Origin: Escherichia coli
GTDB lineage: Bacteria > Pseudomonadota > Gammaproteobacteria > Enterobacterales > Enterobacteriaceae
Strand: one strand, 5' to 3'
Length of the DNA: 64,000 bases
Assembly (NCBI RefSeq): GCF_029227855.1
Contig: NZ_CP074356.1
Shown: positions 1 through 64,000 of the stretch, piece after piece
Layout of the letters: the number at the start of each line of letters is the position of its first letter
How positions within the stretch are numbered: position 1 is the stretch's first letter
Made by a program: the position numbers and the translations under genes
Notes under the pieces: generated by a model
Database searches by the model: none
What the model saw: only the letters and a program-made list of their open reading frames with translations
What the model was told of the DNA's origin: nothing

Positions 1-293
1 CGAAACAGATTTTGTGCTTTGGTGACCGCGGTATTGACGCCTTTTTCCAGCAGACAAATTTCGCCGATTAATGCACCGAGTAAGGTTGCTAAAACCATCG
101 CCGGAAGGTTGGCGCATTTCACCACCAGTAAAATACCAATCCCCAGCGATGCCAGACCAAAAATTGATGTCATGGAGACGCGGATACGTTCCGGTAAGCG
201 TTGGCTAAGCAGTGCACCGAGCACGCCACCCAGTAATACTGCACTTGCGTTGATAAAAGGACCGATGACCACAAGAGTTCCTGTTAGCTGCAT
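1..293 (-). CDS. yqgA: DUF554 inner-membrane protein YqgA, N-terminal part; gene continues beyond window start
   Basis: Reverse-complement translation from ATG (complement of 291-293) reads [38 protein letters not shown]... with no stop before the window edge, so it is absent from the ORF track. Sits divergent from speC as in K-12. Confidence 0.7.
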
Positions 294-669
294 TGTCTGA
301 TTTTCTTATTATGAACTTTTGCCGCCGTCGATGGCTTGTTTGTTCGCAAAGTCCTGGCTTGCACGCTTTAGCGAAAGGTGCCATGATTGCGCGAATTTTC
401 TCCTCTCTGTACGGAGTTTGCCCGATGCACGCCATCTCCTTACATTCTCTCGCTTATCGCCGTTTCGCGCGAAACGTTTCCCTTTCTATGTTACTACTCA
501 TGCGGTGAAGTTAACGCACGCTCACTGCAGGACAACAGTAAAATCAGAGCGTTTCTGCTTTTACTGATGTCTGGCGGTCGGAGCTGGTGACCAGTTTGAC
601 CCATATCTCATGGGGCAGGGTTTTCCACCTTGTCCGGTATTCTTACTTCCCCGAAACGGGTTTGCGCTT

Positions 670-2805
670 ATGAAATCAATGAATATTGCCGCCAGTAGTG
701 AACTGGTATCCCGACTTTCTACTCATCGCCGCGTGGTGGCGTTGGGAGATACTGATTTTACGGACGTCGCGGCAGTCGTCATTACCGCTGCGGATAGTCG
801 CAGTGGCATTCTTACGTTGCTTAAGCGCACCGGTTTTCATCTACCGGTGTTTTTGTATTCCGAACATGTTGTTGAATTACCTGCGGGCGTTACGGCGGTA
901 ATCAACGGCAACGAGCAGCAGTGGCTGGAGCTGGAATCCGCAGCCTGTCAGTATGAAGAGAATTTGCTGCCACCGTTTTATGACACGCTGACGCAGTACG
1001 TTGAGATGGGCAACAGCACCTTTGCTTGCCCTGGACATCAACATGGTGCGTTCTTTAAAAAGCATCCTGCCGGACGCCATTTTTACGATTTCTTTGGTGA
1101 GAACATCTTTCGCGCCGATATGTGTAACGCTGACGTAAAATTGGGCGATCTGCTTATTCATGAAGGATCGGCGAAAGATGCGCAGAAATTCGCAGCCAAA
1201 GTCTTTCATGCCGATAAAACCTATTTTGTCCTGAACGGCACATCGGCAGCGAATAAAGTGGTGACGAATGCGCTGTTAACGCGTGGCGATCTGGTGCTCT
1301 TCGACCGTAACAACCATAAGTCGAATCATCACGGCGCGCTGATTCAGGCGGGGGCGACGCCGGTCTATCTGGAAGCTTCACGTAACCCGTTTGGTTTCAT
1401 TGGCGGTATTGATGCGCACTGTTTTAATGAAGAGTATCTGCGCCAGCAAATTCGCGACGTTGCGCCAGAAAAAGCTGAGTTGCCGCGCCCGTTTCGCCTG
1501 GCGATTATTCAGCTGGGAACCTATGACGGCACTGTCTATAACGCCCGCCAGGTGATCGATACCGTTGGGCATCTGTGTGATTACATTCTGTTTGATTCCG
1601 CGTGGGTCGGTTACGAACAATTTATACCGATGATGGCGGATAGCTCGCCGCTGCTGTTAGAACTTAACGAAAACGATCCGGGGATTTTTGTGACCCAGTC
1701 GGTGCACAAACAGCAGGCGGGATTCTCACAGACGTCGCAGATCCATAAAAAAGATAACCATATCCGCGGACAGGCGCGTTTTTGCCCGCATAAGCGGTTG
1801 AATAATGCCTTTATGCTCCATGCTTCTACCAGCCCGTTCTATCCGCTGTTTGCTGCACTGGACGTTAACGCCAAAATTCATGAAGGGGAGAGTGGGCGTC
1901 GGCTGTGGGCGGAGTGTGTTGAGATAGGGATTGAAGCGCGCAAGGCTATTCTTGCGCACTGTAAGCTGTTCCGCCCGTTTATCCCGCCCGTTGTTGATGG
2001 CAAATTGTGGCAGGATTATCCGACATCAGTGTTAGCCAGTGACCGTCGTTTTTTCAGTTTTGAGCCGGGGGCGAAGTGGCACGGCTTTGAAGGATATGCC
2101 GCGGATCAGTATTTTGTTGATCCGTGCAAGCTGTTACTCACTACACCAGGTATTAATGCCGAAACTGGCGAATATAGCGACTTTGGCGTTCCGGCGACGA
2201 TTCTGGCGCACTATCTGCGTGAGAACGGCATTGTGCCGGAGAAGTGCGATCTCAACTCCATTCTGTTCTTATTAACTCCGGCGGAAAGCCACGAGAAGCT
2301 GGCGCAACTGGTGGCGATGCTGGCGCAGTTTGAACAGCATATTGAGGATGACTCGCCGCTGGCTGAGGTGTTGCCGAGCGTTTATAACAAATATCCGGTG
2401 CGCTATCGCGACTACACCCTGCGCCAGTTGTGTCAGGAGATGCACGATCTGTATGTCAGTTTCGACGTCAAAGACCTACAAAAAGCGATGTTCCGCCAGC
2501 AGAGTTTCCCGTCAGTGGTGATGAACCCCCAGGATGCGCATAGCGCTTATATTCGCGGTGAAGTGGAGTTGGTGCGGATTCGTGATGCCGAAGGGCGAAT
2601 TGCGGCAGAAGGGGCGTTGCCTTATCCACCAGGCGTGCTTTGCGTGGTACCCGGAGAAGTCTGGGGTGGGGCGGTTCAACGTTATTTCCTTGCGCTGGAA
2701 GAAGGGGTGAATTTGTTGCCGGGATTTTCGCCGGAGCTGCAAGGTGTCTATAGCGAAACCGATGCAGATGGCATGAAACGATTGTACGGTTATGTGTTGA
2801 AGTAA
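670..2805 (+). CDS. speC: Ornithine decarboxylase, constitutive (711 aa)
   Basis: ORF 610..2805; protein from MKSMNIAASSELVSRL matches SpeC. Start trimmed to the internal Met that gives 711 aa. Confidence 0.93.
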   Translation: MKSMNIAASSELVSRLSTHRRVVALGDTDFTDVAAVVITAADSRSGILTLLKRTGFHLPVFLYSEHVVELPAGVTAVINGNEQQWLELESAACQYEENLLPPFYDTLTQYVEMGNSTFACPGHQHGAFFKKHPAGRHFYDFFGENIFRADMCNADVKLGDLLIHEGSAKDAQKFAAKVFHADKTYFVLNGTSAANKVVTNALLTRGDLVLFDRNNHKSNHHGALIQAGATPVYLEASRNPFGFIGGIDAHCFNEEYLRQQIRDVAPEKAELPRPFRLAIIQLGTYDGTVYNARQVIDTVGHLCDYILFDSAWVGYEQFIPMMADSSPLLLELNENDPGIFVTQSVHKQQAGFSQTSQIHKKDNHIRGQARFCPHKRLNNAFMLHASTSPFYPLFAALDVNAKIHEGESGRRLWAECVEIGIEARKAILAHCKLFRPFIPPVVDGKLWQDYPTSVLASDRRFFSFEPGAKWHGFEGYAADQYFVDPCKLLLTTPGINAETGEYSDFGVPATILAHYLRENGIVPEKCDLNSILFLLTPAESHEKLAQLVAMLAQFEQHIEDDSPLAEVLPSVYNKYPVRYRDYTLRQLCQEMHDLYVSFDVKDLQKAMFRQQSFPSVVMNPQDAHSAYIRGEVELVRIRDAEGRIAAEGALPYPPGVLCVVPGEVWGGAVQRYFLALEEGVNLLPGFSPELQGVYSETDADGMKRLYGYVLK

Positions 2806-2807
2806 GA

Positions 2808-2841
2808 AAAAAACGGGTCACCTTCTGGCGACCCGTTTTTC
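2808..2841. terminator. Bidirectional rho-independent terminator between convergent speC and nupG
   Basis: Hairpin aaacgggtc-N10-gacccgttt flanked by an A-run and a T-run. Confidence 0.7.
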
Positions 2842-2850
2842 TTTGCGTAA

Positions 2851-4107
2851 TTAGTGGCTCACCGTCTGTGTGCCTGTCGGGACACGAACGTGTTTATATT
2901 TGAACATCGCCATGAACGCGAAGGCCAGAACCACGGAGTAACCAGCGAAAATCAACCATACGGTCTGCCAGTCGGTAATGCCGTTTTGGGTGTACATCTC
3001 AACAACTTTACCGCTCACGATGCCGCCAAGGATACAGCCGAAGCCGTTAGTCATCATCAGGAACATCCCCTGCGCACTGGCGCGAATTGCCGGGCTAACT
3101 TCTTTTTCGACAAACACCGAACCAGAGATGTTGAAGAAGTCGAATGCGCAACCGTAAACGATCATCGACAGTACCAGCAGTACAGTACCGAACGGAGTCG
3201 GGTCGCCGTAAGCAAACAGCGCAAAACGCAGGATCCACGCCACAATACTGATCATCATTACGTTCTTAATACCGTAGCGGCTTAAGAAGAACGGGATAGT
3301 CAGAATGAACAGGGTTTCAGAGATCTGCGAAATCGACATGATGATTGACGCATGCTGCACAATAAAGCTGCTGGCAAACATCGGATCTTTGTCGAAGCTG
3401 TGCAGGAAGGTATTACCGAACATGTTGGTAATCTGCAGTTCCGCGCCCAGCAGCATTGAGAAGATGAAGAAGATTGCCATACGCTTGTTTTTAAACAGCG
3501 CGAATGCATCGAGGCCCAGCAGGGTTGTCCAGCTCTGATTCGCTTGCTGTTTAGCAACCGGAATATGCGGCAGAGTCAGGGTAAACAGAACCAGAATGGC
3601 GGAAAGTGCTGCGCCAATATACAGCTGCATGTGGCTTAATTCGAAGCCAGACAGGCTCACCACCCACATTGCCATGATAAAGCCGATGGTGCCCCAGATA
3701 CGGATTGGCGGGAAGTCAGTAACGATATCCATCCCGGCATTTTGCAGGCGATAGTAAGAGATGGTGTTGATTAACCCAAGCGTTGGCATATAAGCAAACG
3801 AGTTAATCAATATCACAAGGAACATCGCCTCCGGCGTCGTGACCTGTGCCGCCATGAACAGCGTGATAGCGCCAATGGTGTGGCAAATGGCATATACCCA
3901 TTTCGCACTTAACCATTTGTCGGCCACAATCCCCAGCAGCGCAGGCATAAATACCGCGGCGATACCCAGTGAGCTATAAACTGCGCCGATAGAAGCACCG
4001 TCAAACTTCAGGGTAACAAACATATAGGAGCCGAGGGTCGTCAGCCAACTTCCCCACAGACAGAACTGCAGAAAAGAGAGGATTTTCAGCTGCAGCTTAA
4101 GATTCAT
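2851..4107 (-). CDS. nupG: Nucleoside:H+ symporter NupG (418 aa)
   Basis: ORF 2851..4155; protein from MNLKLQLKILSFLQFCLWGSW matches NupG; start trimmed. Confidence 0.92.
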   Translation of the reverse strand: MNLKLQLKILSFLQFCLWGSWLTTLGSYMFVTLKFDGASIGAVYSSLGIAAVFMPALLGIVADKWLSAKWVYAICHTIGAITLFMAAQVTTPEAMFLVILINSFAYMPTLGLINTISYYRLQNAGMDIVTDFPPIRIWGTIGFIMAMWVVSLSGFELSHMQLYIGAALSAILVLFTLTLPHIPVAKQQANQSWTTLLGLDAFALFKNKRMAIFFIFSMLLGAELQITNMFGNTFLHSFDKDPMFASSFIVQHASIIMSISQISETLFILTIPFFLSRYGIKNVMMISIVAWILRFALFAYGDPTPFGTVLLVLSMIVYGCAFDFFNISGSVFVEKEVSPAIRASAQGMFLMMTNGFGCILGGIVSGKVVEMYTQNGITDWQTVWLIFAGYSVVLAFAFMAMFKYKHVRVPTGTQTVSH

Positions 4108-4308
4108 GTTAATTTCCTCACATCGTGATGCGGATGAGTGTTTGAAAAAGCACATTTGACCGTGCGAGATGATGGGATTCTATCAACTTCGCGGACTGTT
4201 TTTTTGTTACCTGCGGCAAATAATTGCAAACATTCCCAATTTGCAAAACGAAATTGTGATGCGGATAACATTTTTGCCCCTGAGCATCGTCAGGGGCGGT
4301 TAGTGGAA

Positions 4309-5415
<1,107 letters not shown>

Positions 5416-5452
5416 TTATGCAAGTTGCCGGAGGCGTGCTCCGGCACTGTTT

Positions 5453-5731
<279 letters not shown>

Positions 5732-5755
5732 TCATCCTCTTTATCGACTCACGCG

Positions 5756-6808
5756 CTAAACCGGCGCGCCAGTGCGTAACTGCTGTAACAAACGCTCCAC
5801 GGGAGCCGCCAGGCCAACTGACGGCGGTTGCGCTAAGTTATACCAGAGCGCATTGCCTTCATCCATGCAGCCGGTGAATGACGACACGGGAAGCCACATA
5901 GGCACAATATCTAAGTGGAAATGGCTGAAGGTATGCCGAAACGCGGTCAGCTGCGTCAGGTTATCGGCAGAAATCTGTCGTTGCGCCAGCCACTGCCGCA
6001 AACTTTCTTCATCGGCAAACTGCGGGAAACAGTATAAACCGCCCCACAATCCGCTCGGCGGACGCTGCGCCAGCAATACTTCATCTTCGTGCTGTAACAG
6101 CAAAAAGTAGCCGGTGCGCTCTGGCAGCGTCTGTTTCGGTTTTTTGCCCGGATAAAGCGACCAGCTATTGTTGGCGGCGGCAATACATCCGTTTTGTAGC
6201 GGACAGAGCGAACATTTCGGCTTAGAGCGCGTACAAATCATCGCGCCCAAATCCATCATCGCCTGATTAAACCGTTCCACGCCAACCGCGGGCGTCACCT
6301 GCTCGCTCAAACTCCATAGTTTATTCTCGACCTCTTTTTTCCCAGGCCAGCCGCTTACAGCATAGCAGCGCGCCAGCACCCGTTTGACGTTACCGTCGAG
6401 AATCGGAAAGTGCTTACCCAGAGAAAGCGAGAGAATCGCGCCTGCGGTGGAACGCCCGACGCCCGGTAACGCCGCGACTTCTTCAAAGGTTTCCGGGAAT
6501 TTACCACTGTGTAAGGTGGCCACTTGCTGTGCCGCTTTATGCAGATTGCGCGCGCGGGCGTAATAGCCAAGCCCGGTCCACAAGTGGAGAACTTCGTCGA
6601 GCGGCGCATTGGCGAGATCGGTCACCGTCGGGAAGCGCGCCATAAAGCGTTCAAAATAGGGGATAACGGTCGCAACCTGAGTTTGTTGCAACATCACTTC
6701 TGAGAGCCATACTTTGTAGGGCGTCTTGTCAATTTGCCAGGGCAGAGTTTTTCGCCCGTATTTATCGTACCAGTCCAGAACCTGGGCTGAAAATTGCGAC
6801 GCTTGCAT
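5756..6808 (-). CDS. mutY: Adenine DNA glycosylase MutY (350 aa)
   Basis: ORF 5756..6838; protein from [25 protein letters not shown] matches MutY; start trimmed. Confidence 0.92.
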
Positions 6809-6968
6809 GGTCACCGAATTCACTGTTGTTGGGGGCAAGATTGCAGCACAGCGACGGCAGGGTGTAAACCGGAACTTTCCGCAGCCACGGCCTTATCATG
6901 CTTGCATCCGGCAACTAACTTTGGATAATGCCCGTTTTCAGAACACTTTCACAAGCGACTAAATCTTT

Positions 6969-7688
6969 ATGAAAAACGACGTCATCTCACCGGAATTTGA
7001 TGAAAACGGCCGCCCACTGCGCCGTATCCGTAGTTTTGTGCGCCGCCAGGGGCGACTGACCAAAGGCCAGGAACATGCGCTGGAAAACTACTGGCCGGTG
7101 ATGGGCGTTGAGTTCAGCGAAGATATGCTGGATTTCCCTGCGCTTTTTGGCCGTGAAGCGCCGGTGACGCTTGAGATTGGTTTCGGCATGGGGGCGTCGC
7201 TGGTGGCAATGGCTAAAGATCGCCCCGAGCAGGACTTCCTCGGCATTGAAGTGCATTCACCGGGTGTTGGTGCGTGCCTGGCTTCTGCGCATGAAGAGGG
7301 CTTAAGCAACCTGCGCGTGATGTGTCACGATGCGCTTGAAGTGCTGCATAAAATGATTCCTGACAATTCATTGCGCATGGTGCAGCTCTTTTTCCCTGAC
7401 CCGTGGCACAAAGCGCGCCATAATAAACGCCGTATCGTTCAGGTGCCGTTTGCCGAACTGGTAAAAAGCAAACTGCAACTGGGGGGCGTATTCCATATGG
7501 CGACCGACTGGGAACCTTATGCGGAACATATGCTTGAAGTGATGTCTTCTATTGACGGGTATAAAAACCTGTCAAAGAGCAATGATTACGTACCGCGTCC
7601 GGCATCACGTCCGGTGACGAAATTTGAACAACGTGGTCATCGTCTTGGTCACGGAGTATGGGACTTAATGTTCGAGAGGGTGAAATAA
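6969..7688 (+). CDS. trmB: tRNA (guanine-N7)-methyltransferase
   Basis: 239-aa [46 protein letters not shown]... Confidence 0.92.
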
Positions 7689-8014
7689 TGGCAAAGAACC
7701 GTAGCCGTCGTCTGCGTAAAAAAATGCACATCGACGAATTCCAGGAATTAGGATTTTCGGTGGCATGGCGATTCCCGGAAGGTACATCGGAAGAACAGAT
7801 TGATAAAACCGTTGATGACTTTATTAACGAGGTTATCGAACCGAACAAACTGGCCTTTGACGGCAGCGGTTATCTGGCCTGGGAAGGTCTGATCTGCATG
7901 CAGGAAATCGGCAAATGCACCGAAGAACATCAGGCGATTGTGCGTAAGTGGCTGGAAGAGCGCAAACTGGGCGAGGTACGCACCAGCGAACTTTTCGACG
8001 TTTGGTGGGACTAA
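7688..8014 (+). CDS. yggL: DUF469 protein YggL (108 aa)
   Basis: ORF 7658..8014; protein from [23 protein letters not shown]; start overlaps trmB stop by 1 nt (taATG). Confidence 0.88.
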   Translation: MAKNRSRRLRKKMHIDEFQELGFSVAWRFPEGTSEEQIDKTVDDFINEVIEPNKLAFDGSGYLAWEGLICMQEIGKCTEEHQAIVRKWLEERKLGEVRTSELFDVWWD

Positions 8015-8042
8015 GAAAGCATACGGGCGATGACAAATGCAA

Positions 8043-8128
<86 letters not shown>

Positions 8129-8197
8129 GATGACATGTACTTTGTTATCAATCTGGGGCCAGCAAATGCTGGCCTGATTTGTTCTTGAGGGAAGACT

Positions 8198-8917
8198 ATG
8201 ATGCGCAAAATGCTGCTGGCGGCAGCACTTTCAGTGACGGCAATGACCGCTCACGCCGACTACCAGTGCAGCGTCACGCCGCGTGACGATGTGATTGTCA
8301 GCCCGCAAACCGTGCAGGTGAAGGGCGAAAACGGCAATCTGGTGATCACGCCAGACGGCAACGTGATGTATAACGGTAAGCAATATTCCCTGAACGCCGC
8401 CCAGCGCGAGCAGGCGAAGGATTATCAGGCTGAACTGCGTAGCACCCTGCCGTGGATTGATGAAGGCGCGAAAAGCCGCGTCGAGAAAGCCCGTATTGCG
8501 CTGGATAAAATTATCGTTCAGGAGATGGGCGAAAGCAGCAAAATGCGCAGCCGTCTGACCAAACTTGATGCGCAGCTGAAAGAGCAGATGAACCGCATTA
8601 TCGAAACGCGCAGCGATGGCCTGACGTTTCACTATAAAGCCATTGATCAGGTTCGCGCCGAAGGCCAGCAATTAGTGAATCAGGCAATGGGCGGAATTTT
8701 ACAGGACAGCATTAATGAAATGGGCGCGAAAGCGGTGCTGAAAAGCGGTGGTAACCCATTACAGAATGTGCTGGGAAGCCTGGGCGGTCTGCAATCCTCA
8801 ATCCAAACCGAATGGAAAAAGCAGGAAAAAGATTTCCAGCAGTTTGGCAAAGATGTTTGTAGCCGCGTTGTGACTCTGGAAGATAGTCGCAAAGCCCTGG
8901 TCGGGAATTTAAAATAA
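8198..8917 (+). CDS. yggN: DUF2884 periplasmic protein YggN
   Basis: 239-aa ORF with signal peptide MMRKMLLAAALSVTAMTAHADYQCSV... Confidence 0.88.
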   Translation: MMRKMLLAAALSVTAMTAHADYQCSVTPRDDVIVSPQTVQVKGENGNLVITPDGNVMYNGKQYSLNAAQREQAKDYQAELRSTLPWIDEGAKSRVEKARIALDKIIVQEMGESSKMRSRLTKLDAQLKEQMNRIIETRSDGLTFHYKAIDQVRAEGQQLVNQAMGGILQDSINEMGAKAVLKSGGNPLQNVLGSLGGLQSSIQTEWKKQEKDFQQFGKDVCSRVVTLEDSRKALVGNLK

Positions 8918-8956
8918 TCCTCTATTTTAAGACGGCATAATACTTTTTTATGCCGT

Positions 8957-9672
8957 TTAATTGTGCACAGAAAACCCCCAGCTAGGCTGGGGGTTCCGGA
9001 AAGCTTTCAGCTTTGAGCCAGTTATTAAAACCCCTTTTGATTTGTTAAAACACTTTGCGGTCTGGCAACTGCAAGTGTCAAACAAGAAATCAAAAGGGGG
9101 TCCCAATGGGGAACGAAAAGAGCTTAGCGCACACCCGATGGAACTGTAAATATCACATAGTTTTTGCGCCAAAATACCGAAGACAGGTGTTCTACAGAGA
9201 GAAGCGTAGAGCAATAGGCAGTATTTTGAGAAAGCTGTGTGAGTGGAAAAGCGTACGGATTCTGGAAGCTGAATGCTGTGCAGATCATATCCATATGCTT
9301 GTGGAGATCCCGCCCAAAATGAGCGTATCCGGGTTTATGGGATATCTGAAAGGGAAAAGCAGTCTGATGCTTTACGAGCAGTTTGGTGATTTGAAATTCA
9401 AATACAGGAACAGGGAGTTCTGGTGCAGAGGGTACTACGTCGATACAGTGGGTAAGAACACGGCGAAGATACAGGATTACATAAAGCACCAGCTTGAAGA
9501 GGATAAAATGGGAGAGCAGTTATCGATTCCCTATCCGGGCAGCCCGTTTACGGGCCGTAAGTAACGAAGTTGGATGCAAATGTCAGATCGTGTGCGCCTG
9601 TTAGGGCGCGGCTGGTAAGAGAGCCTTATAGGCGCATTTGAAAAACCTCCGGCTATGCCGGAGGATATTTAT
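8957..9672 (+). mobile_element. IS200 insertion sequence (IS200/IS605 family), about 0.7 kb; ends approximate
   Basis: Contains a 152-aa Y1 transposase essentially identical to IS200 TnpA as I recall it. Left-end terminator hairpin cccccagc-tag-gctggggg (about 8973-8993), long-range pairing ccccttttg/caaaagggg that would occlude the tnpA RBS, and right-end hairpin cctccggc-tat-gccggagg (about 9647-9665). Confidence 0.8.
9106..9564 (+). CDS. tnpA: IS200 transposase TnpA (HuH Y1 tyrosine transposase, 152 aa)
   Basis: ORF 9055..9564; protein from MGNEKSLAHTRWNCKYHIVFAPKYRRQVFY...HIHMLVEIPPK...YIKHQLEED matches IS200 TnpA (HuH motif HIH). Confidence 0.9.
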   Translation: MGNEKSLAHTRWNCKYHIVFAPKYRRQVFYREKRRAIGSILRKLCEWKSVRILEAECCADHIHMLVEIPPKMSVSGFMGYLKGKSSLMLYEQFGDLKFKYRNREFWCRGYYVDTVGKNTAKIQDYIKHQLEEDKMGEQLSIPYPGSPFTGRK

Positions 9673-9803
9673 TCTTCGTTTTGTTACCTGCCTCTAACTT
9701 TGTAGATCTCCAAAATATATTCACGTTGTAAATTGTTTAACGTCAAATTTCCCATACAAAGCTAAGGGATAATGCGTAGCGTTCACGTAACTGGAGGAAT
9801 GAA

Positions 9804-10850
9804 ATGGAGTTTTTCAAAAAGACGGCACTTGCCGCACTGGTTATGGGTTTTAGTGGTGCAGCATTGGCATTACCCAATATCACCATTTTAGCAACCGGCG
9901 GGACCATTGCCGGTGGTGGTGACTCCGCAACCAAATCTAACTACACAGCGGGTAAAGTTGGCGTAGAAAATCTGGTTAATGCGGTGCCGCAACTGAAGGA
10001 CATTGCGAACGTTAAAGGCGAGCAGGTAGTGAATATCGGCTCCCAGGACATGAACGATAATGTCTGGCTGACACTGGCGAAAAAAATTAACACCGACTGC
10101 GATAAAACCGACGGCTTCGTCATTACCCACGGTACCGACACGATGGAAGAAACCGCTTACTTCCTCGACCTGACGGTGAAATGCGACAAACCGGTGGTGA
10201 TGGTCGGCGCAATGCGCCCGTCCACGTCCATGAGCGCAGACGGTCCATTCAACCTGTATAACGCGGTAGTGACCGCAGCTGATAAAGCCTCTGCTAATCG
10301 TGGCGTGCTGGTGGTGATGAACGACACCGTACTGGACGGTCGCGATGTCACCAAAACCAACACCACCGACGTAGCGACCTTCAAGTCTGTTAACTACGGT
10401 CCTCTGGGTTACATTCACAACGGTAAGATTGACTACCAACGTACCCCGGCACGTAAGCATACCAGCGACACGCCGTTCGATGTCTCTAAGCTGAATGAAC
10501 TGCCGAAAGTCGGCATTGTTTATAACTACGCTAACGCATCCGATCTTCCGGCTAAAGCACTGGTAGATGCGGGCTATGATGGCATTGTTAGCGCTGGTGT
10601 GGGTAACGGCAACCTGTATAAAACCGTATTTGACACTCTGGCGACCGCCGCGAAAAACGGCACTGCAGTCGTGCGTTCTTCCCGCGTACCGACGGGCGCT
10701 ACCACTCAGGATGCTGAAGTGGATGATGCGAAATACGGCTTCGTCGCCTCTGGCACGCTGAACCCGCAAAAAGCGCGCGTTCTGCTGCAGCTTGCTCTGA
10801 CGCAAACCAAAGATCCGCAGCAGATCCAGCAGATCTTCAATCAGTACTAA
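9804..10850 (+). CDS. ansB: L-asparaginase 2 (periplasmic, 348 aa)
   Basis: MEFFKKTALAALVMGFSGAALALPNITILATGGTIAGGG...; the TGGTIAG asparaginase motif. Confidence 0.93.
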   Translation: MEFFKKTALAALVMGFSGAALALPNITILATGGTIAGGGDSATKSNYTAGKVGVENLVNAVPQLKDIANVKGEQVVNIGSQDMNDNVWLTLAKKINTDCDKTDGFVITHGTDTMEETAYFLDLTVKCDKPVVMVGAMRPSTSMSADGPFNLYNAVVTAADKASANRGVLVVMNDTVLDGRDVTKTNTTDVATFKSVNYGPLGYIHNGKIDYQRTPARKHTSDTPFDVSKLNELPKVGIVYNYANASDLPAKALVDAGYDGIVSAGVGNGNLYKTVFDTLATAAKNGTAVVRSSRVPTGATTQDAEVDDAKYGFVASGTLNPQKARVLLQLALTQTKDPQQIQQIFNQY

Positions 10851-10855
10851 TCACC

Positions 10856-10885
10856 TCGCCCCGGTATCGTGCCGGGGCTTTTCAC
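10856..10885 (+). terminator. Rho-independent terminator after ansB
   Basis: gccccggtatcgtgccggggc followed by ttttc. Confidence 0.65.
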
Positions 10886-10965
10886 TTCAGACTTACGTCC
10901 ATTGCCAATTTTCATTATCCTGATGATAATCACCGGGATAAATTATTCCTCGTGAGGGTTTTCGG

Positions 10966-11973
10966 GTGAAAAAGCAATGGATTGTTGGCACGGCGCTGCT
11001 TATGTTGATGACTGGTAATGTCTGGGCAGATGGCGAACCGCCAACTGAAAATATTTTAAAAGATCAATTCAAAAAGCAGTATCACGGCATTCTCAAGCTT
11101 GATGCCATCACCTTAAAAAATCTTGATGCTAAGGGTAATCAGGCCACCTGGTCAGCGGAAGGCGATGTCTCTTCCAGTGACGATCTCTATACCTGGGTCG
11201 GTCAGTTGGCAGATTACGAACTGCTCGAACAGACCTGGACGAAAGATAAACCGGTAAAATTCTCGGCGATGTTAACCAGTAAAGGAACGCCCGCGTCTGG
11301 CTGGTCGGTGAACTTTTACTCTTTTCAGGCGGTAGCCAGCGATCGTGGGCGGGTGGTCGACGATATCAAAACGAATAATAAATATCTGATCGTGAATAGC
11401 GAAGATTTCAATTATCGCTTTAGTCAGCTTGAGTCTGCGTTGAATAACCAGAAGAACTCGATTCCTGCGCTGGAAAAGGAAGTGAAAGCGCTTGATAAGC
11501 AAATGGTGGCGGCGCAGAAAGCAGCGGATGCATATTGGGGAAAAGATGCAAACGGTAAGCAAATGACCCGCGAAGACGCCTTTAAAAAAATTCACCAACA
11601 GCGTGATGAGTTTAATAAACAGAACGATAGCGAGGCTTTCGCGGTTAAATATGACAAAGAGGTTTATCAACCGGCGATTGTGGCATGTCATAAACAGAGT
11701 GCAGAGTGTTATGAAGTGCCAATTCAGCAGAAGCGAGATTTCGATATCAACGAACAACGGCGACAGACTTTTCTGCAATCACAAAAACTTAGCCGTAAAT
11801 TGCAGGATGACTGGATAACGCTCGAAAAAGGGCAATATCCGTTAACGATGAAAGTTTCAGAAATAAACAGTAAAAAAGTCGCGATTTTGATGAAAATTGA
11901 TGATATCAACCAGGCTAATGAACGCTGGAAAAAAGATACCGAACAATTGCGGCGCAATGGAGTGATTAAGTAA
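10966..11973 (+). CDS. yggM: DUF1202 periplasmic protein YggM (GTG start)
   Basis: 335-aa ORF MKKQWIVGTALLMLMTGNVWADGEPP... starting at gtg. Confidence 0.85.
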   Translation: MKKQWIVGTALLMLMTGNVWADGEPPTENILKDQFKKQYHGILKLDAITLKNLDAKGNQATWSAEGDVSSSDDLYTWVGQLADYELLEQTWTKDKPVKFSAMLTSKGTPASGWSVNFYSFQAVASDRGRVVDDIKTNNKYLIVNSEDFNYRFSQLESALNNQKNSIPALEKEVKALDKQMVAAQKAADAYWGKDANGKQMTREDAFKKIHQQRDEFNKQNDSEAFAVKYDKEVYQPAIVACHKQSAECYEVPIQQKRDFDINEQRRQTFLQSQKLSRKLQDDWITLEKGQYPLTMKVSEINSKKVAILMKIDDINQANERWKKDTEQLRRNGVIK

Positions 11974-11989
11974 CTCATGTTAAGTACCT

Positions 11990-12030
11990 TTGCCGGATAA
12001 TATAAAAAGTTATCCGGCAAATTATTTTTT
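11990..12030. terminator. Bidirectional terminator between convergent yggM and TRAP permease gene
   Basis: tgccggataa-tataaaaag-ttatccggca followed by attatttttt. Confidence 0.6.
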
Positions 12031-13330
12031 ACATTAGCCCTAGTAGCTGTGGAATGAACAAGGATATTTGCGGGATGTAAGTGATCATCATCAACGCGAT
12101 TAACAATGCGGCATAAAATGGCAGCAATGGTTTGATCAAATGTTGAATCTTCACACCTGAAATAGAACAACCAACAAATAGCGCACTACCCACCGGCGGT
12201 GTTAACAGCCCAATACAAAGGTTGGCCACCATCATAATACCGAAATGTACCGGATCCATTCCCAGCTCTTGTGCAATCGGCAAGAAGATTGGTGTGAAGA
12301 TTAGTACAGCCGGTGTCATGTCCATAAAGATGCCGACAATTAATAAGACGATATTAATCAGCAGCAATATGATCAGTGGGTTATCAGAAATCCCCATCAA
12401 CGCGTCGCTGATCATATAAGGAATATCAGCATTGGTCATTGACCAGGACATGCCCACGGAAAAACCGATCAACAGTAATACAATCGAAGTGGTAACAACC
12501 GATTCCAGAATCAGTTTGGGTAAATCGCGCCATTTTACTTCCCGGTAAATCAGCACCGAGAGAATAAATGTGTAGACAACGGCAATCGCAGACGCTTCAG
12601 TTGCGGTAAAAATGCCGCCCAGAATGCCGCCCATTACAATGAACACCAGAAGCAAACTTGGTAAGGCATCCAGAAACGCTTTACAGGCCTGAGCAAAGGT
12701 TGCTCTTTCTGAAAGTGGGTAGCCACGGCGTTTAGCAATAATGCCGCAGACTATCATTACCGCAAGACCCATTAAGATCCCTGGCAAATATCCCGCCATA
12801 AATAGCGATGCTACAGAAACGCCGCCAGCTGTCAGGGAAAACACAATTAACACGTTTGAGGGCGGTATCAGTAATCCAGTAATACAGGATGAGACGTTTA
12901 CAGCGGTAGAAAATGCCGGATCATAACCTTGTTTGGTCTGAATGGGATTCAGTGTGCCACCAACGGCAGCAGCTGCCGCAACGGCTGAACCAGAAATGGA
13001 ACCAAACATCATATTCGCCAGGACGTTCACATGACCAAGTGAACTAGGAACCCGACCAACCATTACCTGGGCGAGGTTAATCAAACGTATCGCAATACCG
13101 CCGCTGTTCATCAGCGTTCCGGCAAAGATGAAAAAGGGGATTGCCAATAGGGCAAAGTTATCCAGTCCATTAGCCAGTCGCTGCGAAACAGTGATTGCCG
13201 CGATATCCCAGGGAAACATCAACAGCATTGAAGCTACAGTGGCAATACCGATTGAGAACGAAATGGGCACACCAATAAAGACCAGCACAAAAAAACAGCC
13301 AAATAGTGTAAGCGCAATATAACTATCCAT
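12029..13330 (-). CDS. TRAP transporter large permease subunit (DctM family, 433 aa)
   Basis: Highly hydrophobic 433-aa ORF, MDSYIALTLFGCFFVLVFIGVPISFSIGIATVASMLLMFPWD...; typical DctM architecture. Start overlaps the stop of the upstream small permease. Confidence 0.85.
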   Translation of the reverse strand: MDSYIALTLFGCFFVLVFIGVPISFSIGIATVASMLLMFPWDIAAITVSQRLANGLDNFALLAIPFFIFAGTLMNSGGIAIRLINLAQVMVGRVPSSLGHVNVLANMMFGSISGSAVAAAAAVGGTLNPIQTKQGYDPAFSTAVNVSSCITGLLIPPSNVLIVFSLTAGGVSVASLFMAGYLPGILMGLAVMIVCGIIAKRRGYPLSERATFAQACKAFLDALPSLLLVFIVMGGILGGIFTATEASAIAVVYTFILSVLIYREVKWRDLPKLILESVVTTSIVLLLIGFSVGMSWSMTNADIPYMISDALMGISDNPLIILLLINIVLLIVGIFMDMTPAVLIFTPIFLPIAQELGMDPVHFGIMMVANLCIGLLTPPVGSALFVGCSISGVKIQHLIKPLLPFYAALLIALMMITYIPQISLFIPQLLGLM

Positions 13331-13842
13331 TAACTGGCCTCCTGCGCAGGTTGTTTCAGTTGTTGAATGCTTTGATTAATAAAACACAAGGCATAAAACA
13401 TCATCACCACTCCACTTAATGGCAGAATGATATATACGTATCCCATCGGTATTTGCATCGCGGCAGATACTTGTGATGTTGCCAGCGTTTTATCAATTAA
13501 TTTCAGGCCACCAGTCACAATGACCGAACCGGCAAAACCTAAAATGAGAATGTTAATGACTATACTAAGAAGTAATTGCTTGCGCTTATTCAGGGCGAGA
13601 GCAAATAAATCGATAGAGAGATGTCTCTGCGCGCCGACGGTATATGCAGCACCTAATAATCCTACCCAGATCATCAAAAAGCGTGCCAGCTCATCGGTTA
13701 ATGTACTTGGCTGGTTAAGTACGTAGCGGCTAAATACTTGCCAGACTACGCATACAACCAGAGCAAGCATTACGGCGACAGAAAACGCGGCAATGACGCG
13801 GTCTACCGCAAGTTTCAGGCGGTTAAATATCATTGTAAGCAT
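13330..13842 (-). CDS. TRAP transporter small permease subunit (DctQ family, 170 aa)
   Basis: 170-aa four-TM protein MLTMIFNRLKLAVDRVIAAFSVAVMLALVVCVVWQVFSRYVLNQPSTLTDELARF..., between the SBP and the large permease. Confidence 0.8.
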   Translation of the reverse strand: MLTMIFNRLKLAVDRVIAAFSVAVMLALVVCVVWQVFSRYVLNQPSTLTDELARFLMIWVGLLGAAYTVGAQRHLSIDLFALALNKRKQLLLSIVINILILGFAGSVIVTGGLKLIDKTLATSQVSAAMQIPMGYVYIILPLSGVVMMFYALCFINQSIQQLKQPAQEAS

Positions 13843-13877
13843 CCTGGAAAATCAGGGCCAGAGACTGGCCCGAAATA

Positions 13878-14864
13878 TTATTGAGCAGCGTTGTCGAATT
13901 TCTCTAACAAAGCAGCTTGTTTTGGATCTTTTTTGAAGTCGTCAAACAGAGGTTGAACTGCGGCACGGAATGGGGCTTTATCAACCTTAACGATTTCACC
14001 ACCCATAGCTTTCGCTTGAGCACGTGTGTCAGCGTCAATTTTTTCCCACAATTTTTGTTGATAAGCTTCGGATTTCTTCGCCGCTGTTTCGAGGATTTGT
14101 TGCTGTTCTGGGGTTAATTTATTCCATGTTTTGGTGGAGATAACCAAAAAGTCAGGAATTGAGGCATGTTCATCTTCAGAAAAGACTTTGGCAATTTCGA
14201 TATGTCGAGTCTGCACCCAGGAAGGCACGTTATTTTCTGCGCCATCTACTACACCTTGCTGCATCGCAGTATAAACTTCGCCAAATGAAATTGGAGTGGG
14301 TGAGCCACCCATCAGTTCAATCATTTTGATGGTGGTCGGGCTTGGCTGAACACGAATTTTCAGCCCTTTAAGATCTTCTGGCTTAGTAATCGGTTTTTTC
14401 GCATAGAAACTGCGTGTACCCGCTACATAAGCTGATAAAGCAAAAAAGCCTTTATCTTTTGTTGAATCCATAATTTCTTTACCAACTTCACCAAAAACCA
14501 CTTTGTTGAAGTGCGCCTGATCTTTAAATAAGAACGGCAAATTATAGATAGCATAAATATTATCAAAAGACTCCAGATCACTGGCGGAACCTTTGGTCAT
14601 ATCCAGTGCACCATTTTGCAACAACTCCATAGTTTCTCGCGCATTACCCATCTGGCTGCTGGGGTAAATACGGATCACCATATTACCTTTTGACAGCTGT
14701 TTTACTTCTTTCGCCAGCTTTTCAAAACTCTGATGTACAACATGACTTCTTTCCAGGTTGTGTGCTAACTTTAACGTCACTTTTTCTGCGGCGTTTACGC
14801 CAGTGCTAACCAGAGCCAGCAAGGATGCGCAGACTAATGAGCGGGTAAATGACCTCATTTTCAT
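13878..14864 (-). CDS. TRAP transporter periplasmic substrate-binding protein (DctP family, 328 aa)
   Basis: Signal peptide MKMRSFTRSLVCASLLALVSTGVNA, DctP-family fold; a conserved Arg (AGTRSFY) is consistent with carboxylate binding. Substrate unknown. Confidence 0.85.
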   Translation of the reverse strand: MKMRSFTRSLVCASLLALVSTGVNAAEKVTLKLAHNLERSHVVHQSFEKLAKEVKQLSKGNMVIRIYPSSQMGNARETMELLQNGALDMTKGSASDLESFDNIYAIYNLPFLFKDQAHFNKVVFGEVGKEIMDSTKDKGFFALSAYVAGTRSFYAKKPITKPEDLKGLKIRVQPSPTTIKMIELMGGSPTPISFGEVYTAMQQGVVDGAENNVPSWVQTRHIEIAKVFSEDEHASIPDFLVISTKTWNKLTPEQQQILETAAKKSEAYQQKLWEKIDADTRAQAKAMGGEIVKVDKAPFRAAVQPLFDDFKKDPKQAALLEKFDNAAQ

Positions 14865-15178
14865 AAAAAAACTCCCTGTTGAAGAATGGAAATTGGTTGA
14901 TATCTAATTGTGCTTATCAGTGCTTTGTGCGACAAATTGGTTAACCTGTCTGACAACTTGTCTATGTTTATCACAACTTGAAATAAAGTCAGAAATTAAA
15001 TATTAATTTTGTGCGCCAGGTTGTACATGTTTATAATCAATAAATGATGAGTAAATATTCAGTAAATATATATAATAAATATCGTCGATATTTATTCAGT
15101 AAGAAATATATTTTTGCCGAAGTTAATTAACGGGGGGGTTAAAAGAAGTGATTAATGCGCCCGCAGGCGCATTAATGA
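14865..15178 (-). promoter_or_regulatory. AT-rich promoter/operator region of the TRAP operon, with direct repeats and a 10-bp-arm palindrome at the hemW 3-prime end
   Basis: Very AT-rich by eye; repeated TATTCAGTAA (about 15054 and 15089) and ACAACTTG (about 14957 and 14979); palindrome attaatgcgc-ccgcag-gcgcattaat at about 15152-15177. Confidence 0.45.
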
Positions 15179-16315
15179 TTACTCAGCGAGGAATAATTCA
15201 AGAAGTGAGTTTAAGAATAATTTACCATGCTTGGTTATCTGCCAGTAATCCGCACATTCTGTGAGATAACCTTGAGCGATAGCCTCGTCTAACTGAGAGC
15301 GAATAACTTCTTCAGAAAGGCCAGTATATTGGCTAAACTCCACGCGCGGCGCGGCCTCAAGCAGACGGAAGCGATTCATAAAGAACTCAAACGGTTTATC
15401 TGCAGCTTCGACATCACGCTGGCTTTCCAGATATCTTCCCTGCATAAAACCACGCGGATGACGCGTTTTGGTGGTACGCAGAATGCGACCATCCGGGAAG
15501 GTGACTTTGCCGTGCGCGCCGCAGCCAATACCAATGTAGTCGCCAAATCGCCAGTAGTTGAGATTGTGCTGGCACTGATAACCTGGTTTGGCGTAAGCGG
15601 ATGTTTCATACTGCTGATAGCCCGCTGCGGTTAATAACTGATGCCCCTGTTCGAATATATCCCACAACGCATCGTCGTCCGGCAGCACCGGCGGGCGAGA
15701 GCCAAACAGCGTATTAGGTTCGATGGTCAGTTGATACCAGGAAAGATGCGGCGGATTCAGTTCAATAGCCTGGCGCAGATCGCCTAGCGCCTCTTCCAGT
15801 GATTGATCCGGCAGCCCATGCATCAAATCAAGGTTAAAGCTACGTAACCCTAAACCGCTCGCCAGCTTTGCCGCTCGTTTCGCTTCTTGCGGGCCATGAA
15901 TGCGCCCAAGTCGTTTCAGCTTTTCTTCGCTAAAACTCTGCACACCAATAGAGATGCGGTTCACACCAGCACGCTGATAATCGACAAAGCGATCGGCTTC
16001 AACCGTACCAGGGTTCGCTTCCATAGTAATTTCTGCATCCGCTGCCAGCGGCAAACGCGCACGCACGCCGTCCAGCAGCGTTTGCATCGCCGGGCCGGAA
16101 AGCAGGCTCGGCGTACCACCGCCAATAAAGATTGTCTGCACTTCACGGCCCTGAGCGTAAGCCACGTCGTTGTCCAGATCGTTAAGCAGATGCTGAACAT
16201 AATCGTCGTGCGGCACTTCTCCTTTCAACGCGTGAGAGTTGAAATCGCAGTACGGGCATTTCTGCACGCACCACGGGATGTGAATGTAGAGACTCAGCGG
16301 CGGTAATTTAACCAT
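15179..16315 (-). CDS. hemW: Radical-SAM heme chaperone HemW (YggW, 378 aa)
   Basis: [28 protein letters not shown]... CxxxCxxC radical-SAM motif. Confidence 0.92.
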
Positions 16316-16901
16316 TACGTAAAGCGTCCAGCAGCAGTTTCAACGCCTGACCACGGTGGGAAATGGCGCTTTTTTCTTCGCGGGTCAGTTCGGCAGCGGT
16401 TTTCCCTTCGGAAGGAACGAAGAAAATTGGATCATAACCAAAGCCACCAGTGCCCGCTGGTTCACGAGTAATCACGCCCGGCCAGCTACCGTGGCACACC
16501 AGCGGAGTGGGATCTTCCGCGTGACGCAGATATACCAGCACGCAGTGGAAACGCGCCTGACGTTGGTCGTCCGGTACGTCTTTCATTGTTTCCAGCAGTT
16601 TTTGCAGATTCTTTTGATCGGTCGCGTCTTCACCGGAATAACGCGCGGAGTAAATCCCCGGTGCACCGCCAAGTACATCTACCGCCAGACCGGAGTCGTC
16701 GGCAATTGCCGGTAAACCGGTCACTTTTGCCGCATGGCGCGCTTTCAGAATCGCGTTTTCGATAAAGGTCAGGCCAGTTTCTTCAGCGGAATCTACACCG
16801 AGGTCTGTTTGGGCCACGATATCAAGACCGAAGTCGCTAAGCAGCGACGCCAGCTCACGCACTTTACCGGCATTGCCGGTTGCGAGGACAACTTTTTGCA
16901 T
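16308..16901 (-). CDS. rdgB: dITP/XTP pyrophosphatase
   Basis: 197-aa [24 protein letters not shown]...; overlaps hemW start by 8 nt. Confidence 0.92.
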
Positions 16902-16908
16902 AGGATAC

Positions 16909-17199
16909 CTAATTAATTAACGCCGCGATTTCTGGCGGGATTTGTTGCGGATTAATGATTTTAATTTGTTTGTGGCGGCCAAGTTCGCCTTTTTCAATCA
17001 CCACCTGGCTTTTGGCAACCCGGAATTGCTTACCGAGAAACTTCACCAGATGGCTGTTGGCCTGGCCGTCAACCGGCGGCGCGGTAATGGCGACTTTTAC
17101 CTCGTCGCCATGTAAACCGACAATAGAATCACGGCTGGCTTTCGGCTGAATATAGAGCCGTAAAACCAGACCGCCATCATTCACTGTTACGGCACTCAT
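16909..17199 (-). CDS. yggU: DUF167 protein YggU (96 aa)
   Basis: ORF 16909..17211; protein from [24 protein letters not shown]; start trimmed. Confidence 0.85.
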
Positions 17200-17762
17200 A
17201 ACGCCATCCACAGCCCCGGCAGCAGCATATTTCCGGTCGCCTGCAAGACTTCTGCGACACCCATATTGATGACATACAGCAGCAGAACGAGGATCATCGG
17301 CGAGAAATCAATCCCACCCATTGCCGGTAGCAGGCGGCGAATCGGGCGCAGCAGCGGATCGGCCAGCTGAATCAGCACGTATTCAATCGGGCTACGCCCC
17401 TGGCTTACCCAGCTCATAATCGCCATCACCAGCAGGACCCAGAAAATCAGCAGGCCGATGGTTTTCAGCAGAATCAGTAAACCGGCAATCCAGATGATTG
17501 GCAGGAAGGTCACCACTTTAAACAGCACGATGGCTTTGATGAAACTGAGAATGTACGCAACCAGCAGTGAGGCGCTATCAATGGGACCCATAGCCGGAAT
17601 AACGCGGCGCAGTGGCCCGATAATTGGCTGCGTTACCTTCACTACAAACTGTGAGAAGGGGTTGTAAAAATCACAATGAGCCCACTGCATCCAGATGCGT
17701 AATAACAGCACCATGGTATACAGCTCAATGACCGTTGAAAGCAGGAAAGTCAACGTATTCAT
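17196..17762 (-). CDS. yggT: YggT family inner-membrane protein
   Basis: 188-aa hydrophobic [32 protein letters not shown]... Confidence 0.88.
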
Positions 17763-17779
17763 GGCGTTCCTTTAATTCC

Positions 17780-18484
17780 TTATTTTTTAGAGTAATCACG
17801 CGCACCAAAAATTGCAGTGCCGATACGAACCATCGTGCTACCTGCCGCAATGGCGGCTTCCATATCGTCCGACATTCCCAGAGAGAGCGTGTCGATATGC
17901 GGGTAGCGCGTTTTCAGTCCGGCAAATGCTACAGCCATTTGGCGTGCAACTTCAAACTGCCTTACATATTCTGACTCAGGCGCAGGGATTGCCATCAGCC
18001 CGCGCAGACGTAAACGCGGTAGTTCAGCGACCGCAGCTGCCAGCTCGTCCAGCTCAGCCAGTTGAATCCCGGACTTACTGTTTTCGTCACTAATATTAAT
18101 TTGAATCAGTACGTTAAGAGGGGGAAGTTCTGCCGGGCGCTGATCGTTGAGGCGGGTAGCAATGCGCAAACGGTCGATGGTATGACACCAGTCGAAATGC
18201 TCTGCCACCAGGCGGCTTTTATTAGACTGCAACGGGCCAATAAAATGCCATTCTAATCCTGTTACGCCCAGTTCCTGAAAGTGGCGAATTTTATCTACCC
18301 CTTCCTGAACGTAGTTTTCACCAAATTGACGCTGCCCGGCATCAATGGCTTCTGCGATGGCGCTCGCAGGTTTTGTTTTACTGACTGCAAGCAGCGTAAT
18401 TTCTTCTGGAGAACGGCCGCAACGCGTTGCAGCCGCTGAGATTTTGTCCCGGACCTGTGCCAGGTTATGCGCAATATCGTTCAT
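17780..18484 (-). CDS. yggS: PLP-homeostasis protein YggS (234 aa)
   Basis: MNDIAHNLAQVRDKISAAATRCGRSPEEITLLAVSKTKP... Confidence 0.9.
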   Translation of the reverse strand: MNDIAHNLAQVRDKISAAATRCGRSPEEITLLAVSKTKPASAIAEAIDAGQRQFGENYVQEGVDKIRHFQELGVTGLEWHFIGPLQSNKSRLVAEHFDWCHTIDRLRIATRLNDQRPAELPPLNVLIQINISDENSKSGIQLAELDELAAAVAELPRLRLRGLMAIPAPESEYVRQFEVARQMAVAFAGLKTRYPHIDTLSLGMSDDMEAAIAAGSTMVRIGTAIFGARDYSKK

Positions 18485-18501
18485 TTTCCGAGGATCTTAG
18501 T

Positions 18502-19482
18502 ATGAATATGGAAGAAATTGTGGCCCTTAGTGTAAAGCATAACGTCTCGGATCTACACCTGTGCAGCGCCTGGCCCGCACGATGGCGTATTCGCGGGCGA
18601 ATGGAAGCTGCGCCGTTTGATGCGCCGGACGTCGAAGAGCTACTGCGGGAGTGGCTGGATGACGATCAGCGGACAATATTGCTGGAGAATGGTCAGCTGG
18701 ATTTTGCTGTGTCGCTGGCGGAAAACCAGCGATTGCGCGGCAGTGCGTTCGCGCAACGGCAAGGTATTTCTCTGGCATTACGGTTGTTACCTTCGCACTG
18801 TCCACAGCTCGAACAGCTTGGTGCGCCACCGGTATTGCCGGAATTACTCAAGAGCGAGAATGGCCTGATTCTGGTGACGGGGGCGACGGGGAGCGGCAAA
18901 TCTACCACGCTGGCGGCGATGGTTGGCTATCTCAATCAACATGCCGATGCGCATATTCTGACGCTGGAAGATCCTGTTGAATATCTCTATGCCAGCCAGC
19001 GATGTTTGATCCAGCAGCGGGAAATTGGTTTGCACTGTATGACGTTCGCATCGGGATTGCGTGCCGCATTGCGGGAAGATCCCGATGTGATATTGCTCGG
19101 AGAGCTGCGTGACAGCGAGACAATCCGTCTGGCACTGACGGCGGCAGAAACCGGGCATTTGGTGCTGGCAACATTACATACGCGTGGTGCGGCGCAGGCA
19201 GTTGAGCGGCTGGTGGATTCATTTCCGGCGCAGGAAAAAGATCCCGTACGTAATCAACTGGCGGGGAGTTTACGGGCAGTGTTGTCACAAAAGCTGGAAG
19301 TGGATAAACAGGAAGGACGCGTGGCGCTGTTTGAATTACTGATTAACACTCCCGCGGTGGGGAATTTGATTCGCGAAGGGAAAACCCACCAGTTACCGCA
19401 TGTTATTCAAACCGGGCAGCAGGTGGGGATGTTAACGTTTCAGCAGAGTTATCAGCAGCGGGTGGGGGAAGGGCGTTTGTGA
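18502..19482 (+). CDS. yggR: PilT-like type IV pilus retraction ATPase homologue YggR (326 aa)
   Basis: ORF 18427..19482 (TTG start in track); protein from MNMEEIVALSVKHNVSDLHL with Walker A GATGSGKST; start trimmed to the ATG at 18502. Confidence 0.88.
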   Translation: MNMEEIVALSVKHNVSDLHLCSAWPARWRIRGRMEAAPFDAPDVEELLREWLDDDQRTILLENGQLDFAVSLAENQRLRGSAFAQRQGISLALRLLPSHCPQLEQLGAPPVLPELLKSENGLILVTGATGSGKSTTLAAMVGYLNQHADAHILTLEDPVEYLYASQRCLIQQREIGLHCMTFASGLRAALREDPDVILLGELRDSETIRLALTAAETGHLVLATLHTRGAAQAVERLVDSFPAQEKDPVRNQLAGSLRAVLSQKLEVDKQEGRVALFELLINTPAVGNLIREGKTHQLPHVIQTGQQVGMLTFQQSYQQRVGEGRL

Positions 19483-19512
19483 GGCTAAAGTGATTGATTA
19501 TTTTAGTAAATA

Positions 19513-19575
19513 TGCCTGATGCGCTACGCTTATCAGGCCTACAAACGTAGTCATTCACGCCGCATCCGGCAATAA
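19513..19575. repeat. REP element
   Basis: gcctgatgcgctacgcttatcaggcctac ... cgccgcatccggca, in the yggR-ruvX intergenic region. Confidence 0.7.
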
Positions 19576-19596
19576 GGAGCGATGACGTAAATCGCC

Positions 19597-20013
19597 TTAA
19601 TATCCCTGCTCGAAATAACTTTCGAGAATGATAACCGCAGAGGCAGAGTCAACTTTGCCTTTGTTGAGCGCCCGATAGCCGCCCTGTTCAAACAGACCGG
19701 AACGGGCTTCCACAGTGCTAAGACGCTCGTCATGGAGCTTTACTTCAACACCGAAACGACCATGAATACGGTTGGCAAATTTACGCGCTCTGGCGGTTAA
19801 CGGCTGTTCGGTGCCGTCCATATTCAGCGGCAAACCGACGATGATTTCGTCCGGCTGCCACTCTTTCAGTAAACGCTCGATAATGTTCCAGTCCGGCGTA
19901 CCGTCCTGCGCTTTAATTGCAGGCAAAGGACGAGCGGTGCCGGTAATGCGTTGGCCGACCGCTACGCCAATGCTTTTGGTGCCGAAGTCGAAGGCGAGTA
20001 AGGTTCCACTCAT
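19597..20013 (-). CDS. ruvX: Holliday-junction resolvase-like / pre-16S rRNA nuclease (138 aa)
   Basis: ORF 19597..20139; protein from [21 protein letters not shown]; start trimmed. Confidence 0.9.
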
Positions 20014-20576
20014 CAGGCGTGTCCTGCCACACCAGGCATGGTGAGAATATCCACACCAATCAGTTTTGCCGCCTCGCGCCAGCGGTCGGCAATCGGTGTT
20101 TTGAACAGAATATTCAGATCCGCCGGGGCCGTTAGCCACGCGTTGTCGAGAATCTCTTGTTCAAGTTGGCCTTTCTCCCAGGAGGCATAACCCAGAGCCA
20201 CCAATACGTCAGACGGTTGTTTATCGGTGCCGAGCGTTTCCAGCACATCGCGGGAAGTGGTCATCACCGTGTTGTCTGAAATGCGAATGCTGGAAGCAAA
20301 ATTGGAGGGCGGAGTATGCAAAATAAACCCGCGATCTTCAGCCAGCGGACCGCCGAGCATAACCGGTTTATCCAGACGGATTGATTCATCACGCGGCTCC
20401 GGCGTGATCTTCAGCTTTTCCAGAATCCCTTCAATTTTGAGATTTTCCAGCGGCTTGTTGACGATGATCCCCATTGCACCATTGGTATTATGTTCGCAAA
20501 TGTAGACCACGGAACGACGGAAAATCGGATCCTGGAGAGCAGGCATGGCAATAAGAAAGTGATGCTGTAAATTCAT
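20013..20576 (-). CDS. yqgE: UPF0301 protein YqgE (187 aa)
   Basis: ORF 20013..20648; protein from [29 protein letters not shown]; start trimmed; 1-nt overlap with ruvX start. Confidence 0.88.
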
Positions 20577-20684
20577 TGTCAGAGGTTCTGTTTCCTGGTT
20601 CAAAAAAGCAACAGCGCCCAGTATGCGTGGAAAGAAGGGCGCTGTCACTCAGAGTCTCAACGAGATCCTTCTCGCTAAGGTGGG

Positions 20685-21635
20685 TTACTGCTGCTGTAAA
20701 CGTGCTTCGATGGCATCCATTAACATTCCGGTGATCGACACCGGAAACTCTGCTTCAATCTCACGAATACAGGTTGGGCTGGTGACGTTAATTTCAGTCA
20801 GACGGTCGCCGATGATATCCAGACCAACAAAAATCAGCCCTTTTTCTTTCAGCGTCGGCCCGATCTGACGGGCGATTTTCCAGTCACTTTCCGTCAGCGG
20901 ACGAGGTTCACCGCGACCACCGGCAGCCAGATTGCCACGGGTTTCGCCCCCCTGCGGAATACGCGCCAGGCAATATGGCACCGGCTCGCCATCCACTACC
21001 AGCACGCGTTTGTCGCCATCTTTAATGGCTGGCAGGTAATTTTGCGCCATGCAGTAGCGAGTGCCATGCTCAGTCAGGGTTTCGGCAATCACGCCGAGGT
21101 TTGGATCGCCTTCTTTCACGCGGAAAATCGACGCGCCGCCCATACCGTCCAGTGGCTTAAGAATGATGTCGCTGTGTTTCTCCCAGAACGCTTTTAGCTG
21201 CGCTTTATTGCGCGTAACCAGCGTTTCTGGCGTTAAGTCAGAGAACCAGGCAGTAAACAATTTCTCGTTACAGTCGCGCAGGCTCTGCGGCTTGTTAACG
21301 ATCAGCGTCCCTTTCTCTTCGGCACGTTCCAGAATATAGGTCGCGTAGATAAACTCGGTATCAAACGGCGGGTCTTTACGCATCAGGATCACATCGAGAT
21401 CGGCCAGCGGCAGATCCTGTTCACCGACGAACGAAAACCACTCTTCGTAGTTCTGCTTCACGTTCAGCGTGCGGGTATGGGCGCGGGCTTCGCCATTGAT
21501 CAGATACAGATCGCCCATCTCCATATAGTGAAGTTCGTAACCACGACGCTGTGCTTCCAGCAACATAGCGAAACTGGAATCTTTCTTGATGTTGATGCTT
21601 GCGATGGGGTCCATCACGATGCCGAGCTTGATCAT
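20685..21635 (-). CDS. gshB: Glutathione synthetase
   Basis: 316-aa ORF MIKLGIVMDPIASINIKKDSSFAMLLEAQRRGYELHYMEM... Confidence 0.93.
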   Translation of the reverse strand: MIKLGIVMDPIASINIKKDSSFAMLLEAQRRGYELHYMEMGDLYLINGEARAHTRTLNVKQNYEEWFSFVGEQDLPLADLDVILMRKDPPFDTEFIYATYILERAEEKGTLIVNKPQSLRDCNEKLFTAWFSDLTPETLVTRNKAQLKAFWEKHSDIILKPLDGMGGASIFRVKEGDPNLGVIAETLTEHGTRYCMAQNYLPAIKDGDKRVLVVDGEPVPYCLARIPQGGETRGNLAAGGRGEPRPLTESDWKIARQIGPTLKEKGLIFVGLDIIGDRLTEINVTSPTCIREIEAEFPVSITGMLMDAIEARLQQQ

Positions 21636-21647
21636 TATTCTTCTCCG

Positions 21648-22379
21648 TTAGCCCAAATCGCCAAATCGTACTTGTAGCGCGGTAATGGCGGTGAGCGCAG
21701 TTGTCTCTGTACGCAAAACGCGAGGTCCCAACAGGATATCAGTAAATTGATAGCGGGCAGTCATGGCAATTTCATCTGCCGATAAACCGCCTTCCGGGCC
21801 AATCAGCAGGCGGACGCGTTCAACCGGTAACGGCAACGTATTGATGCTGTTACTGGCGCGCGGGTGAAGATTCAGTTTCAGTCCTTCATCCTGCTCTGCA
21901 CACCAGGCTTCCAGATCCATCGCTGGACGGATTTCCGGCACCCGGTTACGACCACACTGCTCACAGGCAGCAATTGCAATCTTCTGCCACTGCTGGAGCT
22001 TCTTGTTCAGACGTTCACTATCCAGTTTAACGCCGCAGCGCTCAGAAAAAAGTGGCGTAATGAGGCTTACACCGAGTTCGATCGATTTCTGGATAGTAAA
22101 TTCCATTTTTTCACCACGCGACATCACCTGACCAAGGTGAATATGCAGCGGAGATTCGCGATCGTCGATCTGGCCTTCCAACACCTTCACTTCCACGCTT
22201 TTTTTGCTGGCGCTGGTAATTTCGGCGTCAAAGACCTGGTTGCTGCCGTCAAACAATTGCAACGCCTGCCCCGGCCCCATGCGCAGTACGCGCCCGATAT
22301 GGTTGGCAGCATCTTCGCAAAGCGCGATGTGAGAATGGCTGGTCAGTGGTTCAGGATGATAAATGCGGGGGATACGCAT
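21648..22379 (-). CDS. rsmE: 16S rRNA m3U1498 methyltransferase (243 aa)
   Basis: ORF 21648..22406; protein from [27 protein letters not shown]; start trimmed. Confidence 0.88.
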
Positions 22380-22458
22380 AGTTAAAAATCCGCGTCGTCT
22401 CCCCACGCGGTTGTACGCGTGGGGTAGGGGTTAACAAAAAGAATCCCGCTAGTGTAGG

Positions 22459-23166
22459 TTAGCTCTTTCGCGCCTGGCAAGCGCGTTGCACATACGGGTT
22501 ATGATTGCCCTGCACCTTCGCGATGCGTTCATCGCGCTCGCACTCCCAGTCGGTAACCGGATACATCTTGTTCCATGCGTTGAACAGCTGCGTTTGCTGG
22601 CGAGAGAGTGTCAGGTTGTATTGGTCGCGCATATAGAAGTAGGTGCGCGCAATGGCACCGCGTGCACGCGCTGGTGGTTCGGCAGCTTTTTCTTTGAAAT
22701 CGACCTTCATGGCGCATTGACCGTACTGGCCTTCGCCGCCATTCCACTGGCTGTACATAAAGTTGCCGCGATCGCCATTCACCTCGCCGACTGACGGTTG
22801 CAGGTTATGCATATCGCTTTCCATCTTGCGATAGACCGGATCTTTAGCACAGTTTTTACGTCCACCGTCCTGCCAGCACTGGCGCTGGTGACCGAATTGC
22901 CAGGCGGGAACGACGTGTTCCCACTCTACGCGGCTGGCGCGGTTTTCATTTTTGCGCACCTGATAGCTGCACGATTGCAGATCGACAACGCCTTTTTTGC
23001 CCTGCCAGTTAATTTTACATCCGCAATAAAACGTACCGGGCGCGTCAGCGTGGACTTTTACCGCCGCGGCTTTCGCCTGAGAAAAACTATTGATACCTTC
23101 GGCCAACGCCGGGCCGGAAAATGCTGCGCTCAGTACCACCGCAGCAATAGACAAATAACGGTACAT
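22459..23166 (-). CDS. endA: Periplasmic endonuclease I (235 aa)
   Basis: [50 protein letters not shown]... Confidence 0.92.
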
Positions 23167-23260
23167 CACTTACTCCGTGTTAAAACGAGCCAGCAACGTA
23201 GCGAAAGTTGTTTTGGTATGCAATCAGCCAGATCAGGAAAGTTCCTGATAGTTCAGATGG

Positions 23261-23758
23261 TTATTTTGCGACCAGTTGTTCGCCGCAGTGAACACAGCGA
23301 TAGACGGCTTCGCCACGAACTACGCGATTATGGCGGCGTACGGTAAGCTGATGCTCCTGGCACTTGCAGCGGTAGGGGAAGGTGTTGCGACGCACGGATT
23401 GCAGTTCAAATTGATGCGTACGACGGGCGGGAACGCCCAGCACGCTTTCCATCATCCACTTCCACTCTTTGCCATGTGGCGCTACGCGGCCGAAATGTTT
23501 CCATACCAGCAAATGTGCCAGTTCGTGCGGCACCACTTCTTCAATAAAGGCTTCACTGTTTTCCAACAGCAAAACGGGATTGAGGCGAATTTCATAGCTT
23601 TCCAGCCAGGCTGTTCCGGCGGAGGTTCCGCGCTGGGTATAAGAGAGTTTTGGCTCCGGGTAGTTACGCCCTAGCTTCAGGTTGGCCTGGGCGAGTTTTT
23701 CCCGCAGGCGACGCATAACGGCCTGTTGGATGGCGATAGGGAGACGGGATGTTTTCAT
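23261..23758 (-). CDS. sprT: SprT family zinc-metalloprotease-like protein (165 aa)
   Basis: [45 protein letters not shown]... HELAH motif. Confidence 0.9.
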
Positions 23759-23834
23759 AGCGGCAGAGGATAGAGCGAAGAAAAGATGACTGCAAGAGGC
23801 GGCTTCCTCCGCGACGGGAGGAAGCCTGAGGAGA

Positions 23835-25229
23835 TTAATCGTGAGCGCCGATTTCGCGCAGTTTACGACCTTTCATCAGATTACGTTCAATATGTTCCAG
23901 CGAAACGTGTTTGGTTTCCGGTACCAGCCACAATGTCAGCAGGATAAACAGTACGTTCAGAGCCGCATACACCCAGAAGGTGTTGGCGTTACCCAGCGTG
24001 TTGAGCATGGTCAGGAACGTTGCGCCAACGATCATATTGGCAATCCAGTTGGTGGCGGTGGAGCAGGTGATGCCAAAATCGCGGCCTTTCAGCGGCTGAA
24101 TTTCGGAGCACAGTACCCAAATCAGCGGACCGGCACTCATGGCAAAGCCAACAATAAACATCAGCAGCATGGCGATGGCGAAATACTGCGCCGACGGAGA
24201 GTGGATACCGATATGCATCATTGTACCGAGTACGCCCATGCCAGCAGCCATCACCAGGAAGCCCAGCGTTAGCGTTGGTTTACGTCCCCAGCGGTCAACA
24301 AGGCCGATTGCGATAAAGGTGGCAAGTACGTTGGTCAGGCCGACAATCACTGTCCCCCACATTTGCTCGGTAGTGTTGGTATAACCCGCCAGTTCGAAGA
24401 TTTTCGGCGCGTAATACATGATGACGTTCATCCCGGTGAATTGCTGCATTACCTGCAACAGTACGCCAAGGAACACCGCGCGGCGGAAGTTGCTGTTCTC
24501 TTTAAACAGCGCCCAGCCACTCTGTTTAACCTGCAAACTTTCACGGATTTCATCCAGTTCACGTTTCGCTTCCGCGCTGGTGTCACGCAGGCGTAGCAGC
24601 ACGCGTTCGGCATCAACAAAACGGCGTTTGGCGGCAAACCAACGAGGGCTGTCTGGCAGGAAGAAGACACCAATCAGCAGCAAAATTGCCGGGATGATAA
24701 TCACACCCAGCATCCAGCGCCATGCACCGGTGTAGCTGAAGGCGGTATCAGAAAGATAAGCACCGAGGATCCCGATAGTGATCATCAACTGATACATCGA
24801 GATCATACTGCCGCGAATTTTTTCCGGCGCAATTTCTGACAGGTACAGTGGTGCGGTATAAGAGGCCACACCCACCGCCAGCCCCAGCAGAACGCGGGAA
24901 AGAATCAGTACTTCAACGTTTGGCGCAGCCGCAGAGAACAGTGAACCGGCAACAAACAGGATTGCGCCGATCATCAGGCTCTTTTTGCGCCCGAGTTTAA
25001 AGGAGAGCCAGCCGCTGCCCACCGCACCGACTGCCGCACCGAACATCATGGAGCTTACGACCCATTCTTGCGTGTGCGAAGTAATCTGGAATTCATCTGC
25101 AATAAACGGCAGTGCGCCAGCAATTACACCGATATCCAGGCCAAAGAGTAATCCCGCCAGAGCGGCAAGGAAGCAGACGAAAAACGTCATTGCCTTGTTT
25201 GACCGCCCCTGTTTTTTAGCGTCAGGCAT
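23835..25229 (-). CDS. galP: Galactose:H+ symporter (MFS, 464 aa)
   Basis: ORF 23835..25241; protein from [38 protein letters not shown]; start trimmed. Confidence 0.93.
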
Positions 25230-25311
25230 GATGCCCTCCAATATGGTTATTTTTTATTGTGAATTAAGATAGGTGAGTACGACGTAAAAAGATGTGAAGC
25301 AAATCACATCA

Positions 25312-25327
25312 GTGTAATCGCTTACAC
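25312..25327. promoter_or_regulatory. Candidate GalR/GalS operator upstream of galP
   Basis: GTGTAATCGCTTACAC fits the gal operator pattern GTGnAAnCGnTTnCAC, about 85-100 bp upstream of the galP start in an AT-rich promoter region. Confidence 0.5.
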
Positions 25328-25616
25328 TAACATTTATCTTGGTTATGATTTAAGTGCATGAAAATAATTGAGTTATATCATCATAGATTAAACGCTGTGA
25401 TCTGCAATTAAGACTTTACTGAAAAGAAATGTAACAACTATGAAATCCGAATAATAATATGAAAATATTACAAATATTTGGCTGGTGTGGTTGGTGTAAT
25501 CGGTTTCAGTCTTGATGATAATTTGCGGTAAAACGTGTTGAGGAAGAATGATGTTATTGTGCGGGCGGTTTTTTGCCGGATGCGGCGTGAATGTCTATCC
25601 ACCGCGGTGAGGTAAA

Positions 25617-25645
25617 AGAAAAAGGCCAGCGCGAGGCTGGCCTTT
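25617..25645 (-). terminator. Rho-independent terminator of metK
   Basis: On the minus strand: ggccagcctcgcgctggcc followed by ttttt, just downstream of the metK stop. Confidence 0.7.
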
Positions 25646-25664
25646 GAAAGCAGGTGAAGAAAGA

Positions 25665-26819
25665 TTACTTCAGACCGGCAGCATCGTGCAGCAGCTGCGC
25701 TTTGTCGGTTTTTTCCCACGGGAAATGTTCGCGACCAAAGTGACCGTATGCTGCGGTTTCTTTGTAGATCGGGTGCAGCAGATCCAGCATCTGAATCAGA
25801 CCGTATGGACGCAGGTCAAAGAACTCACGTACCAGCAGAGTCAGTTGTTCAGAAGGCACTTTCTCGGTACCGAAAGTTTCCACCATGATAGAGGTCGGTT
25901 CAGCCACGCCGATTGCGTAGGAAACCTGAATTTCACAACGATCGGCCAGGCCAGCAGCAACGATGTTTTTCGCGACATAACGTGCTGCGTAGGCTGCGGA
26001 ACGGTCCACTTTTGATGGATCTTTACCAGAGAATGCACCACCACCGTGACGTGCCATGCCGCCGTAGGTATCAACGATAATTTTACGACCAGTCAGACCG
26101 CAGTCACCCATCGGGCCACCGATAACAAAACGACCGGTCGGGTTGATGAAGAATTTGGTGGCAGAAGTCAGCCATTCAGCCGGCAGAATTGGCTTGATGA
26201 TCTCTTCCATTACCGCTTCTTGCAGCGATTTCTGGTCGATCTCTTCAGAGTGCTGAGTGGAAAGCACGACAGCATCAATACCAACGATTTTGTCGTCGTC
26301 ATACTGGAAAGTCACCTGGCTTTTCGCGTCCGGGCGCAGCCACGGCAGAGTGCCGTTTTTACGCACTTCAGCCTGACGCTGTACCAGACGGTGTGCATAG
26401 GTGATAGGTGCTGGCATCAGCACGTCGGTTTCATTGGTTGCGTAGCCAAACATCAGACCCTGGTCACCCGCGCCCTGTTCCAGCGGATCGGCACGGTCAA
26501 CGCCCTGGTTGATGTCAGGAGACTGTTTGCCGATAGCGCTCAGAACCGCACAGGAGTTAGCGTCAAAGCCCATGTCGGAATGCACATAGCCAATTTCGCG
26601 AACGGTGTTACGGGTGATCTCTTCGATGTCTACCCAGGCGCTGGTGGTGATTTCGCCGCCAACTAAAACCATGCCGGTTTTTACGTAGGTTTCGCAAGCA
26701 ACGCGTGCTTTCGGATCCTGTTCGAGGATCGCGTCTAAAACGGCATCAGAAATTTGGTCAGCAATTTTGTCAGGATGCCCTTCAGAGACGGACTCGGACG
26801 TAAAAAGGTGTTTTGCCAT
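25665..26819 (-). CDS. metK: S-adenosylmethionine synthetase (384 aa)
   Basis: ORF 25665..26831; protein from [43 protein letters not shown]; start trimmed. Confidence 0.95.
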
Positions 26820-27122
26820 ATTTAATATCACCTAAAGAGAATTTGGTTAGCTCAAACTGTTGTGTGGATTTTCTGTGGTAGCGGATCCTACCACGACTCT
26901 GCAGGTTAAAAACACTGGCAGTCTGAGTGTTAATCGGTATGGATGGATTAACATCTGGATGGCTATTTTAGGTCAATTCTTCACCCGATTTCCACTTTTT
27001 TTTGAATCGTGTCTCATTCTGTTAAAAACGTGGCTGGAAATTTTTCCTGACAATGCTGGCATTCTGCGTATTTATCTTTTGCAATTTTCTGCCATTGTGG
27101 GGTATAAAACGCGGCGCGCGGC

Positions 27123-27338
27123 TTAAATAAAAAGCACACGACGTTTCTTTCGTGTTGCCACTTCCAGCCGGGTTGAAATCAGAGTTTTGGCTTGTGGGTT
27201 CGTCTTAACAGGCGGCCGTGGAGGTGATACGAAATAATGAACCGTTGTCTGCTGCTTAACCTGTCTCACCGTTCTGGTGAAGATTCGTTCCCCGCACTCT
27301 GCATCTCTGCTTTGCATACCTGCCGATGTTATACCCAT
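27123..27338 (-). CDS. Small ORF (71 aa), candidate YqgC-like protein in the metK-speA intergenic region
   Basis: 71-aa [29 protein letters not shown]...; length and position match what I recall of K-12 yqgC, but I cannot verify the sequence from memory. Confidence 0.35.
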
Positions 27339-27473
27339 CTCGGCGCTTCTCAGGATTCAAGAGCTGGTTACAGTTACTGAGGACTGAACAAGGGCGCTCT
27401 TGTAAAAACAAGAGTTTTCTCGTGGTTTCGCCGAACTGTCACACTTACGTTCGGTTATGTGCTTAATAATGTT

Positions 27474-27605
27474 ATGAAAAAGAAACCGGTTGCGCAGTTG
27501 GAGCGTCAGCATTCACTGCTGGAAAATCCATGTGCTTATGGGTTGTTATCGCAGTTCCAGGCTGCGATAGTCGTTAACTGTTTTACACTTAATAAAATAA
27601 TTTGA
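27474..27605 (+). CDS. yqgB: Small protein YqgB (43 aa), immediately upstream of speA
   Basis: Hand-translated: [43 protein letters not shown]; below the ORF-track length cut-off; stop lies 8 nt before the speA ATG. Confidence 0.8.
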
Positions 27606-27613
27606 GGTTCGCT

Positions 27614-29590
27614 ATGTCTGACGACATGTCTATGGGTTTGCCTTCGTCAGCGGGCGAACACGGTGTACTACGCTCCATGCAGGAGGTTGCAATGAGCTCC
27701 CAGGAAGCCAGCAAGATGCTGCGTACTTACAATATTGCCTGGTGGGGCAATAACTACTATGACGTTAACGAGCTGGGCCACATTAGCGTGTGCCCGGACC
27801 CGGACGTCCCGGAAGCTCGCGTCGATCTCGCGCAGTTAGTGAAAACTCGTGAAGCACAGGGCCAGCGTCTGCCTGCACTGTTCTGTTTCCCACAGATCCT
27901 GCAGCACCGTTTGCGTTCTATTAACGCCGCGTTCAAACGTGCGCGGGAATCCTACGGCTATAACGGCGATTACTTCCTCGTTTATCCGATCAAAGTTAAC
28001 CAGCACCGCCGCGTGATTGAGTCCCTGATTCATTCGGGCGAACCGCTGGGCCTGGAAGCCGGTTCCAAAGCGGAGTTGATGGCGGTGCTGGCACATGCTG
28101 GCATGACCCGTAGCGTCATCGTCTGCAACGGTTATAAGGACCGCGAATATATCCGCCTGGCATTAATTGGCGAGAAGATGGGCCACAAGGTCTATCTGGT
28201 CATTGAGAAGATGTCAGAAATTGCCATTGTGCTGGATGAAGCAGAACGTCTGAATGTCGTTCCTCGTCTGGGCGTGCGTGCACGTCTGGCTTCGCAGGGC
28301 TCGGGTAAATGGCAGTCCTCCGGCGGGGAAAAATCGAAGTTCGGCCTGGCGGCGACTCAGGTACTGCAACTGGTTGAAACCCTGCGTGAAGCCGGGCGTC
28401 TCGACAGCCTGCAACTACTGCACTTCCACCTCGGTTCGCAGATGGCGAATATTCGCGATATCGCGACAGGCGTTCGTGAATCCGCGCGTTTCTATGTTGA
28501 GCTGCACAAGCTGGGCGTCAATATTCAGTGCTTCGACGTCGGCGGCGGTCTGGGCGTGGACTATGAAGGCACCCGTTCGCAGTCCGACTGTTCGGTGAAC
28601 TACGGCCTCAATGAATACGCCAACAACATCATCTGGGCGATTGGTGATGCGTGTGAAGAAAATGGTCTGCCGCATCCGACGGTAATTACCGAATCGGGTC
28701 GTGCGGTGACTGCGCATCACACCGTGCTGGTGTCGAATATCATCGGCGTGGAACGTAACGAATACACGGTGCCGACCGCGCCTGCAGAAGACGCACCGCG
28801 CGCCCTGCAAAGCATGTGGGAAACCTGGCAGGAGATGCACGAACCGGGAACTCGCCGTTCTCTGCGTGAATGGTTACACGACAGCCAGATGGATCTGCAC
28901 GACATTCATATCGGCTACTCTTCCGGCACCTTTAGCCTGCAAGAACGTGCATGGGCAGAACAACTCTATCTGAGCATGTGCCATGAAGTGCAGAAGCAAC
29001 TGGATCCGCAAAACCGTGCGCATCGTCCGATTATCGACGAACTGCAGGAACGTATGGCGGACAAAATGTACGTCAACTTCTCGCTGTTCCAGTCAATGCC
29101 GGACGCATGGGGGATCGACCAGTTGTTCCCGGTTCTGCCGCTGGAAGGGTTGGATCAAGTGCCAGAGCGCCGCGCTGTGCTGCTGGATATTACCTGTGAT
29201 TCTGACGGTGCTATTGATCACTACATCGATGGTGATGGTATTGCCACGACAATGCCAATGCCGGAGTACGATCCAGAGAATCCGCCGATGCTCGGTTTCT
29301 TCATGGTCGGCGCATATCAGGAGATCCTTGGCAACATGCACAACCTGTTCGGTGATACCGAAGCGGTTGACGTGTTCGTCTTCCCTGACGGCAGCGTAGA
29401 AGTAGAACTGTCTGACGAAGGCGATACCGTGGCGGACATGCTGCAATATGTACAGCTCGATCCGAAAACGTTGTTAACCCAGTTCCGTGATCAAGTGAAG
29501 AAAACCGATCTTGATGCTGAACTGCAACAACAGTTCCTGGAAGAGTTCGAGGCAGGTTTGTACGGTTATACCTATCTTGAAGATGAATAA
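27614..29590 (+). CDS. speA: Biosynthetic arginine decarboxylase (658 aa)
   Basis: ORF 27602..29590; protein from [56 protein letters not shown]; start trimmed. Confidence 0.94.
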
Positions 29591-29606
29591 TTAAGATTAT
29601 TCCGCT

Positions 29607-29648
29607 GGCGGGTCGATTTATTTACGTAAATCGGCCCGCTTTCTTTTT
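29607..29648 (+). terminator. Rho-independent terminator after speA
   Basis: gcgggtcgattta-tttacg-taaatcggcccgc followed by tttcttttt. Confidence 0.65.
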
Positions 29649-29735
29649 ATATATTCTTAAAAATAATCTAGCTGCTTTTCTTATTAAATAATCTCCCTAC
29701 AATCGCTGCATTAATTAAATGCAGAGGGAACGGTT

Positions 29736-30467
29736 ATGAAAAAATGGAAAGTACGTAGCGCGTTGATAGCATTAGCCGTGCTGCTGGCCGGTTGTTCCAG
29801 TAATGCGCAGTATAATAGCAGTGCATCAGGCAATGTCGGCACCGCCTGGGGTGGGGATGTACACTCATCGGTTCAGGGCGTATCTGCTGAACGAGTCTGG
29901 CGCGATCCGGCAGAGATGATCGTTATTAGTTATTCGACTACTGTTCCTTCGGGCTACGACCGCGTTTATAGCATTCGTATTAACGAACTTGAATATGCTA
30001 TTCGCGATGGTAATTTTAATTCTCTACCTATTACGCGGGTTTATGATTCGTCAAATAATGAACCACGCTATATTGTCCATGCCAGAGTAGGAATGAATTA
30101 TCAATTATATGTCCGCAATTACAGTCGTAACACCAACTACGAGATCGTTGCTACGGTTGATGGCCTGGATGTGCTGAACGGCAAACAAGGTTCGCTGAAT
30201 AACAACGGCTATATTGTGAATGCCGGAGATTCGTTAGCGATTAAAGGATTCCGCAAAGATAAACATACCGAAGCGGCTTTTCAGTTCGCCAACGTTGCTG
30301 ATTCCTACGCAGCCAATTCGGCGCAAGGCGATGTGCGTAATACCGGGGTAATCGGCTTTGCCGCCTTTGAATTACAAGGCTCGGCGCAAAACGCGATGCC
30401 GCCGTGCTCTGGACAAGCCTTTCCGGCAGATAACAATGGCTATGCGCCGCCACCGTGTCGGAAATAG
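29736..30467 (+). CDS. Uncharacterised lipoprotein (243 aa), not recognised as a K-12 gene
   Basis: Signal peptide with lipobox MKKWKVRSALIALAVLLAG-C-SSNA; Ser/Asn/Tyr/Gly-rich mature part; good RBS (gaggga) 7 nt upstream; AT-rich codon usage; own upstream AT-rich promoter region and downstream terminator. Confidence 0.75.
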   Translation: MKKWKVRSALIALAVLLAGCSSNAQYNSSASGNVGTAWGGDVHSSVQGVSAERVWRDPAEMIVISYSTTVPSGYDRVYSIRINELEYAIRDGNFNSLPITRVYDSSNNEPRYIVHARVGMNYQLYVRNYSRNTNYEIVATVDGLDVLNGKQGSLNNNGYIVNAGDSLAIKGFRKDKHTEAAFQFANVADSYAANSAQGDVRNTGVIGFAAFELQGSAQNAMPPCSGQAFPADNNGYAPPPCRK

Positions 30468-30533
30468 CAACCTCGCTTGATGCCTCGTCCATTTAAGGCG
30501 ATAATTAGCACAAACTTGTGTTTCGCAAATCCA

Positions 30534-30575
30534 ACCCTTCCTCGTCGGGCCTAACGACGCGGAAGGGTTTTTTTA
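30534..30575 (+). terminator. Rho-independent terminator after the lipoprotein gene, upstream of speB
   Basis: cccttcctcgtcgggcctaacgacgcggaaggg followed by tttttttat. Confidence 0.7.
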
Positions 30576-30602
30576 TATCGACTTTGTAATAGGAGTCCAT
30601 CC

Positions 30603-31523
30603 ATGAGCACCTTAGGTCATCAATACGATAACTCACTGGTTTCCAACGCCTTTGGTTTTTTACGCCTGCCGATGAACTTCCAGCCATATGACAGCGATGC
30701 TGACTGGGTGATTACTGGCGTGCCGTTCGATATGGCCACTTCTGGTCGTGCGGGTGGACGCCACGGTCCGGCTGCTATCCGTCAGGTTTCGACGAATCTG
30801 GCCTGGGAACACAACCGCTTCCCGTGGAATTTCGACATGCGTGAGCGCCTGAACGTGGTGGACTGCGGCGATCTGGTATATGCCTTCGGCGATGCCCGTG
30901 AGATGAGCGAGAAGCTGCAGGCGCACGCCGAGAAGCTGCTGGCTGCCGGTAAGCGTATGCTCTCCTTCGGTGGTGACCACTTTGTTACGCTGCCGCTGCT
31001 GCGTGCTCATGCGAAGCATTTCGGCAAAATGGCGCTGGTACACTTTGACGCCCACACCGACACCTATGCGAACGGTTGTGAATTTGACCACGGCACCATG
31101 TTCTATACCGCGCCGAAAGAAGGTCTGATCGACCCGAATCATTCCGTGCAGATTGGTATTCGTACCGAGTTTGATAAAGACAACGGTTTTACCGTGCTGG
31201 ACGCCTGCCAGGTGAACGATCGCAGCGTGGATGACGTTATCGCTCAGGTGAAACAGATTGTAGGTGATATGCCGGTTTACCTGACTTTTGATATCGACTG
31301 TCTGGATCCTGCTTTTGCACCAGGCACCGGTACCCCGGTAATTGGCGGCCTGACCTCCGATCGCGCTATTAAACTGGTACGCGGCCTGAAAGATCTCAAC
31401 ATCGTTGGGATGGACGTAGTGGAAGTGGCTCCGGCATACGATCAGTCGGAAATCACCGCTCTGGCTGCGGCGACGCTGGCGCTGGAGATGCTGTATATTC
31501 AGGCGGCGAAAAAGGGCGAGTAA
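30603..31523 (+). CDS. speB: Agmatinase (306 aa)
   Basis: [56 protein letters not shown]... Confidence 0.94.
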
Positions 31524-31570
31524 GCGCCGGATAAGATGCGTTATGCGTCAAATCCGGCGTAATAAAATGC

Positions 31571-32329
31571 TTACTTAACTCCATCCGCGCTCATACGATC
31601 GCGAATATGCTGGGCGCGTTCGGCGGATGCAGGATGGTCGTCAAACATTGAGCTTTGACGGCCTTCTTCCAGCTTCGCCAGTTTTTCAAAGCTGGTGGCA
31701 AGACCTGCCAGGCTGATGCCGCGTTGGCGCAGAAGATCGTAAGAATAATCATCGGCTTCTGCTTCCTGGCGCTGGGAGAATTGCGAATTAACTAATTTCT
31801 CGCCCAGATCACCGAGTTGTGATTGAGATAAACTGCCGACAATCCCGCCCGCAGAGTCCGCAGCTACTCGCACGGCATTTGTACCAAGTGCCACCTGCAT
31901 CCCTTTCTTCACATGGCCTAACGCCACGTGCCCCATCTCGTGACCGATCACCGCTTCGACTTCGTTATCCGTCATCATATCCATCAGCCCGCTATAGACG
32001 CGGATACAACCGTTAGCCATTGCAAAGGCGTTCACATCCTTCGCCATATACACTTTGTAATTCACCGGCTGACCGTTGATATTGTTGCCTAGCGCATTGG
32101 CAATAGTTGTCAGACGTTTAGCGTATTCGCTATTGGCTGGCGCAATCGTCGCCTTGCTGTCCATCTCCTGACATGCCTGATCGCTCAGGGTTTTCACCTG
32201 CGCATCACTCAAACTGTAAGCCTGAAAAGCTTCCGCTCCTGATGAGAGCAGTCCGTTGGAGTCCATATTCTGGCAACCGGTCAGTACCGTTGCCACGCTC
32301 ATTGCTACCAATAAGGCGCGAATTTTCAT
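31571..32329 (-). CDS. loiP: Metalloprotease LoiP (YggG, M48 family lipoprotein, 252 aa)
   Basis: ORF 31571..32548; protein from MKIRALLVAMSVATVLTGCQNMD with HEMGH zinc motif; start trimmed. Confidence 0.9.
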   Translation of the reverse strand: MKIRALLVAMSVATVLTGCQNMDSNGLLSSGAEAFQAYSLSDAQVKTLSDQACQEMDSKATIAPANSEYAKRLTTIANALGNNINGQPVNYKVYMAKDVNAFAMANGCIRVYSGLMDMMTDNEVEAVIGHEMGHVALGHVKKGMQVALGTNAVRVAADSAGGIVGSLSQSQLGDLGEKLVNSQFSQRQEAEADDYSYDLLRQRGISLAGLATSFEKLAKLEEGRQSSMFDDHPASAERAQHIRDRMSADGVK

Positions 32330-32606
32330 GTTTTCTCTTCCGCACAAGGTCAGGATTATTCTAAAAATGCGCCGTTTGCAGGTGAATCGACGCTTAGTCT
32401 CAGTATAAGGAAAAGCGCAGCGGACGGGCGAGTAGATTGCGCAACATGCGAGCATGATCCAGAGATTTCTGAAGCAGCAAAAGGATGTTCCATGTACATG
32501 ACGCGCGGCTTGCGGTAAATTGTTGGCAAATTTTCCGGCGTAGCCCAAAACGCGCTGTCGTCAAGTCGTTAAGGGCGTGCCCTTCATCATCCGATCTGGA
32601 GTCAAA

Positions 32607-34598
32607 ATGTCCTCACGTAAAGAGCTTGCCAATGCTATTCGTGCGCTGAGCATGGACGCAGTACAGAAAGCCAAATCCGGTCACCCGGGTGCCCCTATGG
32701 GTATGGCTGACATTGCCGAAGTCCTGTGGCGTGATTTCCTGAAACACAACCCGCAGAATCCGTCCTGGGCTGACCGTGACCGCTTCGTGCTGTCCAACGG
32801 CCACGGCTCCATGCTGATCTACAGCCTGCTGCACCTCACCGGTTACGATCTGCCGATGGAAGAACTGAAAAACTTCCGTCAACTGCATTCCAAAACGCCG
32901 GGCCACCCGGAAGTAGGTTATACCGCTGGTGTGGAAACCACTACTGGTCCGCTGGGTCAGGGTATTGCCAACGCAGTCGGTATGGCGATTGCAGAAAAAA
33001 CGCTGGCGGCGCAGTTTAACCGTCCGGGCCACGACATTGTCGACCACTACACCTACGCCTTCATGGGCGACGGCTGCATGATGGAAGGCATCTCTCACGA
33101 AGTTTGCTCTCTGGCGGGTACGCTGAAGTTGGGTAAACTGATTGCGTTCTACGATGACAACGGTATCTCTATCGATGGTCACGTTGAAGGCTGGTTCACC
33201 GACGACACCGCAATGCGTTTCGAAGCTTACGGCTGGCACGTTATTCGCGGCATCGACGGTCATGACGCGGCATCCATCAAACGCGCAGTAGAAGAAGCGC
33301 GCGCAGTGGCTGACAAACCGTCCCTGCTGATGTGCAAAACCATCATCGGTTTCGGTTCACCGAACAAAGCCGGTACGCACGACTCCCACGGTGCGCCGCT
33401 GGGCGACGCTGAAATCGCCCTGACCCGCGAACAGCTGGGCTGGAAATATGCACCGTTCGAAATCCCGTCTGAAATCTATGCTCAGTGGGATGCGAAAGAA
33501 GCAGGCCAGGCGAAAGAATCCGCATGGAACGAGAAATTCGCGGCTTACGCCAAAGCTTATCCGCAGGAAGCCGCTGAATTTACCCGCCGTATGAAAGGCG
33601 AAATGCCGTCTGACTTCGACGCCAAAGCGAAAGAGTTCATCGCTAAACTGCAGGCTAATCCGGCGAAAATCGCCAGCCGTAAAGCGTCTCAGAATGCTAT
33701 CGAAGCTTTCGGTCCGCTGTTGCCGGAATTCCTCGGCGGCTCTGCTGACCTGGCACCGTCTAACCTGACCCTGTGGTCTGGTTCTAAAGCAATCAACGAA
33801 GATGCTGCGGGTAACTACATCCACTACGGTGTTCGCGAGTTCGGTATGACCGCGATTGCTAACGGTATCTCCCTGCACGGTGGCTTCCTGCCGTACACCT
33901 CCACCTTCCTGATGTTCGTGGAATACGCACGTAACGCCGTACGTATGGCTGCGCTGATGAAACAGCGTCAGGTGATGGTTTACACCCACGACTCCATCGG
34001 TCTGGGCGAAGATGGCCCGACTCACCAGCCGGTTGAGCAGGTCGCTTCACTGCGCGTGACCCCGAACATGTCTACATGGCGTCCATGTGACCAGGTTGAA
34101 TCTGCAGTGGCATGGAAATACGGTGTTGAGCGTCAGGACGGCCCGACTGCGCTTATCCTCTCCCGTCAGAACCTGGCGCAGCAGGAACGTACTGAAGAGC
34201 AGCTGGCAAACATCGCGCGCGGTGGTTATGTGCTGAAAGACTGTGCCGGTCAGCCGGAACTGATCTTCATTGCCACCGGTTCTGAAGTTGAACTGGCGGT
34301 TGCTGCCTACGAAAAACTGACTGCCGAAGGCGTGAAAGCGCGCGTGGTTTCCATGCCGTCTACCGACGCATTCGACAAGCAGGATGCGGCTTACCGTGAG
34401 TCTGTACTGCCGAAAGCGGTTACTGCACGCGTTGCGGTGGAAGCTGGCATTGCTGACTACTGGTACAAGTATGTTGGCCTGAACGGTGCTATCGTCGGCA
34501 TGACCACCTTCGGTGAATCTGCTCCGGCAGAACTGCTGTTTGAAGAGTTCGGCTTCACCGTTGACAATGTTGTTGCGAAAGCCAAAGCGCTGCTGTAA
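32607..34598 (+). CDS. tktA: Transketolase 1 (663 aa)
   Basis: ORF 32577..34598; protein from [41 protein letters not shown]; start trimmed. Confidence 0.95.
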
Positions 34599-34618
34599 TC
34601 GGTAAGATGCTTTGTGAG

Positions 34619-34645
34619 AAGGGCCGCGAAAGCGGCCCTTTTTTT
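34619..34645. terminator. Rho-independent terminator after tktA, shared with the convergent SPFH gene
   Basis: gggccgc-gaaa-gcggccc followed by ttttttt; the SPFH gene stop overlaps the T-run. Confidence 0.7.
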
Positions 34646-35552
34646 ACTTAGTAGAGATAAACGGAACTGTACTGCCGGGGATCATGGTATCGGGTAGCTT
34701 ACCGTCCCAACGCTCAGCAGTGGTGAGGGCAACAAGTCCGGGATTATCCCGCAGAGCTTCACCGCGCAGGCGGATCGCTTCTGCTTCAGCCGCACTTTTT
34801 AAACGAATAGTTTCAGCCTCTGCCGCGCCTCTTACGCGAATAGTCTCAGCTTCTGCTTTGGCTGCCGCCAGTTTACTGTCTGCTTCTGCCTGGGCCTGAG
34901 TTACCGCTATTTGCGCCTGGATTTTCTCTGTTTCCAGATTTTGCTTACGTGTGGCAATGGCGACTTCTGCTTTCATTCGATCTTCAATCGATTTTTCATA
35001 AGCGTCAGAAAAATCAATATTTTCAATCTGAACACCATCAATCACCACCGGGCCAACAACGGCTTTACGCATTGCATTTTGCAGATCCTGAACCAGTTTT
35101 GTACGATCCTGTACCGCGCTAATGGCTGTATATTGCCCGAAAACGTTCTCCAGTTGGGTTGGCAGCTGGCGGACGATCAGACGCTCTTTTAAAGATTCAA
35201 TGGTGTTGTAGGTGGTATAAACCGCGCCTGCTTCTGAAGGTTTAATGTGGAAGCTGACTGATACTGTCATTTGTGCCGGTTGCTGGTCGCGGCTGTAGGC
35301 CTGTAATCCCTGATAAACCACAGCCTGATTACGCGTGGAAATTTTCTCCACGCTTTCCATAAAAGGGATCTTAAAACCCAGACCCGGCTCGGCAACTTTT
35401 ACGATTTTTCCGTAGCGCAGCAAAATGCCGCGTTCACCTTCATTAACGGTGTAATACGAGAGAAATGGCAGCACAACCACGGCAAGCACGCCAATGACGA
35501 TAGCAATAGATTTTTGTGGGCGAAATGAGGTTATTGAAACAGGTGCTTTCAT
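34644..35552 (-). CDS. SPFH/band-7 (prohibitin/HflC-like) membrane protein with C-terminal coiled-coil repeats (302 aa from MKAPV)
   Basis: ORF 34644..35588; N-terminal TM helix (IAIVIGVLAVVVLPFL), SPFH-like core, then Ala/Glu-rich repeats AEAETIRVRGA/AEAETIRLKSA/AEAEAIRLRGE. Start set at the Met preceded by the AGGAAG RBS. Not recognised as a K-12 gene at this position. Confidence 0.75.
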   Translation of the reverse strand: MKAPVSITSFRPQKSIAIVIGVLAVVVLPFLSYYTVNEGERGILLRYGKIVKVAEPGLGFKIPFMESVEKISTRNQAVVYQGLQAYSRDQQPAQMTVSVSFHIKPSEAGAVYTTYNTIESLKERLIVRQLPTQLENVFGQYTAISAVQDRTKLVQDLQNAMRKAVVGPVVIDGVQIENIDFSDAYEKSIEDRMKAEVAIATRKQNLETEKIQAQIAVTQAQAEADSKLAAAKAEAETIRVRGAAEAETIRLKSAAEAEAIRLRGEALRDNPGLVALTTAERWDGKLPDTMIPGSTVPFISTK

Positions 35553-35928
35553 ATGAATCTTCCTTGAGTAAAGTGGGGAATATGTCACATGAGGTGAGGA
35601 GAAAATAGCCGACAGGTGAGAATTCAGAATCTATAAAGGGGGATAGCGAAAAAACATTGCATTAGAAAAGTATGCTTTCGGATATTCAATAAATAAATGG
35701 CGATATGCATCACAAATACAATAACAAACAAAATATTGATTTTGTGATAAACATACCAAATACAAAGTTGACTTTAAAAATATCAATTTCATGTTGTTGT
35801 TATTTAAAGTTTTATTATTTTGACTAATGAGGTTTTTCTTCTCGCATGCCCAATTGCTTTCATTAAACCGCACGAGTATTTTATTTTTACCGCCGGACGG
35901 TACCCTAAAAATAAAATAAGGATAATTT

Positions 35929-36372
35929 ATGCGGCTTATTGATTATTTTCCAGAATCATCAATCTCAGTTATACATTCAGCAAAAGATTGGCAGGAAGCT
36001 ATCGATTTCTCGATGGCATCATTGCTGGATAAAAACTATATCAGCGAGAATTACATTCAGGCAATTAAAGATTCCACCATTAACAATGGCCCTTATTATA
36101 TTCTCGCGCCAGGTGTGGCAATGCCTCATGCGCGACCGGAATGTGGGGCGCTTAAAACCGGGATGTCTTTGACGTTACTTAAACAAGGCGTTTATTTTCC
36201 GGGGAATGACGAACCGATTAAATTACTCATCGGGCTTTCTGCTGCCGATGCCGATTCGCACATTGGCGCTATTCAGGCGTTAAGTGAATTACTGTGCGAA
36301 GAAGAAATACTCGAACAACTCTTAACAGCATCATCAGAAAAACAATTAGCGGACATTATCAGCCGCGGATAA
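35929..36372 (+). CDS. cmtB: Cryptic mannitol-type PTS enzyme IIA component
   Basis: 147-aa ORF MRLIDYFPESSISVIHSAKDWQEAIDFSMASLL... PTS EIIA(Mtl) fold with active-site His region. Confidence 0.88.
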   Translation: MRLIDYFPESSISVIHSAKDWQEAIDFSMASLLDKNYISENYIQAIKDSTINNGPYYILAPGVAMPHARPECGALKTGMSLTLLKQGVYFPGNDEPIKLLIGLSAADADSHIGAIQALSELLCEEEILEQLLTASSEKQLADIISRG

Positions 36373-36399
36373 TTACTCTCTCCTCTACAGGATAATATT

Positions 36400-37788
36400 A
36401 TGGAAAACAAGTCTGCTCGTGCAAAGGTCCAGGCTTTTGGGGGCTTTTTGACGGCAATGGTCATCCCCAATATCGGCGCTTTTATAGCCTGGGGTTTTAT
36501 AACGGCGTTATTTATTCCCACCGGCTGGCTGCCGAATGAGCATTTCGCCAAAATTGTCGGCCCGATGATTACCTATTTATTGCCCGTGATGATTGGTTCT
36601 ACTGGTGGTCATCTGGTCGGCGGTAAACGCGGGGCGGTCATGGGCGGAATAGGTACTATTGGTGTGATCGTTGGCGCAGAGATCCCGATGTTCCTTGGTT
36701 CGATGATTATGGGGCCGCTCGGTGGGCTGGTCATAAAATATGTCGATAAGGCACTGGAAAAACGCATACCTGCCGGTTTTGAGATGGTTATCAATAACTT
36801 CTCATTAGGTATTGCGGGGATGCTCCTTTGTCTGCTGGGTTTTGAAGTGATCGGCCCGGCGGTGTTAATTGCCAATACTTTCGTCAAAGAGTGTATTGAG
36901 GCGTTGGTACATGCGGGTTATCTGCCTCTGCTGTCAGTCATCAATGAACCGGCGAAAGTGCTTTTCCTCAATAACGCGATCGATCAGGGCGTCTATTATC
37001 CGCTGGGAATGCAACAGGCTTCGGTTAACGGTAAATCCATCTTCTTTATGGTGGCGTCCAATCCTGGGCCTGGATTAGGGCTGCTGCTGGCTTTTACCTT
37101 GTTTGGTAAAGGGATGAGTAAACGTTCTGCGCCAGGGGCGATGATTATTCACTTCCTCGGTGGGATCCACGAACTGTATTTCCCGTATGTGCTGATGAAG
37201 CCGCTGACCATTATTGCCATGATTGCGGGCGGTATGTCTGGCACCTGGATGTTTAACTTACTGGACGGTGGTCTGGTGGCTGGCCCAAGTCCGGGGTCTA
37301 TCTTTGCTTACCTGGCGCTGACGCCGAAAGGCTCATTCCTGGCGACAATTGCTGGTGTTACGGTAGGTACCCTGGTGTCCTTTGCTATCACTTCGCTGAT
37401 ACTGAAGATGGAAAAAACGGTGGAAACGGAGAACGAAGATGAGTTTGCTCAGTCAGCCAATGCGGTTAAGGCGATGAAACAAGAGGGTGCATTCTCGTTA
37501 AGCCGGGTTAAGCGTATCGCCTTTGTTTGCGATGCGGGGATGGGCTCCAGCGCGATGGGCGCGACCACCTTCCGTAAACGCCTGGAAAAGGCGGGGCTGG
37601 CAATAGAAGTAAAACATTACGCGATAGAAAACGTGCCTGCGGATGCCGATATCGTCGTTACTCATGCCAGTCTGGAAGGGCGCGTGAAACGTGTGACGGA
37701 TAAACCGCTGATATTGATTAATAACTATATTGGCGATCCAAAACTCGACACTTTATTTAATCAATTAACCGCCGAACATAAACACTGA
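36400..37788 (+). CDS. cmtA: Cryptic mannitol-type PTS enzyme IICB component
   Basis: 462-aa ORF MENKSARAKVQAFGGFLTAMVIPNIGAFIAWGFITALF...; EIIC membrane domain plus C-terminal EIIB (CDAGMGSS). Confidence 0.88.
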   Translation: MENKSARAKVQAFGGFLTAMVIPNIGAFIAWGFITALFIPTGWLPNEHFAKIVGPMITYLLPVMIGSTGGHLVGGKRGAVMGGIGTIGVIVGAEIPMFLGSMIMGPLGGLVIKYVDKALEKRIPAGFEMVINNFSLGIAGMLLCLLGFEVIGPAVLIANTFVKECIEALVHAGYLPLLSVINEPAKVLFLNNAIDQGVYYPLGMQQASVNGKSIFFMVASNPGPGLGLLLAFTLFGKGMSKRSAPGAMIIHFLGGIHELYFPYVLMKPLTIIAMIAGGMSGTWMFNLLDGGLVAGPSPGSIFAYLALTPKGSFLATIAGVTVGTLVSFAITSLILKMEKTVETENEDEFAQSANAVKAMKQEGAFSLSRVKRIAFVCDAGMGSSAMGATTFRKRLEKAGLAIEVKHYAIENVPADADIVVTHASLEGRVKRVTDKPLILINNYIGDPKLDTLFNQLTAEHKH

Positions 37789-37802
37789 TTACAGAGGTAA
37801 AA

Positions 37803-39080
37803 ATGAAAACCAAAGTTGCTGCTATTTATGGCAAGCGGGATGTCCGTCTGCGCGAATTTGAACTGCCAGAAATTACCGATAATGAACTGTTAGTGAGTGT
37901 AATTTCTGACAGCGTCTGTTTATCGACCTGGAAAGCGGCGTTACTCGGTAGTGAACATAAACGCGTACCCGACGATTTAGAAAATCATCCGGTCATTACC
38001 GGGCATGAATGTGCCGGGGTTATTGTTGAAGTGGGTAAAAATCTCACCGACAAATATAAAAAAGGCCAGCGTTTTGTATTGCAACCGGCGATGGGGTTAC
38101 CAAGCGGATATTCAGCGGGCTACAGCTACGAATATTTTGGCGGTAACGCCACCTATATGATTATTCCCGAAATCGCCATTAATTTGGGCTGCGTATTACC
38201 GTATCACGGCTCTTATTTTGCTGCGGCGTCGCTGGCAGAGCCTATGTGCTGCATTATTGGCGCTTATCATGCCAATTATCACACCACGCAATATGTTTAT
38301 GAGCATCGCATGGGCGTTAAACCTGGCGGCAATATTGCGCTGCTGGCATGTGCTGGTCCGATGGGCATTGGCGCTATCGATTATGCTATTAACGGCGGCA
38401 TACAACCGTCGCGGGTGGTGGTGGTCGATATCGACGACAAACGCCTGGCGCAGGTACAAAAGCTGCTGCCGGTGGAACTGGCGGCCAGTAAAGGCATTGA
38501 GCTAGTGTATATGAATACCAAAGGGATGAGCGATCCGGTCCAGACGCTGCGGGCGCTGACGGATGATGCCGGATTTGATGACGTATTTGTCTATGCAGCG
38601 GTGCCTTCAGTCGTCGAGATGGCTGATGAATTACTGGCGGAAGATGGCTGCCTGAACTTCTTTGCCGGGCCGACGGATAAAAACTTCAAAGTGCCGTTTA
38701 ATTTCTACAACGTCCATTACAACAGCACGCATGTCGTCGGTACTTCCGGCGGTTCAACGGACGACATGAAAGAGGCGATTGCGCTTAGCGCCACAGGGCA
38801 GTTGCAGCCGTCGTTTATGGTGACCCATATCGGTGGGCTGGATGCGGTGCCTGATACCGTGCTCAATCTGCCGGATATCCCCGGCGGTAAAAAACTCATT
38901 TATAACGGCGTCACCATGCCGCTCACTGCCATTGCCGATTTTGCCGAAAAAGGCAAAACCGATCCGCTGTTTAAAGAGCTGGCGCGGCTGGTTGAGGAAA
39001 CGCACGGCATCTGGAATGAGCAGGCCGAGAAATATCTGCTGGCGCAATTTGGCGTTGATATCGGGGAGGCCGCACAATGA
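37803..39080 (+). CDS. yggP: Zn-dependent alcohol/polyol dehydrogenase-like protein YggP
   Basis: 425-aa ORF MKTKVAAIYGKRDVRLREFELPEITDNELLV...GHECAGVIVEVG (MDR family). Confidence 0.85.
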   Translation: MKTKVAAIYGKRDVRLREFELPEITDNELLVSVISDSVCLSTWKAALLGSEHKRVPDDLENHPVITGHECAGVIVEVGKNLTDKYKKGQRFVLQPAMGLPSGYSAGYSYEYFGGNATYMIIPEIAINLGCVLPYHGSYFAAASLAEPMCCIIGAYHANYHTTQYVYEHRMGVKPGGNIALLACAGPMGIGAIDYAINGGIQPSRVVVVDIDDKRLAQVQKLLPVELAASKGIELVYMNTKGMSDPVQTLRALTDDAGFDDVFVYAAVPSVVEMADELLAEDGCLNFFAGPTDKNFKVPFNFYNVHYNSTHVVGTSGGSTDDMKEAIALSATGQLQPSFMVTHIGGLDAVPDTVLNLPDIPGGKKLIYNGVTMPLTAIADFAEKGKTDPLFKELARLVEETHGIWNEQAEKYLLAQFGVDIGEAAQ

Positions 39081-40042
39081 TGTCCCTGGCGTGGCCATTA
39101 TTTCGCGTTACGGAACAGGCAGCGTTGGCTGCCTGGCCGCAAACCGGATGTGGCGACAAAAATAAAATTGATGGCCTGGCGGTCACCGCGATGCGCCAGG
39201 CATTAAACGACGTCGCTTTTCGTGGGCGAGTGGTTATCGGCGAGGGAGAGATTGACCATGCGCCGATGCTGTGGATTGGCGAAGAGGTGGGCAAAGGCGA
39301 TGGGCCAGAAGTCGATATCGCGGTTGACCCGATTGAAGGTACGCGGATGGTGGCGATGGGGCAGAGCAATGCGCTGGCGGTCATGGCTTTCGCCCCTCGA
39401 GATAGCCTGTTACACGCGCCCGATATGTATATGAAAAAACTGGTTGTTAATCGGCTGGCGGCGGGCGCGATTGATCTGTCCATGCCTCTGGCGGACAACT
39501 TGCGCAACGTGGCGAAAGCGTTAGGCAAACCGCTGGACAAGCTGCGTATGGTTACGCTGGATAAACCGCGCCTGAGTGCCGCAATTGAGGAAGCAACACA
39601 GCTGGGCGTGAAGGTTTTTGCCCTGCCGGATGGCGATGTCGCCGCCAGCGTGCTGACCTGCTGGCAGGATAATCCTTACGATGTGATGTACACCATCGGC
39701 GGTGCGCCAGAAGGCGTGATTTCTGCCTGTGCCGTTAAAGCATTAGGCGGGGATATGCAGGCCGAGCTGATTGACTTTTGTCAGGCTAAAGGGGATTACA
39801 CGGAAAATCGGCAGATTGCAGAGCAGGAGCGCAAGCGTTGCAAGGAAATGGGCGTTGACGTTAACCGTGTGTACTCGCTCGATGAACTGGTGAGGGGGAA
39901 CGATATCCTCTTTAGCGCTACGGGCGTGACGGGCGGCGAGCTAGTGAACGGTATCCAACAGACGGCGAATGGGGTGCGGACGCAGACATTACTGATCGGC
40001 GGCGCGGACCAAACGTGTAATATAATAGACTCCCTGCATTGA
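39077..40042 (+). CDS. yggF: Fructose-1,6-bisphosphatase class II (GlpX-like) YggF
   Basis: 321-aa ORF MMSLAWPLFRVTEQAALAAWPQTGCGDKNKIDGLAVTAMRQAL...; 4-nt overlap with yggP. Confidence 0.88.
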   Translation: MMSLAWPLFRVTEQAALAAWPQTGCGDKNKIDGLAVTAMRQALNDVAFRGRVVIGEGEIDHAPMLWIGEEVGKGDGPEVDIAVDPIEGTRMVAMGQSNALAVMAFAPRDSLLHAPDMYMKKLVVNRLAAGAIDLSMPLADNLRNVAKALGKPLDKLRMVTLDKPRLSAAIEEATQLGVKVFALPDGDVAASVLTCWQDNPYDVMYTIGGAPEGVISACAVKALGGDMQAELIDFCQAKGDYTENRQIAEQERKRCKEMGVDVNRVYSLDELVRGNDILFSATGVTGGELVNGIQQTANGVRTQTLLIGGADQTCNIIDSLH

Positions 40043-40063
40043 TGGTGATCTATCGGAAGACCA

Positions 40064-40573
40064 ATGGCGACGCTGACAGAAGATGATGTGCTTGAGCAAC
40101 TGGAGGCACAGGACAATTTATTTTCATTTATGAAAACTGCGCATACCATTTTGCTCCAGGGGATACGCCAGTTTCTGCCGTCGCTGTTTGTCAATAACGA
40201 TGAAGAGATCGTGGAATATGCAGTGAAGCCGTTACTCGCCCAAAGCGGCCCGCTTGACGATATTGATGTTGCGCTGCGTTTGATTTATGCGCTGGGGAAA
40301 ATGGATAAATGGCTGTACGCCGATATCACGCATTTTTCCCAGTTCTGGCATTACCTGAACGAACAGAATGAAATGCCCGGATTTGCCGATGACATGACCT
40401 GGGATTTTATTAGCAACGTCAATAGCATAACCCGCAATGCGACTCTCTATGACGCGTTGAAAGCGATGAAGTTCGCCGATTTCGCCGTCTGGTCAGAGGC
40501 GCGTTTTAGCGGGATGGTCAAAACGGCGCTGACGCTGGCAGTAACGACAACCTTAAAGGAATTAACGCCGTGA
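40064..40573 (+). CDS. yggD: MtlR-like transcriptional regulator YggD
   Basis: 169-aa ORF MATLTEDDVLEQLEAQDNLFSFMKTAHTILLQG... Confidence 0.85.
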   Translation: MATLTEDDVLEQLEAQDNLFSFMKTAHTILLQGIRQFLPSLFVNNDEEIVEYAVKPLLAQSGPLDDIDVALRLIYALGKMDKWLYADITHFSQFWHYLNEQNEMPGFADDMTWDFISNVNSITRNATLYDALKAMKFADFAVWSEARFSGMVKTALTLAVTTTLKELTP

Positions 40574-41283
40574 AAATCGAACTGACGGTGAATGGACTAA
40601 AGGTACAGGCGCAGTACTCTGATGATGAAATTGAGAATGTTCATAAACCGCTACTGCGTATGCTGGCGGCCTTACAGACGGTAAATCCGCAGCGGCGTAC
40701 GGTGGTTTTTCTTTGCGCTCCGCCTGGTACAGGAAAATCGACTCTGACCACCTTCTGGGAATATCTTGCGCAACAAGACCCCGAACTGCCCGCTATTCAG
40801 ACGCTGCCGATGGATGGTTTTCATCATTACAATAGCTGGCTGGATGCGCATCAATTGCGCCCCTTCAAAGGCGCACCAGAGACATTTGACGTTGCGAAAC
40901 TGGCGGAAAATCTGCGCCAGGTAATGGAAGGGGATTGTACGTGGCCGCAGTACGATCGACAAAAGCATGATCCTGTTGAAGATGCGCTGCACGTTACCGC
41001 ACCCCTCGTCATCGTCGAAGGAAACTGGCTATTACTGGATGATGAAAAGTGGCAGGAGTTGGCATCTTTCTGCGATTTTTCTATTTTTATTCATGCACCT
41101 GCTCAAATTCTGCGGGAGCGCTTGATTAGTCGTAAAATTGCGGGAGGATTATCGCGGCAAGAAGCCGAAGCTTTTTATGCCCGAACCGATGGTCCCAATG
41201 TCGAGCGTGTGCTGGTGAATAGTCGTCAGGCCAATCTGATATTAGAGATGACCGAAGAAGGCAGATATCACTTCAAAAGCTGA
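40570..41283 (+). CDS. yggC: P-loop nucleoside/pantothenate-kinase-like protein YggC
   Basis: 237-aa ORF with Walker A APPGTGKST; 4-nt overlap with yggD. Confidence 0.85.
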   Translation: MKIELTVNGLKVQAQYSDDEIENVHKPLLRMLAALQTVNPQRRTVVFLCAPPGTGKSTLTTFWEYLAQQDPELPAIQTLPMDGFHHYNSWLDAHQLRPFKGAPETFDVAKLAENLRQVMEGDCTWPQYDRQKHDPVEDALHVTAPLVIVEGNWLLLDDEKWQELASFCDFSIFIHAPAQILRERLISRKIAGGLSRQEAEAFYARTDGPNVERVLVNSRQANLILEMTEEGRYHFKS

Positions 41284-41567
41284 CAATTTATTCCAGTTAT
41301 TGCAGGGGTATTATTACGCCAGCCTGGAATAAAGCCCCCTACAAAAGGGGATAAAAGTGTGATGTAAGTCAGATAAATGTCTTCTTCGGCTGGACAATCA
41401 TTCCTTTTATTCCACGTTTCGCTTATCCTAGCTGAAGCGTTTCAGTCGATTAAATGTTCGACAATTAACCAATCAGTCGCAGTTTGCGACAGGTAAGGTT
41501 TCCCCGGACGATTTGCTGGATTACTCTGTCTGGCAAATTTGCTCAGGGAAAACCTTGCAGGAGATCT

Positions 41568-42587
41568 ATGACCGTACGCGTAGCGATAAATGGCTTCGGT
41601 CGCATCGGGCGTAATGTGGTTCGTGCTTTGTATGAATCCGGACGCCGGGCGGAAATTACCGTGGTGGCAATCAACGAACTGGCGGATGCTGCGGGCATGG
41701 CGCATTTGTTGAAATATGACACCAGCCATGGCCGTTTTGCATGGGAAGTACGACAGGAACGCGATCAACTTTTTGTTGGTGATGACGCCATCCGCGTATT
41801 GCATGAACGTTCACTGCAATCGCTCCCCTGGCGTGAACTTGGCGTTGATGTAGTCCTCGACTGCACCGGCGTATATGGCTCCCGCGAGCATGGCGAAGCG
41901 CATATTGCCGCCGGGGCCAAAAAAGTGCTCTTTTCACATCCTGGCAGTAACGATCTCGACGCGACCGTTGTTTACGGCGTCAATCAGGATCAACTTCGTG
42001 CGGAACACCGCATCGTTTCTAACGCTTCCTGTACCACGAATTGCATAATTCCCGTCATCAAATTGTTAGATGATGCGTACGGTATTGAGTCCGGCACTGT
42101 GACCACAATTCACTCCGCCATGCACGATCAACAGGTTATTGATGCATACCATCCTGACCTGCGTCGCACCCGGGCAGCCAGCCAGTCGATCATTCCGGTC
42201 GATACTAAACTGGCCGCCGGTATCACACGATTTTTTCCGCAATTTAACGATCGCTTTGAAGCGATTGCGGTACGTGTGCCAACCATAAATGTGACGGCAA
42301 TCGATTTAAGCGTGACGGTGAAGAAACCTGTAAAAGCCAATGAAGTCAACCTGTTGCTGCAAAAAGCAGCACAAGGTGCATTTCATGGTATAGTTGACTA
42401 TACGGAATTGCCGTTGGTCTCTGTAGATTTTAACCACGATCCGCACAGTGCCATTGTCGATGGCACCCAAACCCGGGTCAGTGGCGCACACCTGATCAAA
42501 ACGTTGGTCTGGTGCGATAACGAATGGGGCTTTGCTAACCGAATGCTCGACACGACGTTAGCTATGGCTACTGTTGCTTTCAGGTAA
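41568..42587 (+). CDS. epd: D-erythrose-4-phosphate dehydrogenase (339 aa)
   Basis: ORF 41484..42587; protein from [37 protein letters not shown]; start trimmed. Confidence 0.93.
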
Positions 42588-42636
42588 GACGCAAGCAGCG
42601 TCTGCAAAACTTTTAGAATCAACGAGAGGATTCACC

Positions 42637-43800
42637 ATGTCTGTAATTAAGATGACCGATCTGGATCTTGCTGGGAAACGTGTATTTATCCGTGCGGATC
42701 TGAACGTACCAGTAAAAGACGGGAAAGTAACCAGCGACGCGCGTATCCGTGCTTCTCTGCCGACCATCGAACTGGCCCTGAAACAAGGCGCAAAAGTGAT
42801 GGTAACTTCCCACCTGGGTCGTCCTACCGAAGGCGAGTACAACGAAGAATTCTCTCTGCTGCCGGTTGTTAACTACCTGAAAGACAAACTGTCTAACCCG
42901 GTTCGTTTGGTTAAAGATTACCTCGACGGCGTTGACGTTGCTGAAGGTGAACTGGTTGTTCTGGAAAACGTTCGCTTCAACAAAGGCGAGAAGAAAGACG
43001 ACGAAACTCTGTCCAAAAAATACGCTGCACTGTGTGACGTGTTCGTAATGGACGCATTCGGTACTGCTCACCGCGCGCAGGCTTCTACTCACGGTATCGG
43101 TAAATTTGCTGATGTTGCGTGCGCAGGTCCGCTGCTGGCAGCTGAACTGGACGCGCTGGGTAAAGCACTGAAAGAACCTGCTCGCCCGATGGTGGCTATC
43201 GTTGGTGGTTCTAAAGTATCTACCAAACTGACCGTTCTGGACTCCCTGTCTAAAATCGCTGACCAGCTGATTGTTGGTGGTGGCATCGCTAACACCTTTA
43301 TCGCGGCACAAGGCCACGATGTGGGTAAATCTCTGTACGAAGCTGACCTGGTTGACGAAGCTAAACGTCTGCTGACCACCTGCAACATCCCGGTTCCGTC
43401 TGATGTTCGCGTAGCAACCGAGTTCTCTGAAACTGCACCGGCTACCCTGAAATCTGTTAACGATGTGAAAGCTGACGAGCAGATCCTGGATATCGGTGAT
43501 GCTTCCGCTCAGGAACTGGCTGAAATCCTGAAGAATGCGAAAACCATTCTGTGGAACGGTCCGGTTGGCGTGTTCGAATTCCCGAACTTCCGCAAAGGTA
43601 CTGAAATCGTGGCTAACGCTATCGCAGACAGCGAAGCGTTCTCCATCGCTGGCGGCGGCGACACTCTGGCAGCAATCGACCTGTTCGGCATTGCTGACAA
43701 AATCTCCTACATCTCCACTGGCGGCGGTGCATTCCTCGAATTCGTGGAAGGTAAAGTACTGCCTGCAGTAGCGATGCTCGAAGAGCGCGCTAAGAAGTAA
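42637..43800 (+). CDS. pgk: Phosphoglycerate kinase (387 aa)
   Basis: ORF 42574..43800; protein from [39 protein letters not shown]; start trimmed. Confidence 0.95.
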
Positions 43801-44014
43801 AAAAATCACAGGGCAGGGAAACCTGCCCTTGTTGCAGCGCGCTTTTAAAGCACGCACTTTTTCATACTCTAAATAATTCGAGTTGCAGGAAGGCGACAAG
43901 AGAGTGAATCCCATGAGCTTACATAAGTAAGTGACTGAGGTGAGCGAACGCAGACGCAGCACATGCAACTTGAAGTATGACGAGTATAAGGCCCGACGAT
44001 ACAGGACAAGAGAC

Positions 44015-45094
44015 ATGTCTAAGATTTTTGATTTCGTAAAACCTGGCGTAATCACTGGTGATGACGTACAGAAAGTTTTCCAGGTAGCAAAAGAAAACAA
44101 CTTCGCACTGCCAGCAGTAAACTGCGTCGGTACTGACTCCATCAACGCCGTGCTGGAAACCGCTGCTAAAGTTAAAGCGCCGGTTATCGTTCAGTTCTCC
44201 AACGGTGGTGCTTCCTTTATCGCTGGTAAAGGCGTGAAATCTGACGTTCCGCAGGGCGCTGCTATCCTGGGCGCGATCTCTGGTGCGCATCACGTTCACC
44301 AGATGGCTGAACATTATGGTGTTCCGGTTATCCTGCACACCGACCACTGCGCGAAGAAACTGCTGCCGTGGATCGACGGTCTGCTGGACGCGGGTGAGAA
44401 ACACTTCGCTGCTACCGGTAAGCCGCTGTTCTCTTCTCACATGATCGACCTGTCTGAAGAATCTCTGCAAGAGAACATCGAAATCTGCTCTAAATACCTG
44501 GAGCGCATGTCCAAAATCGGCATGACTCTGGAAATCGAACTGGGTTGCACCGGTGGTGAAGAAGACGGCGTAGACAACAGCCACATGGACGCTTCTGCAC
44601 TGTACACCCAGCCGGAAGACGTTGATTACGCATACACCGAGCTGAGCAAAATCAGCCCGCGTTTCACCATCGCTGCGTCCTTCGGTAACGTACACGGTGT
44701 TTACAAGCCGGGTAACGTGGTTCTGACTCCGACCATCCTGCGTGATTCTCAGGAATATGTTTCTAAGAAACACAACCTGCCGCACAACAGCCTGAACTTC
44801 GTATTCCACGGTGGTTCCGGTTCTACTGCTCAGGAAATCAAAGACTCCGTAAGCTACGGCGTAGTGAAAATGAACATCGATACCGATACCCAATGGGCAA
44901 CCTGGGAAGGCGTTCTGAACTACTACAAAGCGAACGAAGCTTACCTGCAGGGTCAGCTGGGTAACCCGAAAGGCGAAGATCAGCCGAACAAGAAATACTA
45001 CGATCCGCGCGTATGGCTGCGTGCCGGTCAGACTTCGATGATCGCTCGTCTGGAAAAAGCATTCCAGGAACTGAACGCGATCGACGTTCTGTAA
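44015..45094 (+). CDS. fbaA: Fructose-bisphosphate aldolase class II (359 aa)
   Basis: ORF 43931..45094; protein from MSKIFDFVKPGVITGDDVQKVFQVAKENNFALPAVNCVG; start trimmed. Confidence 0.95.
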   Translation: MSKIFDFVKPGVITGDDVQKVFQVAKENNFALPAVNCVGTDSINAVLETAAKVKAPVIVQFSNGGASFIAGKGVKSDVPQGAAILGAISGAHHVHQMAEHYGVPVILHTDHCAKKLLPWIDGLLDAGEKHFAATGKPLFSSHMIDLSEESLQENIEICSKYLERMSKIGMTLEIELGCTGGEEDGVDNSHMDASALYTQPEDVDYAYTELSKISPRFTIAASFGNVHGVYKPGNVVLTPTILRDSQEYVSKKHNLPHNSLNFVFHGGSGSTAQEIKDSVSYGVVKMNIDTDTQWATWEGVLNYYKANEAYLQGQLGNPKGEDQPNKKYYDPRVWLRAGQTSMIARLEKAFQELNAIDVL

Positions 45095-45117
45095 GTCATT
45101 CCTTTCTGCTTATCTCA

Positions 45118-45142
45118 AGGCCCGCTCTGCGGGTCTTTTTTT
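45118..45142 (+). terminator. Rho-independent terminator after fbaA
   Basis: ggcccgc-tct-gcgggtc followed by ttttttt. Confidence 0.7.
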
Positions 45143-45284
45143 CGCCAAAAGCAAGGTGATGCAGATGAGAAATCTGTGATCTATTTGGCAAAATTATGCT
45201 TTATTGTTTACCCTTGTCAGACTGCCCGTCATAAGGCGGCGGAGTGTATTTCTCCATTTTGAGTCAGTTGAAAAGGAATATTGA

Positions 45285-46145
<861 letters not shown>

Positions 46146-46283
46146 TCAACGCTGAGGCCAGATAATACTCTCTGGCCTCTCTCTTATTAGTTTTTCTGAT
46201 TGCCAATTAATATTATCAATTTCCGCTAATAACAATCCCGCGATATAGTCTCTGCATCAGATACTTAATTCGGAATATCCAAC

Positions 46284-46919
46284 GTGTTTTCTTATTACTT
46301 TCAAGGTCTTGCGCTTGGCGCAGCTATGATCCTACCGCTCGGTCCACAAAATGCTTTTGTGATGAATCAGGGCATTCGTCGTCAGTACCACATTATGATT
46401 GCCTTACTTTGCGCTATCAGCGATTTGGTCCTGATTTGCGCCGGGATTTTTGGTGGCAGCGCGTTATTGATGCAGTCGCCGTGGTTGCTGGCGCTGGTCA
46501 CCTGGGGCGGCGTAGCCTTCTTGCTGTGGTATGGTTTTGGCGCTTTTAAAACAGCGATGAGCAGTAATATTGATTTAGCCAGTGCCGAAGTCCTGAAGCA
46601 AGGCAGATGGAAAATTATCGCCACCATGTTGGCAGTGACCTGGCTGAATCCGCATGTTTACCTGGATACTTTTGTTGTACTGGGCAGCCTTGGCGGGCAA
46701 CTTGATGTGGAACCAAAACGTTGGTTTGCGCTCGGGACTATTAGCGCCTCTTTCCTGTGGTTCTTTGGTCTGGCTATTCTCGCAGCCTGGCTGGCACCGC
46801 GCCTGCGCACGGCAAAATCACAACGCATTATCAATTTGGTTGTGGGATGTGTTATGTGGTTTATTGCCTTGCAGCTGGCGAGAGACGGTATTGCTCATGC
46901 ACAAGCCTTGTTCAGTTAG
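46284..46919 (+). CDS. argO: Arginine exporter (LysE family, GTG start)
   Basis: 211-aa [45 protein letters not shown]... starting at gtg. Confidence 0.9.
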
Positions 46920-47011
46920 GCGCTATCTGATGGAAAAATAAAACAGAGGCGCTAAGCTTGCCTCCAGAGGTCCTGAATTTTAGGCAAGTCAATTAACACG
47001 GAGAGACTAAC

Positions 47012-47752
47012 GTGAAGTTCAAAGTTATCGCCCTGGCGGCATTAATGGGTATTAGCGGGATGGCAGCGCAGGCTAACGAATTGCCGGATGGACCGCATAT
47101 TGTCACCTCCGGTACGGCAAGCGTGGATGCGGTGCCAGACATTGCCACTCTTGCGATTGAAGTCAACGTGGCCGCGAAGGATGCCGCTACTGCCAAGAAA
47201 CAGGCGGATGAGCGCGTCGCACAATACATTTCCTTCCTTGAACTCAATCAGATCGCGAAAAAAGATATCAGCTCAGCGAACTTACGCACCCAGCCAGATT
47301 ATGATTATCAGGATGGTAAAAGTATCCTGAAAGGCTACCGTGCTGTGAGAACGGTGGAAGTCACGCTCCGTCAGTTAGACAAACTGAATTCCTTGCTGGA
47401 TGGCGCGCTGAAGGCGGGTCTTAACGAAATTCGTTCTGTGTCGCTGGGCGTGGCGCAGCCGGATGCCTATAAAGACAAAGCGCGTAAGGCTGCGATTGAT
47501 AACGCGATTCATCAGGCGCAGGAACTGGCGAACGGCTTTCATCGTAAACTGGGGCCGGTATATAGCGTGCGCTACCATGTTTCCAACTATCAGCCCAGCC
47601 CAATGGTGCGGATGATGAAAGCCGATGCCGCGCCGGTGTCCGCCCAGGAAACTTACGAGCAGGCCGCTATTCAGTTTGATGATCAGGTCGATGTGGTCTT
47701 CCAGTTAGAACCTGTGGATCAACAACCCGCTAAAACACCTGCAGCACAATAA
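47012..47752 (+). CDS. yggE: DUF541 / SIMPL-domain periplasmic protein YggE (GTG start)
   Basis: 246-aa ORF with signal peptide MKFKVIALAALMGISGMAAQA. Confidence 0.88.
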   Translation: MKFKVIALAALMGISGMAAQANELPDGPHIVTSGTASVDAVPDIATLAIEVNVAAKDAATAKKQADERVAQYISFLELNQIAKKDISSANLRTQPDYDYQDGKSILKGYRAVRTVEVTLRQLDKLNSLLDGALKAGLNEIRSVSLGVAQPDAYKDKARKAAIDNAIHQAQELANGFHRKLGPVYSVRYHVSNYQPSPMVRMMKADAAPVSAQETYEQAAIQFDDQVDVVFQLEPVDQQPAKTPAAQ

Positions 47753-47759
47753 TATTTAT

Positions 47760-47790
47760 AGCCCGACGTATTCGTCGGGCTAATGCCTTT
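47760..47790 (+). terminator. Terminator-like hairpin after yggE
   Basis: agcccgacg-tatt-cgtcgggct followed by a weak T-tract. Confidence 0.5.
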
Positions 47791-47919
47791 ACCCGATATT
47801 GCCTCCTTTTTCTGTAATTTTCTGTAAAACCATGACGTAATCACCTATCTTTGCTCGCGGTTTCATCAAGGATAGGCTGACTGAAACGGTTAAGCGGACA
47901 AGGATGCGGGGGAGCGGGG

Positions 47920-48816
47920 ATGGACATTTTTATTTCGAAAAAGATGCGCAATTTCATTTTATTAGCGCAAACCAATAATATTGCCCGGGCGGCAGAAAAA
48001 ATCCATATGACGGCTTCGCCATTTGGTAAAAGCATTGCCGCGCTGGAAGAACAAATTGGCTATACGCTATTTACCCGCAAAGATAATAATATCAGCCTCA
48101 ATAAAGCCGGACAGGAACTGTATCAAAAACTGTTCCCGGTTTATCAACGGCTTTCTGCGATTGATAATGAAATCCATAACTCAGGGCGTCGTTCACGAGA
48201 AATTGTGATTGGCATAGATAATACTTATCCGACCATTATTTTTGATCAGTTGATTAGTCTCGGAGATAAGTACGAAGGCGTGACCGCCCAGCCAGTTGAG
48301 TTCAGCGAAAACGGCGTTATCGATAATCTTTTTGACCGTCAGTTAGATTTTATAATCTCCCCACAGCATGTATCTGCACGAGTTCAGGAACTGGAAAACC
48401 TGACTATCAGTGAACTACCACCGCTGCGATTGGGCTTTCTCGTTTCTCGCCGTTATGAAGAGCGACAAGAGCAAGAGCTGCTTCAGGAGCTACCCTGGCT
48501 GCAAATGCGCTTTCAGAACCGGGCCAACTTCGAAGCAATGATTGATGCGAATATGCGACCTTGTGGGATCAATCCAACCATTATTTATCGTCCCTACAGT
48601 TTTATGGCCAAAATCAGCGCCGTGGAGCGCGGACATTTTCTGACGGTGATCCCGCATTTTGCCTGGCGACTGGTGAATCCGGCAACGCTGAAATATTTTG
48701 ATGCGCCGCACAGGCCGATGTATATGCAGGAATATCTTTATTCAATCAGAAATCATCGTTATACCGCCACGATGCTTCAGCATATTGCTGAAGATCGTGA
48801 CGGGACGAGTCATTAA
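47920..48816 (+). CDS. ygfI: LysR-family transcriptional regulator YgfI (298 aa)
   Basis: N-terminal HTH (NIARAAEKIHMTASPFGKSIAALEEQIGYTLFTR) and LysR substrate-binding domain; position next to scpC as in K-12. Confidence 0.85.
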   Translation: MDIFISKKMRNFILLAQTNNIARAAEKIHMTASPFGKSIAALEEQIGYTLFTRKDNNISLNKAGQELYQKLFPVYQRLSAIDNEIHNSGRRSREIVIGIDNTYPTIIFDQLISLGDKYEGVTAQPVEFSENGVIDNLFDRQLDFIISPQHVSARVQELENLTISELPPLRLGFLVSRRYEERQEQELLQELPWLQMRFQNRANFEAMIDANMRPCGINPTIIYRPYSFMAKISAVERGHFLTVIPHFAWRLVNPATLKYFDAPHRPMYMQEYLYSIRNHRYTATMLQHIAEDRDGTSH

Positions 48817-50291
48817 CCCAGCATCGAGCCGGTTGCAATTAAATTACGGTGTAAATCGAAGACGTGGCTAAGATCGTGGTGAATATGTCCGCCGGGCGCA
48901 TTTTCCAGATAGCGATGCAGATAATCCCGATACATAGGATGTGCACAATTATCAATGATAGTGCGGGCGCGTTGAAGCGGGGAAAGACCACGCAGATCGG
49001 CGATGCCTTGTTCGGTGATGATCACTTTGACGCTGTGTTCGCTGTGATCAACATGGCTGCACATTGGCACGACGGTTGAGATCTTGCCTTCTTTAGCAAT
49101 CGACGGGGCCATAAAGATCGACAGATACGCGTTGCGTTCAAAATCACCGCTGCCACCGATGCCGTTCATCAGATCGACCCCGGCTACGTGCGTTGAGTTG
49201 GCATGCCCGTAAATATCAAACTCCAGGCCGACGTTCAGAGCGATGACGCCCAGACGACGGATGATTTCCGGGTTATTGGAAATTTCCTGCGGACGCAACA
49301 CAATGCGGCTGGCAAAGTAATCCATATTGTCGTAAATCTTGCGCAGGGAATCGGCCGAGATAGTCAGGCTGGAGGCGCTGGCCCCGCTGATTTTGCCGGT
49401 TTCCAGTAAATGCACCACCGATTCCTGTAGCACTTCCGAATACATCATAAACGGAGGAATTTCCGGGTTTTCCCCTAGTCGCGCCATGACTGCATTATTG
49501 ATGTTGCCTACGCCACTTTGCAGCGGCAGAAATTCCGGCGGAATACGCCCATGCGCCATTTCCTGCAACAAGAACGTGACCACGTTATCGGCAATCTGCT
49601 GGCACATGGGATTTTGCTTATCCAGCATATTACCGGCGTCAGGCAAGTTGGTTTCCACGACGGCGACAATCTTTTTCGGATCGATTTGCACATAGCGGGT
49701 ACCGACGCGATCCATTGCATGGAAGATCGACACGCTATTGCGCCGCGGTGGCGCGCCAGGAATCACAATATCTGCCAGTTCTGCAACGCGCGGATCGTGA
49801 TAGTGATTAAGTTCAATGATCACTTTCTTCGCTCGCAGCAGCCAGGTCGGCGCATTACCGATCCCGCTGGTTAACCAGACTCGACCATCCGGTGCCAGTG
49901 CCGATGCTTCGATGACGGCAACATCAATGTCGCCGAAGAAACCGTAATTGACCATTTGCGCCACTTCGCTCAAATGCAGGTCAACGAAACTCACCGCGCC
50001 CTGATTGATCTTTTTACGTAAACCGGACGATGTTTGATATGGCGCACGCCAGGAAACAGCATCGGCGTCAGAAAGTACATCGTCAGCGGCGGCGCTGATT
50101 GACGCCCCCGTCAGCAGGCGAATTTGATACGGCTTTTTGGCCTCATGCTGTTCGTTAGCTCTGCGGGCAATCGCGGTGGGTAAGGCTTTCGGCGAACCCG
50201 CTGGGGTAAAGCCGCTAAATGCCACCATGTCGTTATGCTGGATAATTTCTGCCGCTTCATCGGCGGTCATCCTTGTCCACTGAGTTTCCAT
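48813..50291 (-). CDS. scpC: Propionyl-CoA:succinate CoA-transferase (492 aa)
   Basis: METQWTRMTADEAAEIIQHNDMVAFSGFTPAGSPKALPTAIARRA...; convergent 4-nt overlap with ygfI. Confidence 0.9.
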   Translation of the reverse strand: METQWTRMTADEAAEIIQHNDMVAFSGFTPAGSPKALPTAIARRANEQHEAKKPYQIRLLTGASISAAADDVLSDADAVSWRAPYQTSSGLRKKINQGAVSFVDLHLSEVAQMVNYGFFGDIDVAVIEASALAPDGRVWLTSGIGNAPTWLLRAKKVIIELNHYHDPRVAELADIVIPGAPPRRNSVSIFHAMDRVGTRYVQIDPKKIVAVVETNLPDAGNMLDKQNPMCQQIADNVVTFLLQEMAHGRIPPEFLPLQSGVGNINNAVMARLGENPEIPPFMMYSEVLQESVVHLLETGKISGASASSLTISADSLRKIYDNMDYFASRIVLRPQEISNNPEIIRRLGVIALNVGLEFDIYGHANSTHVAGVDLMNGIGGSGDFERNAYLSIFMAPSIAKEGKISTVVPMCSHVDHSEHSVKVIITEQGIADLRGLSPLQRARTIIDNCAHPMYRDYLHRYLENAPGGHIHHDLSHVFDLHRNLIATGSMLG

Positions 50292-50314
50292 TTTAACTCC
50301 TTCGTTCGCAGGGA

Positions 50315-51100
50315 TTAATGACCAACGAAATTAGGTTTACGTTTTTCGAGGAAAGCGTTCATCCCTTCCTGGTAATCTTCGCTGTCATAAACCGCGCGGC
50401 GCATCCCCTGAATACGTTCAAATTCATCGGAGTTCATGGTGTGTGCTTCGCCCAGTACACGCAGCTCTTCTTTGATAACGGCAATGGCTAACGGCGCTTT
50501 CTCAGAGATGTGGTGCGCCATTTGTAAGGTGAAATCTTCCAGTTCTTCCACTTCCACAACATGGTTGAGGATGCCGACAGCCAGCGCGCGCTGGGCGGTG
50601 ATTGGCGAAGCGGTAAAAATCAGCTCTTTGACAATGTGGAAGCCCGCGTCGCGGGTCAGGTTGTGAATGCCGACCAGGTTATACGGGACGCCGAGGTTTA
50701 CAGGTGTCATTGAGAAGGTTGAGGTACTGGCGGCGATGATCAGATCGGAACTCATGATCATTTCAAATGCGCCACCCCAGACACTACCTTCCACCATCGA
50801 AATGATCGGTTTCGGGAATTTTTGGATCATGCGGGTGATTTGACGCAATGGATCATCATAGGAGAGCGGATCGCGACCGCCAGACGGCAGTTCGTGAATA
50901 TCGTGACCTGCGGAGAAGACTTTGGATCCACTCGGCGCGCGCAAAATGATACAGCGAATTTCCGGCCGGTTGAGATCGCTTAACGCCTGCATAAGATCAT
51001 CAATAAAGACTTTACTTAAGGCATTAAGTTTTCGGCCATAGTTAAACTCAATGACCGCCACTTTGTTGATAGTGACAACGTTCACATACTGATAAGACAT
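50315..51100 (-). CDS. scpB: Methylmalonyl-CoA decarboxylase (crotonase fold, 261 aa)
   Basis: ORF 50315..51142; protein from MSYQYVNVVTINKVAVIEFNYGRKLNALS; start trimmed. Confidence 0.9.
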   Translation of the reverse strand: MSYQYVNVVTINKVAVIEFNYGRKLNALSKVFIDDLMQALSDLNRPEIRCIILRAPSGSKVFSAGHDIHELPSGGRDPLSYDDPLRQITRMIQKFPKPIISMVEGSVWGGAFEMIMSSDLIIAASTSTFSMTPVNLGVPYNLVGIHNLTRDAGFHIVKELIFTASPITAQRALAVGILNHVVEVEELEDFTLQMAHHISEKAPLAIAVIKEELRVLGEAHTMNSDEFERIQGMRRAVYDSEDYQEGMNAFLEKRKPNFVGH

Positions 51101-51110
51101 AAAAATTCCT

Positions 51111-52106
51111 TTAATCAAAATATTGCGTCTGGATAAATTCACTGAGCTGCCGCAGGCCGGTGCGCGGTGAGAGCGTATTGTTTTTGACCGCTAAAAGCGT
51201 CTGGCGGTAATAGCGATCGAAATCTTCATTCGCGAACAGGTGATTCAGTACTTCTTCTTCGGTTTGTTTACGCAGCCATTCCACCGATTGTTGTTGCCGC
51301 ACTTGTTGTAATCGACCACTGGCAGTTAGCGCGGTTTTGAAGTCGATGATGGCGTGCCAGATCTCATCGATTCCACGTTTTTCCAGTGCGCTACAAGTCA
51401 GAACCCGTGGCTGCCATTCGTCGTATTTACGTCGCAGAATATGCAGAGCACTCTCGTACATATGCCGGGCAATGGCGACATTGGTATGGTTATCGCCATC
51501 GTCTTTGTTGATAACGATCAGATCTGCCACTTCCATCAGCCCCTTTTTAATGCCCTGCAGATCATCGCCGCCACCGGCAATTTGCAACGAGATAAAACAG
51601 TCCACCATGCGGGCGACTTCCGTTTCTGACTGCCCGACGCCAACCGTTTCGACAATCACTACGTCATAACCCGCCGCTTCGCATAACAGCATTAATTCCC
51701 GCGCTCGCTGACTGGCACCGCCCAGATGGCCGGAGGAGGGTACCGGGCGAATAAACGCCGCCTCGGCACGCGCAAGGTCATTCATGCGGGTTTTATCCCC
51801 GAGAATGCTACCGCCAGTGACCAGGCTGCTGGGATCGACCGCAATAACAGCAACCTTTAGTCCCTCACGAATCAACAACATGCCAAAGGCTTCAAGAAAG
51901 GTACTTTTCCCCGCGCCGGGTGTTCCGGTAACGCCCAGTCGCAGGGCGTTACCACAGAACGGCATAATGGCATCAAGCAGCTGCGTACTTAGCGCCTGAT
52001 GATGCGGGTGACGGCTTTCCACCAACGTCATGGCCTGGGCGAGCGTGGCACGCTCACCCTGACGTAAGCGGCGAATACTTTCTGCCAGTGTGGCTTCATT
52101 AATCAT
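51111..52106 (-). CDS. argK: Methylmalonyl-CoA mutase-associated GTPase (MeaB/ArgK, 331 aa)
   Basis: P-loop GTPGAGKST; [36 protein letters not shown]...; 8-nt overlap with scpA. Confidence 0.9.
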
Positions 52107-54243
52107 GATGCTGGCTTATCAGATTCAGTACGTCGCGCACGCTGTCGAGCATAGGCGTACCTGGACCATAAATCGCCGCCACGCCGCGCTCTTGCAGGAA
52201 GGCGTAATCCTGCGGCGGAATGACGCCACCGGCGACCACGCAGATATCTTTGCGTCCCCATTTTTTCAGCGCTTCGACCAGTTCCGGGATCAGCGTTTTA
52301 TGACCGGCAGCCAGTGAGGATGCGCCCACTACGTGAACGTCGTTTTCTACGGCCAGGCGGGCGATCTCTTCAGGTGTAGAGAACATCGGGCTTAAATCTA
52401 CGTCGAAACCGAGATCGGAATAGGCGCTGGCGATCACTTTCGCGCCGCGATCGTGCCCATCCTGGCCCATTTTGGCGATCAGAATGCGCGGACGACGACC
52501 ATTGTCGGCAAGGAACTGCTCCGTTTGCGCAACAATGGCATCGAACTCGGAGGCCGATTTCTCAGACTGATGATAGCTTTGCGCAATCACGCCGGTAACA
52601 CACTGGCTTGGCACCAGATAACGGTCGAAAGCGGCTTCCAGCGCATCGGAAATTTCACCCAGGGTGGCGCGAACGCGAGCAGCATTAACAGCGGCAGCCA
52701 GCAGGTTTTCGTTATGCTGTGCGGCGTGAGTCAGGGCGTTCAACGCGGCGGTTACGGCGGCATCATCACGGGTGGCGCGAATGCGTTCCAGCGAAGCAAT
52801 TTGCTCGTTACGCACCATCACGTTGTCGATCTCAAGTACATCGGTTTCGTCTTCGTGATCCAGTTTGTACTTGTTGACACCAACGATGACACGCTTGCCC
52901 TGGTCGATCAGCGACTGTTCGCGCGCTGAGGCCTCTTCGATCATTCGTTTTGGCAGACCTGCTTCGATCGCTTTCGCCATACCACCGGCTTCGTCGATCT
53001 GTTGGATAATAGCTCTGGCTTGTTTGACGATTTGATCGGTCAGCGACTCAACGTAATAGGATCCGGCCAGTGGATCGACGGTGCGGCAGAGTTCTGATTC
53101 TTCCTGAATGATGATCTGGGTATTGCGGGCAATGCGTGCTGAGAAATCGGTAGGCAAACCAAGCGCTTCATCAAAGGCGTTGGTATGCAGTGACTGAGTA
53201 CCGCCCAGCGTTGCAGCCAGTGCTTCAATGGTGGTGCGGATAACGTTGTTATACGGATCCTGTTCAGTCAGGCTCCAGCCTGAGGTCTGGCAGTGGGTAC
53301 GCAGCGCCAGTGATTTCGGATCCTGTGCGCCAAATCCACTGACCGCTTCGCTCCATAAATAACGTGCCGCACGCAACATGGCGACGTTCATAAACAGATC
53401 CATGCCAATGCCGAAGAAGAACGACAGGCGAGGAGCGAAGTCATCAATTTTCAGCCCAGCGGATATTGCTGCTTTGATGTACTCAATCCCATCGGCGAGC
53501 GTAAATGCTACCTGCTGCACGCAGTTGGCACCCGCTTCACCCATGTGGTAACCGCTGATACTGATGGTATTAAATCGCGGCATGTTGCCGGAACACCAGG
53601 CGATGATGTCGGCGATAATGCGCATTGACGGTTTTGGCGGGTAAATATAGGTGTTGCGGCAGAGGTACTCTTTGAGGATATCGTTTTGAATGGTGCCGGT
53701 CAGTTTATCAGGTGTAACACCTTGCTCTTCCGCGGCGACGATATAAAACGCCAGTACTGGTAGCACTGCGCCATTCATGGTCATCGAAACCGACATTTTA
53801 TCCAGCGGGATCTGGTCGAACAGGACTTTCATATCTTCCACGGTGTCGATAGCGACGCCCGCTTTGCCGACGTCGCCCGCCACGCGTGGGTTATCGGAGT
53901 CGTAGCCTCGGTGGGTGGCAAGGTCAAACGCAACGGAAAGACCTTTTTGCCCGGCGGCCAGGTTACGGCGATAAAAAGCGTTGGACTCTTTTGCTGTTGA
54001 AAAACCAGCATACTGACGGATGGTCCACGGTTGGGCGGTATACATAGTGGCACGCGGGCCACGAACGTAGGGAGGCAAACCAGGAAGGGTACCTGTCACC
54101 TCCAGATTATCGAGATCGGCTTCGGTATACAGCGGCTTGATGGCGATCCCTTCCGCGGTTTGCTGAACCAGCGAGTCGACAGTTTTCTCCCGACGGCTCA
54201 ATTCCTTGTTGGCAAGCTGTTGCCACTCCTGCACGTTAGACAT
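52099..54243 (-). CDS. scpA: Methylmalonyl-CoA mutase (Sbm/ScpA, 714 aa)
   Basis: ORF 52099..54264; protein from [25 protein letters not shown]; B12-binding C-terminal domain; start trimmed. Confidence 0.92.
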
Positions 54244-54446
54244 TATTTGCTCCGTAAAACGCAATCAAAATGAGGGTATTTGCGCCTACGGTGAGCTTTT
54301 TACGTGGGTTTGTCGCCAGCAAAAAAAATGCATTCAGACGTCGTTTTTTGCCGCCTGAGATTTGTCTATTTTGTGATGTGATTCAAGGAATACAAAAAGA
54401 AGTGAGGACAACGCCTGATATGTGCTATCAGGCATTATTTGATGGA

Positions 54447-55340
54447 TTAATCCTGACGAAGGACTTTGTGACCATAATCGAGTAACGCATCAGTGACTTT
54501 ACGCATCATGCGGCTTTCAGGAGCAAAGCGGTGCCAGTAGAGCATCCGTCGTTGAAATAGCCCAGGCGTTAAGTCAATCAGTTCACCGCTGGCCAGCTCT
54601 TTCTCGATTTGCAGGTGCGGGATCATACAGCAGGTGGTGCCCTGGCGAGCAAGTTGCACGAACGCTTCTGAAGAATTAACAATATGGCACGGTACGCTGC
54701 CTGGGGGCAGATCGAAGTTTTGCTGCAAAAAGGCCTGGTGCATATCGTCAAGATGGTCAAAGGCGACCACTGGCGCTTTTAGCAGAGCCGAACGCGTTAC
54801 GCCGTTAGGGAAATATTTTTCGGCAAACGGTTTTGAGCTGACGAATAGATAGTCGAGCGCACCGAGCTTATCGACAAGACAACTCGGCAGCGCCTGATGT
54901 TGAATACTCACCGCGCCGACCACTTCGCCGCGGCGCAGACGTTCCTGAGTGCGGGTTTCATCTTCTACCTGCAAGTTGAGGCGGATAGGCGAATCAGCTA
55001 ACACAGGAGCCAGCGCCGGAAGCAACCACGTCGCCAGACTGTCTGCGTTGACCGCCAGTGAAAGCAGCAGCGGAGTCGAACCGGTTTGTTCATCGCCCAG
55101 CCACTCTTCTTCCAGCAACTCCACCTGGCGCAGCAGTGCCAGCAGTTTTTGCCCTTGTTCTGTCGGGCGCGGCGGTACGGTACGCACCAACAGCGGCTGC
55201 CCGAACATATTTTCCAGTTGCTTAATGCGCTGTGAGACGGCTGATTGTGTAATGCACAGCTTTTGTGCCGCGCGCTCAAATCCTCGTTCACGTATCACCG
55301 CATCCAGTGCCTGTAATGTTCTGTAGTCCGGGCGTTTCAT
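54447..55340 (-). CDS. argP: LysR-family regulator ArgP (IciA, 297 aa)
   Basis: ORF 54447..55406; protein from [43 protein letters not shown]; start trimmed. Confidence 0.92.
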
Positions 55341-55722
55341 TGCTGTTGTCTGCTCCTGGTAAATGCTTTTTCCTGCACTATGACACAATTTTGTGTCAGG
55401 TTGCATATACCGAAGCCGTCGGCGGGTAACATTTGTATCAATGGTTAAACGCGCAGCTTAAAAGATCAGGGATTTGCGCTATTGCATTTCGCTTAGCGAC
55501 TTCGCGCCCTGGTTATGTTGAATGGCGTGGCGTTATTGCCTCTGTTCGCACCGTGGAGCGGCATACCCAGACCGTTGTATGCTTTATTTGCCGGGCGAAA
55601 GGGGATGCCCGCCATTGCGCGATATTTTATGGATGAGTTAACCACGCGGCTTGCCAACGGGGTCTGAATCGCTTTTTTTGTATATAATGCGTGTGAAATT
55701 TCATACCACAGGCGAAACGATC

Positions 55723-56382
55723 ATGACGCAGGATGAATTGAAAAAAGCAGTAGGATGGGCGGCACTTCAGTATGTTCAGCCCGGCACCATTGTTGGTGTA
55801 GGTACAGGTTCCACCGCCGCACACTTTATTGACGCGCTCGGCACGATGAAAGGCCAGATTGAAGGGGCCGTTTCCAGTTCGGATGCTTCCACTGAAAAAC
55901 TGAAAAGCCTCGGCATTCACGTTTTTGATCTCAACGAAGTCGACAGCCTTGGCATCTACGTTGATGGCGCAGATGAAATCAACGGCCACATGCAAATGAT
56001 CAAAGGCGGCGGCGCGGCGCTGACCCGTGAAAAAATCATTGCTTCGGTTGCGGAAAAATTTATCTGTATTGCCGACGCTTCCAAGCAGGTTGATATTCTG
56101 GGCAAATTCCCGCTGCCAGTAGAAGTTATCCCGATGGCACGTAGTGCAGTGGCGCGCCAGCTGGTGAAACTGGGCGGTCGTCCGGAATACCGTCAGGGCG
56201 TGGTGACCGATAACGGCAACGTGATCCTCGACGTCCACGGCATGGAAATCCTTGACCCGATAGCGATGGAAAACGCCATAAATGCGATTCCTGGCGTGGT
56301 GACTGTTGGCTTGTTTGCTAACCGTGGCGCGGACGTTGCGCTGATTGGCACACCTGACGGTGTCAAAACCATTGTGAAATGA
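55723..56382 (+). CDS. rpiA: Ribose-5-phosphate isomerase A (219 aa)
   Basis: ORF 55651..56382; protein from [39 protein letters not shown]; start trimmed. Confidence 0.94.
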
Positions 56383-56637
56383 TCTGACGGGGGAACCTCC
56401 CCCGTTAAAAAAATTCTCTTCATTAAATTTGGTGACATGTGTCACGTTTTTACCTGGCTATTGTCGATTGCTCTAAATAAACCCTCTAAACCAGCATATT
56501 CATCCAAGAAATACCTTTGCGTGATATTTCCTCAACATCGCGACGCAAACGTTCATATTGCCGCAATATTATTTTTTGATATGTTGAAAGGCGGATGCAA
56601 ATCCGCACACAACATTTCAAAAGACAGGATTGGGTAA

Positions 56638-57870
56638 ATGGCAAAGGTATCGCTGGAGAAAGACAAGATTAAGTTTCTGCTGGTAGAAGGCGTGCACCAA
56701 AAGGCGCTTGAAAGCCTTCGTGCAGCGGGTTACACCAACATCGAATTTCACAAAGGCGCGCTGGATGATGAACAATTAAAAGAATCCATCCGCGATGCCC
56801 ACTTCATCGGCCTGCGATCCCGTACCCATCTGACTGAAGACGTGATCAACGCCGCAGAAAAACTGGTCGCTATTGGCTGTTTCTGTATCGGAACAAACCA
56901 GGTTGATCTGGATGCGGCGGCAAAACGCGGTATCCCGGTATTTAACGCACCGTTCTCAAATACGCGCTCTGTTGCGGAGCTGGTGATTGGCGAACTGCTG
57001 CTGCTATTGCGCGGCGTGCCGGAAGCCAATGCTAAAGCGCACCGTGGCGTGTGGAACAAACTGGCGGCGGGTTCTTTTGAAGCGCGCGGCAAAAAGCTGG
57101 GTATCATCGGCTACGGTCATATTGGTACGCAATTGGGCATTCTGGCTGAATCGCTGGGAATGTATGTTTACTTTTATGATATTGAAAACAAACTGCCGCT
57201 GGGCAACGCCACTCAGGTACAGCATCTTTCTGACCTGCTGAATATGAGCGATGTGGTGAGTCTGCATGTACCAGAGAATCCGTCCACCAAAAATATGATG
57301 GGTGCGAAAGAGATTTCACTAATGAAGCCCGGCTCGCTGCTGATTAATGCTTCGCGCGGTACTGTGGTGGATATTCCGGCGCTGTGTGACGCGCTGGCGA
57401 GCAAACATCTGGCGGGGGCGGCAATCGACGTATTCCCGACGGAACCGGCAACCAATAGCGATCCATTTACCTCTCCGCTGTGTGAATTCGACAACGTCCT
57501 TCTGACGCCACACATTGGCGGTTCGACTCAGGAAGCGCAGGAGAATATCGGCCTGGAAGTTGCGGGTAAATTGATCAAGTATTCTGACAATGGCTCAACG
57601 CTCTCTGCGGTGAACTTCCCGGAAGTCTCGCTGCCACTGCACGGTGGGCGTCGTCTGATGCACATCCACGAAAACCGTCCGGGCGTGCTAACTGCGCTGA
57701 ACAAAATCTTCGCCGAGCAGGGCGTCAACATCGCCGCGCAATATCTACAAACTTCCGCCCAGATGGGTTATGTGGTTATTGATATTGAAGCCGACGAAGA
57801 CGTTGCCGAAAAAGCGCTGCAGGCAATGAAAGCTATTCCGGGTACCATTCGCGCCCGTCTGCTGTACTAA
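56638..57870 (+). CDS. serA: D-3-phosphoglycerate dehydrogenase (410 aa)
   Basis: MAKVSLEKDKIKFLLVEGVHQKALESLRAAGYTNIEFHKGALDDEQLKE...; C-terminal ACT domain. Confidence 0.95.
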   Translation: MAKVSLEKDKIKFLLVEGVHQKALESLRAAGYTNIEFHKGALDDEQLKESIRDAHFIGLRSRTHLTEDVINAAEKLVAIGCFCIGTNQVDLDAAAKRGIPVFNAPFSNTRSVAELVIGELLLLLRGVPEANAKAHRGVWNKLAAGSFEARGKKLGIIGYGHIGTQLGILAESLGMYVYFYDIENKLPLGNATQVQHLSDLLNMSDVVSLHVPENPSTKNMMGAKEISLMKPGSLLINASRGTVVDIPALCDALASKHLAGAAIDVFPTEPATNSDPFTSPLCEFDNVLLTPHIGGSTQEAQENIGLEVAGKLIKYSDNGSTLSAVNFPEVSLPLHGGRRLMHIHENRPGVLTALNKIFAEQGVNIAAQYLQTSAQMGYVVIDIEADEDVAEKALQAMKAIPGTIRARLLY

Positions 57871-57888
57871 TTCCCCTTCTCTGAAAAT

Positions 57889-57922
57889 CAACGGGCAGGT
57901 CACTGACTTGCCCGTTTTTTTA
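57889..57922 (+). terminator. Rho-independent terminator after serA
   Basis: acgggcaggtca-c-tgacttgcccgt followed by ttttttt. Confidence 0.75.
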
Positions 57923-58029
57923 TCCCTTCTCCACACTGTTGCCGCGTTGCGCATTCTACTTTGCGAGTCTGCTCCAGAAAATAAATCAAAGTCAGATCAA
58001 TGCATTGTGTTTATTTAATGGGGATTTAC

Positions 58030-58180
58030 GATGGCAGGACAGCACAGGGCTGTAACGGTAAAGCCCTCACCGAAGCGAGGGCTTGAAGGAGAAGGGTTAT
58101 GATGCGACTTGCCATCATACTGATTGTACTGTTACTCATAAGTTTCCCAGCTTATTAACAGTCAGTCACAGGGGAGGAGT
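58030..58180 (-). ncRNA. sibC: SibC antisense sRNA (type I antitoxin) overlapping ibsC; ends approximate
   Basis: Inferred from the ibsC ORF and flanking hairpins (aagccctc-accgaagc-gagggctt upstream; gggagga-gtaat-tcctccc downstream). Sib RNAs are encoded fully antisense to ibs ORFs. Boundaries not determinable by eye. Confidence 0.45.
58099..58158 (+). CDS. ibsC: Type I toxin IbsC (19-aa hydrophobic peptide)
   Basis: Hand-translated: MMRLAIILIVLLLISFPAY*, preceded by a strong SD (gaaggagaa); Ibs-family peptide in the serA-fau intergenic region where K-12 carries ibsC/sibC. Confidence 0.8.
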   Translation: MMRLAIILIVLLLISFPAY

Positions 58181-58258
58181 AATCCTCCCTTACCCTTACT
58201 CACTAAATTAGGTCAAAGAATCAACGATGTCAATCAGGGCGATGCAGGTGTGTCGCCC

Positions 58259-58807
58259 TCACCACTCCCAGACTTTCGACGGGGTAACCACCGCAGGCAG
58301 TGGGATATCCCACTCTTGAACGGGGAGTTTTTCCACCAACTGACAATCATGCGCATAACCCACCGGTTGCATTTTATAGTGCTGCCAGTTTTGTAAGGTC
58401 CGATCATAAAAACCACCGCCCATTCCCAGGCGCTGACCGTACTCATCAAAGGCGACCAGCGGTGTGATCAACACGTCTAATCGGGATAGGGGTAGCACGT
58501 CACGCACATCCAGTTTTGGCTCATGGATCTTCAACCTGTTCATCACCAGTTCGCTTTGCGGATGGTAATTCAGGAACAGCAAATTACCGGCACTAAAGGG
58601 ATGCAAAACTGGAAGATATACGCGCTTACCGGCGCGCCAGAGTTGTTCTATGAGTGGCTGGGTGTCGAGTTCGCCATCAAAAGAGAGGAATACAGCGACC
58701 GTATGTGCCATCACCACCGGGGGGTAAGTCATCATCCGGGTAGCGGCTTGTTGACCCATTTCCTGCTGTTGTTCCGGCGTTAACGCACGACGACGTTGCC
58801 GAATCAT
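58259..58807 (-). CDS. fau: 5-formyltetrahydrofolate cyclo-ligase (182 aa from MIRQRRR)
   Basis: ORF 58259..59005; protein from MIRQRRRALTPEQQQEMGQQAATRMMTYPPVV; the longer track ORF runs into ssrS, so the start is trimmed to the Met giving the 182-aa form. Confidence 0.85.
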   Translation of the reverse strand: MIRQRRRALTPEQQQEMGQQAATRMMTYPPVVMAHTVAVFLSFDGELDTQPLIEQLWRAGKRVYLPVLHPFSAGNLLFLNYHPQSELVMNRLKIHEPKLDVRDVLPLSRLDVLITPLVAFDEYGQRLGMGGGFYDRTLQNWQHYKMQPVGYAHDCQLVEKLPVQEWDIPLPAVVTPSKVWEW

Positions 58808-58879
58808 TTTGCGGATTTCTTGTCGGGATAATGTCTGTGGGAGTTCTGGTAGTTGCGTCATGGCTGGTGCCAGATAAGA

Positions 58880-59065
58880 AGGGAATCTCCGAGATGCCGC
58901 CGCAGGCTGTAACCCTTGAACCCTTGGTTCAAGGTGAATGTGTCGTCGCAGTTTTAAGGCTTCTCGGACGGACCGAGCATGCTCACCAACCGCGGAGCGC
59001 CACATTCTTGTGGTATGAAATATCGGCTCAGGGGACTGGCCCGCTTGCGAACATCTCAGAGAAAT
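58880..59065 (-). ncRNA. ssrS: 6S RNA (RNA polymerase sigma70-holoenzyme regulator)
   Basis: Reverse complement reads AUUUCUCUGAGAUGUUCGCAAGCGGGCCAGUCCCCUGAGCCGAUAUUUCAUACCACAAGAAUGUGGCGCUCCGCGG...GGAGAUUCCC, which matches the E. coli 6S RNA sequence as I recall it; lies between zapA and fau as in K-12. Confidence 0.88.
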
Positions 59066-59106
59066 TTTGTCTTCACGGTTACTCTACCACAGTAAACCGA
59101 AAAGTG

Positions 59107-59502
<396 letters not shown>

Positions 59503-59603
59503 CTATAGCTACCCTGATGAGAAGAGACAAGCCCTTTTCTGGTCCACCAGGGCCCAAAGTGGTAGCATATCATGAATATTCCTCCCTTTGACGACGAATG
59601 CTT

Positions 59604-60182
59604 ATGTCTATACAGAACGAAATGCCTGGTTACAACGAAATGAACCAGTATCTGAACCAACAAGGGACGGGTCTGACCCCTGCTGAGATGCATGGTTTAA
59701 TCAGTGGGATGATATGTGGCGGTAACGATGACAGCTCATGGCTGCCGCTACTTCACGACCTGACGAACGAAGGCATGGCTTTCGGTCATGAGCTGGCACA
59801 GGCACTGCGTAAAATGCACTCTGCCACCAGCGATGCCCTGCAGGATGACGGCTTCCTTTTTCAGCTTTATCTGCCTGATGGCGATGATGTCAGCGTTTTC
59901 GATCGGGCTGATGCGCTGGCAGGTTGGGTCAATCACTTCCTGCTTGGTCTTGGCGTTACGCAACCGAAGCTGGACAAAGTGACCGGCGAAACCGGTGAAG
60001 CCATCGACGATCTGCGTAACATCGCGCAGCTGGGCTACGACGAAGACGAAGATCAGGAAGAGCTTGAAATGTCGCTTGAAGAGATCATCGAATACGTTCG
60101 TGTTGCCGCGCTGTTATGCCACGACACCTTTACTCATCCGCAACCGACCGCGCCAGAAGTACAAAAACCGACTCTACACTAA
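59604..60182 (+). CDS. ygfB: UPF0149 protein YgfB (192 aa)
   Basis: ORF 59598..60182; protein from [40 protein letters not shown]; start trimmed. Confidence 0.88.
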
Positions 60183-60207
60183 AAACAAAAAACGTAAGGA
60201 GAGTGTT

Positions 60208-61533
60208 ATGAGTGAGATATCCCGGCAAGAGTTTCAGCGTCGCCGTCAGGCCCTGGTGGAGCAAATGCAACCCGGCAGCGCCGCGCTGATTTTTGCTGCA
60301 CCAGAAGTAACACGTAGCGCCGACAGCGAATACCCCTATCGTCAGAACAGTGACTTCTGGTACTTCACCGGCTTTAACGAACCGGAAGCGGTGCTGGTGC
60401 TGATTAAAAGCGATGACACTCATAACCACAGCGTTTTGTTTAACCGCGTTCGCGACCTGACGGCAGAGATCTGGTTTGGTCGTCGCTTAGGTCAGGATGC
60501 CGCGCCAGAGAAACTGGGTGTTGATCGCGCTCTGGCATTCAGCGAAATTAATCAGCAACTTTATCAACTACTTAATGGTCTGGATGTGGTTTACCACGCC
60601 CAGGGCGAATATGCATATGCTGATGAAATCGTGAACAGTGCGCTGGAAAAACTGCGTAAAGGCTCGCGGCAAAATCTTACCGCACCGGCAACGATGATCG
60701 ACTGGCGTCCCATTGTTCATGAAATGCGCCTGTTCAAATCGCCGGAAGAGATTGCCGTACTTCGCCGCGCGGGGGAAATTACCGCCTTGGCGCATACCCG
60801 GGCGATGGAAAAATGCCGTCCGGGAATGTTCGAGTACCATCTGGAAGGCGAAATTCACCACGAATTTAACCGCCACGGTGCGCGTTATCCGTCCTACAAC
60901 ACCATCGTCGGCAGCGGTGAAAACGGCTGCATTCTGCACTACACCGAAAACGAGAGTGAACTGCGCGACGGTGACCTGGTGTTGATTGACGCGGGTTGTG
61001 AATACAAAGGTTACGCGGGCGATATTACCCGCACCTTCCCGGTCAACGGCAAATTCACTCAGGCCCAGCGTGAAATCTACGACATTGTGCTGGAGTCTCT
61101 TGAAACCAGCCTGCGCCTGTATCGTCCGGGAACTTCCATGCAGGAAGTCACTGGTGAAGTGGTGCGTATCATGGTTAGCGGCCTGGTAAAACTCGGCATC
61201 CTGAAAGGTGATGTTGATGAACTGATCGCTCAGAACGCCCATCGTCCTTTCTTTATGCATGGCCTTAGCCACTGGTTAGGACTGGATGTCCATGACGTTG
61301 GCGTTTATGGTCAGGATCGCTCGCGCATTCTGGAACCTGGGATGGTACTGACCGTAGAGCCTGGTCTGTATATCGCGCCGGATGCGGATGTGCCAGAACA
61401 ATATCGCGGTATCGGCATTCGTATTGAAGACGACATTGTGATTACCGAAACCGGCAACGAAAACCTCACCGCCAGCGTGGTGAAAAAGCCGGAAGAAATC
61501 GAAGCGTTGATGGCTGCTGCGAGAAAGCAATGA
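60208..61533 (+). CDS. pepP: Xaa-Pro aminopeptidase (441 aa)
   Basis: ORF 59995..61533; protein from MSEISRQEFQRRRQALVEQMQPGSAALIFAAPEVTRSADSEYPYRQNSDFWYFTGF; start trimmed. Confidence 0.93.
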   Translation: MSEISRQEFQRRRQALVEQMQPGSAALIFAAPEVTRSADSEYPYRQNSDFWYFTGFNEPEAVLVLIKSDDTHNHSVLFNRVRDLTAEIWFGRRLGQDAAPEKLGVDRALAFSEINQQLYQLLNGLDVVYHAQGEYAYADEIVNSALEKLRKGSRQNLTAPATMIDWRPIVHEMRLFKSPEEIAVLRRAGEITALAHTRAMEKCRPGMFEYHLEGEIHHEFNRHGARYPSYNTIVGSGENGCILHYTENESELRDGDLVLIDAGCEYKGYAGDITRTFPVNGKFTQAQREIYDIVLESLETSLRLYRPGTSMQEVTGEVVRIMVSGLVKLGILKGDVDELIAQNAHRPFFMHGLSHWLGLDVHDVGVYGQDRSRILEPGMVLTVEPGLYIAPDADVPEQYRGIGIRIEDDIVITETGNENLTASVVKKPEEIEALMAAARKQ

Positions 61534-62708
61534 GCGTAATCATCGTCGGTGGCGGCATGGCGGGCGCGACGCTGGCGCTGGCTATTTCCCGGTTAAGTCA
61601 CGGGGCGCTGCCGGTACATTTGATTGAAGCGACTGCGCCAGAGTCACATGCTCATCCGGGCTTTGATGGACGAGCTATTGCGCTGGCGGCGGGTACCTGT
61701 CAGCAACTGGCGCGCATCGGCGTTTGGCAATCTCTGGCGGATTGCGCAACCGCCATCACCAGCGTGCATGTCAGCGATCGTGGTCATGCCGGATTCGTCA
61801 CCCTCGCCGCAGAAGATTACCAACTGGCGGCGCTGGGGCAGGTTGTCGAATTGCATAATGTCGGGCAACGGCTGTTTGCATTGCTGCGCAAAGCACCTGG
61901 CGTAACGCTGCATTGTCCTGATCGCGTGGCTAGCGTTGCCCGTACTCAGAGTCACGTTGAAGTGACGCTGGAGAGTGGCGAGACGCTGACGGGCCGCGTG
62001 CTGGTAGCAGCTGATGGCACCCATTCAGCGTTAGCCACCGCGTGCGGCGTTGACTGGCAGCAGGAGCCTTACGAACAACTGGCCGTGATTGCCAACGTTG
62101 CGACTTCCGTTGCGCACGAAGGCCGCGCTTTTGAACGCTTCACGAAACATGGCCCGCTGGCGATGTTGCCGATGTCTGACGGACGCTGTTCGCTGGTCTG
62201 GTGTCATCCACTGGAACGGCGCGAAGAGGTGCTGTCGTGGAGCGACGAGAAGTTTTGCCGTGAACTCCAGTCTGCCTTTGGCTGGCGACTGGGGCAAATT
62301 ACCCACGCCGGTAAACGCAGTGCTTATCCGCTGGCATTAACCCGCGCCGCCAGACCGATTACCCATCGCACTGTGCTGGTGGGCAATGCGGCGCAAACTC
62401 TGCACCCCATCGCCGGGCAAGGGTTCAACCTCGGTATGCGTGATGTGATGAGCCTTGCAGAAACCCTGACTCAGGCGCAGGAGCGCGGAGAAGACATGGG
62501 TGATTACGGCGTATTGTGCCGTTATCAGCAGCGTCGACAGAGCGATCGCGAAGCAACCATCGGCGTCACGGACAGCCTTGTACATCTTTTTGCCAACCGT
62601 TGGACCCCGCTGGTTGTCGGGCGCAACATCGGGCTGATGACGATGGAATTATTTACCCCGGCACGCGATGTGCTGGCGCAGCGCACCCTCGGTTGGGTGG
62701 CGCGTTGA
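61530..62708 (+). CDS. ubiH: 2-octaprenyl-6-methoxyphenol hydroxylase (FAD monooxygenase, 392 aa)
   Basis: MSVIIVGGGMAGATLALAISRLSHGALPVHLIEATAPESHAHPGFDGRAIALA...; 4-nt overlap with pepP stop. Confidence 0.93.
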   Translation: MSVIIVGGGMAGATLALAISRLSHGALPVHLIEATAPESHAHPGFDGRAIALAAGTCQQLARIGVWQSLADCATAITSVHVSDRGHAGFVTLAAEDYQLAALGQVVELHNVGQRLFALLRKAPGVTLHCPDRVASVARTQSHVEVTLESGETLTGRVLVAADGTHSALATACGVDWQQEPYEQLAVIANVATSVAHEGRAFERFTKHGPLAMLPMSDGRCSLVWCHPLERREEVLSWSDEKFCRELQSAFGWRLGQITHAGKRSAYPLALTRAARPITHRTVLVGNAAQTLHPIAGQGFNLGMRDVMSLAETLTQAQERGEDMGDYGVLCRYQQRRQSDREATIGVTDSLVHLFANRWTPLVVGRNIGLMTMELFTPARDVLAQRTLGWVAR

Positions 62709-62730
62709 AGGCGGTTTTAAGGAATAAACA

Positions 62731-63933
62731 ATGCAAAGTGTTGATGTAGCCATTGTTGGTGGCGGCATGGTGGGGCTGGCGGTTGCCTGCGGCTTACAGG
62801 GGAGCGGCTTACGCGTTGCCGTACTGGAGCAGCGCGTACCGGAACCTCTGGCGGCGGATGCACCACCACAACTGCGCGTTTCGGCTATCAATGCCGCCAG
62901 CGAAAAATTACTCACCCGTCTTGGCGTCTGGCAGGACATTCTCTCTCGTAGGGCCAGCTGTTATCACGGCATGGAAGTGTGGGATAAAGACAGCTTTGGT
63001 CACATTTCGTTTGACGATCAAAGCATGGGCTATAGCCATCTTGGGCATATCGTTGAAAATTCAGTGATTCACTACGCGCTGTGGAACAAAGCGCAGCAGT
63101 CGTCAGATATCACTCTGTTGGCCCCCGCAGAATTACAGCAGGTTGCCTGGGGAGAAAATGAAACCTTCCTGACGCTGAAAGATGGCAGCATGTTAACGGC
63201 GCGTCTGGTGATTGGCGCGGACGGCGCTAATTCCTGGTTGCGCAACAAAGCCGATATTCCGCTGACTTTCTGGGATTATCAGCATCACGCGCTGGTAGCG
63301 ACCATTCGCACGGAAGAACCGCATGATGCGGTGGCGCGGCAGGTTTTCCATGGCGAAGGCATTCTGGCCTTTTTACCGCTTAGCGATCCGCATCTTTGCT
63401 CGATTGTCTGGTCACTGTCGCCAGAGGAAGCGCAGCGTATGCAGCAGGCAGGGGAAGACGAATTTAATCGCGCGTTAAATATCGCTTTTGATAATCGCCT
63501 GGGCTTATGTAAGGTTGAGAGTGAGCGCCTTGTGTTCCCACTGACGGGGCGTTATGCGCGCCAATTTGCCGCGCACCGTCTGGCGTTGGTGGGCGACGCC
63601 GCGCATACCATTCACCCGCTGGCGGGGCAGGGCGTTAATCTCGGCTTTATGGATGCTGCAGAGCTGGTTGCTGAACTGAAACGGTTGCATCGTCAGGGGA
63701 AAGACATCGGGCAGTACATTTATCTGCGTCGCTATGAGCGTAGCCGCAAGCACAGTGCGGCGCTGATGCTGGCTGGTATGCAGGGATTCCGCGATCTGTT
63801 TTCCGGTACCAATCCGGCGAAAAAACTGCTGCGTGATATTGGTTTGAAACTGGCCGACACGCTTCCTGGCGTTAAACCACAACTTATCCGCCAGGCAATG
63901 GGATTAAACGATTTGCCTGAATGGCTGCGTTAA
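62731..63933 (+). CDS. ubiI: 2-octaprenylphenol hydroxylase (FAD monooxygenase, VisC, 400 aa)
   Basis: MQSVDVAIVGGGMVGLAVACGLQGSGLRVAVLEQRVPEPLAADAPPQLRVSAINAASE... Confidence 0.92.
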   Translation: MQSVDVAIVGGGMVGLAVACGLQGSGLRVAVLEQRVPEPLAADAPPQLRVSAINAASEKLLTRLGVWQDILSRRASCYHGMEVWDKDSFGHISFDDQSMGYSHLGHIVENSVIHYALWNKAQQSSDITLLAPAELQQVAWGENETFLTLKDGSMLTARLVIGADGANSWLRNKADIPLTFWDYQHHALVATIRTEEPHDAVARQVFHGEGILAFLPLSDPHLCSIVWSLSPEEAQRMQQAGEDEFNRALNIAFDNRLGLCKVESERLVFPLTGRYARQFAAHRLALVGDAAHTIHPLAGQGVNLGFMDAAELVAELKRLHRQGKDIGQYIYLRRYERSRKHSAALMLAGMQGFRDLFSGTNPAKKLLRDIGLKLADTLPGVKPQLIRQAMGLNDLPEWLR

Positions 63934-64000
63934 AAATTTCTCTTCTGCTGTTTATTTGATACCCATCACACTTTCATCTCCCGGTTTTTTCGCCGGGAGA

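Follow-up and report, generated by a model that had tools for sequence, protein, structure and literature searches.

Introduction

Work on membrane microdomains in Escherichia coli describes four SPFH (Band 7) proteins, namely HflK, HflC, QmcA and YqiK, because it has been based on strain K-12. The hflKC genes are core in E. coli. The mitochondrial prohibitins PHB1 and PHB2 form a hetero-oligomeric complex (PDB 8RRH, 9O9Z, 9UNL). In bacteria, the SPFH4 group, the 'prokaryotic prohibitins' of Hinderhofer et al. (2009), consists of single genes with sporadic distribution and lateral transfer; no NfeD homologue was identifiable for SPFH3, 4 and 6-12, and SPFH4 rarely co-occurs with HflK/C (PMC2636767). 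The table in that study holds an SPFH4 entry for E. coli E22 (ZP_00728121) and none for K-12, as well as one entry for each of several Shewanella species, including ANA-3 (YP_868093). A literature search for experimental or functional studies of the E. coli gene, of SPFH4, of bacterial prohibitins or of phage SPFH proteins returned none.

Here, a 64,000-nt stretch of E. coli DNA (contig NZ_CP074356.1; hereafter the window) was analyzed, in which a gene for an SPFH protein lies between tktA and cmtB. The gene as such is already known: it is annotated in RefSeq and encodes an ordinary member of a well-described superfamily.

Results

The Gene Between tktA and cmtB Encodes a Prohibitin-Type SPFH Protein

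The coding sequence was located at 34644..35552 on the minus strand on the basis of its open reading frame, the RefSeq annotation, a match to Pfam Band_7 and dN/dS values of 0.016-0.059 against nine orthologues. The list of open reading frames gives 34644..35588 (minus strand), corresponding to 314 aa with a GTG start; initiation at the ATG at 35552 yields a protein of 302 aa (MKAPVSITS...) that matches the description in the first-pass annotation, and the identical RefSeq sequence WP_000646928.1, named 'prohibitin family protein', also starts at the ATG at 35552. Of the span 34644-35600 given in that annotation, the reading frame is real, whereas the end at 35600 takes in 48 nt of 5' flank. 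A ribosome-binding site, AAGGAAG, was read from the sequence at 35559..35565 (minus strand), 6 nt upstream of the ATG, and is kept in all Escherichia alleles. Further upstream (35577..35638, minus strand), two blocks conserved across genera, ATGTGACATATTCC at 35577-35590 and CTTTATAGATTCTGAAT at 35622-35638, were found in an alignment of six Escherichia alleles with those of Kluyvera and Pseudocitrobacter, and these may represent candidate promoter or regulatory sites. A consensus scan of 34500-36000 detected no sigma-70 consensus promoter, and no convincing sigma-E-type -35 element was seen by eye upstream of the conserved TCTGAA block.

The N-terminal membrane helix, the prohibitin/HflC-like SPFH core and the Ala/Glu-rich tail described in the first-pass annotation were all recovered by Pfam, hydropathy and AlphaFold2. 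PF01145 Band_7 matched residues 35-210 with E = 4e-30 over positions 2-176 of the 176 in the model (34923..35450, minus strand), and this SPFH domain was modeled by AlphaFold2 as an alpha/beta domain with pLDDT >90 and supported by Foldseek. The protein has one hydrophobic segment, residues 15-33 (35454..35510, minus strand), with a maximal mean Kyte-Doolittle value of 2.49; hydropathy, the AlphaFold2 helix at 12-32 and the alignment of the membrane helix and first strands with HflC residues 6-75 all point to a single N-terminal signal anchor. With three K/R residues and a net charge of +3 on the N-terminal flank and a net charge of 0 on the C-terminal flank, the positive-inside rule together with the HflC anchor alignment predicts an N-in/C-out orientation. 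A lipoprotein, as suggested by the label of phrog_200, was ruled out since there is no Cys in the N-terminal region.

The AlphaFold2 monomer (mean pLDDT 84.7) comprises the N-terminal helix, strands and helices at 33-181 and a long helix at 183-269. Residues 183-270, which contain 22 Ala and 13 Glu in 88 residues, are modeled as one 87-residue helix, and within it lie three 11-residue repeats, AEAE(T/A)IR(V/L)(R/K)(G/S)(A/E)A (residues 233-265; 34758..34856, minus strand), whose number differs among orthologues, an E. albertii variant lacking 22 aa and the Kluyvera and Mixta proteins 15 aa. The C-terminal tail NPGLVALTTAERWDGKLPDTMIPGSTVPFISTK (residues 270-302; 34647..34745, minus strand) is common to phage proteins and matches phrog_38808; in a 66-sequence alignment W282, G284, L286, P287 and P292 are invariant across the family. 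AlphaFold2 confidence was low for residues 273-302 in this monomer model, which places a cage cap outside its scope.

Relatives by Sequence and Fold

Searching the PDB with the protein sequence returned HflC (4.5e-14), HflK (4e-11), QmcA (5e-7) and PHB1/PHB2 (about 1e-5 to 1e-4), and the same search with a family profile returned HflC (1.5e-19), HflK (4e-12), prohibitins (1.5e-11 to 1e-7), QmcA (5.5e-7) and stomatin (1.6e-6), with no match to flotillin. The protein is therefore closer to HflK/C and the eukaryotic prohibitins than to stomatins or flotillins by profile comparison with the PDB. In the structural comparison, HflC (7vhq_G) ranked first among the top Foldseek matches, which also comprised erlin1/2, PHB1/2 and HflK, and the probability was 1.00 for HflC, erlin, PHB, stomatin, QmcA and flotillin alike. 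The protein thus belongs to the prohibitin/HflC-like branch of the SPFH (Band 7) superfamily. It failed the NCBIfam cut-offs both for HflC (TIGR01932, 60.7 vs. 134.4 bits; NF008259, 53.9 vs. 427 bits) and for HflK (TIGR01933, 37.7 vs. 159.4 bits; NF008181, 35.7 vs. 660 bits), and for this reason functional transfer from HflK/C is loose. The branch appears to correspond to SPFH4, as judged from similarity ranking and accession-number arithmetic for Shewanella ANA-3 rather than from the HMM of the original authors: the Shewanella orthologues are 56-59% identical to the E. coli protein, and that of ANA-3 lies at 0.52 Mb, which fits the order of accession YP_868093.

The tktA-cmtB Junction in Occupied and K-12-Type Alleles

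In K-12 MG1655, the gap between tktA (b2935) and cmtB (b2934) measures 313 bp with nothing annotated in it, which agrees with the absence of the gene from K-12 stated in the first-pass annotation. Of the two observations that would have contradicted that annotation, a copy of the gene at this locus in K-12 and the lack of a significant Band_7/SPFH profile match, neither was made. Alignments of occupied and empty alleles showed that the segment 34600..35655, comprising a hairpin, the whole SPFH gene and about 100 bp upstream, has no counterpart in K-12, where 40 bp with a different terminator are found in its place. It is followed by an AT-rich spacer (35656..35845) that is homologous to the K-12 spacer though strongly diverged, with a local alignment score of 26 as compared to a shuffle mean of 11.9 (sd 1.7) and an identity of about 50-70% depending on the alignment. 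Near-identity with K-12 returns abruptly at 35846, the last 82 bp before cmtB matching at 81 of 82 positions. Local alignments of both strands revealed no remnant of the SPFH coding sequence in the K-12 spacer.

The SPFH gene is convergent with tktA, whose stop codon lies at 34596-34598, leaving a gap of 45 bp. Within this gap, folding energies support a hairpin, GGGCCGC-GAAA-GCGGCCC followed by T7 (34616..34645), with -22.7 kcal/mol on the plus and -18.1 kcal/mol on the minus strand (z about -3.7 on both), and its T-run overlaps the SPFH stop codon. The hairpin, which a consensus terminator scan did not list, also occurs in Pseudocitrobacter, and most other Escherichia alleles carry two copies of it around a BIME. 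It is the tktA terminator and probably acts in both directions; the convergent arrangement given in the first-pass annotation holds, and the shared terminator proposed there is plausible.

The same order, with the SPFH gene convergent to tktA and followed by cmtB, was found in E. whittamii, Escherichia sp. MOD1-EC7003, E. albertii and E. coli SCPM-O-B-8794. In Pseudocitrobacter the gene adjoins tktA with the same hairpin, and in Kluyvera the order is epd-SPFH convergent to tktA-loiP-speB; on a shorter Klebsiella-type contig epd-SPFH was seen before the contig ends short of tktA. No integrase, tRNA, IS element or direct-repeat boundary was detected at the locus. Hence, the earlier description of the gene as inserted does not hold, given the same tktA-side arrangement and hairpin across E. 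albertii, E. whittamii, MOD1-EC7003, Pseudocitrobacter and Kluyvera and the lack of mobile-element hallmarks. A clean insertion with target duplication was likewise rejected, since the terminator of the empty allele is a different one and its spacer is only about 50-70% identical. The comparison instead indicates that the K-12 state is a derived or alternative loss allele lacking about 1.06 kb with the terminator, the gene and the promoter region, the polarity being drawn from the tktA 3' flanks of the Escherichia species, Pseudocitrobacter and Kluyvera named above. Against occupied E. coli alleles, the spacers of the empty allele and of E. albertii show about the same divergence, and therefore the two alleles may represent an old polymorphism spread by recombination rather than one simple deletion.

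The dN/dS values given above were obtained against orthologues ranging from E. coli ST131 out to Pseudocitrobacter (dS of 0.72 against E. albertii), and the gene is under strong purifying selection. Of 5,426 complete E. coli genomes, 1,818 carry it under the RefSeq name 'prohibitin family protein', ST131 among them, and the 302-codon frame is intact in these 1,818; truncated copies, with less than 80% of the gene covered, account for 12 of 1,830 matching genomes. Its absence from most E. coli, together with its removal by an IS1-mediated deletion in one strain, shows that the gene is dispensable.

Genomic Neighborhood and Mobile Relatives

The neighbors of the SPFH gene are tktA and cmtB, and it does not lie beside hflK. 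Among all ORFs of at least 30 aa in the 376-bp spacer no NfeD-like ORF was found, the largest (80 aa, 35631-35873) having no Pfam match even at E<=10. In 79 loci of the family from many genera, neither an NfeD partner nor a shared neighbor gene beyond genus-level synteny was present, the adjoining genes including murU, rsmD, potD, artJ and one for a LysR regulator. The solitary state noted in the first-pass annotation is thereby upheld on spacer ORFs, Pfam and neighbors. By contrast, its premise that SPFH genes are usually paired with NfeD, with HflK/HflC as an example, is not supported, as HflK/HflC lack an NfeD partner and none was identifiable for SPFH3, 4 and 6-12 (PMC2636767); a solitary gene is normal for the prohibitin-like branch. 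The flank away from tktA varies by genus: the gene there is cmtB in Escherichia and epd in Kluyvera and Klebsiella, Pseudocitrobacter has an mngB-like gene, and Enterobacter sp. kpr-6 has potD. Since only the tktA side is kept and tktA is convergent, there is no operon, and a function tied to the cmt operon or tktA was rejected.

A search of PADLOC-DB 2.0 matched no defence family at E<=0.01. With regard to mobile elements, the protein matched phrog_200 over residues 14-243 (E = 8.1e-63) and phrog_38808 over the C-terminal tail (E = 1.7e-19). Jumbo phages and phage Skarpretter encode full-length homologues with 46-53% identity, the L05 protein of phiP27 and of Stx2 phages, encoded beside int-xis in the prophage early region, has the same C-terminal tail, and homologues with 72-74% identity lie between traB and traV in F-type tra operons of Enterobacter.

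Discussion

The evidence makes it likely that the locus holds a functional chromosomal gene, ancestral beside tktA, for a single-pass inner-membrane protein of the prohibitin/HflC type that would act as a homo-oligomeric cage. By analogy with HflC, HflK and the prohibitins of mitochondria, the N-terminus, which is short and positively charged, would reside in the cytoplasm and the remainder would face the periplasm. As in other SPFH proteins, the long helices and the C-terminal strands could link many copies into a closed ring or cage, and as no paralogous gene supplies a partner, the assembly would be homo-oligomeric. Following this, we propose that the cage may fence off a patch of the inner membrane and either stabilize membrane proteins or gate their access to a protease such as FtsH. 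We infer the oligomeric state, the orientation and any client protease from these relatives, and the sequence gives no pointer to a new mechanism.

This proposal has to be weighed against other explanations of the same locus. According to the first-pass annotation, the gene would be a recently acquired accessory gene between tktA and cmtB coding for a scaffold that acts alone in the context of stress or defence. Its absence from K-12 and from roughly two in three complete E. coli genomes, a GC3 of 0.44, somewhat below that of tktA (0.61), and the occurrence of the family on 103 plasmid and 104 phage records would be in line with such an origin. However, the conserved tktA-side position and hairpin in several Escherichia species, Pseudocitrobacter and Kluyvera, the lack of integrase, tRNA, IS or direct-repeat boundaries, and an empty allele that is not a clean empty site but has a different terminator and a diverged spacer all speak against it; moreover, the divergence of the SPFH gene scales with that of its hosts, and neither the PADLOC result nor the core metabolic flanks fit the suggested context. 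Recent acquisition is thus largely refuted and is regarded as very improbable. Even less credible is a decaying or non-functional remnant that merely happens to be still open in the source strain. Dispensability, the few truncated copies and the IS1-mediated deletion would be compatible with decay, but the low dN/dS in all comparisons, the intact frame in all 1,818 carriers and the conservation of the ribosome-binding site and upstream blocks contradict it, and because of this selection signal the possibility is considered refuted, with practically no chance left to it.

Two further explanations accept a functional protein. One is that the main biology of the family lies in mobile elements, where a periplasmic cage would modulate phage infection, the lysis-lysogeny decision or the assembly of a conjugative pilus or T4SS, the chromosomal copy being a host version. 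The phrog_200 match and the homologues in jumbo phages and Skarpretter, L05 with its shared tail beside int-xis, and the homologues between traB and traV speak in its favor. Yet the E. coli copy lies among core genes and not in a prophage or plasmid remnant, there is neither a PADLOC match nor an experimental report that we could find, and carriage by phages and plasmids would fit a generic role in membrane homeostasis equally; this explanation is therefore judged unlikely. It is similarly doubtful that the chromosomal copy of ExPEC alters lysis-lysogeny, phage entry or pilus assembly, e.g., by acting from the periplasm as a gate for FtsH or other machines of the inner membrane; if it did, one third of E. 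coli would differ from K-12 in a trait so far studied only via HflK/C. The other explanation is an alternative HflC-like subunit that would form no cage of its own and would co-assemble with HflK or HflK/C, retuning FtsH regulation in carriers. HflC is indeed the best match by sequence and profile, especially in the membrane helix and the first half of the SPFH domain (residues 16-167), as well as by Foldseek, and as hflKC is core, both would be present in the same cell. Nevertheless, identity to HflC is only about 25%, the HflC equivalog cut-offs were failed, the C-terminal tails of the two proteins do not resemble each other in the alignment, and across very diverse genomes, phages and plasmids the family is found as one gene lacking a conserved partner, which fits self-assembly better. 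We consider co-assembly improbable, and the homo-oligomeric protein ancestral beside tktA is preferred.

The four-protein picture of E. coli microdomains is to be extended accordingly: roughly one in three complete E. coli genomes, those of ST131 and other extra-intestinal lineages among them, encodes a fifth SPFH protein, which is of the prohibitin type. The tktA-cmtB junction is in turn better described as an old presence/absence polymorphism than as an insertion hotspot.

Among the characterized systems, QmcA/YbbJ and YqiK/YqiJ share the SPFH fold and membrane anchoring with the protein described here, QmcA at E = 5e-7, but no NfeD gene adjoins the SPFH gene in the window or in the 79 related loci, and QmcA faces the cytoplasm, whereas the E. 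coli protein is predicted to face the periplasm. PHB1/PHB2 are of similar size and have the same succession of N-terminal anchor, SPFH domain, long helix and C-terminal segment, with profile matches over nearly the full length and Foldseek E values of about 1e-14; in contrast, identity is 18-20%, and the E. coli locus provides one gene instead of the two subunits of the eukaryotic hetero-oligomer. HflC and HflK (PDB 7VHP, 7VHQ, 7WI3, 9CZ1) are the closest in sequence, profile and fold and share the type II layout, in which a short N-terminus lies in the cytoplasm; the membrane helix and the initial strands are similar as well. Contrarily, the E. coli protein has no paired paralogue or hflX-hflK-hflC operon, is shorter than HflK with its long N-terminal extension, and carries a family-specific C-terminal tail (ERWDGKLP...PF). 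The proteins of phrog_200, e.g., Skarpretter gp07 ('band 7 protein'), that of Cronobacter phage GAP32 and phiP27 L05, resemble it in architecture and in the tail motif (K/R)W(D/N)GxLP; the phage copies lie in early or accessory regions, however, while the E. coli gene lies in the chromosome between core genes and has been passed down with its hosts. Finally, despite the fact that HflK/C are also present in the E. coli carriers and in Shewanella, SPFH4 (PMC2636767) agrees with the E. coli protein in being a single gene without NfeD, in its N-terminal membrane helix and predicted periplasmic orientation, in standing closest to HflK/C and the eukaryotic prohibitins and in its sporadic distribution with lateral transfer, and the two do not differ in architecture.

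Results

Within the open frame at 34644..35588 (minus strand) of the ORF list, an ATG at 35552 yields a 302-aa protein (MKAPVSITSFRPQK...); the ribosome-binding site AAGGAAG lies 6 nt 5′ of this ATG in the window sequence, and the identical start is given by RefSeq in the 100% identical record of E. coli JNEC-KY178 (WP_000646928.1, "prohibitin family protein"). The protein matches Pfam Band_7/SPFH (PF01145) over the full model (E = 4e-30). The best sequence matches among solved structures were HflC (4.5e-14), HflK (4e-11) and QmcA (5e-7), followed by prohibitins 1 and 2; a 66-member family profile left this order unchanged with stronger scores, the prohibitin match now being nearly full length. 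An identity as HflC or HflK itself was ruled out, since the protein scores below the curated NCBIfam cut-offs for both. The sole hydrophobic segment comprises residues 15-33, residues 183-270 are Ala/Glu-rich with three 11-residue repeats, and W282, G284, L286, P287 and P292 of the C-terminal tail are invariant throughout the 66-member alignment. The AlphaFold2 model (pLDDT 84.7) consists of a helix (12-32), the SPFH domain (33-181), a single helix of 87 residues and a C-terminal tail of low confidence, and Foldseek ranked HflC, erlin1/2, PHB1/2 and HflK at the top. From the charges flanking the membrane helix (three positive before, net 0 after) and the alignment of this segment with the HflC anchor, an N-in/C-out orientation with a periplasmic SPFH domain is predicted. 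A lipoprotein reading was discarded, as there is no Cys close to the N-terminus.

The gene is flanked by speA-speB-loiP-tktA on one side and by cmtBA-yggP-glpX-fumE on the other. It is convergent to tktA, and the 45 bp between them hold one GC-rich hairpin followed by T7 that folds well on both strands. In K-12 MG1655, tktA and cmtB are spaced 313 bp apart with no annotation inside. The descriptive statements of the first-pass annotation were thus all correct, including the ORF, the SPFH family assignment, the hydrophobic segment, the Ala/Glu stretch, the convergence with tktA and the lack of an SPFH gene between tktA and cmtB in K-12.

The compact 45-bp form (34599-34643) is found in the window and in Pseudocitrobacter. 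In most occupied alleles, i.e., junctions carrying the SPFH gene (compared in loci L003, L005, L010, L084-L087 and L004), the tkt and SPFH stop codons are about 170 bases farther apart, and the added sequence is a BIME (two inverted REP elements) with a copy of the terminator hairpin GGGCCGCGAAAGCGGCCC on either side; in Escherichia sp. MOD1-EC7003, the hairpin-plus-BIME unit occurs three times in tandem (569 bp). Upstream of the SPFH gene, two blocks at 35577-35590 and 35622-35638 (minus strand), ATGTGACATATTCC and CTTTATAGATTCTGAAT, are conserved among Escherichia, Kluyvera and Pseudocitrobacter in a spacer that has otherwise diverged, and they are candidate promoter or regulator sites. A sigma-70 consensus scan of this upstream region found nothing.

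Another gene that many E. coli lack is located about 5 kb from the SPFH gene, between speA and speB (29736-30467, plus strand). Its 243-aa product is annotated as "hypothetical" or "membrane protein" and belongs to no NCBIfam family; of the 5,426 complete E. coli genomes, 3,550 carry the gene and the remainder are about 875 bp shorter at the site. On a Kluyvera contig (L089 8125-8853), a 242-aa gene without Pfam match adjoins loiP.

Discussion

The SPFH gene occupies the tktA-cmtB locus in 1,818 of 5,426 complete E. coli genomes (33.5%), including ST131, ST648, clone D i2, O2:K1:H7 APEC, NCTC86 and an O145 strain. With the exception of one tkt-only match, every sampled genome with partial coverage, an O157:H7 strain among them, carries one uniform empty allele with a span of 884-885 bp; its 313-bp spacer is also that of K-12. 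The first-pass annotation had regarded the gene as inserted, which is not supported: the convergent tktA-SPFH pair recurs across genera, the locus has no integrase, IS, tRNA or repeat boundary, and the empty allele does not represent a clean excision site. The same position is occupied in E. whittamii, Escherichia sp. MOD1-EC7003, E. albertii and E. coli SCPM-O-B-8794. In Pseudocitrobacter, the gene adjoins tktA with an identical hairpin; Kluyvera intermedia has the order fbaA-pgk-epd, SPFH and convergent tktA-loiP-speB, and a Klebsiella-type contig reads fbaA-pgk-epd-SPFH and ends before any tktA. It is the block on the opposite side that varies (cmtBA-yggP in Escherichia). Judged by this synteny, the position beside tktA appears to be ancestral and the K-12-type genomes to carry an old loss allele.

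Right after the tktA stop, the empty allele has 40 unrelated bases with a different terminator hairpin, and the next ~190 bp are homologous to window 35656-35845 at an identity of just 50-70%. Within the spacer upstream of cmtB (35656-35928), identity between occupied and K-12-type alleles then rises abruptly at 35846, to 81/82 bases in the final stretch before cmtB. In its distance from occupied E. coli alleles, the empty-allele spacer roughly equals that of E. albertii, and a short motif of the K-12 spacer, ATAACTCA.TGTTA, recurs in E. albertii and not in occupied E. coli alleles. The identity jump and the shared motif suggest an old recombination breakpoint 84 bp upstream of cmtB; the sharp switch at 35846 is also suggestive of a loss allele that was possibly spread by recombination. 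As regards the window itself, region 34300-36200 (1,901 bases) is matched at ≥99% identity in only two records, one being JNEC-KY178 (100%), and the next occupied genome listed has 96.8%. Taken by itself, the SPFH gene reaches ≥99% identity in 71 genomes, and the tkt-cmtB haplotype of the window is therefore rare among complete genomes.

The dN/dS of 0.016-0.059 against nine orthologues, ranging from E. coli ST131 to Pseudocitrobacter, and the intact 302-codon frame in 1,818 complete E. coli genomes indicate that the gene is functional and strongly constrained. It is dispensable: it is absent from most E. coli and affected by an IS1 deletion in E. coli FDAARGOS_1260 (L088 2501-4529), where IS1A adjoins a 225-bp 3′ remnant and the deletion has taken the 5′ part of the gene, cmtBA and the 5′ end of yggP.

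The lack of an NfeD partner was rightly recognized in the first-pass annotation, and the significance attached to this solitary state was misplaced. When ORFs within 3.5 kb of the family gene were clustered for 79 loci (Enterobacteriaceae, Shewanella, Pseudomonas, Cellvibrio, Yersinia, Brucella and Rhizobium), no common neighbor family emerged beyond genus-level synteny, and co-directional adjacent genes in related loci are unrelated housekeeping genes (murU, rsmD, potD, a LysR regulator and artJ). Prokaryotic SPFH proteins were divided into 12 subfamilies, the prohibitin-like one being SPFH4, and no NfeD homologue was identifiable for SPFH3, 4 and 6-12; in the supplementary table, E. coli E22 and several Shewanella species each have an SPFH4 entry and K-12 has none (Hinderhofer et al., 2009; PMC2636767). 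The Shewanella orthologues found here are 56-59% identical. The gene is likely a member of SPFH4 and, given the subfamily data and the absence of shared neighbors, fits a catalogued subfamily whose members normally stand alone. A defense context, raised earlier along with stress, proved wrong: the PADLOC search with the SPFH protein gave no match and, with the flanking genes being those from speA to tktA and from cmtBA to fumE, nothing supports a defense island at this locus.

Family members occur on 103 plasmid records and in 104 phage records. At least 10 Enterobacter plasmids have a copy; in F-type transfer operons, copies of 72-74% identity are placed between traB and traV, as in the E. 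hormaechei IncFII/IncR plasmid pMB9539_2 (L094 5905-6789; order traB, hypothetical, prohibitin, hypothetical, traV), and a Pseudomonas megaplasmid has a copy (58%) near sppA. The copies of GAP32-like jumbo phages (H86-H95; 50-53% identical), gp07 of phage Skarpretter (L093 2932-3783; 46%) and L05 of phage phiP27 (L092 1771-2598) all match phrog_200. L05 of phiP27 and Stx2 phages, labeled "putative serine protease", adjoins int-xis; its BLAST likeness to the SPFH protein is confined to the C-terminal Ala/Glu repeats and the WxGxLP / (K/R)W(D/N)GxLP tail, and its phrog_200 match is full length. No experimental work on the phage or plasmid members was found in the literature, and their occurrence on mobile elements is the only lead to something less ordinary.

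An annotation of the gene and a description of its subfamily exist already, the function being inferred only; in many clinically important E. coli it adds a fifth SPFH protein, which studies based on K-12 miss. The default expectation for this branch would be a role in gating or stabilizing proteins of the inner membrane, FtsH being the obvious candidate. We propose that copies of the protein may assemble, on the periplasmic side of the inner membrane, into a homo-oligomeric ring or cage, in which a palisade of N-terminal helices around a membrane patch would serve as the anchor, the Ala/Glu helices would build the wall and the cap would be closed by the conserved C-terminal strands. The number of 11-residue repeats varies between orthologues, which would alter the height of the wall and leave the design unbroken. 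This proposal is based on analogy with the solved HflK/C, prohibitin, erlin, stomatin and QmcA assemblies, which were at the top of the fold search.

Follow-up and report, generated by a model that had tools for sequence, protein, structure and literature searches.

In the solved SPFH cages, the CC1 helices stand side by side and form the wall. [quoted passage not shown] Within SPFH subfamilies, the length of the coiled coil is variable. Hendecads, the periods of 11 residues, have 3.67 residues per turn and a slight right-handedness.

We analyzed an SPFH gene and the repeat in it within a 64-kb stretch of Escherichia coli DNA (the window). The annotated gene order is tkt, the SPFH gene (minus strand), cmtB and cmtA. 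The region 34600-35930 is 100% identical at the DNA level to E. coli JNEC-KY178, and the encoded protein is identical to WP_000646928.1 in the RefSeq comparison. The open reading frame list starts the gene at an upstream GTG, and the RefSeq start is an ATG. The gene is accessory, being carried by approximately 1,829 of 5,426 complete E. coli genomes (about one third). The gene and the parts of its product are as follows:

34644..35552, minus strand: coding sequence of the SPFH/Band 7 protein (RefSeq "prohibitin family protein"), 302 aa; ATG at 35552, stop at 34644-34646.
35457..35519, minus strand: N-terminal transmembrane (TM) helix, aa 12-32; AlphaFold2 helix and hydrophobic sequence, preceded by K2, R11 and K14.
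35010..35456, minus strand: SPFH domain, aa 33-181; Pfam Band_7 at aa 35-210, AlphaFold2 strands and helices, Foldseek.
34746..35006, minus strand: CC1 stalk helix, aa 183-269, 87 residues, predicted to be continuous; AlphaFold2 DSSP, block pLDDT 87-98.
34647..34745, minus strand: break at N-P-G (aa 270-272) after the stalk helix, a second, short helix (aa 273-281) and the conserved C-terminal tail; AlphaFold2.

The 302-aa protein is a member of the SPFH/Band 7 superfamily. The score of Pfam Band_7 (PF01145) was 105.8 bits, above the gathering cut-off of 23.6 (E = 3.5e-30), and aa 35-210 covered profile positions 2-176 of 176. The AlphaFold2 model, built with 135 homologues (pLDDT 92.4), contains helices at aa 12-32, 183-269 and 273-281, a mixed alpha/beta region at aa 33-181, and an extended tail after the second of the two C-terminal helices. 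In this model and in the Foldseek comparison, the architecture is that of a cage subunit, with an anchor, an SPFH domain, a long CC1, a short CC2 and a C-terminal tail. Foldseek gave a probability of 1.00 to chains of HflC/K, PHB1/2, erlin, stomatin, QmcA and flotillin, and the top solved-structure matches were HflC, HflK, QmcA and the prohibitins. In the tail, W282, G284, L286, P287, P292 and P297 occupy invariant or near-invariant columns among the 135 homologues. From the likeness to the solved SPFH cages, the C-terminal segment would form the cage cap. The positive-inside rule suggests that the N-terminus of the TM helix is inside. The preliminary description of this DNA had placed an 11-residue repeat in frame inside an SPFH gene, as part of a C-terminal helical stalk. 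This assignment agrees with the Band_7 match and with the continuous helix predicted at aa 183-269 (pLDDT of the model, 92).

The best PDB matches were E. coli HflK/HflC (HflC, E = 4.5e-14; Foldseek, E = 2.7e-17). These proteins and the 302-aa protein have in common the N-terminal TM helix, the SPFH domain, the long CC1, the short CC2 and the C-terminal tail, and by analogy the topology is probably the same, with the bulk of the protein in the periplasm. The HflK/HflC equivalog cut-offs were not reached for any of the four NCBIfam models TIGR01932, TIGR01933, NF008259 and NF008181; in descending order, the scores and their cut-offs were 60.7/134.4, 53.9/427, 37.7/159.4 and 35.7/660 bits. We therefore rejected an identity with HflK/HflC, the scores being far under the cut-offs (60.7 versus 134.4 bits for HflC and 37.7 versus 159.4 bits for HflK). 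Furthermore, unlike hflK/hflC, this is a single gene without a paired partner, it does not adjoin hflX or ftsH, and it is accessory. Prohibitins PHB1/PHB2 and the bacterial "p-prohibitins" (SPFH4, Hinderhofer et al. 2009) resemble the protein in the RefSeq name, in the PHB1 alignment over aa 32-256 and in the common cage-subunit fold, but the identity to PHB chains was only 17-21% in the structural alignments. As in flotillin (reggie), a long helix with repeated A-E-A-E motifs and without heptads comes after the SPFH domain. The NCBIfam FloT model aligned weakly to aa 191-266 (E = 0.0019; 17 bits against a family cut-off of 700), and Foldseek matched the flotillin chains 9bq2 and 9l3g. In contrast, the wall helix has 186 residues in flotillin and 87 here, and flotillin forms hetero-oligomers that are attached through lipidation and a hairpin, whereas this protein has an N-terminal TM helix.

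The repeat lies at the C-terminal end of the predicted 87-residue helix. In codon register, it consists of three units, preceded by a degenerate fourth:

34860-34892, minus strand: unit Z, degenerate hendecad QAEADSKLAAA, aa 221-231; codon-register table, 19/33 nucleotides identical to unit A.
34827-34859, minus strand: unit A, hendecad KAEAETIRVRG, aa 232-242; extra relative to two-unit orthologues, whose 33-nt gap aligns here.
34794-34826, minus strand: unit B, hendecad AAEAETIRLKS, aa 243-253; codon-register table.
34761-34793, minus strand: unit C, hendecad AAEAEAIRLRG, aa 254-264; orthologous to the last unit in all relatives.

The three imperfect 33-bp units that had been described on the plus strand at 34771-34869 are present exactly as written. 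The peptides given for them (AEAETIRVRGA / AEAETIRLKSA / AEAEAIRLRGE) are also correct and correspond to aa 233-265; the DNA that encodes them is 34758-34856, 13 nt off the coordinates of the nucleotide units but in the same periodic array. In codon register, the DNA identities were 23/33 for A/B, 20/33 for B/C and 19/33 for A/C (overall 58-70%). In the register of the preliminary description, they were 22/33 for units 1/2, 22/33 for units 2/3 and 15/33 for units 1/3.

A repeat search found a three-copy family with spacings of 33 and 33. Self-matching at lag 33 was scanned in 99-nt windows (66 comparisons) at 63,902 positions of the 64-kb stretch. The maximum, 44/66, was obtained at window starts 34755-34797 and reached nowhere else (mean 17.7, sd 3.8), and the strongest lag-33 self-similarity spans 34755-34895. 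The periodic signal thus exceeds chance. Within 34701-34960, no other lag exceeded 35. Exact runs at lag 33 reach at most 8 nt. Tandem Repeats Finder (TRF) at a minimum score of 30, the kind of check that the preliminary description had proposed, did not call a period-33 array in the gene, as expected because the units are only approximately 67% identical. Thus, the units are too diverged for the slippage-prone tandem repeat that had been suggested. A plus-strand open reading frame at 34684-34899 (71 aa) overlaps the array. We rejected it as a shadow of GCN-rich codons, since 168 of the 172 nucleotide differences found in the Escherichia comparison below are at position 3 of the minus-strand frame.

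We then asked how much of the DNA identity is accounted for by the protein. As a null, synonymous codons were resampled with the amino acids fixed. The B/C pair had 20 identical positions against 20.8 expected, and the A/C pair had 19 against 22.0. The DNA identity of these two pairs is fully explained by their common amino acids. For A/B, 23 identical positions were observed against 19.0 expected (P = 0.014, uncorrected for six comparisons). The array was also compared among E. coli (two alleles), E. whittamii, Escherichia sp. and E. albertii. No amino-acid difference was found in the 55-aa array region across these four species, and the pairwise nucleotide differences were those 168 of 172 at codon position 3. 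Orthologous units of different species were identical at 27-33 of 33 positions (24/33 in one case), versus 19-24 of 33 for paralogous units within a genome, and no concerted evolution of the units was seen in this comparison. Since the changes are mostly at position 3 and orthologs are closer than paralogs, the periodicity is kept at the protein level and the units are not homogenising each other. These results show that the repeat is primarily a protein-level periodicity under purifying selection.

The length of the helix was investigated in the family. When 1.84 billion cluster representatives were searched exhaustively, 5,844 relatives were obtained, and among the best 150 of these, 136 representatives (50%-identity clusters) were measurable. 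Helix length was taken as the distance between two conserved residues, the F of FSxAYE and the W of AExWxG, using MAFFT anchor columns. The F-W distance was 79 residues in 17 of the 136, 90 residues (the mode) in 72, 101 residues (the E. coli class) in 22, and 112 residues in 3; distances of 83, 94 or 105 residues, the -7 or +4 series, were found in 14. The single +11n series (79/90/101/112) therefore comprises 114 of 136 representatives (84%), a sample that is not phylogenetically independent and overstates the number of independent indel events. Among the non-modal sequences, 42 of 64 differ from the mode by a multiple of 11, where chance would give 1 in 11. The 11- and 22-residue indels are located at aa 219-241, inside the array, and the 7-residue deletions and 4-residue insertions at aa 202-215.

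In the alignment of 135 sequences, most sequences have a gap at unit B, and the periodicity was therefore taken from the 72 sequences in the modal class, which align without gaps. The autocorrelation of Ala/Gly was r = 0.73 at lag 11, 0.57 at lag 22 and 0.36 at lag 7. For basic residues it was 0.50 at lag 11 versus 0.11 at lag 7, and for acidic residues 0.38 versus 0.11. Large hydrophobic residues showed no clear 11-residue periodicity in these 72 sequences. Thus, the signal of period 11 is carried by Ala/Gly and charged residues. The family consensus is A-E-A-x-A-I-R-x-K-G-E, with the last units reading AEAxAIRxKGE. An 11-residue periodicity in a continuous predicted helix, together with length changes by whole periods between homologues, identifies the repeat as hendecad (11/3). 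As in the described hendecad coiled coils and stutters (Lupas/Gruber), 11 residues correspond to three turns, and length changes of 11n, 7 and 4 are the classical phase-preserving steps. Two differences are apparent: a many-helix wall would be expected here instead of a bundle of 2-5 helices with a hydrophobic core, and the periodicity resides in Ala/Gly and charged residues instead of large hydrophobic ones. Literature searches found no paper joining SPFH proteins with hendecads and nothing on the RefSeq protein accessions. Ala/Glu repeats and a variable coiled-coil length are already known in SPFH proteins, and length classes in steps of 11 are an expected property of hendecad helices; for this SPFH subfamily, these classes appear not to have been described before.

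The number of units in homologues was counted from the residues that separate the motifs AEVAIATRKQ and LTTAERWDG. Family-wide, it ranges from one to four in steps of 11 residues. Two units (70 residues) were found in Pseudocitrobacter, Enterobacter, Pseudomonas, Shewanella, Cellvibrio and others, and also in the Klebsiella, Kluyvera, Kosakonia and Erwinia proteins. Three units (81 residues) were found in E. coli, E. whittamii, Escherichia sp. and E. albertii. The two-unit gene of Pseudocitrobacter adjoins tkt and loiP, as in E. coli, and because of this neighbourhood the locus is orthologous. In the DNA alignment with the two-unit orthologue, a clean 33-nt gap falls at unit A. The tail of unit B (CGT TTA AAA AGT) matches that of the first unit in Pseudocitrobacter (CGT TTA AAA GGG). 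A third unit is also present in Yersinia pestis, Y. similis, Brucella/Ochrobactrum, Rhizobium alvei and one metagenomic lineage (P0097/P0098), and in each of these the additional unit is similar to the one beside it.

Within Escherichia, the single exception in copy number is a lineage of E. albertii. Its 280-aa allele, observed in GCA_001514595.1 and in the independent sequencing run ERR162681, lacks 66 bp. The loss is in register, between 9-nt direct repeats (GGCAGAAGC) two units apart, and its left end is unit Z. Thus, a genuine repeat-mediated contraction has occurred within a species at least once, in E. albertii. Some other apparent length variants were set aside. A metagenome contig (L002) 96% identical to E. 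coli carries a 33-bp deletion of one unit, and it was distrusted, since the gene has a further 18-bp deletion at another site and the tkt of the contig is split. The ENA singletons P0002, P0003, P0007, P0008, P0017 and P0041 have scattered in-frame deletions and look like assembly or annotation noise, as does P0006, a singleton of the NCBI third-party annotation. These results show that unit number changes rarely, on the time scale of genera, plus the one within-species deletion in E. albertii.

We consider that the best explanation is an ancient structural hendecad repeat of the SPFH stalk helix, with one old duplication fixed in Escherichia (probability approximately 0.8). The extra Escherichia unit most likely arose by duplication within the A/B pair. 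As judged from the sequences, a single in-frame 33-bp duplication would have occurred before the split of E. coli, E. whittamii and E. albertii and would have been fixed since. Unit A ends in RVRG and unit B in RLKS; with 3 of these 4 residues different, the boundaries of the duplication are not exactly reconstructible. The trace of the duplication in DNA is weak, consisting of one pair of 33 nt with the uncorrected P value given above.

The periodicity might instead be a mere side effect of convergent selection that favoured an amphipathic helix rich in Ala and Glu, in which case no duplication took place and the extra 11 residues came from an unrelated insertion. The entire helix is indeed rich in Ala, Glu and Gln, and the B/C and A/C identities do not exceed what amino acids and codon usage predict. 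However, the insertion in Escherichia is exactly 33 nt long and in register, it repeats AEAETIR residue for residue, and the A/B identity is above the codon-usage expectation. In addition, the extra units of Yersinia, Brucella/Ochrobactrum and Rhizobium alvei each resemble their own neighbour (19-23/33 at the DNA level in the presumed pairs), and from these sequences they are apparently independent gains. An origin without duplication is thus improbable.

Alternatively, three units could be ancestral and the two-unit state of most relatives the outcome of repeated loss. In-register deletion is demonstrated in E. albertii, and three units also occur in Yersinia, Brucella and others, both in favour of this scenario. 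In contrast, most of the diverse representatives belong to the two-unit class (72 of 136, the mode), and two units are found in all close relatives outside Escherichia as well as in Pseudomonas, Shewanella and Cellvibrio. The three-unit lineages differ in unit sequence, which is consistent with separate gains, and the leftover A/B similarity in DNA suggests that the A/B pair is younger than B/C. We therefore regard an ancestral third unit as having little chance of being correct.

The preliminary description had also suggested that copy number may vary between strains. In-frame tandem repeats with such behaviour are familiar from the streptococcal alpha C/Rib and M proteins, in which long units of nearly identical DNA vary among isolates. 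The array described here is similar to these in that the units are tandem and in frame, the structure is extended and the length is set by unit number. Unlike them, its units are 33 nt long, 58-70% identical and invariant in 1829 genomes. To count the array, a 141-nt query across it was searched against complete E. coli genomes at E <= 1e-48, a threshold that only an unbroken alignment can pass. The three-unit array was uninterrupted in 1829 of the 1829 genomes that carry the gene, in one place in each, with an identity of at least 95%. This strict census was added since the ranking of a two-unit query could in principle mask a divergent two-unit allele. With the two-unit allele of the metagenome contig as query, no such allele was found in the complete E. 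coli genomes; only two-piece alignments spanning the query plus 33 nt were obtained. With a 261-nt query, the span was exactly that of the query in 58 of 60 evenly sampled genomes. One exception, strain Esc22, is a pseudogene with a 1-bp frameshift. In the other, FDAARGOS_1260, the match ends near the array edge; repeat instability was rejected as the cause, and the end is due to an IS1-mediated deletion. Thus, copy-number polymorphism is absent from the complete E. coli genomes, and three units are fixed.

Accordingly, the variability that had been suggested exists between species (two versus three units, and the 66-bp loss in E. albertii) but not between E. coli strains. The outcome for the conditions attached to that suggestion, namely a DNA identity of units under about 60% or homologues of constant length, was likewise mixed: adjacent units are just above 60% identical, and the length of homologues is variable, although between species only. 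The array in E. coli is neither a variable-number tandem repeat nor a contingency locus by adjacent-unit DNA identity or by copy-number polymorphism within the species. An active repeat of the contingency type, in which slippage or unequal recombination makes stalk length strain-dependent, could draw on the tandem in-frame arrangement, the E. albertii deletion seen in both a genome and an independent run, and the one-unit deletion in the metagenome contig, but this contig is of doubtful quality, the units are diverged, negative in TRF and free of concerted evolution, and the invariant census largely refutes it for E. coli, leaving it a very slight chance.

Under the hendecad reading with one old duplication, the function of the array can be proposed by analogy with the solved SPFH complexes. 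The 99 bp encode three consecutive hendecads in the C-terminal third of the predicted CC1 of a membrane-anchored, SPFH/prohibitin-like protein. The CC1 helices of many copies would be arranged side by side as the wall of a closed cage, and a period of 11 residues in three turns is the one expected for the slightly right-handed wall of parallel helices in the solved cages. One extra unit would add three turns, about 16.5 Å if the helix is straight, and would leave the helical phase downstream unchanged. Thus, the downstream segment that may form the cap would not be rotated. We propose that the steps of 11, and the minor steps of 7 and 4, occur because they preserve the phase. For this protein, closed-cage assembly, a right-handed wall and an effect on cage height are inferred from the known cages.

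A more far-reaching possibility is that the stalk helix acts as an evolvable ruler. Cage height would then step by approximately 1.6 nm per hendecad whenever the AEAEA array underwent one of its rare in-register duplications or deletions. In this case the extra unit of Escherichia, together with the apparently independent gains in Yersinia, Brucella and Rhizobium, would be adaptive instead of neutral, fitting the cage to the size of a client or of the periplasm. We regard this idea as doubtful at present.

For annotation, the array is a structural repeat, lies in an accessory SPFH gene that is already annotated, and does not need a flag for phase or size variation. For comparative work, its value is that stalk length in this subfamily differs almost only by whole hendecads, with a minor -7/+4 class. 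Natural variants with two units (Pseudocitrobacter), with three units (E. coli) and with two units fewer (the E. albertii lineage) are usable for relating helix length to the geometry of SPFH cages.

The SPFH gene, which is encoded on the minus strand between tkt and cmtB, was present in about 1,829 of the 5,426 complete E. coli genomes. Its occurrence is a presence/absence polymorphism, and the K-12-type genomes (DH1) and O157 are without it. The following features were identified in and around the gene (window coordinates).

34599-35928: tkt-cmtB interval carrying the SPFH gene
34621-34645: tkt terminator hairpin, GGGCCGCGAAAGCGGCCC with a T run
34684-34899, plus strand: antisense ORF over the coding repeat, 71 aa, Ser/Ala-rich
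About 35302-35319: small indel spot in a loop of the SPFH domain, aa 79-84 (YQGLQA)
35553-35928: divergent intergenic region between the SPFH gene and cmtB, 376 bp, very AT-rich

The tkt-cmtB interval of DH1 is 313 bp, and only the 82 bp adjoining cmtB are common to the window. Only these last 82 bp of the region between the SPFH gene and cmtB are common to the K-12-type genomes. The remaining 231 bp in DH1 bear no relation to the window and contain another tkt terminator.

In the window, the SPFH gene converges on tkt, and its stop codon lies within the tkt terminator hairpin. Strain BEC1-S17-ESBL-09 (locus L089, 300-692) carries here two tandem copies of an inserted 174-bp unit, which contains REP-like palindromes and ends with a copy of the tkt terminator hairpin. 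Further strains show spans that exceed that of the window by 163-175 bp, as would be expected from one copy of the unit. Since 0 and 2 copies were confirmed and we infer 1 copy from the longer spans, the copy number of this unit near the SPFH gene stop may be variable, unlike that of the coding repeat (three 33-bp units in the SPFH gene).

Within the gene, the E. albertii type strain possesses a 9-bp tandem duplication at the loop spot (two copies of CAAGGGTTG, giving QGLQGL and a protein of 305 aa). At the same spot, 18 bp are deleted in a metagenome contig, L002. In E. coli FDAARGOS_1260 (locus L006, 1748-2725), the SPFH gene is adjoined by IS1A at the point equivalent to window 34868. This strain has lost the N-terminal three quarters of the gene together with cmtB, cmtA and the beginning of yggP. 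The position of this break beside the coding repeat array looks coincidental. The 71-aa plus-strand ORF was rejected as a shadow ORF, produced by the GCN/GAR codons of the opposite, coding strand; substitutions track the minus-strand frame.

The SPFH gene of the window (34644-35552) is only 92% identical in DNA to a second E. coli allele (locus L015), and the E. coli and E. whittamii genes are 92.7% identical, about the same distance as between the two E. coli alleles. Because the alleles share 92% of their DNA sequence, while the window protein is 98% identical to the cluster-representative protein P0001, the sequence comparison suggests strong purifying selection acting on deep allelic lineages or on alleles exchanged among Escherichia species.

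Follow-up and report, generated by a model that had tools for sequence, protein, structure and literature searches.

The cmtBA-yggPFDC operon of Escherichia coli: a PTS cassette with paired CRP boxes, a possible MtlR-style control by YggD and an SPFH gene inserted upstream

A window of 64,000 nucleotides from the Escherichia coli contig NZ_CP074356.1 was analyzed. Reading of its open reading frames revealed six co-oriented, tightly packed genes at 35929-41283, coordinates identical to those in a preliminary description made from the sequence alone. An intragenic sigma-54-type site is listed with them:

35929..36372, plus strand: cmtB, 147 aa, mannitol-family PTS EIIA (PF00359, PTS_EIIA_2, 2.8e-30; NF007358, 326 bits)
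36400..37788, plus strand: cmtA, 462 aa, mannitol-family PTS EIICB (PTS_EIIC and PTS_IIB)
37803..39080, plus strand: yggP, 425 aa, Zn-dependent MDR dehydrogenase (ADH_N and ADH_zinc_N)
38323..38339, plus strand: sigma-54-type site CTGGCGGCAATATTGCG inside yggP, one mismatch to the K-12 site
39077..40042, plus strand: yggF, 321 aa, class II GlpX-type fructose-1,6-bisphosphatase paralogue (FBPase_glpX TIGR00330, 585 bits)
40064..40573, plus strand: yggD (RefSeq fumE), 169 aa, MtlR family (PF05068, 1e-52)
40570..41283, plus strand: yggC, 237 aa, GTG start, P-loop kinase of the PRK/Udk/PanK superfamily (NF006742, 507 bits)

The yggP stop and yggF start overlap in ATGA (39077-39080), the yggD stop and yggC start in GTGA (40570-40573), and the remaining intergenic gaps are 27, 14 and 21 nt. 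Coordinates, profile matches and overlap letters thus bore out the cluster, the families and the two 4-nt overlaps described earlier. The "MtlR-like regulator" of that description kept its family, the label being corrected, since RefSeq now says "fumarase E". In the RefSeq annotation of JNEC-KY178, which is 100% identical, the genes are named cmtB, cmtA, yggP, glpX (=yggF), fumE (=yggD) and yggC, flanked on the 3' side by epd-pgk-fbaA and on the 5' side by tkt and, on the minus strand, by a "prohibitin family protein", neighbours that agree with the view of a coherent sugar cluster adjoining epd-pgk-fbaA. None of the six proteins is truncated, and they are 94.5–99.8% identical to those of K-12, whose cmtBA-yggPFDC operon (b2934-b2928) shares the six genes, their order, the overlaps, tktA upstream and epd-pgk-fbaA downstream. 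The intragenic sigma-54 site in K-12 yggP has been mapped by ChIP (PMC4591121). Of 5426 complete E. coli genomes, 5425 carry the cluster. This is the known cmtBA-yggPFDC operon, intact and near-universal; it is rejected as a discovery, being part of the K-12 core, and both its name and its CRP-dependent promoter are in earlier literature (PMC3105977, PMC12412646).

The tktA-cmt-ygg-epd synteny is kept in about 12 enterobacterial genera. In Hafnia, Serratia, Yersinia and Providencia the same six genes have unrelated surroundings, indicating that adjacency to the glycolytic operon is functionally not required. In Aliivibrio a PHP phosphatase replaces the GlpX-type enzyme, a Lachnospiraceae variant carries a PRD regulator and a PFK, and an MtlR-family gene accompanies the cassette in all gammaproteobacterial versions. 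This distribution is consistent with a self-contained, horizontally portable PTS unit, whose conserved core comprises the mannitol-family EIIA/EIICB, the SorE-like Zn-dehydrogenase YggP and the P-loop sugar or polyol-phosphate kinase YggC; a sugar-bisphosphate phosphatase (YggF, or the PHP phosphatase of Aliivibrio) and the MtlR-family YggD are gammaproteobacterial additions.

Active-site residues of the enzymes are recognizable. CmtB His67 aligns with the phospho-His554 of MtlA. YggP contains Cys39, Gly-His-Glu at 67-69 and an AGPMG nucleotide-binding motif; its family assignments fall far under curated cut-offs, and close homologues bear, in some sources, the unverified labels "L-sorbose 1-phosphate reductase" or "oxidoreductase linked to yggC". 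YggF matches GlpX in the PDB at 1e-110. YggC, assigned to the nucleoside/nucleotide kinase family NF006742 with distant similarity to PanK and Udk, has its P-loop (GTGKST) at 54-59; its nearest solved structure, 3C8U (1e-21), was deposited as "fructokinase", a label that is unverified, and an earlier prediction made YggC a sugar or polyol kinase (PMC3223725). Only a weakly inferred chemistry, shading into guesswork, can be proposed from this: the PTS would deliver a hexitol or ketose 1-phosphate, YggP would interconvert ketose-1-P and hexitol-P, YggC would add a phosphate at the other end, and the resulting bisphosphate might lose a phosphate through YggF or be split by an aldolase. The unverified database labels of YggP homologues point to SorE. 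In the sor pathway the PTS makes a ketose 1-phosphate, and the SorE-type MDR reductase acts beside the phosphorylated carbon. The PTS of fruBKA likewise makes a ketose 1-phosphate, from which a dedicated kinase gives the 1,6-bisphosphate, although the FruK family differs from P-loop PRK/Udk-type kinases such as YggC. Neither the sor nor the fru pathway is known to encode a phosphatase of the GlpX type.

Upstream of cmtB the window contains the following features:

34620..34645, no strand assigned: G+C-rich hairpin and T-run, read from the sequence, between the tktA stop (34598) and the SPFH stop (34644)
34644..35552, minus strand: SPFH/Band_7 "prohibitin family protein" gene (RefSeq), 302 aa, Pfam Band_7 3.5e-30
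35553..35928, no strand assigned: divergent SPFH/cmtB control region, 376 bp, AT-rich
35699..35714, no strand assigned: CRP box 1, GGCGAtatgcaTCACA, centre at -222.5 from the cmtB ATG, aligning with K-12 CGTGTtgtagaTCACA
35743..35758, no strand assigned: predicted CRP box 2, TGTGAtaaacaTACCA, from a motif scan, centre at -178.5, exactly 44 bp from box 1
35847..35928, plus strand: proximal shared segment, 82 bp, with the most conserved spacer blocks and a Shine-Dalgarno AAGGA
35854-35859 and 35877-35882, plus strand: candidate core promoter picked by eye, -35 TTGCTT and -10 TATTTT with a 17 nt spacer

The SPFH gene was found in 1830 of 5426 E. coli genomes (about 34%), the K-12 form accounting for about 66%, and also in E. 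albertii, E. whittamii and representatives of two further Escherichia species. Its absence from the tktA-cmtB locus of all non-Escherichia genera compared bears out the earlier reading of a genuine insertion. The gene is thus an insertion specific to Escherichia, with the tktA terminator on one side and CRP box 1 on the other; it does not belong to the cmt module, with which it now has a divergent control region in common. The region upstream of cmtB is AT-rich, as described before (GC 0.33–0.38 at 35500-36250). Full-length identity with K-12, which would have spoken against any effect of the insertion on the cmt promoter, was not found: the tktA-cmtB spacer measures 1330 bp in the window but 313 bp in K-12, the match being confined to the cmtB-proximal 82 bp (81/82 identical by blastn). 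The alleles differ by more than the insertion, since deep divergence extends over the entire distal regulatory segment. Its identity to K-12, about 46%, is at the level of divergence between genera, whose spacers are 45–60% identical. From about 35655 on, multi-genus alignments show the control region to be homologous and colinear with the ancestral spacer, and the local alignment of the window and K-12 spacers scored 73, against 39 ± 5.7 for shuffles. The ancestral tktA terminator, aligned between K-12 and outgroup genera, is missing from the SPFH allele, which has the hairpin at 34620..34645 instead.

The K-12 sequence CGTGTtgtagaTCACA was identified as the CRP site of "cmtBA-yggPFDC" by genomic SELEX (PMC3105977 supplement) and also by CRP ChIP-seq in ETEC (PMC4287617). 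CRP thus binds box 1 both in vitro and in vivo, and the activity of the cmtB promoter depends on crp (PMC3105977, PMC4287617, PMC12412646). A motif scan that returned the five CRP sites described for mtl at their published spacings (43/44/73/44) gave boxes 1 and 2 as the sole pair in the 64-kb window with both scores at least 8 and a spacing of 43–46 bp; none of 5000 shuffles yielded such a pair, and the background of pairs of this type in real sequence was 6 in 318 tiles of 400 bp. The spacing is exactly 44 bp in 15 of 16 aligned spacers, and a box lies at +44 bp in 30/30 Enterobacteriaceae loci, scoring at least 7/10 in 28 of them. All five distant loci likewise have a pair at 44–46 bp (chance per locus, 0.013–0.051). 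The predicted box 2 has one weak half-site and scores 8/10 in the window, falling to 5–6/10 in two species. A consensus promoter scan of the DNA upstream of cmtB returned nothing at threshold; relative to the best core-promoter candidate, if real, the CRP pair would be distant, at about -138 and -182.

These data bear on the earlier suggestion that the SPFH insertion alters cmt expression because upstream sites are shifted away or lost, which we consider unlikely. Homology to K-12 does stop 82 bp from the ATG, the distal region is as diverged as given above, the strong half-site of box 2 lies on opposite sides in the two allele types, and the region now serves a divergent gene too and holds an extra CRP-like site at 35574-35589. 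However, the insertion point lies 146 bp 5' of box 1, and no recognizable regulatory site was removed or separated: boxes 1 and 2 score 8/10 each in both alleles at the same distances from the ATG (-222.5 and -178.5), and all conserved blocks downstream of the insertion are kept. Moreover, both alleles are common and stable. To judge from the alignments, the insertion has disturbed neither the arrangement of the CRP pair nor the 82 bp next to cmtB.

Any pair of CRP sites 43–46 bp apart recruits MtlR, which makes contact by R167 and L178 and is set free by loop 383-393 of the dephosphorylated IIB domain of MtlA (PMC13421365, NAR 2026); that study, which considered only annotated CRP sites, called the spacing unique to mtl. 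YggD matches PDB entries 3C8G, 6KCR and 3BRJ and is devoid of a DNA-binding domain. The first ~23 residues of MtlR have no counterpart in YggD, and identity between the two is only 27–36%; yet Arg147 and Leu158 of YggD align with Arg167 and Leu178 (hhalign probability 98.5%), and are among only 19 invariant columns in an alignment of YggD-like and MtlR proteins reaching down to 24% identity. CmtA is 53% identical to MtlA, and its IIB active-site loop (V376-C377-DAGMGSSAM386) equals MtlA 383-393 at 10/11 positions. The cmt operon thus resembles mtlADR in its EIICB, in the conserved His of a separate EIIA, in an operon-encoded MtlR-family protein with both CRP-contact residues conserved in sequence, and in upstream CRP boxes 44 bp apart at a crp-dependent promoter. 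By contrast, two weaker CRP boxes stand in place of five, the Zn enzyme YggP of the MDR type takes the place of MtlD, and the cmt cassette has a kinase and a bisphosphatase in addition.

Two conserved CRP boxes exactly 44 bp apart suggest MtlR-style on/off control by YggD. A simpler account, to which we assign a lesser but real chance, is plain CRP activation of an ordinary multi-site promoter, with YggD an enzyme (fumarase E) or otherwise lacking a transcriptional role and the operon "cryptic" because its substrate is rare. CRP dependence is indeed the sole regulation shown by experiment, and the cmt boxes score lower than the mtl boxes (8/10 versus 9–10/10). ChIP-exo of tagged YggD gave no peaks (PMC8464067); glucose, if present in the growth medium, would keep CRP off DNA. 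Work cited there reports fumarase activity of YggD in vitro, and the protein is annotated "fumarase E". This account sits poorly, however, with a 44-bp phasing held across about 12 genera despite the low spacer identity, with the recurrence of the box pair in 5/5 distant cassettes, with the constant company of an MtlR-family gene in gammaproteobacteria, with the invariance of both validated CRP-contact residues, and with the published rule that any 44-bp CRP pair recruits MtlR (PMC13421365).

A nucleoside-linked system, in which the tandem CRP sites would form a CytR-type nucleoprotein operator and YggC would be a nucleoside kinase, appears highly improbable. It would account for the induction of PcmtA-gfp by uridine, inosine, guanosine, cytidine and adenosine (PMC12412646), and YggC is placed in a "nucleoside/nucleotide kinase family" with distant Udk similarity. 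Yet uridine induced 14 sugar-transporter promoters in the same study, so the effect is not cmt-specific, and the nearest solved relative of YggC was deposited as a fructokinase, and the published prediction for YggC is a sugar or polyol kinase (PMC3223725). The TGCAA-like motif found between the boxes in K-12 is not kept in other genera. In known CytR promoters, CRP-site spacings range roughly from 30 to 53 bp and are not fixed at 44.

The best explanation, to which we give a probability of roughly 0.5, is a self-contained PTS cassette under the control of CRP and YggD, with an SPFH insertion that leaves this architecture intact. The regulatory proposal is modestly new, the cluster itself being already known, and it is directly testable. 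cAMP-CRP would occupy the two boxes about 180–220 bp 5' of cmtB, and a YggD dimer would dock on the two CRP dimers by its C-terminal helix (Arg147, Leu158), blocking activation as MtlR does at mtl. Upon substrate transport, the dephosphorylated IIB domain of CmtA would capture YggD at the membrane and the operon would be derepressed. MtlR itself may cross-bind the same CRP pair at cmt.

The six co-oriented ORFs of the cmt operon (cmtBA-yggPFDC; 35929-41283, plus strand) appeared in the ORF list at exactly the coordinates given in the preliminary description, and the families it had named were borne out by Pfam and NCBIfam analysis of the six proteins: a PTS EIIA_2 protein, a PTS EIIC+IIB protein, a Zn-dependent MDR dehydrogenase, a GlpX-type class II fructose-bisphosphatase, an MtlR-family protein and a nucleoside/nucleotide (PRK/Udk/PanK-like) P-loop kinase. 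The two 4-nt overlaps it had claimed were also found (ATGA at 39077-39080 and GTGA at 40570-40573), the remaining intergenic gaps being 27, 14 and 21 nt. Megablast with 35400-41400 gave matches in 5425 of 5426 complete E. coli genomes. Strain JNEC-KY178 matched this interval at 100%, with the RefSeq order tkt, 'prohibitin family protein' (minus), cmtB, cmtA, yggP, glpX, fumE, yggC, epd, pgk, fbaA. Compared with K-12 MG1655, all six proteins were full length and 94.5-99.8% identical. The window cluster is the known K-12 cluster b2934-b2928, intact; its gene content is that of textbook K-12, an ordinary core operon that is no news in itself. Rfam returned zero matches, and internal promoters and terminators were within chance level.

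The control region was analyzed by aligning the tktA-cmtB spacers of 11 taxa without the SPFH gene (the 'prohibitin family protein' gene), which showed a few conserved blocks, two of them resembling CRP sites. When scanned with the consensus TGTGA-N6-TCACA (at least 7 of 10 matches), the two boxes were separated by exactly 44 bp, centre to centre, in 15 of the 16 sequences scanned, and were mostly located at -222.5 and -178.5 from the cmtB ATG. The DNA between them showed zero indels though its sequence is unconserved. The corresponding features of the window are:

35699-35714: CRP box 1, GGCGAtatgcaTCACA, from the consensus scan and CRP binding data
35743-35758: CRP box 2 (predicted, asymmetric), TGTGAtaaacaTACCA, from the consensus scan
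35854-35859 (-35) and 35877-35882 (-10): candidate core promoter, a conservation-based guess

All 30 Enterobacteriaceae loci had a second box at exactly +44 bp from box 1, scoring at least 7/10 in 28 and 5-6/10 in two. Across the 64-kb window the cmt pair was the only one with both boxes at 8/10 or better and 43-46 bp apart, and pairs of that quality and spacing arose in 0 of 5000 shuffles of either allele of the spacer; at a looser threshold, 6 of the window's 318 tiles of 400 bp contained such a CRP-like pair. The region upstream of K-12 mtlA served as positive control and gave five sites with spacings of 43, 44, 73 and 44 bp, exactly the published values. Genomic SELEX lists CGTGTTGTAGATCACA for the 'cmtBA-yggPFDC' CRP site (PMC3105977 supplement), and CRP ChIP-seq in ETEC lists the reverse complement of the box 1 SELEX site at cmtB (PMC4287617). 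CRP binding has been verified by experiment at box 1, and at box 1 only. Activity of a promoter fragment spanning the whole cmt spacer is lost in a crp mutant. A PcmtA-gfp fusion is CRP-controlled and induced about six-fold by uridine (PMC12412646).

A consensus scan for sigma-70 promoters upstream of cmtB gave none at threshold in either allele, and class I or class II CRP geometries, fitted by eye, were inconsistent across genera. Relative to the candidate core promoter, the CRP pair would sit far upstream, at about -138 and -182; far-upstream CRP pairs are used at the mannitol (mtl) operon too (PMC13421365). Regulation of the CytR type was considered on account of the nucleoside induction and was rejected: a TGCAA-like motif between the boxes is K-12-specific, and induction by nucleosides is unspecific to cmt.

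In the window the tktA-cmtB spacer carries the SPFH gene (34644-35552, minus strand; Band_7 family) and measures 1330 bp versus 313 bp in K-12. By blastn, K-12 homology ends one base past the tktA stop codon and resumes at 35847. Had the region upstream of cmtB been identical to K-12 over its full length, the insertion would not have touched the promoter; it clearly is not, since the two share just the 82 bp that precede the cmtB ATG (81/82, 99%), whereas the stretch from CRP box 1 to -83 has an identity of about 46%, as low as between genera. The shift from about 46% to 99%, 82 bp before cmtB, is abrupt (34599-35846). E. coli has two forms of the locus: of 5426 genomes, 1830 carry the SPFH-bearing segment and 3595 the K-12 one, 5425 in sum. 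Escherichia sp. E1V33, in which the SPFH gene is absent at this locus, has a K-12-type spacer 99% identical to that of K-12. The two-allele polymorphism suggests old haplotypes moved by recombination.

To place the two alleles, species-representative genomes were scanned for CmtB and the genes neighbouring the 33 loci found were mapped. The arrangement loiP-tktA-cmtBA-yggPFDC-epd-pgk-fbaA is kept whole in Citrobacter, Silvania, Raoultella, Lelliottia, Enterobacter, Phytobacter, Superficieibacter, Huaxiibacter and Salmonella subsp. arizonae and diarizonae. In ten representatives measured, K-12 and E1V33 included, the tktA-cmtB spacer spans 302-347 bp. The SPFH gene was found in E. albertii, E. 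whittamii and two more Escherichia representatives, and in no other genus. Because other genera have a short spacer without the SPFH gene, the K-12 form is structurally ancestral and the SPFH gene a true insertion, as had been supposed from the window.

The SPFH gene lies between the tktA terminator, replaced by a new hairpin (34620-34645), and the cmt control region. Local alignment placed positions 41-205 of the K-12 spacer colinear with window 35655-35819 with a score of 73 (shuffles, 39 ± 5.7, maximum 56), and in the multi-genus alignment the SPFH-type region was in register with all other spacers. These alignments show that the cmt control region has not been lost in the SPFH allele. The suggestion that the insertion separated regulatory sites was not upheld, the control region being colinear with K-12. 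Since the insertion point is 146 bp upstream of box 1, and both boxes have equal scores and equal distances from the ATG in the two alleles, gross disruption of cmt control is unlikely; the insertion is real but apparently non-disruptive. The two alleles may differ in subtle ways, as box 2 has its strong half-site on one side in the SPFH type and on the other in the K-12 type, and as an extra CRP-like site and a divergent gene share the region. This third CRP-like 16-mer, TGGGGaatatgTCACA, at 35574-35589, precedes the SPFH start codon by 22-37 bp and might act on that gene. An 80-aa ORF overlapping both CRP boxes (35631-35873, minus strand) has no family match, is unannotated and is probably spurious. 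In some SPFH-type strains the matches fall into two pieces, the SPFH gene being about 160-350 bp further away from the tkt stop. A second SPFH copy elsewhere, considered because the segment matched in two 'places' in some genomes, was discarded on inspection of JNE21-003, where both pieces belong to one and the same locus and tkt and the SPFH gene are about 350 bp further apart (L037, 2633-3025, in the set of compared public-genome loci).

The significance of a 44-bp spacing derives from a July 2026 paper reporting that MtlR, the mtl repressor, has no DNA-binding domain and represses mtl by bridging two CRP dimers (PMC13421365). In that work, compatible spacings were 43-46 bp with an optimum of 44-45 bp, and spacing alone sufficed, as a malK operator re-spaced to 44 bp acquired MtlR binding. 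The MtlR-CRP contact involves R167 and L178 and is abolished by R167E or L178A, and MtlR is released by capture at the membrane by the dephosphorylated IIB loop of EII-Mtl (residues 383-393, with Cys384). The 43-46 bp spacing was claimed to be unique to mtl among annotated CRP-regulated units; cmt and YggD have 0 occurrences in that paper (PMC13421365).

YggD matches Pfam MtlR over its full length (PF05068, 1e-52) and has the MtlR fold without a DNA-binding domain (structures 3C8G for YggD, 6KCR and 3BRJ for MtlR). Profile-profile alignment (hhalign) of 14 YggD with 14 MtlR orthologues gave 98.5% probability over YggD residues 6-167, and placed YggD R147 on MtlR R167 and YggD L158 on MtlR L178. 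Both residues are invariant in the 14 YggD orthologues, and their columns are among only 19 that are invariant in a wider alignment of YggD-like proteins from Hafnia, Serratia, Yersinia, Providencia and Aliivibrio (to 33% identity) with two MtlRs (24-26%). At the level of alignment, the CRP-contact residues thus appear to be present in YggD.

The partner expected at the membrane was compared likewise. CmtA exceeds the cut-offs of PF02378 and PF02302, its EIIC membrane domain being followed by a IIB domain, and scores 480 bits against TIGR00851 mtlA (cut-off 468) and 593 against NF011663 (cut-off 589). Its phospho-Cys loop, C377-DAGMGSSAM, aligns to C384-DAGMGSSAM of MtlA, and the MtlA docking loop matches CmtA V376-C377-DAGMGSSAM386 at 10 of 11 positions. 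CmtB is an EIIA_2 protein (PF00359, 2.8e-30; NF007358, 326 bits, cut-off 192) whose His67 (AMPHA) aligns to the phosphorylatable His554 of MtlA (AVPHG). The 'mannitol' label of this PTS comes from homology only.

An alternative role for YggD is implied by its RefSeq name, fumarase E, which rests on a reported in vitro activity; where PMC8464067 cites that work, YggD is described as 'verified as fumarase E'. ChIP-exo of YggD gave zero peaks (PMC8464067). YggD matched no known fumarase family (class I Fe-S or class II), its only matches being MtlR in Pfam and MtlR-type regulator models in NCBIfam, and the fumarase name is probably misleading. We give a probability of roughly 0.45 to the reading that YggD is not primarily a fumarase and is a second MtlR-type, CRP-bridging anti-activator that acts on the 44-bp pair, is sequestered by dephosphorylated CmtA and keeps cmt silent until its substrate appears. 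According to this proposal, cAMP-CRP would occupy both boxes upstream of cmtB and a YggD dimer would bridge the two CRP dimers through its R147/L158 helix, preventing activation. Transport of the cognate substrate would leave the IIB domain of CmtA dephosphorylated, YggD would be sequestered and the operon would be turned on. By the published spacing rule, MtlR might also bind the cmt operator. We give regulation of cmt by CRP and YggD in this manner about even odds.

The cmt operon has been called 'cryptic' since 1993, a look that YggD acting on the CRP pair would explain. If true, the proposal would contradict the published view that among E. coli operons only mtl has CRP sites spaced at 43-46 bp, would predict cross-talk between MtlR and YggD in two mannitol-family systems, and would make a yggD deletion a derepressed strain in which substrates could be screened. 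Deletion of yggD, possibly together with mtlR, would be a simple way of switching on the 'cryptic' operon for substrate discovery, and the spacing-reading mechanism of MtlR may be shared by a small family, with at least one further and widespread target. That cmt has an operator of the MtlR/CRP-spacing type, the second after mtl, and is regulated by YggD is a specific and testable proposal that is apparently unpublished. CmtAB promotes aminoglycoside uptake, and the cmtA promoter has attracted recent interest (PMC12412646); natural promoter alleles in a third of E. coli strains could for this reason bear on the aminoglycoside-uptake phenotype.

The regulatory elements were also traced outside the tktA-epd neighbourhood. 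YggP homologues are widespread, and inspection of their genomic contexts showed the six genes in the same order in Hafnia, Serratia fonticola, Yersinia frederiksenii and Providencia, in unrelated neighbourhoods without tktA or epd. The cassette of Aliivibrio fischeri encodes IIA, IICB, YggP, an MtlR-like protein, a PRK-type kinase and, at the operon end (locus L038, 10603-11349), a PHP-domain phosphoesterase that replaces the GlpX-type phosphatase; a Lachnospiraceae contig carries PFK, a PRD-type regulator, IIA, kinase, IICB and YggP. Upstream of the IIA gene, a CRP-like pair within the 43-46 bp range was found in all five distant gammaproteobacterial loci, with spacings of 46, 45, 45, 44 and 45 bp (chance per locus 0.013-0.051 by shuffling). 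From this comparison the cassette is self-contained and portable, with PTS, YggP and YggC as its invariant core, and in Gammaproteobacteria the MtlR-like gene and the CRP pair of about 44 bp travel with it. That a non-homologous PHP enzyme stands in for the GlpX type suggests an integral place for the phosphatase step in the pathway.

Features of the enzymes were examined with respect to the chemistry. YggP exceeds the Pfam cut-offs for ADH_N and ADH_zinc_N and contains Cys39 and Gly-His-Glu at 67-69 (catalytic Zn ligands) and an AGPMG nucleotide-binding glycine motif; it had no curated NCBIfam match above cut-off, the best being IolM (87 bits, cut-off 450), and the label given to it by several sources, which likens it to SorE (L-sorbose-1-phosphate reductase), reflects database names of close homologues only. 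YggF matches the TIGR00330 GlpX equivalog over its full length (585 bits, cut-off 259), PF03320 (1e-121) and E. coli GlpX structures (1e-110), as expected for a member of the class II (GlpX-type) fructose-1,6-bisphosphatase family. YggC has a Walker A motif (GTGKST, residues 54-59), scores 507 bits against NF006742 (cut-off 402) and has distant PanK and Udk matches; its nearest structure is PDB 3C8U (1e-21), deposited as a fructokinase, and YggC has been predicted to be a sugar or polyol kinase (PMC3223725). A pathway is conceivable in which the PTS would yield a hexitol or ketose 1-phosphate, YggP would interconvert ketose-1-P and hexitol-P, YggC would add a second phosphate and YggF (the PHP enzyme in Aliivibrio) would remove one phosphate, or an aldolase would cleave the bisphosphate; we regard this scheme as doubtful. 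Within yggP, a K-12 intragenic sigma-54 binding site (PMC4591121) is kept at 38323-38339 (plus strand) with one mismatch, which changes the -12 element at its final base (TGCA to TGCG).

In many species, among them E. albertii, E. whittamii and several Citrobacter, yggC and epd are separated by a 3.1-kb block on the opposite strand, located in the compared loci as follows:

L008, 15300-18400; L006, 11750-14830; also L004, L007, L009, L013, L016, L024, L027, L029 and L031: 3.1-kb block

It encodes two ABC ATPases, an ECF-transporter S component and a PCC-domain protein. Neither the window nor K-12 has the block, the yggC-epd gap there being 284 bp, and it was rejected as a set of added pathway genes, the ECF transporter and PCC-domain gene being on the opposite strand and unrelated to the module. 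A 'Chryseobacterium sp. 18061' contig with complete enterobacterial loiP-tktA-cmt-ygg-epd-pgk-fbaA synteny and a 297-bp 'Alkalicoccobacillus porphyridii' contig 98% identical to E. coli CmtB (L026/L032) look like mislabelling or contamination of public assemblies. In Citrobacter koseri NCTC10786 the YggP match was fragmented, with only 50-57% identity, and in C. amalonaticus AUH_CA_2023_1 cmtA and yggF were unmatched over half their length (L014/L033); these anomalies are either cassette decay in some lineages or assembly errors.

At the downstream end of the operon, DNA identity to K-12 is 92.7% for yggC versus 100% for neighbouring epd (40570-42587), a mosaic divergence that suggests recombination with a breakpoint within or close to the yggC-epd spacer. 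This spacer contains TGTGATGTAAGTCAGA (41358-41373), one mismatch from the K-12 CRP SELEX site for epd-pgk-fbaA (PMC3105977 supplement). Elsewhere in the window, a gene for a 243-aa 'hypothetical protein' (29736-30467, plus strand) lies between speA and speB in a stretch of low GC (0.44-0.46); as the K-12 speA-speB gap is only 137 bp, this gene is a second insertion in the same neighbourhood as the SPFH gene.

Follow-up and report, generated by a model that had tools for sequence, protein, structure and literature searches.

The scpA-argK-scpB-scpC operon of Escherichia coli, the 'sleeping beauty mutase' operon of K-12 MG1655 (PMC3850637), is a textbook locus that is physiologically puzzling. 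The literature describes it as silent (PMC3850637, PMC5512728). We asked whether the copy in a 64,000-nucleotide stretch of E. coli DNA (NZ_CP074356.1, hereafter the window) is an undamaged and ordinary form of this operon, and how it relates to the E. coli genomes in which the operon is missing. The comparisons below make it virtually certain that this locus represents the scpA(sbm)-argK-scpB-scpC operon of the E. coli chromosome, in its ancestral, undamaged form.

Layout and integrity of the operon

All four genes lie on the minus strand, between argP and ygfI, in the order scpA-argK-scpB-scpC and with the K-12 spacings of -8, +10 and +23 nt. According to the ORF list and the RefSeq annotation of NZ_AP045174.1, scpA/sbm occupies positions 52099-54243 (714 aa), argK/meaB/ygfD 51111-52106 (331 aa), scpB/ygfG 50315-51100 (261 aa) and scpC/ygfH 48813-50291 (492 aa). 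The annotated genome belongs to E. coli strain JNEC-KY178 and is 100% identical to the window over positions 48000-56000 (8 kb); 6 SNPs separate the two over the window's first 45 kb. The original prediction had set the limits of the operon at 48813 and 54243, and the ORF list and RefSeq annotation agree with it to the base: 48813 is the scpC stop and 54243 the scpA start. Its 8-nt overlap between scpA and argK could likewise be read directly from the junction sequence (ATGATTAA, 52099-52106). The genes argK and scpB are separated by 10 nt, and scpB and scpC by 23 nt. An alternative, longer scpB frame in the ORF list, starting at a GTG at 51142, was rejected; the ATG at 51100 matches the K-12 annotation and is preceded by an AGGA ribosome-binding site.

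Downstream of the operon, a LysR-family regulator gene is encoded on the plus strand (47920-48816; ORF list and RefSeq annotation of NZ_AP045174.1) and converges on scpC. As predicted, the two genes share 4 nt (TTAA, 48813-48816), in which both stop codons are interlocked. The current name of this gene, formerly ygfI, is srsR. Its product scored 635 bits against NF047842 (cut-off 425) and does not differ from that of K-12 b2921. The paper characterising SrsR/YgfI makes no mention of the scp genes, so nothing links SrsR to operon regulation here. On the other side lies argP (54447-55340, minus strand; annotation carried over from NZ_AP045174.1), which also encodes a protein without differences from its K-12 counterpart. 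The 203-nt argP-scpA intergenic region (54244-54446, minus strand) contains a hairpin directly after the argP stop (54413-54433), the scpA leader and a GGAG ribosome-binding site.

The integrity of the operon was assessed gene by gene against E. coli K-12 MG1655 (b2917-b2920, with srsR as b2921). The K-12 operon occupies the same site and agrees in gene order and length, in its start and stop codons, and in every overlap and gap. In full-length comparison the four genes were equal in length to their orthologues, began with ATG, ended with TAA and contained zero internal stops or frameshifts, which upholds the prediction that all four are intact. Identity to K-12 is 98.3% across the region, and no indels were found over the 5.4 kb. 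The window copy differs from K-12 by 10 amino acid substitutions in total. Four are in ScpA (H27Q, I398V, V537A and E665K; 98.55% nucleotide identity to b2917, 99.4% or 710/714 amino acid identity), four in ArgK (R35H, Y50F, T54A and P95L; 97.09% nucleotide identity to b2918) and two in ScpC (N11D and V277E; 98.24% nucleotide identity to b2920), and ScpB has 0 (99.36% nucleotide identity to b2919). Of these substitutions, P95L in ArgK is rare within E. coli. Set against 81 synonymous differences, these 10 non-synonymous differences give a dN/dS of 0.038. A value of about 0.04 relative to K-12 indicates that the genes are under purifying selection, and therefore that the operon, where it is kept, is maintained by selection.

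The encoded proteins and the ArgK P95L substitution

Each product was compared with NCBIfam models and scored above the curated cut-off of its family, with the match extending from end to end; ArgK and ScpC were also compared with solved structures. ScpA matched the NCBIfam equivalog NF006944 over residues 5-713 with 1252 bits (cut-off 876), and contains both a substrate-binding N-terminal domain (TIGR00641, residues 28-547) and a C-terminal B12-binding domain (TIGR00640, residues 583-713). Inside the TIGR00640 match, residues 595-600 read DGHDRG, an instance of DxHxxG, the cobalamin-binding motif that is the source of the lower axial His ligand. From its near-identity to the K-12 enzyme, characterised as a mutase (Haller et al. 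2000, pmid 10769117, as cited in PMC3850637; PMC5512728), we infer that ScpA is an adenosylcobalamin-dependent methylmalonyl-CoA mutase.

ScpB matched NF008506 along its whole length (coverage 1-261/261; 487 bits, cut-off 257). His66 and Tyr140, which we take from the YgfG structure paper to be the catalytic residues, are both present. By reference to its K-12 orthologue, ScpB is predicted to be a biotin-independent methylmalonyl-CoA decarboxylase of crotonase fold. ScpC scored 754 bits against TIGR03458 (cut-off 659) and 602 bits against NF053853 (cut-off 500), and could be aligned end to end with the solved CoA-transferases 2nvv and 4eu3. Its SEVLQ (residue 285) and GIGGSGDF (residue 377) blocks fell on the corresponding blocks of both structures; the Glu of the SEV(L/I)Q block is presumably the nucleophile, going by the work on AarC. 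The substituted residue 277 (V277E) is a variable site among homologues and is Asp in 2nvv. ScpC probably acts, like its K-12 orthologue, as a propionyl-CoA:succinate CoA-transferase of the YgfH subfamily.

ArgK scored 494 bits against NF006958 (cut-off 329) and aligned along its entire length with 2p67, a solved E. coli structure (E = 3e-216). Its G-domain motifs comprise a P-loop (GTPGAGKS, residues 61-68), ETVGVGQ at 153 and NKDD at 200. Model score, G-domain motifs and a gene adjoining the mutase gene together identify it as a MeaB/ArgK G-protein chaperone. The original prediction had counted all four genes as members of the succinate-to-propionate pathway. The identity and order of the genes stand, but argK/meaB encodes a G-protein chaperone of the mutase and not a pathway enzyme.

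The ArgK substitutions raise the possibility that the operon is intact in sequence and yet that P95L alters or impairs the chaperone step, such that protection of the mutase or loading of its cofactor would be unlike that in K-12. The substitution (CCG to CTG at window position 51823) is located in the conserved DPSSxxTGGS block of ArgK, which we take to correspond to a part of switch I in Methylobacterium extorquens MeaB. It is also rare: the exact 61-mer around it occurs in 2/4052 complete E. coli genomes, and the nearest other alleles mismatch it at precisely that base. However, the structure alignments place the substituted positions of ArgK at sites that vary among homologues. Residue 54 (T54A) is Ala in MeaB, and position 95 itself is not conserved, being Pro in E. 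coli K-12 and Thr in both M. extorquens MeaB and the M. tuberculosis homologue; moreover, the P95L allele is common to a second strain. Because position 95 varies among homologues, a functional effect of P95L is possible but unlikely, and we consider an operon with an altered chaperone step improbable. The specific proposal that P95L changes the chaperone gating of cofactor loading or the protection of the mutase appears more doubtful still; if it were true, P95L would be a natural variant of use in studies of G-protein chaperone signalling.

Frequency, deletion and expression

The segment 48000-56000 of the window was matched in 5425/5426 complete E. coli genomes. In 4273 of these 5425 genomes (79%) the operon is in one piece, counted as such when a single location contained 80% or more of it. 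The original prediction had called its intactness worth noting, yet not novel. Only the second judgement holds: the operon is near-identical to that of K-12 and common in the species, and intactness is unremarkable in an operon that is unbroken in 79% of complete genomes. The operon is a real, ordinary E. coli form, already known and not new. As a standard copy it matters little in itself; the useful by-products of the analysis are quantitative, in that the intact operon proves to be the majority state.

Most of the remaining genomes retain approximately 20% of the operon, as a 5' stub of scpA and a 3' stub of scpC. A deletion of 4258 bp which, mapped onto the window, corresponds to positions 48967-53224 is present in about 21% of the complete genomes, CFT073 included. 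The deletion removes scpA from codon 340, the entire argK and scpB genes, and scpC to approximately codon 442. Its junction falls within an imperfect 15-nt direct repeat (TCAATGATAGTGCGG, 48952-48966, and TCAATGGTGGTGCGG, 53225-53239) and is shared by about 1100 genomes. In the deletion allele, which CFT073 and about 1150 further complete E. coli genomes carry, the flanking argP and srsR genes and the first 339 codons of scpA are as in the window, which represents the undeleted state. The absent state is one lineage-specific 4.26-kb deletion, exemplified by CFT073, and the absence of the operon from CFT073-like genomes can be traced to this single deletion between short repeats. One strain lost the locus via an IS1 element instead. 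A search of the literature for a description of a B2-type scpA-scpC deletion found nothing relevant.

With regard to expression, the 203 nt between argP and scpA are the same as in K-12 at 203/203 positions, so the expression behaviour of K-12 should apply here. In K-12 the operon is hardly expressed, possibly owing to a weak promoter (PMC3850637). A scan for sigma-70 promoters yielded no consensus-like site upstream of scpA on the minus strand at the scan threshold; the three sites that it returned all lie within genes and on the plus strand, and their total is lower than in shuffled sequences. Across window positions 46000-58000, a search against Rfam found neither a cobalamin riboswitch nor a member of any other family. 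Poor expression would fit the combination of a promoter region identical to that of K-12 and no consensus sigma-70 site. For a sigma-S RNA polymerase, a ChIP-seq peak has been assigned to scpA in K-12 (PMC4447067), and the title of Froese et al. 2009 (pmid 18950999) reports that sbm is expressed. We infer co-transcription and low expression of the four genes from what has been published on their near-identical K-12 orthologues.

That the locus, although intact in sequence, is a decaying and functionless relic en route to loss is a most improbable reading: it could draw on the deletion in about 21% of complete genomes, the further loss through IS1, the silent reputation of the operon and the upstream region without a consensus sigma-70 promoter, but it is opposed by a dN/dS unlike that expected under relaxed selection, by the 4273 genomes that retain the operon in one piece, by the sigma-S polymerase peak at scpA and by the published title that reports sbm expression. 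Its 'silent' reputation notwithstanding, purifying selection on the operon is strong.

Pathway model and comparison with known systems

In the pathway that the four genes are predicted to support, which follows the published scheme (PMC3850637, PMC5512728), ScpA would isomerise succinyl-CoA to methylmalonyl-CoA using adenosylcobalamin, ScpB would decarboxylate methylmalonyl-CoA, giving propionyl-CoA, and ScpC would move the CoA from propionyl-CoA onto succinate, releasing propionate and regenerating succinyl-CoA. ArgK/MeaB would be bound to the mutase as its GTPase chaperone, in keeping with the ArgK/YgfD-mutase interaction for which PMC3850637 cites Froese et al. 2009 (pmid 18950999). The four genes would form one tightly packed transcription unit downstream of argP. 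To our knowledge, E. coli has no de novo B12 synthesis, and activity of the pathway would therefore depend on external cobalamin or cobinamide. It has been argued that the pathway is incomplete in E. coli, which is without a methylmalonyl-CoA epimerase, and the native operon gave no propionate from glucose unless this epimerase was added (PMC5512728). Given this requirement, the simple cycle from succinate to propionate may not operate as depicted. For strain engineering, the native genes for propionyl-CoA formation are present in this strain.

The enzyme and chaperone families of the operon are shared with M. extorquens, Propionibacterium and human (MUT/MMAA). ArgK was aligned end to end with the MeaB structures 2qm7/8dpb (E = 1e-90), and was also aligned with the human MMAA structure 2www. 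Both domains of the mutase are found in ScpA; the E. coli enzyme is alpha-only and encoded by a single gene, whereas that of Propionibacterium is an alpha/beta heterodimer. The E. coli system further differs from the others in the steps that follow the mutase: its partners in E. coli are a crotonase-type decarboxylase and a CoA-transferase, and in other systems an epimerase together with a carboxylase or transcarboxylase (PMC5512728).

Loss of the scp operon in other genomes

The scpA-argK-scpB-scpC operon, intact in the window (48813-54243, minus strand), is interrupted in approximately 21% of complete E. coli genomes, CFT073 among them, by a 4258-bp deletion that joins a 5′ stub of scpA to a 3′ stub of scpC. 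The sequence equivalent to window 48967-53224 is absent from the loci L003, L005 and L007 (6801-7856) of other E. coli genomes, and the deletion junction lies within a 15-nt direct repeat whose two copies, at window 48952-48966 and 53225-53239, match imperfectly. In most genomes with this deletion, an additional 53 bp (window 53264-53316) is missing as well. In one deletion-carrying genome (L003, NZ_CP142953.1), the annotation marks srsR itself (1608-2504) as a pseudogene that contains an internal stop.

The loss of the locus in strain MB51 (L004, NZ_CP073946.1, 3070-4576) is an independent event. Window 48083-53667 is absent from this strain, and an IS1A element stands in place of the stretch running from inside srsR to the middle of scpA.

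ArgK P95L and genes annotated elsewhere in the window

The window encodes a rare substitution, P95L, in ArgK (argK codon 95, window 51823). Among the 4052 complete genomes of E. coli, only JNEC-KY178 and Z1323HEC0462 contain the exact 61-mer surrounding this codon. The annotation of the near-identical RefSeq record (NZ_AP045174.1, JNEC-KY178) places an IS200C transposase gene at window 9106-9564, flanked by yggN and ansB, and the three genes of a TRAP transporter between yggM and hemW (window 12029-14864).

Length differences and the yqfE remnant

Several genomes (H5-H7 and H10) matched the 8001-nt query (window 48000-56000) as two pieces spanning 8123 nt, and therefore carry, at some point within this stretch, an insertion of ~122 bp that is absent from the window. 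Between argP and rpiA, the yqfE remnant, a LysR fragment (window 55483-55667) in which the identical RefSeq record annotates no CDS, is more eroded in the window: the remnant measures 231 nt in both K-12 and CFT073, and alignment of the window copy with that of K-12 contains 45 gapped positions.

What the first reader, a model, noticed from the sequence alone, without database searches (positions are those of the whole stretch)
58030..58180. Type I toxin-antitoxin locus ibsC/sibC in the serA-fau intergenic region
A 19-codon ORF with a strong Shine-Dalgarno encodes MMRLAIILIVLLLISFPAY, an Ibs-family membrane-toxic peptide. In E. coli such ORFs are repressed by a fully overlapping antisense Sib sRNA on the opposite strand. 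The ORF is far below any ORF-caller threshold and would be missed by routine annotation. This copy differs from the K-12 IbsC as I recall it at two positions (A for V, P for S), a recollection I cannot verify here.
Basis: partly seen in the sequence, partly recalled or inferred. Interest (0 to 1): 0.4.

Follow-up and report, generated by a model that had tools for sequence, protein, structure and literature searches.

The report
Known ibsC/sibC toxin-antitoxin locus
This is the well-known E. coli ibsC/sibC type I toxin-antitoxin pair (a 19-residue membrane toxin gene covered by an antisense RNA) sitting in its usual place between serA and fau, in a common natural allele, so it is real but ordinary.

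Summary
Window 58099..58158 (+) encodes MMRLAIILIVLLLISFPAY behind an AAGGAG Shine-Dalgarno. The minus strand gives a full-length Rfam SIB_RNA hit (138.5 bits, gathering score 56). The peptide matches Pfam Ibs_toxin (43.8 bits, cut-off 27).

The window is E. coli. The locus lies between serA and fau, exactly as K-12 ibsC/sibC does. Mapping the curated K-12 transcripts gives SibC at 58197->58057 (-) and the ibsC mRNA at 58039..58197 (+).

K-12 IbsC is MMRLVIILIVLLLISFSAY, so the recalled V5A and S17P differences are true. They are not new. The exact ORF occurs in 1,519 of 5,426 complete E. coli genomes and is already in RefSeq (WP_001387035.1, "Ibs family toxin"). The claim that routine annotation misses it therefore fails for NCBI PGAP, which omits only the Sib RNA.

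Two small points add value:
- The S17P codon change is the antisense of SibC G49CU51, the TRD1 triplet that Han et al. (2010) showed sets target specificity. This triplet differs in every paralogue and allele examined.
- The site is copy-number polymorphic (0, 1 or 2 tandem copies). The window's transcribed region is 140/141 identical to the fau-proximal copy of one tandem locus, against 135/141 for K-12.

Verdict: already known, low interest.

The parts
58005..58032 (+). Putative ibsC promoter: -35 TTGTGT (58005-58010), 16-nt spacer, -10 TACGAT (58027-58032)
   Evidence: Inferred from spacing to the ibsC transcription start that Han et al. 2010 mapped in K-12 (PMC2943612), transferred by alignment. 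The hexamers are identical to K-12, with one flanking change at 58004. The consensus scan did not call it.
58039..58197 (+). ibsC mRNA (159 nt by transfer from K-12)
   Evidence: Han et al. report a 159-nt mRNA with an 18-nt 5' overhang beyond the SibC 3' end. Their G50/G51/G53-to-C110/C109/C107 pairing fits these coordinates. The fold is -63.9 kcal/mol, z -5.39, with the Shine-Dalgarno unpaired.
58086..58091 (+). Shine-Dalgarno AAGGAG, 7 nt before the ATG
   Evidence: Read directly from the sequence. Identical to K-12.
58099..58158 (+). ibsC ORF, MMRLAIILIVLLLISFPAY plus stop
   Evidence: RefSeq CDS WP_001387035.1 at the same place in NZ_AP045174.1.
58057..58197 (-). SibC antitoxin RNA (141 nt), fully antisense to the ibsC Shine-Dalgarno and ORF
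   Evidence: The curated K-12 sibC b4446 maps here without indels, 135/141 identical. The fold is -54.8 kcal/mol, z -4.09. The consensus structure over 8 Sib RNAs has 42 pairs, 10 with compensatory changes.
58205..58233 (-). sibC promoter: -35 TTGACA (58233-58228), 17-nt spacer, -10 TAATTT (58210-58205); start at A 58197
   Evidence: Identical to K-12 over 58190-58240. The position relative to the annotated K-12 5' end is. The Rfam model's first ~36 positions align to this promoter.
58130..58152 (-). TRD1 of SibC (+46..+68, P5 loop), pairing with ibsC codons 11-18; holds the discriminator triplet +49..+51 (58149-58147), UGG here and GCU in K-12
   Evidence: Domain limits and the G49CU51 swap experiment are from Han et al. 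2010. The triplet lies in an 8-nt predicted loop.
58083..58099 (-). TRD2 of SibC (+99..+115, single-stranded CUCCUUC), pairing with the ibsC Shine-Dalgarno and start region
   Evidence: Han et al. 2010. Identical to K-12. Unpaired in the predicted fold.
58061..58084 (-). SibC terminator hairpin P7 (AAGCCCUCGC-UUCG-GUGAGGGCUU), followed by UACC
   Evidence: Predicted stem of 10 pairs. Compensatory changes among paralogues. Identical to K-12. It lies outside the Rfam hit.
58083..58233 (-). Extent of the Rfam RF00113 SIB_RNA match, offset from the real transcript: it includes the promoter and lacks the terminator
   Evidence: Searches compared.

Best explanation
This is the chromosomal ibsC/sibC type I toxin-antitoxin locus of E. 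coli, in a common natural allele.

The plus strand makes a ~159-nt mRNA from a weak promoter. That mRNA encodes the 19-residue hydrophobic peptide IbsC. The minus strand makes the 141-nt SibC RNA from a near-consensus promoter. SibC is perfectly complementary to the Shine-Dalgarno, the ORF and the 3' end of the ibsC mRNA.

SibC first contacts the mRNA in two ways. Its P5 loop (TRD1) meets the loop that holds codons 16-17. Its single-stranded CUCCUUC (TRD2) meets the Shine-Dalgarno. Pairing then spreads, translation is blocked and the mRNA is degraded, so the toxin is not made. If IbsC is made, it inserts into the inner membrane, depolarises it and stops growth.

Shown here: both genes, their positions, their family membership and the conserved RNA architecture. 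Also shown here: the cis arrangement keeps toxin and antitoxin perfectly matched in this allele. Inferred from K-12 experiments: transcription, repression and toxicity.
For: - Family hits: Rfam SIB_RNA 138.5 bits on the minus strand; Pfam Ibs_toxin 43.8 bits.
- Position: the same serA-ibsC/sibC-fau-ssrS-zapA order as K-12.
- Similarity to K-12: SibC is 135/141 identical. The sibC promoter, Shine-Dalgarno, TRD2 and terminator are identical.
- Structure: five of the six SibC substitutions lie in predicted loops and the fold is unchanged (-54.8 against -55.3 kcal/mol). Eight Sib RNAs share a consensus of 42 pairs, 10 of them with compensatory changes. All eight keep an intact 18-19-codon ORF.
- Population: the exact ORF is intact in 1,519 of 5,426 genomes.
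- Residue 17: proline occurs there in K-12 IbsB and IbsE.
- Mechanism, from the literature: Han et al. 2010, PMC2943612; review PMC8309996; sigma-S polymerase binding at sibC, PMC4447067.
Against: - There is no expression or toxicity data for this allele.
- The review of Mok et al. 2010 says V5 is the one N-terminal residue whose loss affected toxicity. V5A could therefore weaken the toxin.
- The YUNR motif that Han et al. noted in the ibsC mRNA loop (UUCA in K-12) reads UUCC here. Initial pairing kinetics through TRD1 may differ.
- The ibsC +1 base is A rather than G, and one base next to the -35 differs.
- The physiological role of chromosomal ibs/sib loci remains unknown for the whole family.
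Confidence: 0.94

Rival explanations
1. It is a chance hydrophobic mini-ORF with no antisense RNA gene.
For: The ORF is only 19 codons, and the simple consensus scan found no promoter.
Against: - Full-length Sib covariance-model hit, E 1.6e-29, and Pfam Ibs_toxin, E 2.2e-11.
- The intergenic region matches 5,425 of 5,426 E. coli genomes, and an ibs CDS lay under the match in all 35 records inspected.
- It is the only mini-ORF of its kind in the window.
- The promoter scan failed only because the -10 hexamers match 3-4 of 6 positions. The sibC promoter is identical to the mapped K-12 one.
Confidence: 0.005
2. The locus is real but functionally decayed in this allele. V5A, S17P, or both, attenuate the toxin, or the ibsC promoter and +1 changes silence it. 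SibC would then be left as an orphan antisense RNA.
For: V5 is singled out as important among the N-terminal residues (review of Mok 2010). There are changes at 58004 and at the +1 base 58039. The ibsC-loop YUNR motif is lost. K-12 IbsB and IbsD are annotated only as 'putative' toxic peptides, so not every copy need be toxic.
Against: - The ORF, Shine-Dalgarno and both core promoter hexamers are intact.
- The exact ORF is kept in 1,519 genomes.
- A5 is still hydrophobic, and P17 occurs in IbsE, which is annotated as toxic.
- The review states that only about 10 hydrophobic residues plus the C-terminal part are required, and these are present.
Confidence: 0.06
3. A rival reading of identity only: the gene is not the strict orthologue of K-12 ibsC. 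It descends from the fau-proximal second copy of a tandem ibs/sib pair, through recombination or deletion between the two repeats, and now sits alone at the site.
For: - The window's transcribed region differs from strain 190 copy 2 at 1 of 141 positions. It differs from the V5/P17 single-copy allele at 2, from K-12 at 6 and from strain 190 copy 1 at 7.
- The peptide is identical to copy 2 (WP_001387035.1).
- PGAP calls it 'Ibs family toxin', not IbsC.
- The full 388-nt single-copy haplotype is rare, at least 99% identical in only 10 genomes, while the ORF is common.
- In the evenly spread sample, 8 of 30 rows share strain 190's identity class (95.6%, two places). That fraction matches the ORF's 28% frequency. 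Only strain 190 itself was opened.
Against: - Positions 58045-58046 (CA) match neither copy of strain 190. They match the V5/P17 single-copy haplotype (Ec42).
- 58180 and 58214 are not copy-2-like.
- The data fit equally well an Ec42-like allele with two point changes or a short gene conversion.
- Too few informative sites exist and no phylogeny was made.
Confidence: 0.35

Closest known systems
E. coli K-12 ibsC (b4665) / sibC (b4446, formerly rygC, QUAD1c)
   Same: Same intergenic site between serA and fau and the same orientation. The transcript lengths are the same by alignment. The sibC promoter, Shine-Dalgarno, TRD2 and terminator are identical. SibC is 135/141 identical and the peptide 17/19 identical.
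   Different: Peptide changes V5A and S17P. SibC changes G18A, A30U, G49U, C50G, U51G and A86G. The TRD1 discriminator triplet is therefore UGG instead of GCU. The predicted TRD1 duplex with the non-cognate K-12 target is 12 kcal/mol weaker than with the cognate target.
The fau-proximal copy of the tandem ibs/sib pair at the same site (for example E. coli strain 190, WP_001387035.1)
   Same: Identical 60-nt ORF and peptide. 140/141 identical over the SibC region.
   Different: In those genomes it is the second of two tandem units and has a different upstream (ibs promoter spacer) sequence. In the window it is the only copy and carries the copy-1/K-12-type upstream region.
K-12 paralogues ibsA/sibA, ibsB/sibB, ibsD/sibD, ibsE/sibE
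   Same: Same architecture: an 18-19-codon ORF inside a ~140-nt antisense RNA, with a shared consensus fold. Proline at residue 17 occurs in IbsB and IbsE.
   Different: Other chromosomal sites. Only 89-112 of 141 aligned positions are identical. The longest Watson-Crick run overlapping TRD1 is 14 bp or less and overlapping TRD2 13 bp or less, so no cross-recognition is predicted from K-12 sequences.
Other cis-antisense type I toxin-antitoxin systems (hok/sok, ldr/rdl)
   Same: A small hydrophobic membrane toxin whose mRNA is silenced by an antisense RNA. Multi-copy in enterobacterial chromosomes.
   Different: According to Han et al., Sib is unusual in covering the whole functional mRNA, both the translation initiation region and the ORF. 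The Ibs toxin is much shorter, 19 aa against 35-52 aa.

Membership tests
Ibs toxin family (Pfam PF13956) | 18-19-residue, highly hydrophobic peptide matching the Ibs profile | tested here: met
   43.8 bits against a cut-off of 27, E 2.2e-11, profile positions 1-19 of 19 (one X was added to reach the tool's 20-residue minimum). K-12 IbsC scores 45.0 in the same run.
Ibs toxin family (Pfam PF13956) | Translatable ORF: Shine-Dalgarno, ATG start, intact frame | tested here: met
   AAGGAG 7 nt upstream of ATGATG, with a TAA stop. The Shine-Dalgarno is predicted to be unpaired in the mRNA.
Ibs toxin family (Pfam PF13956) | Overproduction depolarises the membrane and stops growth | not testable with these tools
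   Shown for K-12 IbsC only, as summarised in PMC8309996 and PMC2943612.
Sib antitoxin RNA (Rfam RF00113) | Covariance-model match above the gathering score, on the strand opposite the ibs ORF | tested here: met
   138.5 bits against 56, full model, minus strand, 58233..58083.
Sib antitoxin RNA (Rfam RF00113) | About 140-nt transcript with its own promoter and terminator hairpin that spans the whole ibs translation initiation region and ORF | tested here: met
   By gap-free alignment to the curated 141-nt K-12 sibC, with identical promoter and terminator sequence. It covers 58057..58197 and so contains the Shine-Dalgarno and the ORF. Transcription itself was not observed.
Sib antitoxin RNA (Rfam RF00113) | Conserved secondary structure (P1, P2, P5, P6, P7) with TRD1 in a loop and TRD2 single-stranded | tested here: met
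   MFE fold z -4.09. RNAalifold consensus of 42 pairs, 10 with compensatory changes. The triplet +49..+51 lies in an 8-nt loop and +107..+113 is unpaired.
Sib antitoxin RNA (Rfam RF00113) | Represses its cognate ibs mRNA and discriminates against non-cognate ones | not testable with these tools
   Only pairing potential was computed. The cognate TRD1 duplex is -38.3 kcal/mol, against -26.3 with the K-12 ibsC target. Watson-Crick runs with K-12 ibsA, B, D and E are 14 bp or less. Paralogues from the same genome were not retrieved.
The ibsC/sibC locus specifically (orthologue of K-12 b4665/b4446) | Located in the serA-fau intergenic region | tested here: met
   serA ends at 57870 and fau ends at 58259, with the same neighbours rpiA, ssrS and zapA.
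The ibsC/sibC locus specifically (orthologue of K-12 b4665/b4446) | Closest in sequence to K-12 ibsC/sibC rather than to another ibs/sib unit | tested here: inconclusive
   It is far closer to K-12 sibC (135/141) than to sibA, B, D or E (89-112). It is closer still to the second tandem copy found at this site in other strains (140/141). RefSeq names the product 'Ibs family toxin', not IbsC.

The most novel reading that the evidence does not exclude
The three-base stretch that is both ibs codon 17 and SibC +49..+51 may act as an 'address' that is pushed to diversify, among alleles and tandem copies at one site as well as between the five K-12 paralogues. Residue 17 of the toxin would then be free to be S, P, G, A or Q because selection acts on RNA-RNA specificity rather than on the peptide. 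On this reading the window's single-copy A5/P17 locus is a recombinant of a tandem pair. The reading extends Han et al.'s paralogue observation to population-level variation. It rests here on only eight sequences and three allele counts.
Probability: 0.2. Interest if true: 0.3.

Novelty: already known. Interest (0 to 1): 0.08.

Why it matters
It matters little as a discovery. The locus, its mechanism and even this exact allele are already in the literature and in RefSeq. The check does show that the first-stage reader can recognise a 19-codon gene and its antisense partner from raw sequence. It also yields three practical cautions:
- The Rfam SIB_RNA boundaries are shifted relative to the mapped transcript. 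The hit includes the promoter and lacks the terminator, so it should not be used as transcript coordinates.
- PGAP annotates the toxin but not the antitoxin RNA, so type I pairs look like orphan toxins in RefSeq records.
- K-12 is not representative of the species at this site. Only about 40% of complete genomes carry its ibsC allele, and about a third appear to carry two tandem copies.

Tried and rejected
- NCBIfam hmmscan found no Ibs model. The 19-aa peptide is below the tool's length minimum and had to be padded or doubled. The negative result is uninformative, and Pfam worked.
- The sigma-70 consensus scan found no promoter in 57850-58300. Both -10 hexamers match only 3-4 of 6 positions. 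I relied instead on identity to the K-12 promoters and mapped ends.
- The terminator scan found only the serA terminator (57890-57916). It missed the Sib P7 hairpin, whose U-tract is short.
- Fozo et al. 2008 and Mok et al. 2010 could not be read. Their findings are cited only through Han et al. 2010 and the 2021 review.
- I tried to find sibD/sibE of the near-identical genome JNEC-KY178, to test same-genome cross-talk, by walking from the expected position. The region is rearranged (lptFG next to an island), so I gave up. Cross-talk was assessed against K-12 paralogues only.
- I considered that the window allele's TRD1 (UGG) might match SibD's (UGC) and create cross-recognition. The longest Watson-Crick run overlapping TRD1 is 14 bp. 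Han et al. report a contiguous 22-bp helix for their engineered specificity switch. I rejected the idea.
- I considered a clean copy-1 by copy-2 crossover origin. Sites 58045-46, 58180 and 58214 do not fit strain 190's copies, so the origin is left open.
- No large protein or metagenome searches were run. The answer did not need them.

Full report
**1. What is in the sequence**

Window 58099..58158 on the plus strand reads ATGATGCGACTTGCCATC...GCTTATTAA and translates to MMRLAIILIVLLLISFPAY. AAGGAG lies at 58086..58091, 7 nt before the first of two in-frame ATGs.

I screened every ATG mini-ORF of 15-25 codons on both strands of the 64-kb window. Of 319 such ORFs, 11 have a Shine-Dalgarno core. 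Only this ORF, counted from either of its two ATGs, also has at least 70% hydrophobic residues.

With one X added to reach the tool's length minimum, the peptide matches Pfam PF13956 Ibs_toxin at 43.8 bits against a cut-off of 27 (E 2.2e-11). K-12 IbsC scores 45.0 in the same run.

On the minus strand, Rfam RF00113 (SIB_RNA, typed "antitoxin") matches 58233..58083. The score is 138.5 bits against a gathering score of 56, E 1.6e-29, over the full model.

**2. Where it is**

- The window is E. coli. Positions 54871-61258 are identical to NZ_AP045174.1 (strain JNEC-KY178), and positions 1-50000 differ from it at 6 bases.
- The gene order is argP, rpiA, serA, ibs ORF, fau (opposite strand), ssrS (6S RNA), zapA, ygfB, pepP. 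This is the K-12 order.
- The 388-nt serA-fau intergenic region matches 5,425 of 5,426 complete E. coli genomes.

**3. Transcript anatomy, by transfer from K-12**

NC_000913.3 annotates sibC (b4446) as a 141-nt RNA that overlaps ibsC (b4665) completely. The window aligns to K-12 across the intergenic region with 13 substitutions and no indels. The K-12 features therefore map as follows.

- **SibC:** 58197 -> 58057 on the minus strand.
- **sibC promoter:** TTGACA (58233-58228), a 17-nt spacer, then TAATTT (58210-58205), with the start 7 nt further on. The stretch 58190-58240 is identical to K-12.
- **ibsC mRNA:** Han et al. 2010 (PMC2943612) mapped the ibsC transcription start. They used a 159-nt mRNA with an 18-nt 5' overhang beyond the SibC 3' end. 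This puts the mRNA at 58039..58197. Their reported G50/G51/G53 to C110/C109/C107 pairings fit these coordinates exactly.
- **ibsC promoter:** TTGTGT, 16 nt, TACGAT (58005-58032) is my inference from spacing.
- **Promoter arrangement:** the two promoters face each other, so the transcripts are convergent and fully overlapping, not divergent.
- **Rfam offset:** the first ~36 positions of the Rfam model align to the sib promoter, and the hit stops just before the terminator hairpin (58061-58084). The Rfam coordinates are thus shifted by about 36 nt at the 5' end and 26 nt at the 3' end relative to the real RNA.

**4. RNA structure**

- The window's SibC folds to -54.8 kcal/mol, with z -4.09 against 200 shuffles.
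- The architecture is the one Han et al. describe. P1 pairs +1-6 with +101-106. P2, the P5 hairpin and P6 follow. +107-113 (CUCCUUC) is single-stranded, and a P7 terminator closes the RNA.
- The ibsC mRNA folds to -63.9 kcal/mol, z -5.39, with GAAGGAG unpaired.
- I aligned eight Sib RNAs: the window, K-12 A-E and two O157 copies. The consensus has 42 pairs, and 10 of them keep pairing through changes on both sides, mainly in P2, P5 and P7.
- All eight units keep an intact 18-19-codon ORF beginning ATGATG.

**5. How the window allele differs from K-12**

K-12 IbsC is MMRLVIILIVLLLISFSAY. At the RNA level SibC differs at six positions.

| SibC change | Location |
|---|---|
| G18A | P2 loop |
| A30U | a short stem |
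| G49U, C50G, U51G | P5 loop |
| A86G | first base of the P6 loop; the GUCG that Han et al. found helpful for TRD2 is kept |

The triple change is the antisense of codon 17 (AGC to CCA). It is exactly the G49CU51 triplet that Han et al. replaced to retarget SibC's TRD1 from ibsC to ibsD. TRD2 is unchanged.

Because the antitoxin is the reverse complement of the toxin mRNA, cognate pairing is preserved automatically. The computed TRD1 duplex is -38.3 kcal/mol with the cognate target and -26.3 with the K-12 target.

This triplet differs in each of the seven distinct Sib sequences compared.

| Sib RNA | Triplet +49..+51 |
|---|---|
| K-12 SibC | GCU |
| Window SibC | UGG |
| SibD | UGC |
| SibE | CGG |
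| SibA | CUG |
| SibB | GGG |
| O157 copy 1 | UCC |

O157 copy 2 shares UGG but differs at the next base.

Against the K-12 paralogues, the window's SibC has Watson-Crick runs of at most 14 bp overlapping TRD1 and at most 13 bp overlapping TRD2. No new cross-recognition is predicted.

One detail: the YUNR motif that Han et al. noted in the ibsC mRNA loop (UUCA in K-12) reads UUCC here. The SibC loop keeps a YUNR (CUGG). Whether this changes pairing kinetics is unknown.

**6. The allele is common, and the site is polymorphic**

Exact 60-nt ORF counts among 5,426 complete genomes are as follows.

| Allele | Genomes |
|---|---|
| K-12 type (V5/S17) | 2,160 |
| V5/P17 | 1,200 |
| Window (A5/P17) | 1,519 |

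- The window's peptide is RefSeq WP_001387035.1, "type I toxin-antitoxin system Ibs family toxin". The statement that routine annotation would miss it does not hold for PGAP. PGAP records do omit the sibC RNA while annotating ssrS next door.
- The site holds no copy in O157:H7 TR01 and one copy in K-12 and in the window. It holds two tandem copies in O157 AR-0429 and strain 190.
- The 7,311 places in 5,425 genomes imply about 1,886 genomes with two places. In both such genomes that I opened, the second place is a tandem copy.
- In strain 190 the fau-proximal copy encodes the window's peptide exactly. Over the SibC region, the window differs from that copy at 1 base. It differs from the single-copy V5/P17 allele (Ec42) at 2, from K-12 at 6 and from strain 190 copy 1 at 7.
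- The window's whole 388-nt haplotype is rare, at least 99% identical in only 10 genomes.
- The window therefore looks like a mosaic: an upstream part of the copy-1/K-12/Ec42 type and a transcribed part almost identical to copy 2. A recombination or gene-conversion origin is plausible. It is not demonstrated, because sites 58045-46, 58180 and 58214 do not fit a simple crossover.
- Within strain 190, the two tandem copies differ from each other at eight positions of the transcribed region. Two lie in the TRD1 triplet and one in TRD2 (58085, SibC +113). This agrees with the discrimination model.

**7. Mechanism**

*Shown here:* the genes, their overlap, family membership, conserved fold, and intact regulatory and coding signals.

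*Taken from K-12 experiments* (Han et al. 2010; review PMC8309996):
- Sib RNAs are made constitutively.
- TRD1 (loop-loop, inside the ORF) and TRD2 (single strand against the Shine-Dalgarno) each suffice to start pairing.
- Pairing spreads into a partial duplex, and the ibsC mRNA is degraded.
- Overproduced IbsC depolarises the membrane within minutes, induces psp genes and kills or arrests the cell.
- Sigma-S RNA polymerase binds at sibC, with temperature-dependent effects (PMC4447067).

*Inferred:* the same holds for the A5/P17 allele. The main uncertainty is V5A, because the review singles out V5 as the one N-terminal residue that mattered in deletion analysis. Proline at 17 occurs naturally in IbsB and IbsE.

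**8. Verdict**

The finding is real and correctly interpreted, but it is a textbook locus in a common allele that is already annotated. Novelty: already known. Interest is low. The most novel reading not excluded is that the codon-17/TRD1 triplet is under diversifying selection as a specificity address across alleles and tandem copies. That would be a modest extension of Han et al. and needs a population-scale analysis I could not run with these tools.

Noticed in passing
window 8973-9564: Rfam RF01405 STnc490 (144.6 bits, 8973-9096, +) lies directly upstream of an IS200C-family tnpA (9106-9564 in the near-identical JNEC-KY178 annotation). The IS200 element sits between yggN and ansB. From my own knowledge, STnc490 is the IS200 5' leader/antisense element, itself a cis-antisense regulator.
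   Followed up: partly
window 58882-59065 (-) and 58234-58262: 6S RNA (ssrS, 139.8 bits) lies upstream of fau on the same strand as sibC. The fau stop codon (58259) is only 26 nt from the sibC -35, with a short GGGCGA/TCGCCC hairpin between them. Read-through from the ssrS-fau operon into sibC is conceivable.
   Followed up: no
window 58083-58233 (-): The Rfam SIB_RNA model is offset from the mapped transcript. Its 5' ~36 positions are the sib promoter (TTGACA-17-TAATTT), and it ends before the terminator hairpin. Rfam hit coordinates should not be taken as the RNA's ends.
   Followed up: yes
L001, L002, L003 (RefSeq PGAP records of the same locus): PGAP annotates the ibs toxin CDS and the neighbouring 6S RNA but no sibC ncRNA. 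Only the curated MG1655 record carries sibC. Type I pairs therefore appear as orphan toxins in most RefSeq genomes.
   Followed up: yes
serA-fau site in L003 (1501-2281), L015 (451-1230), L004 (3001-3207): The site is copy-number polymorphic in E. coli. There is no ibs/sib unit in O157:H7 TR01, one in K-12 and the window, and two tandem units (~780-nt intergenic region) in O157 AR-0429 and strain 190. About 1,886 of 5,425 genomes show two places.
   Followed up: partly
summary (E. coli genomes): One of the 7,311 matches to this chromosomal intergenic region is on a plasmid record. I did not look at it.
   Followed up: no
window 12029-14864 (-): Three TRAP transporter genes (large permease, small permease, substrate-binding protein) lie between yggM and hemW in the near-identical record. 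From memory they are absent from K-12. Not checked.
   Followed up: no
L008 (NZ_AP045174.1 780001-830000): In JNEC-KY178, lptF-lptG adjoin an island encoding serine palmitoyltransferase, an acyl carrier protein and a fatty acyl-AMP ligase, next to yghO and the glc operon. A T2SS and a kps capsule cluster lie further on. This indicates a rearrangement or island junction relative to K-12. It is outside the window.
   Followed up: no
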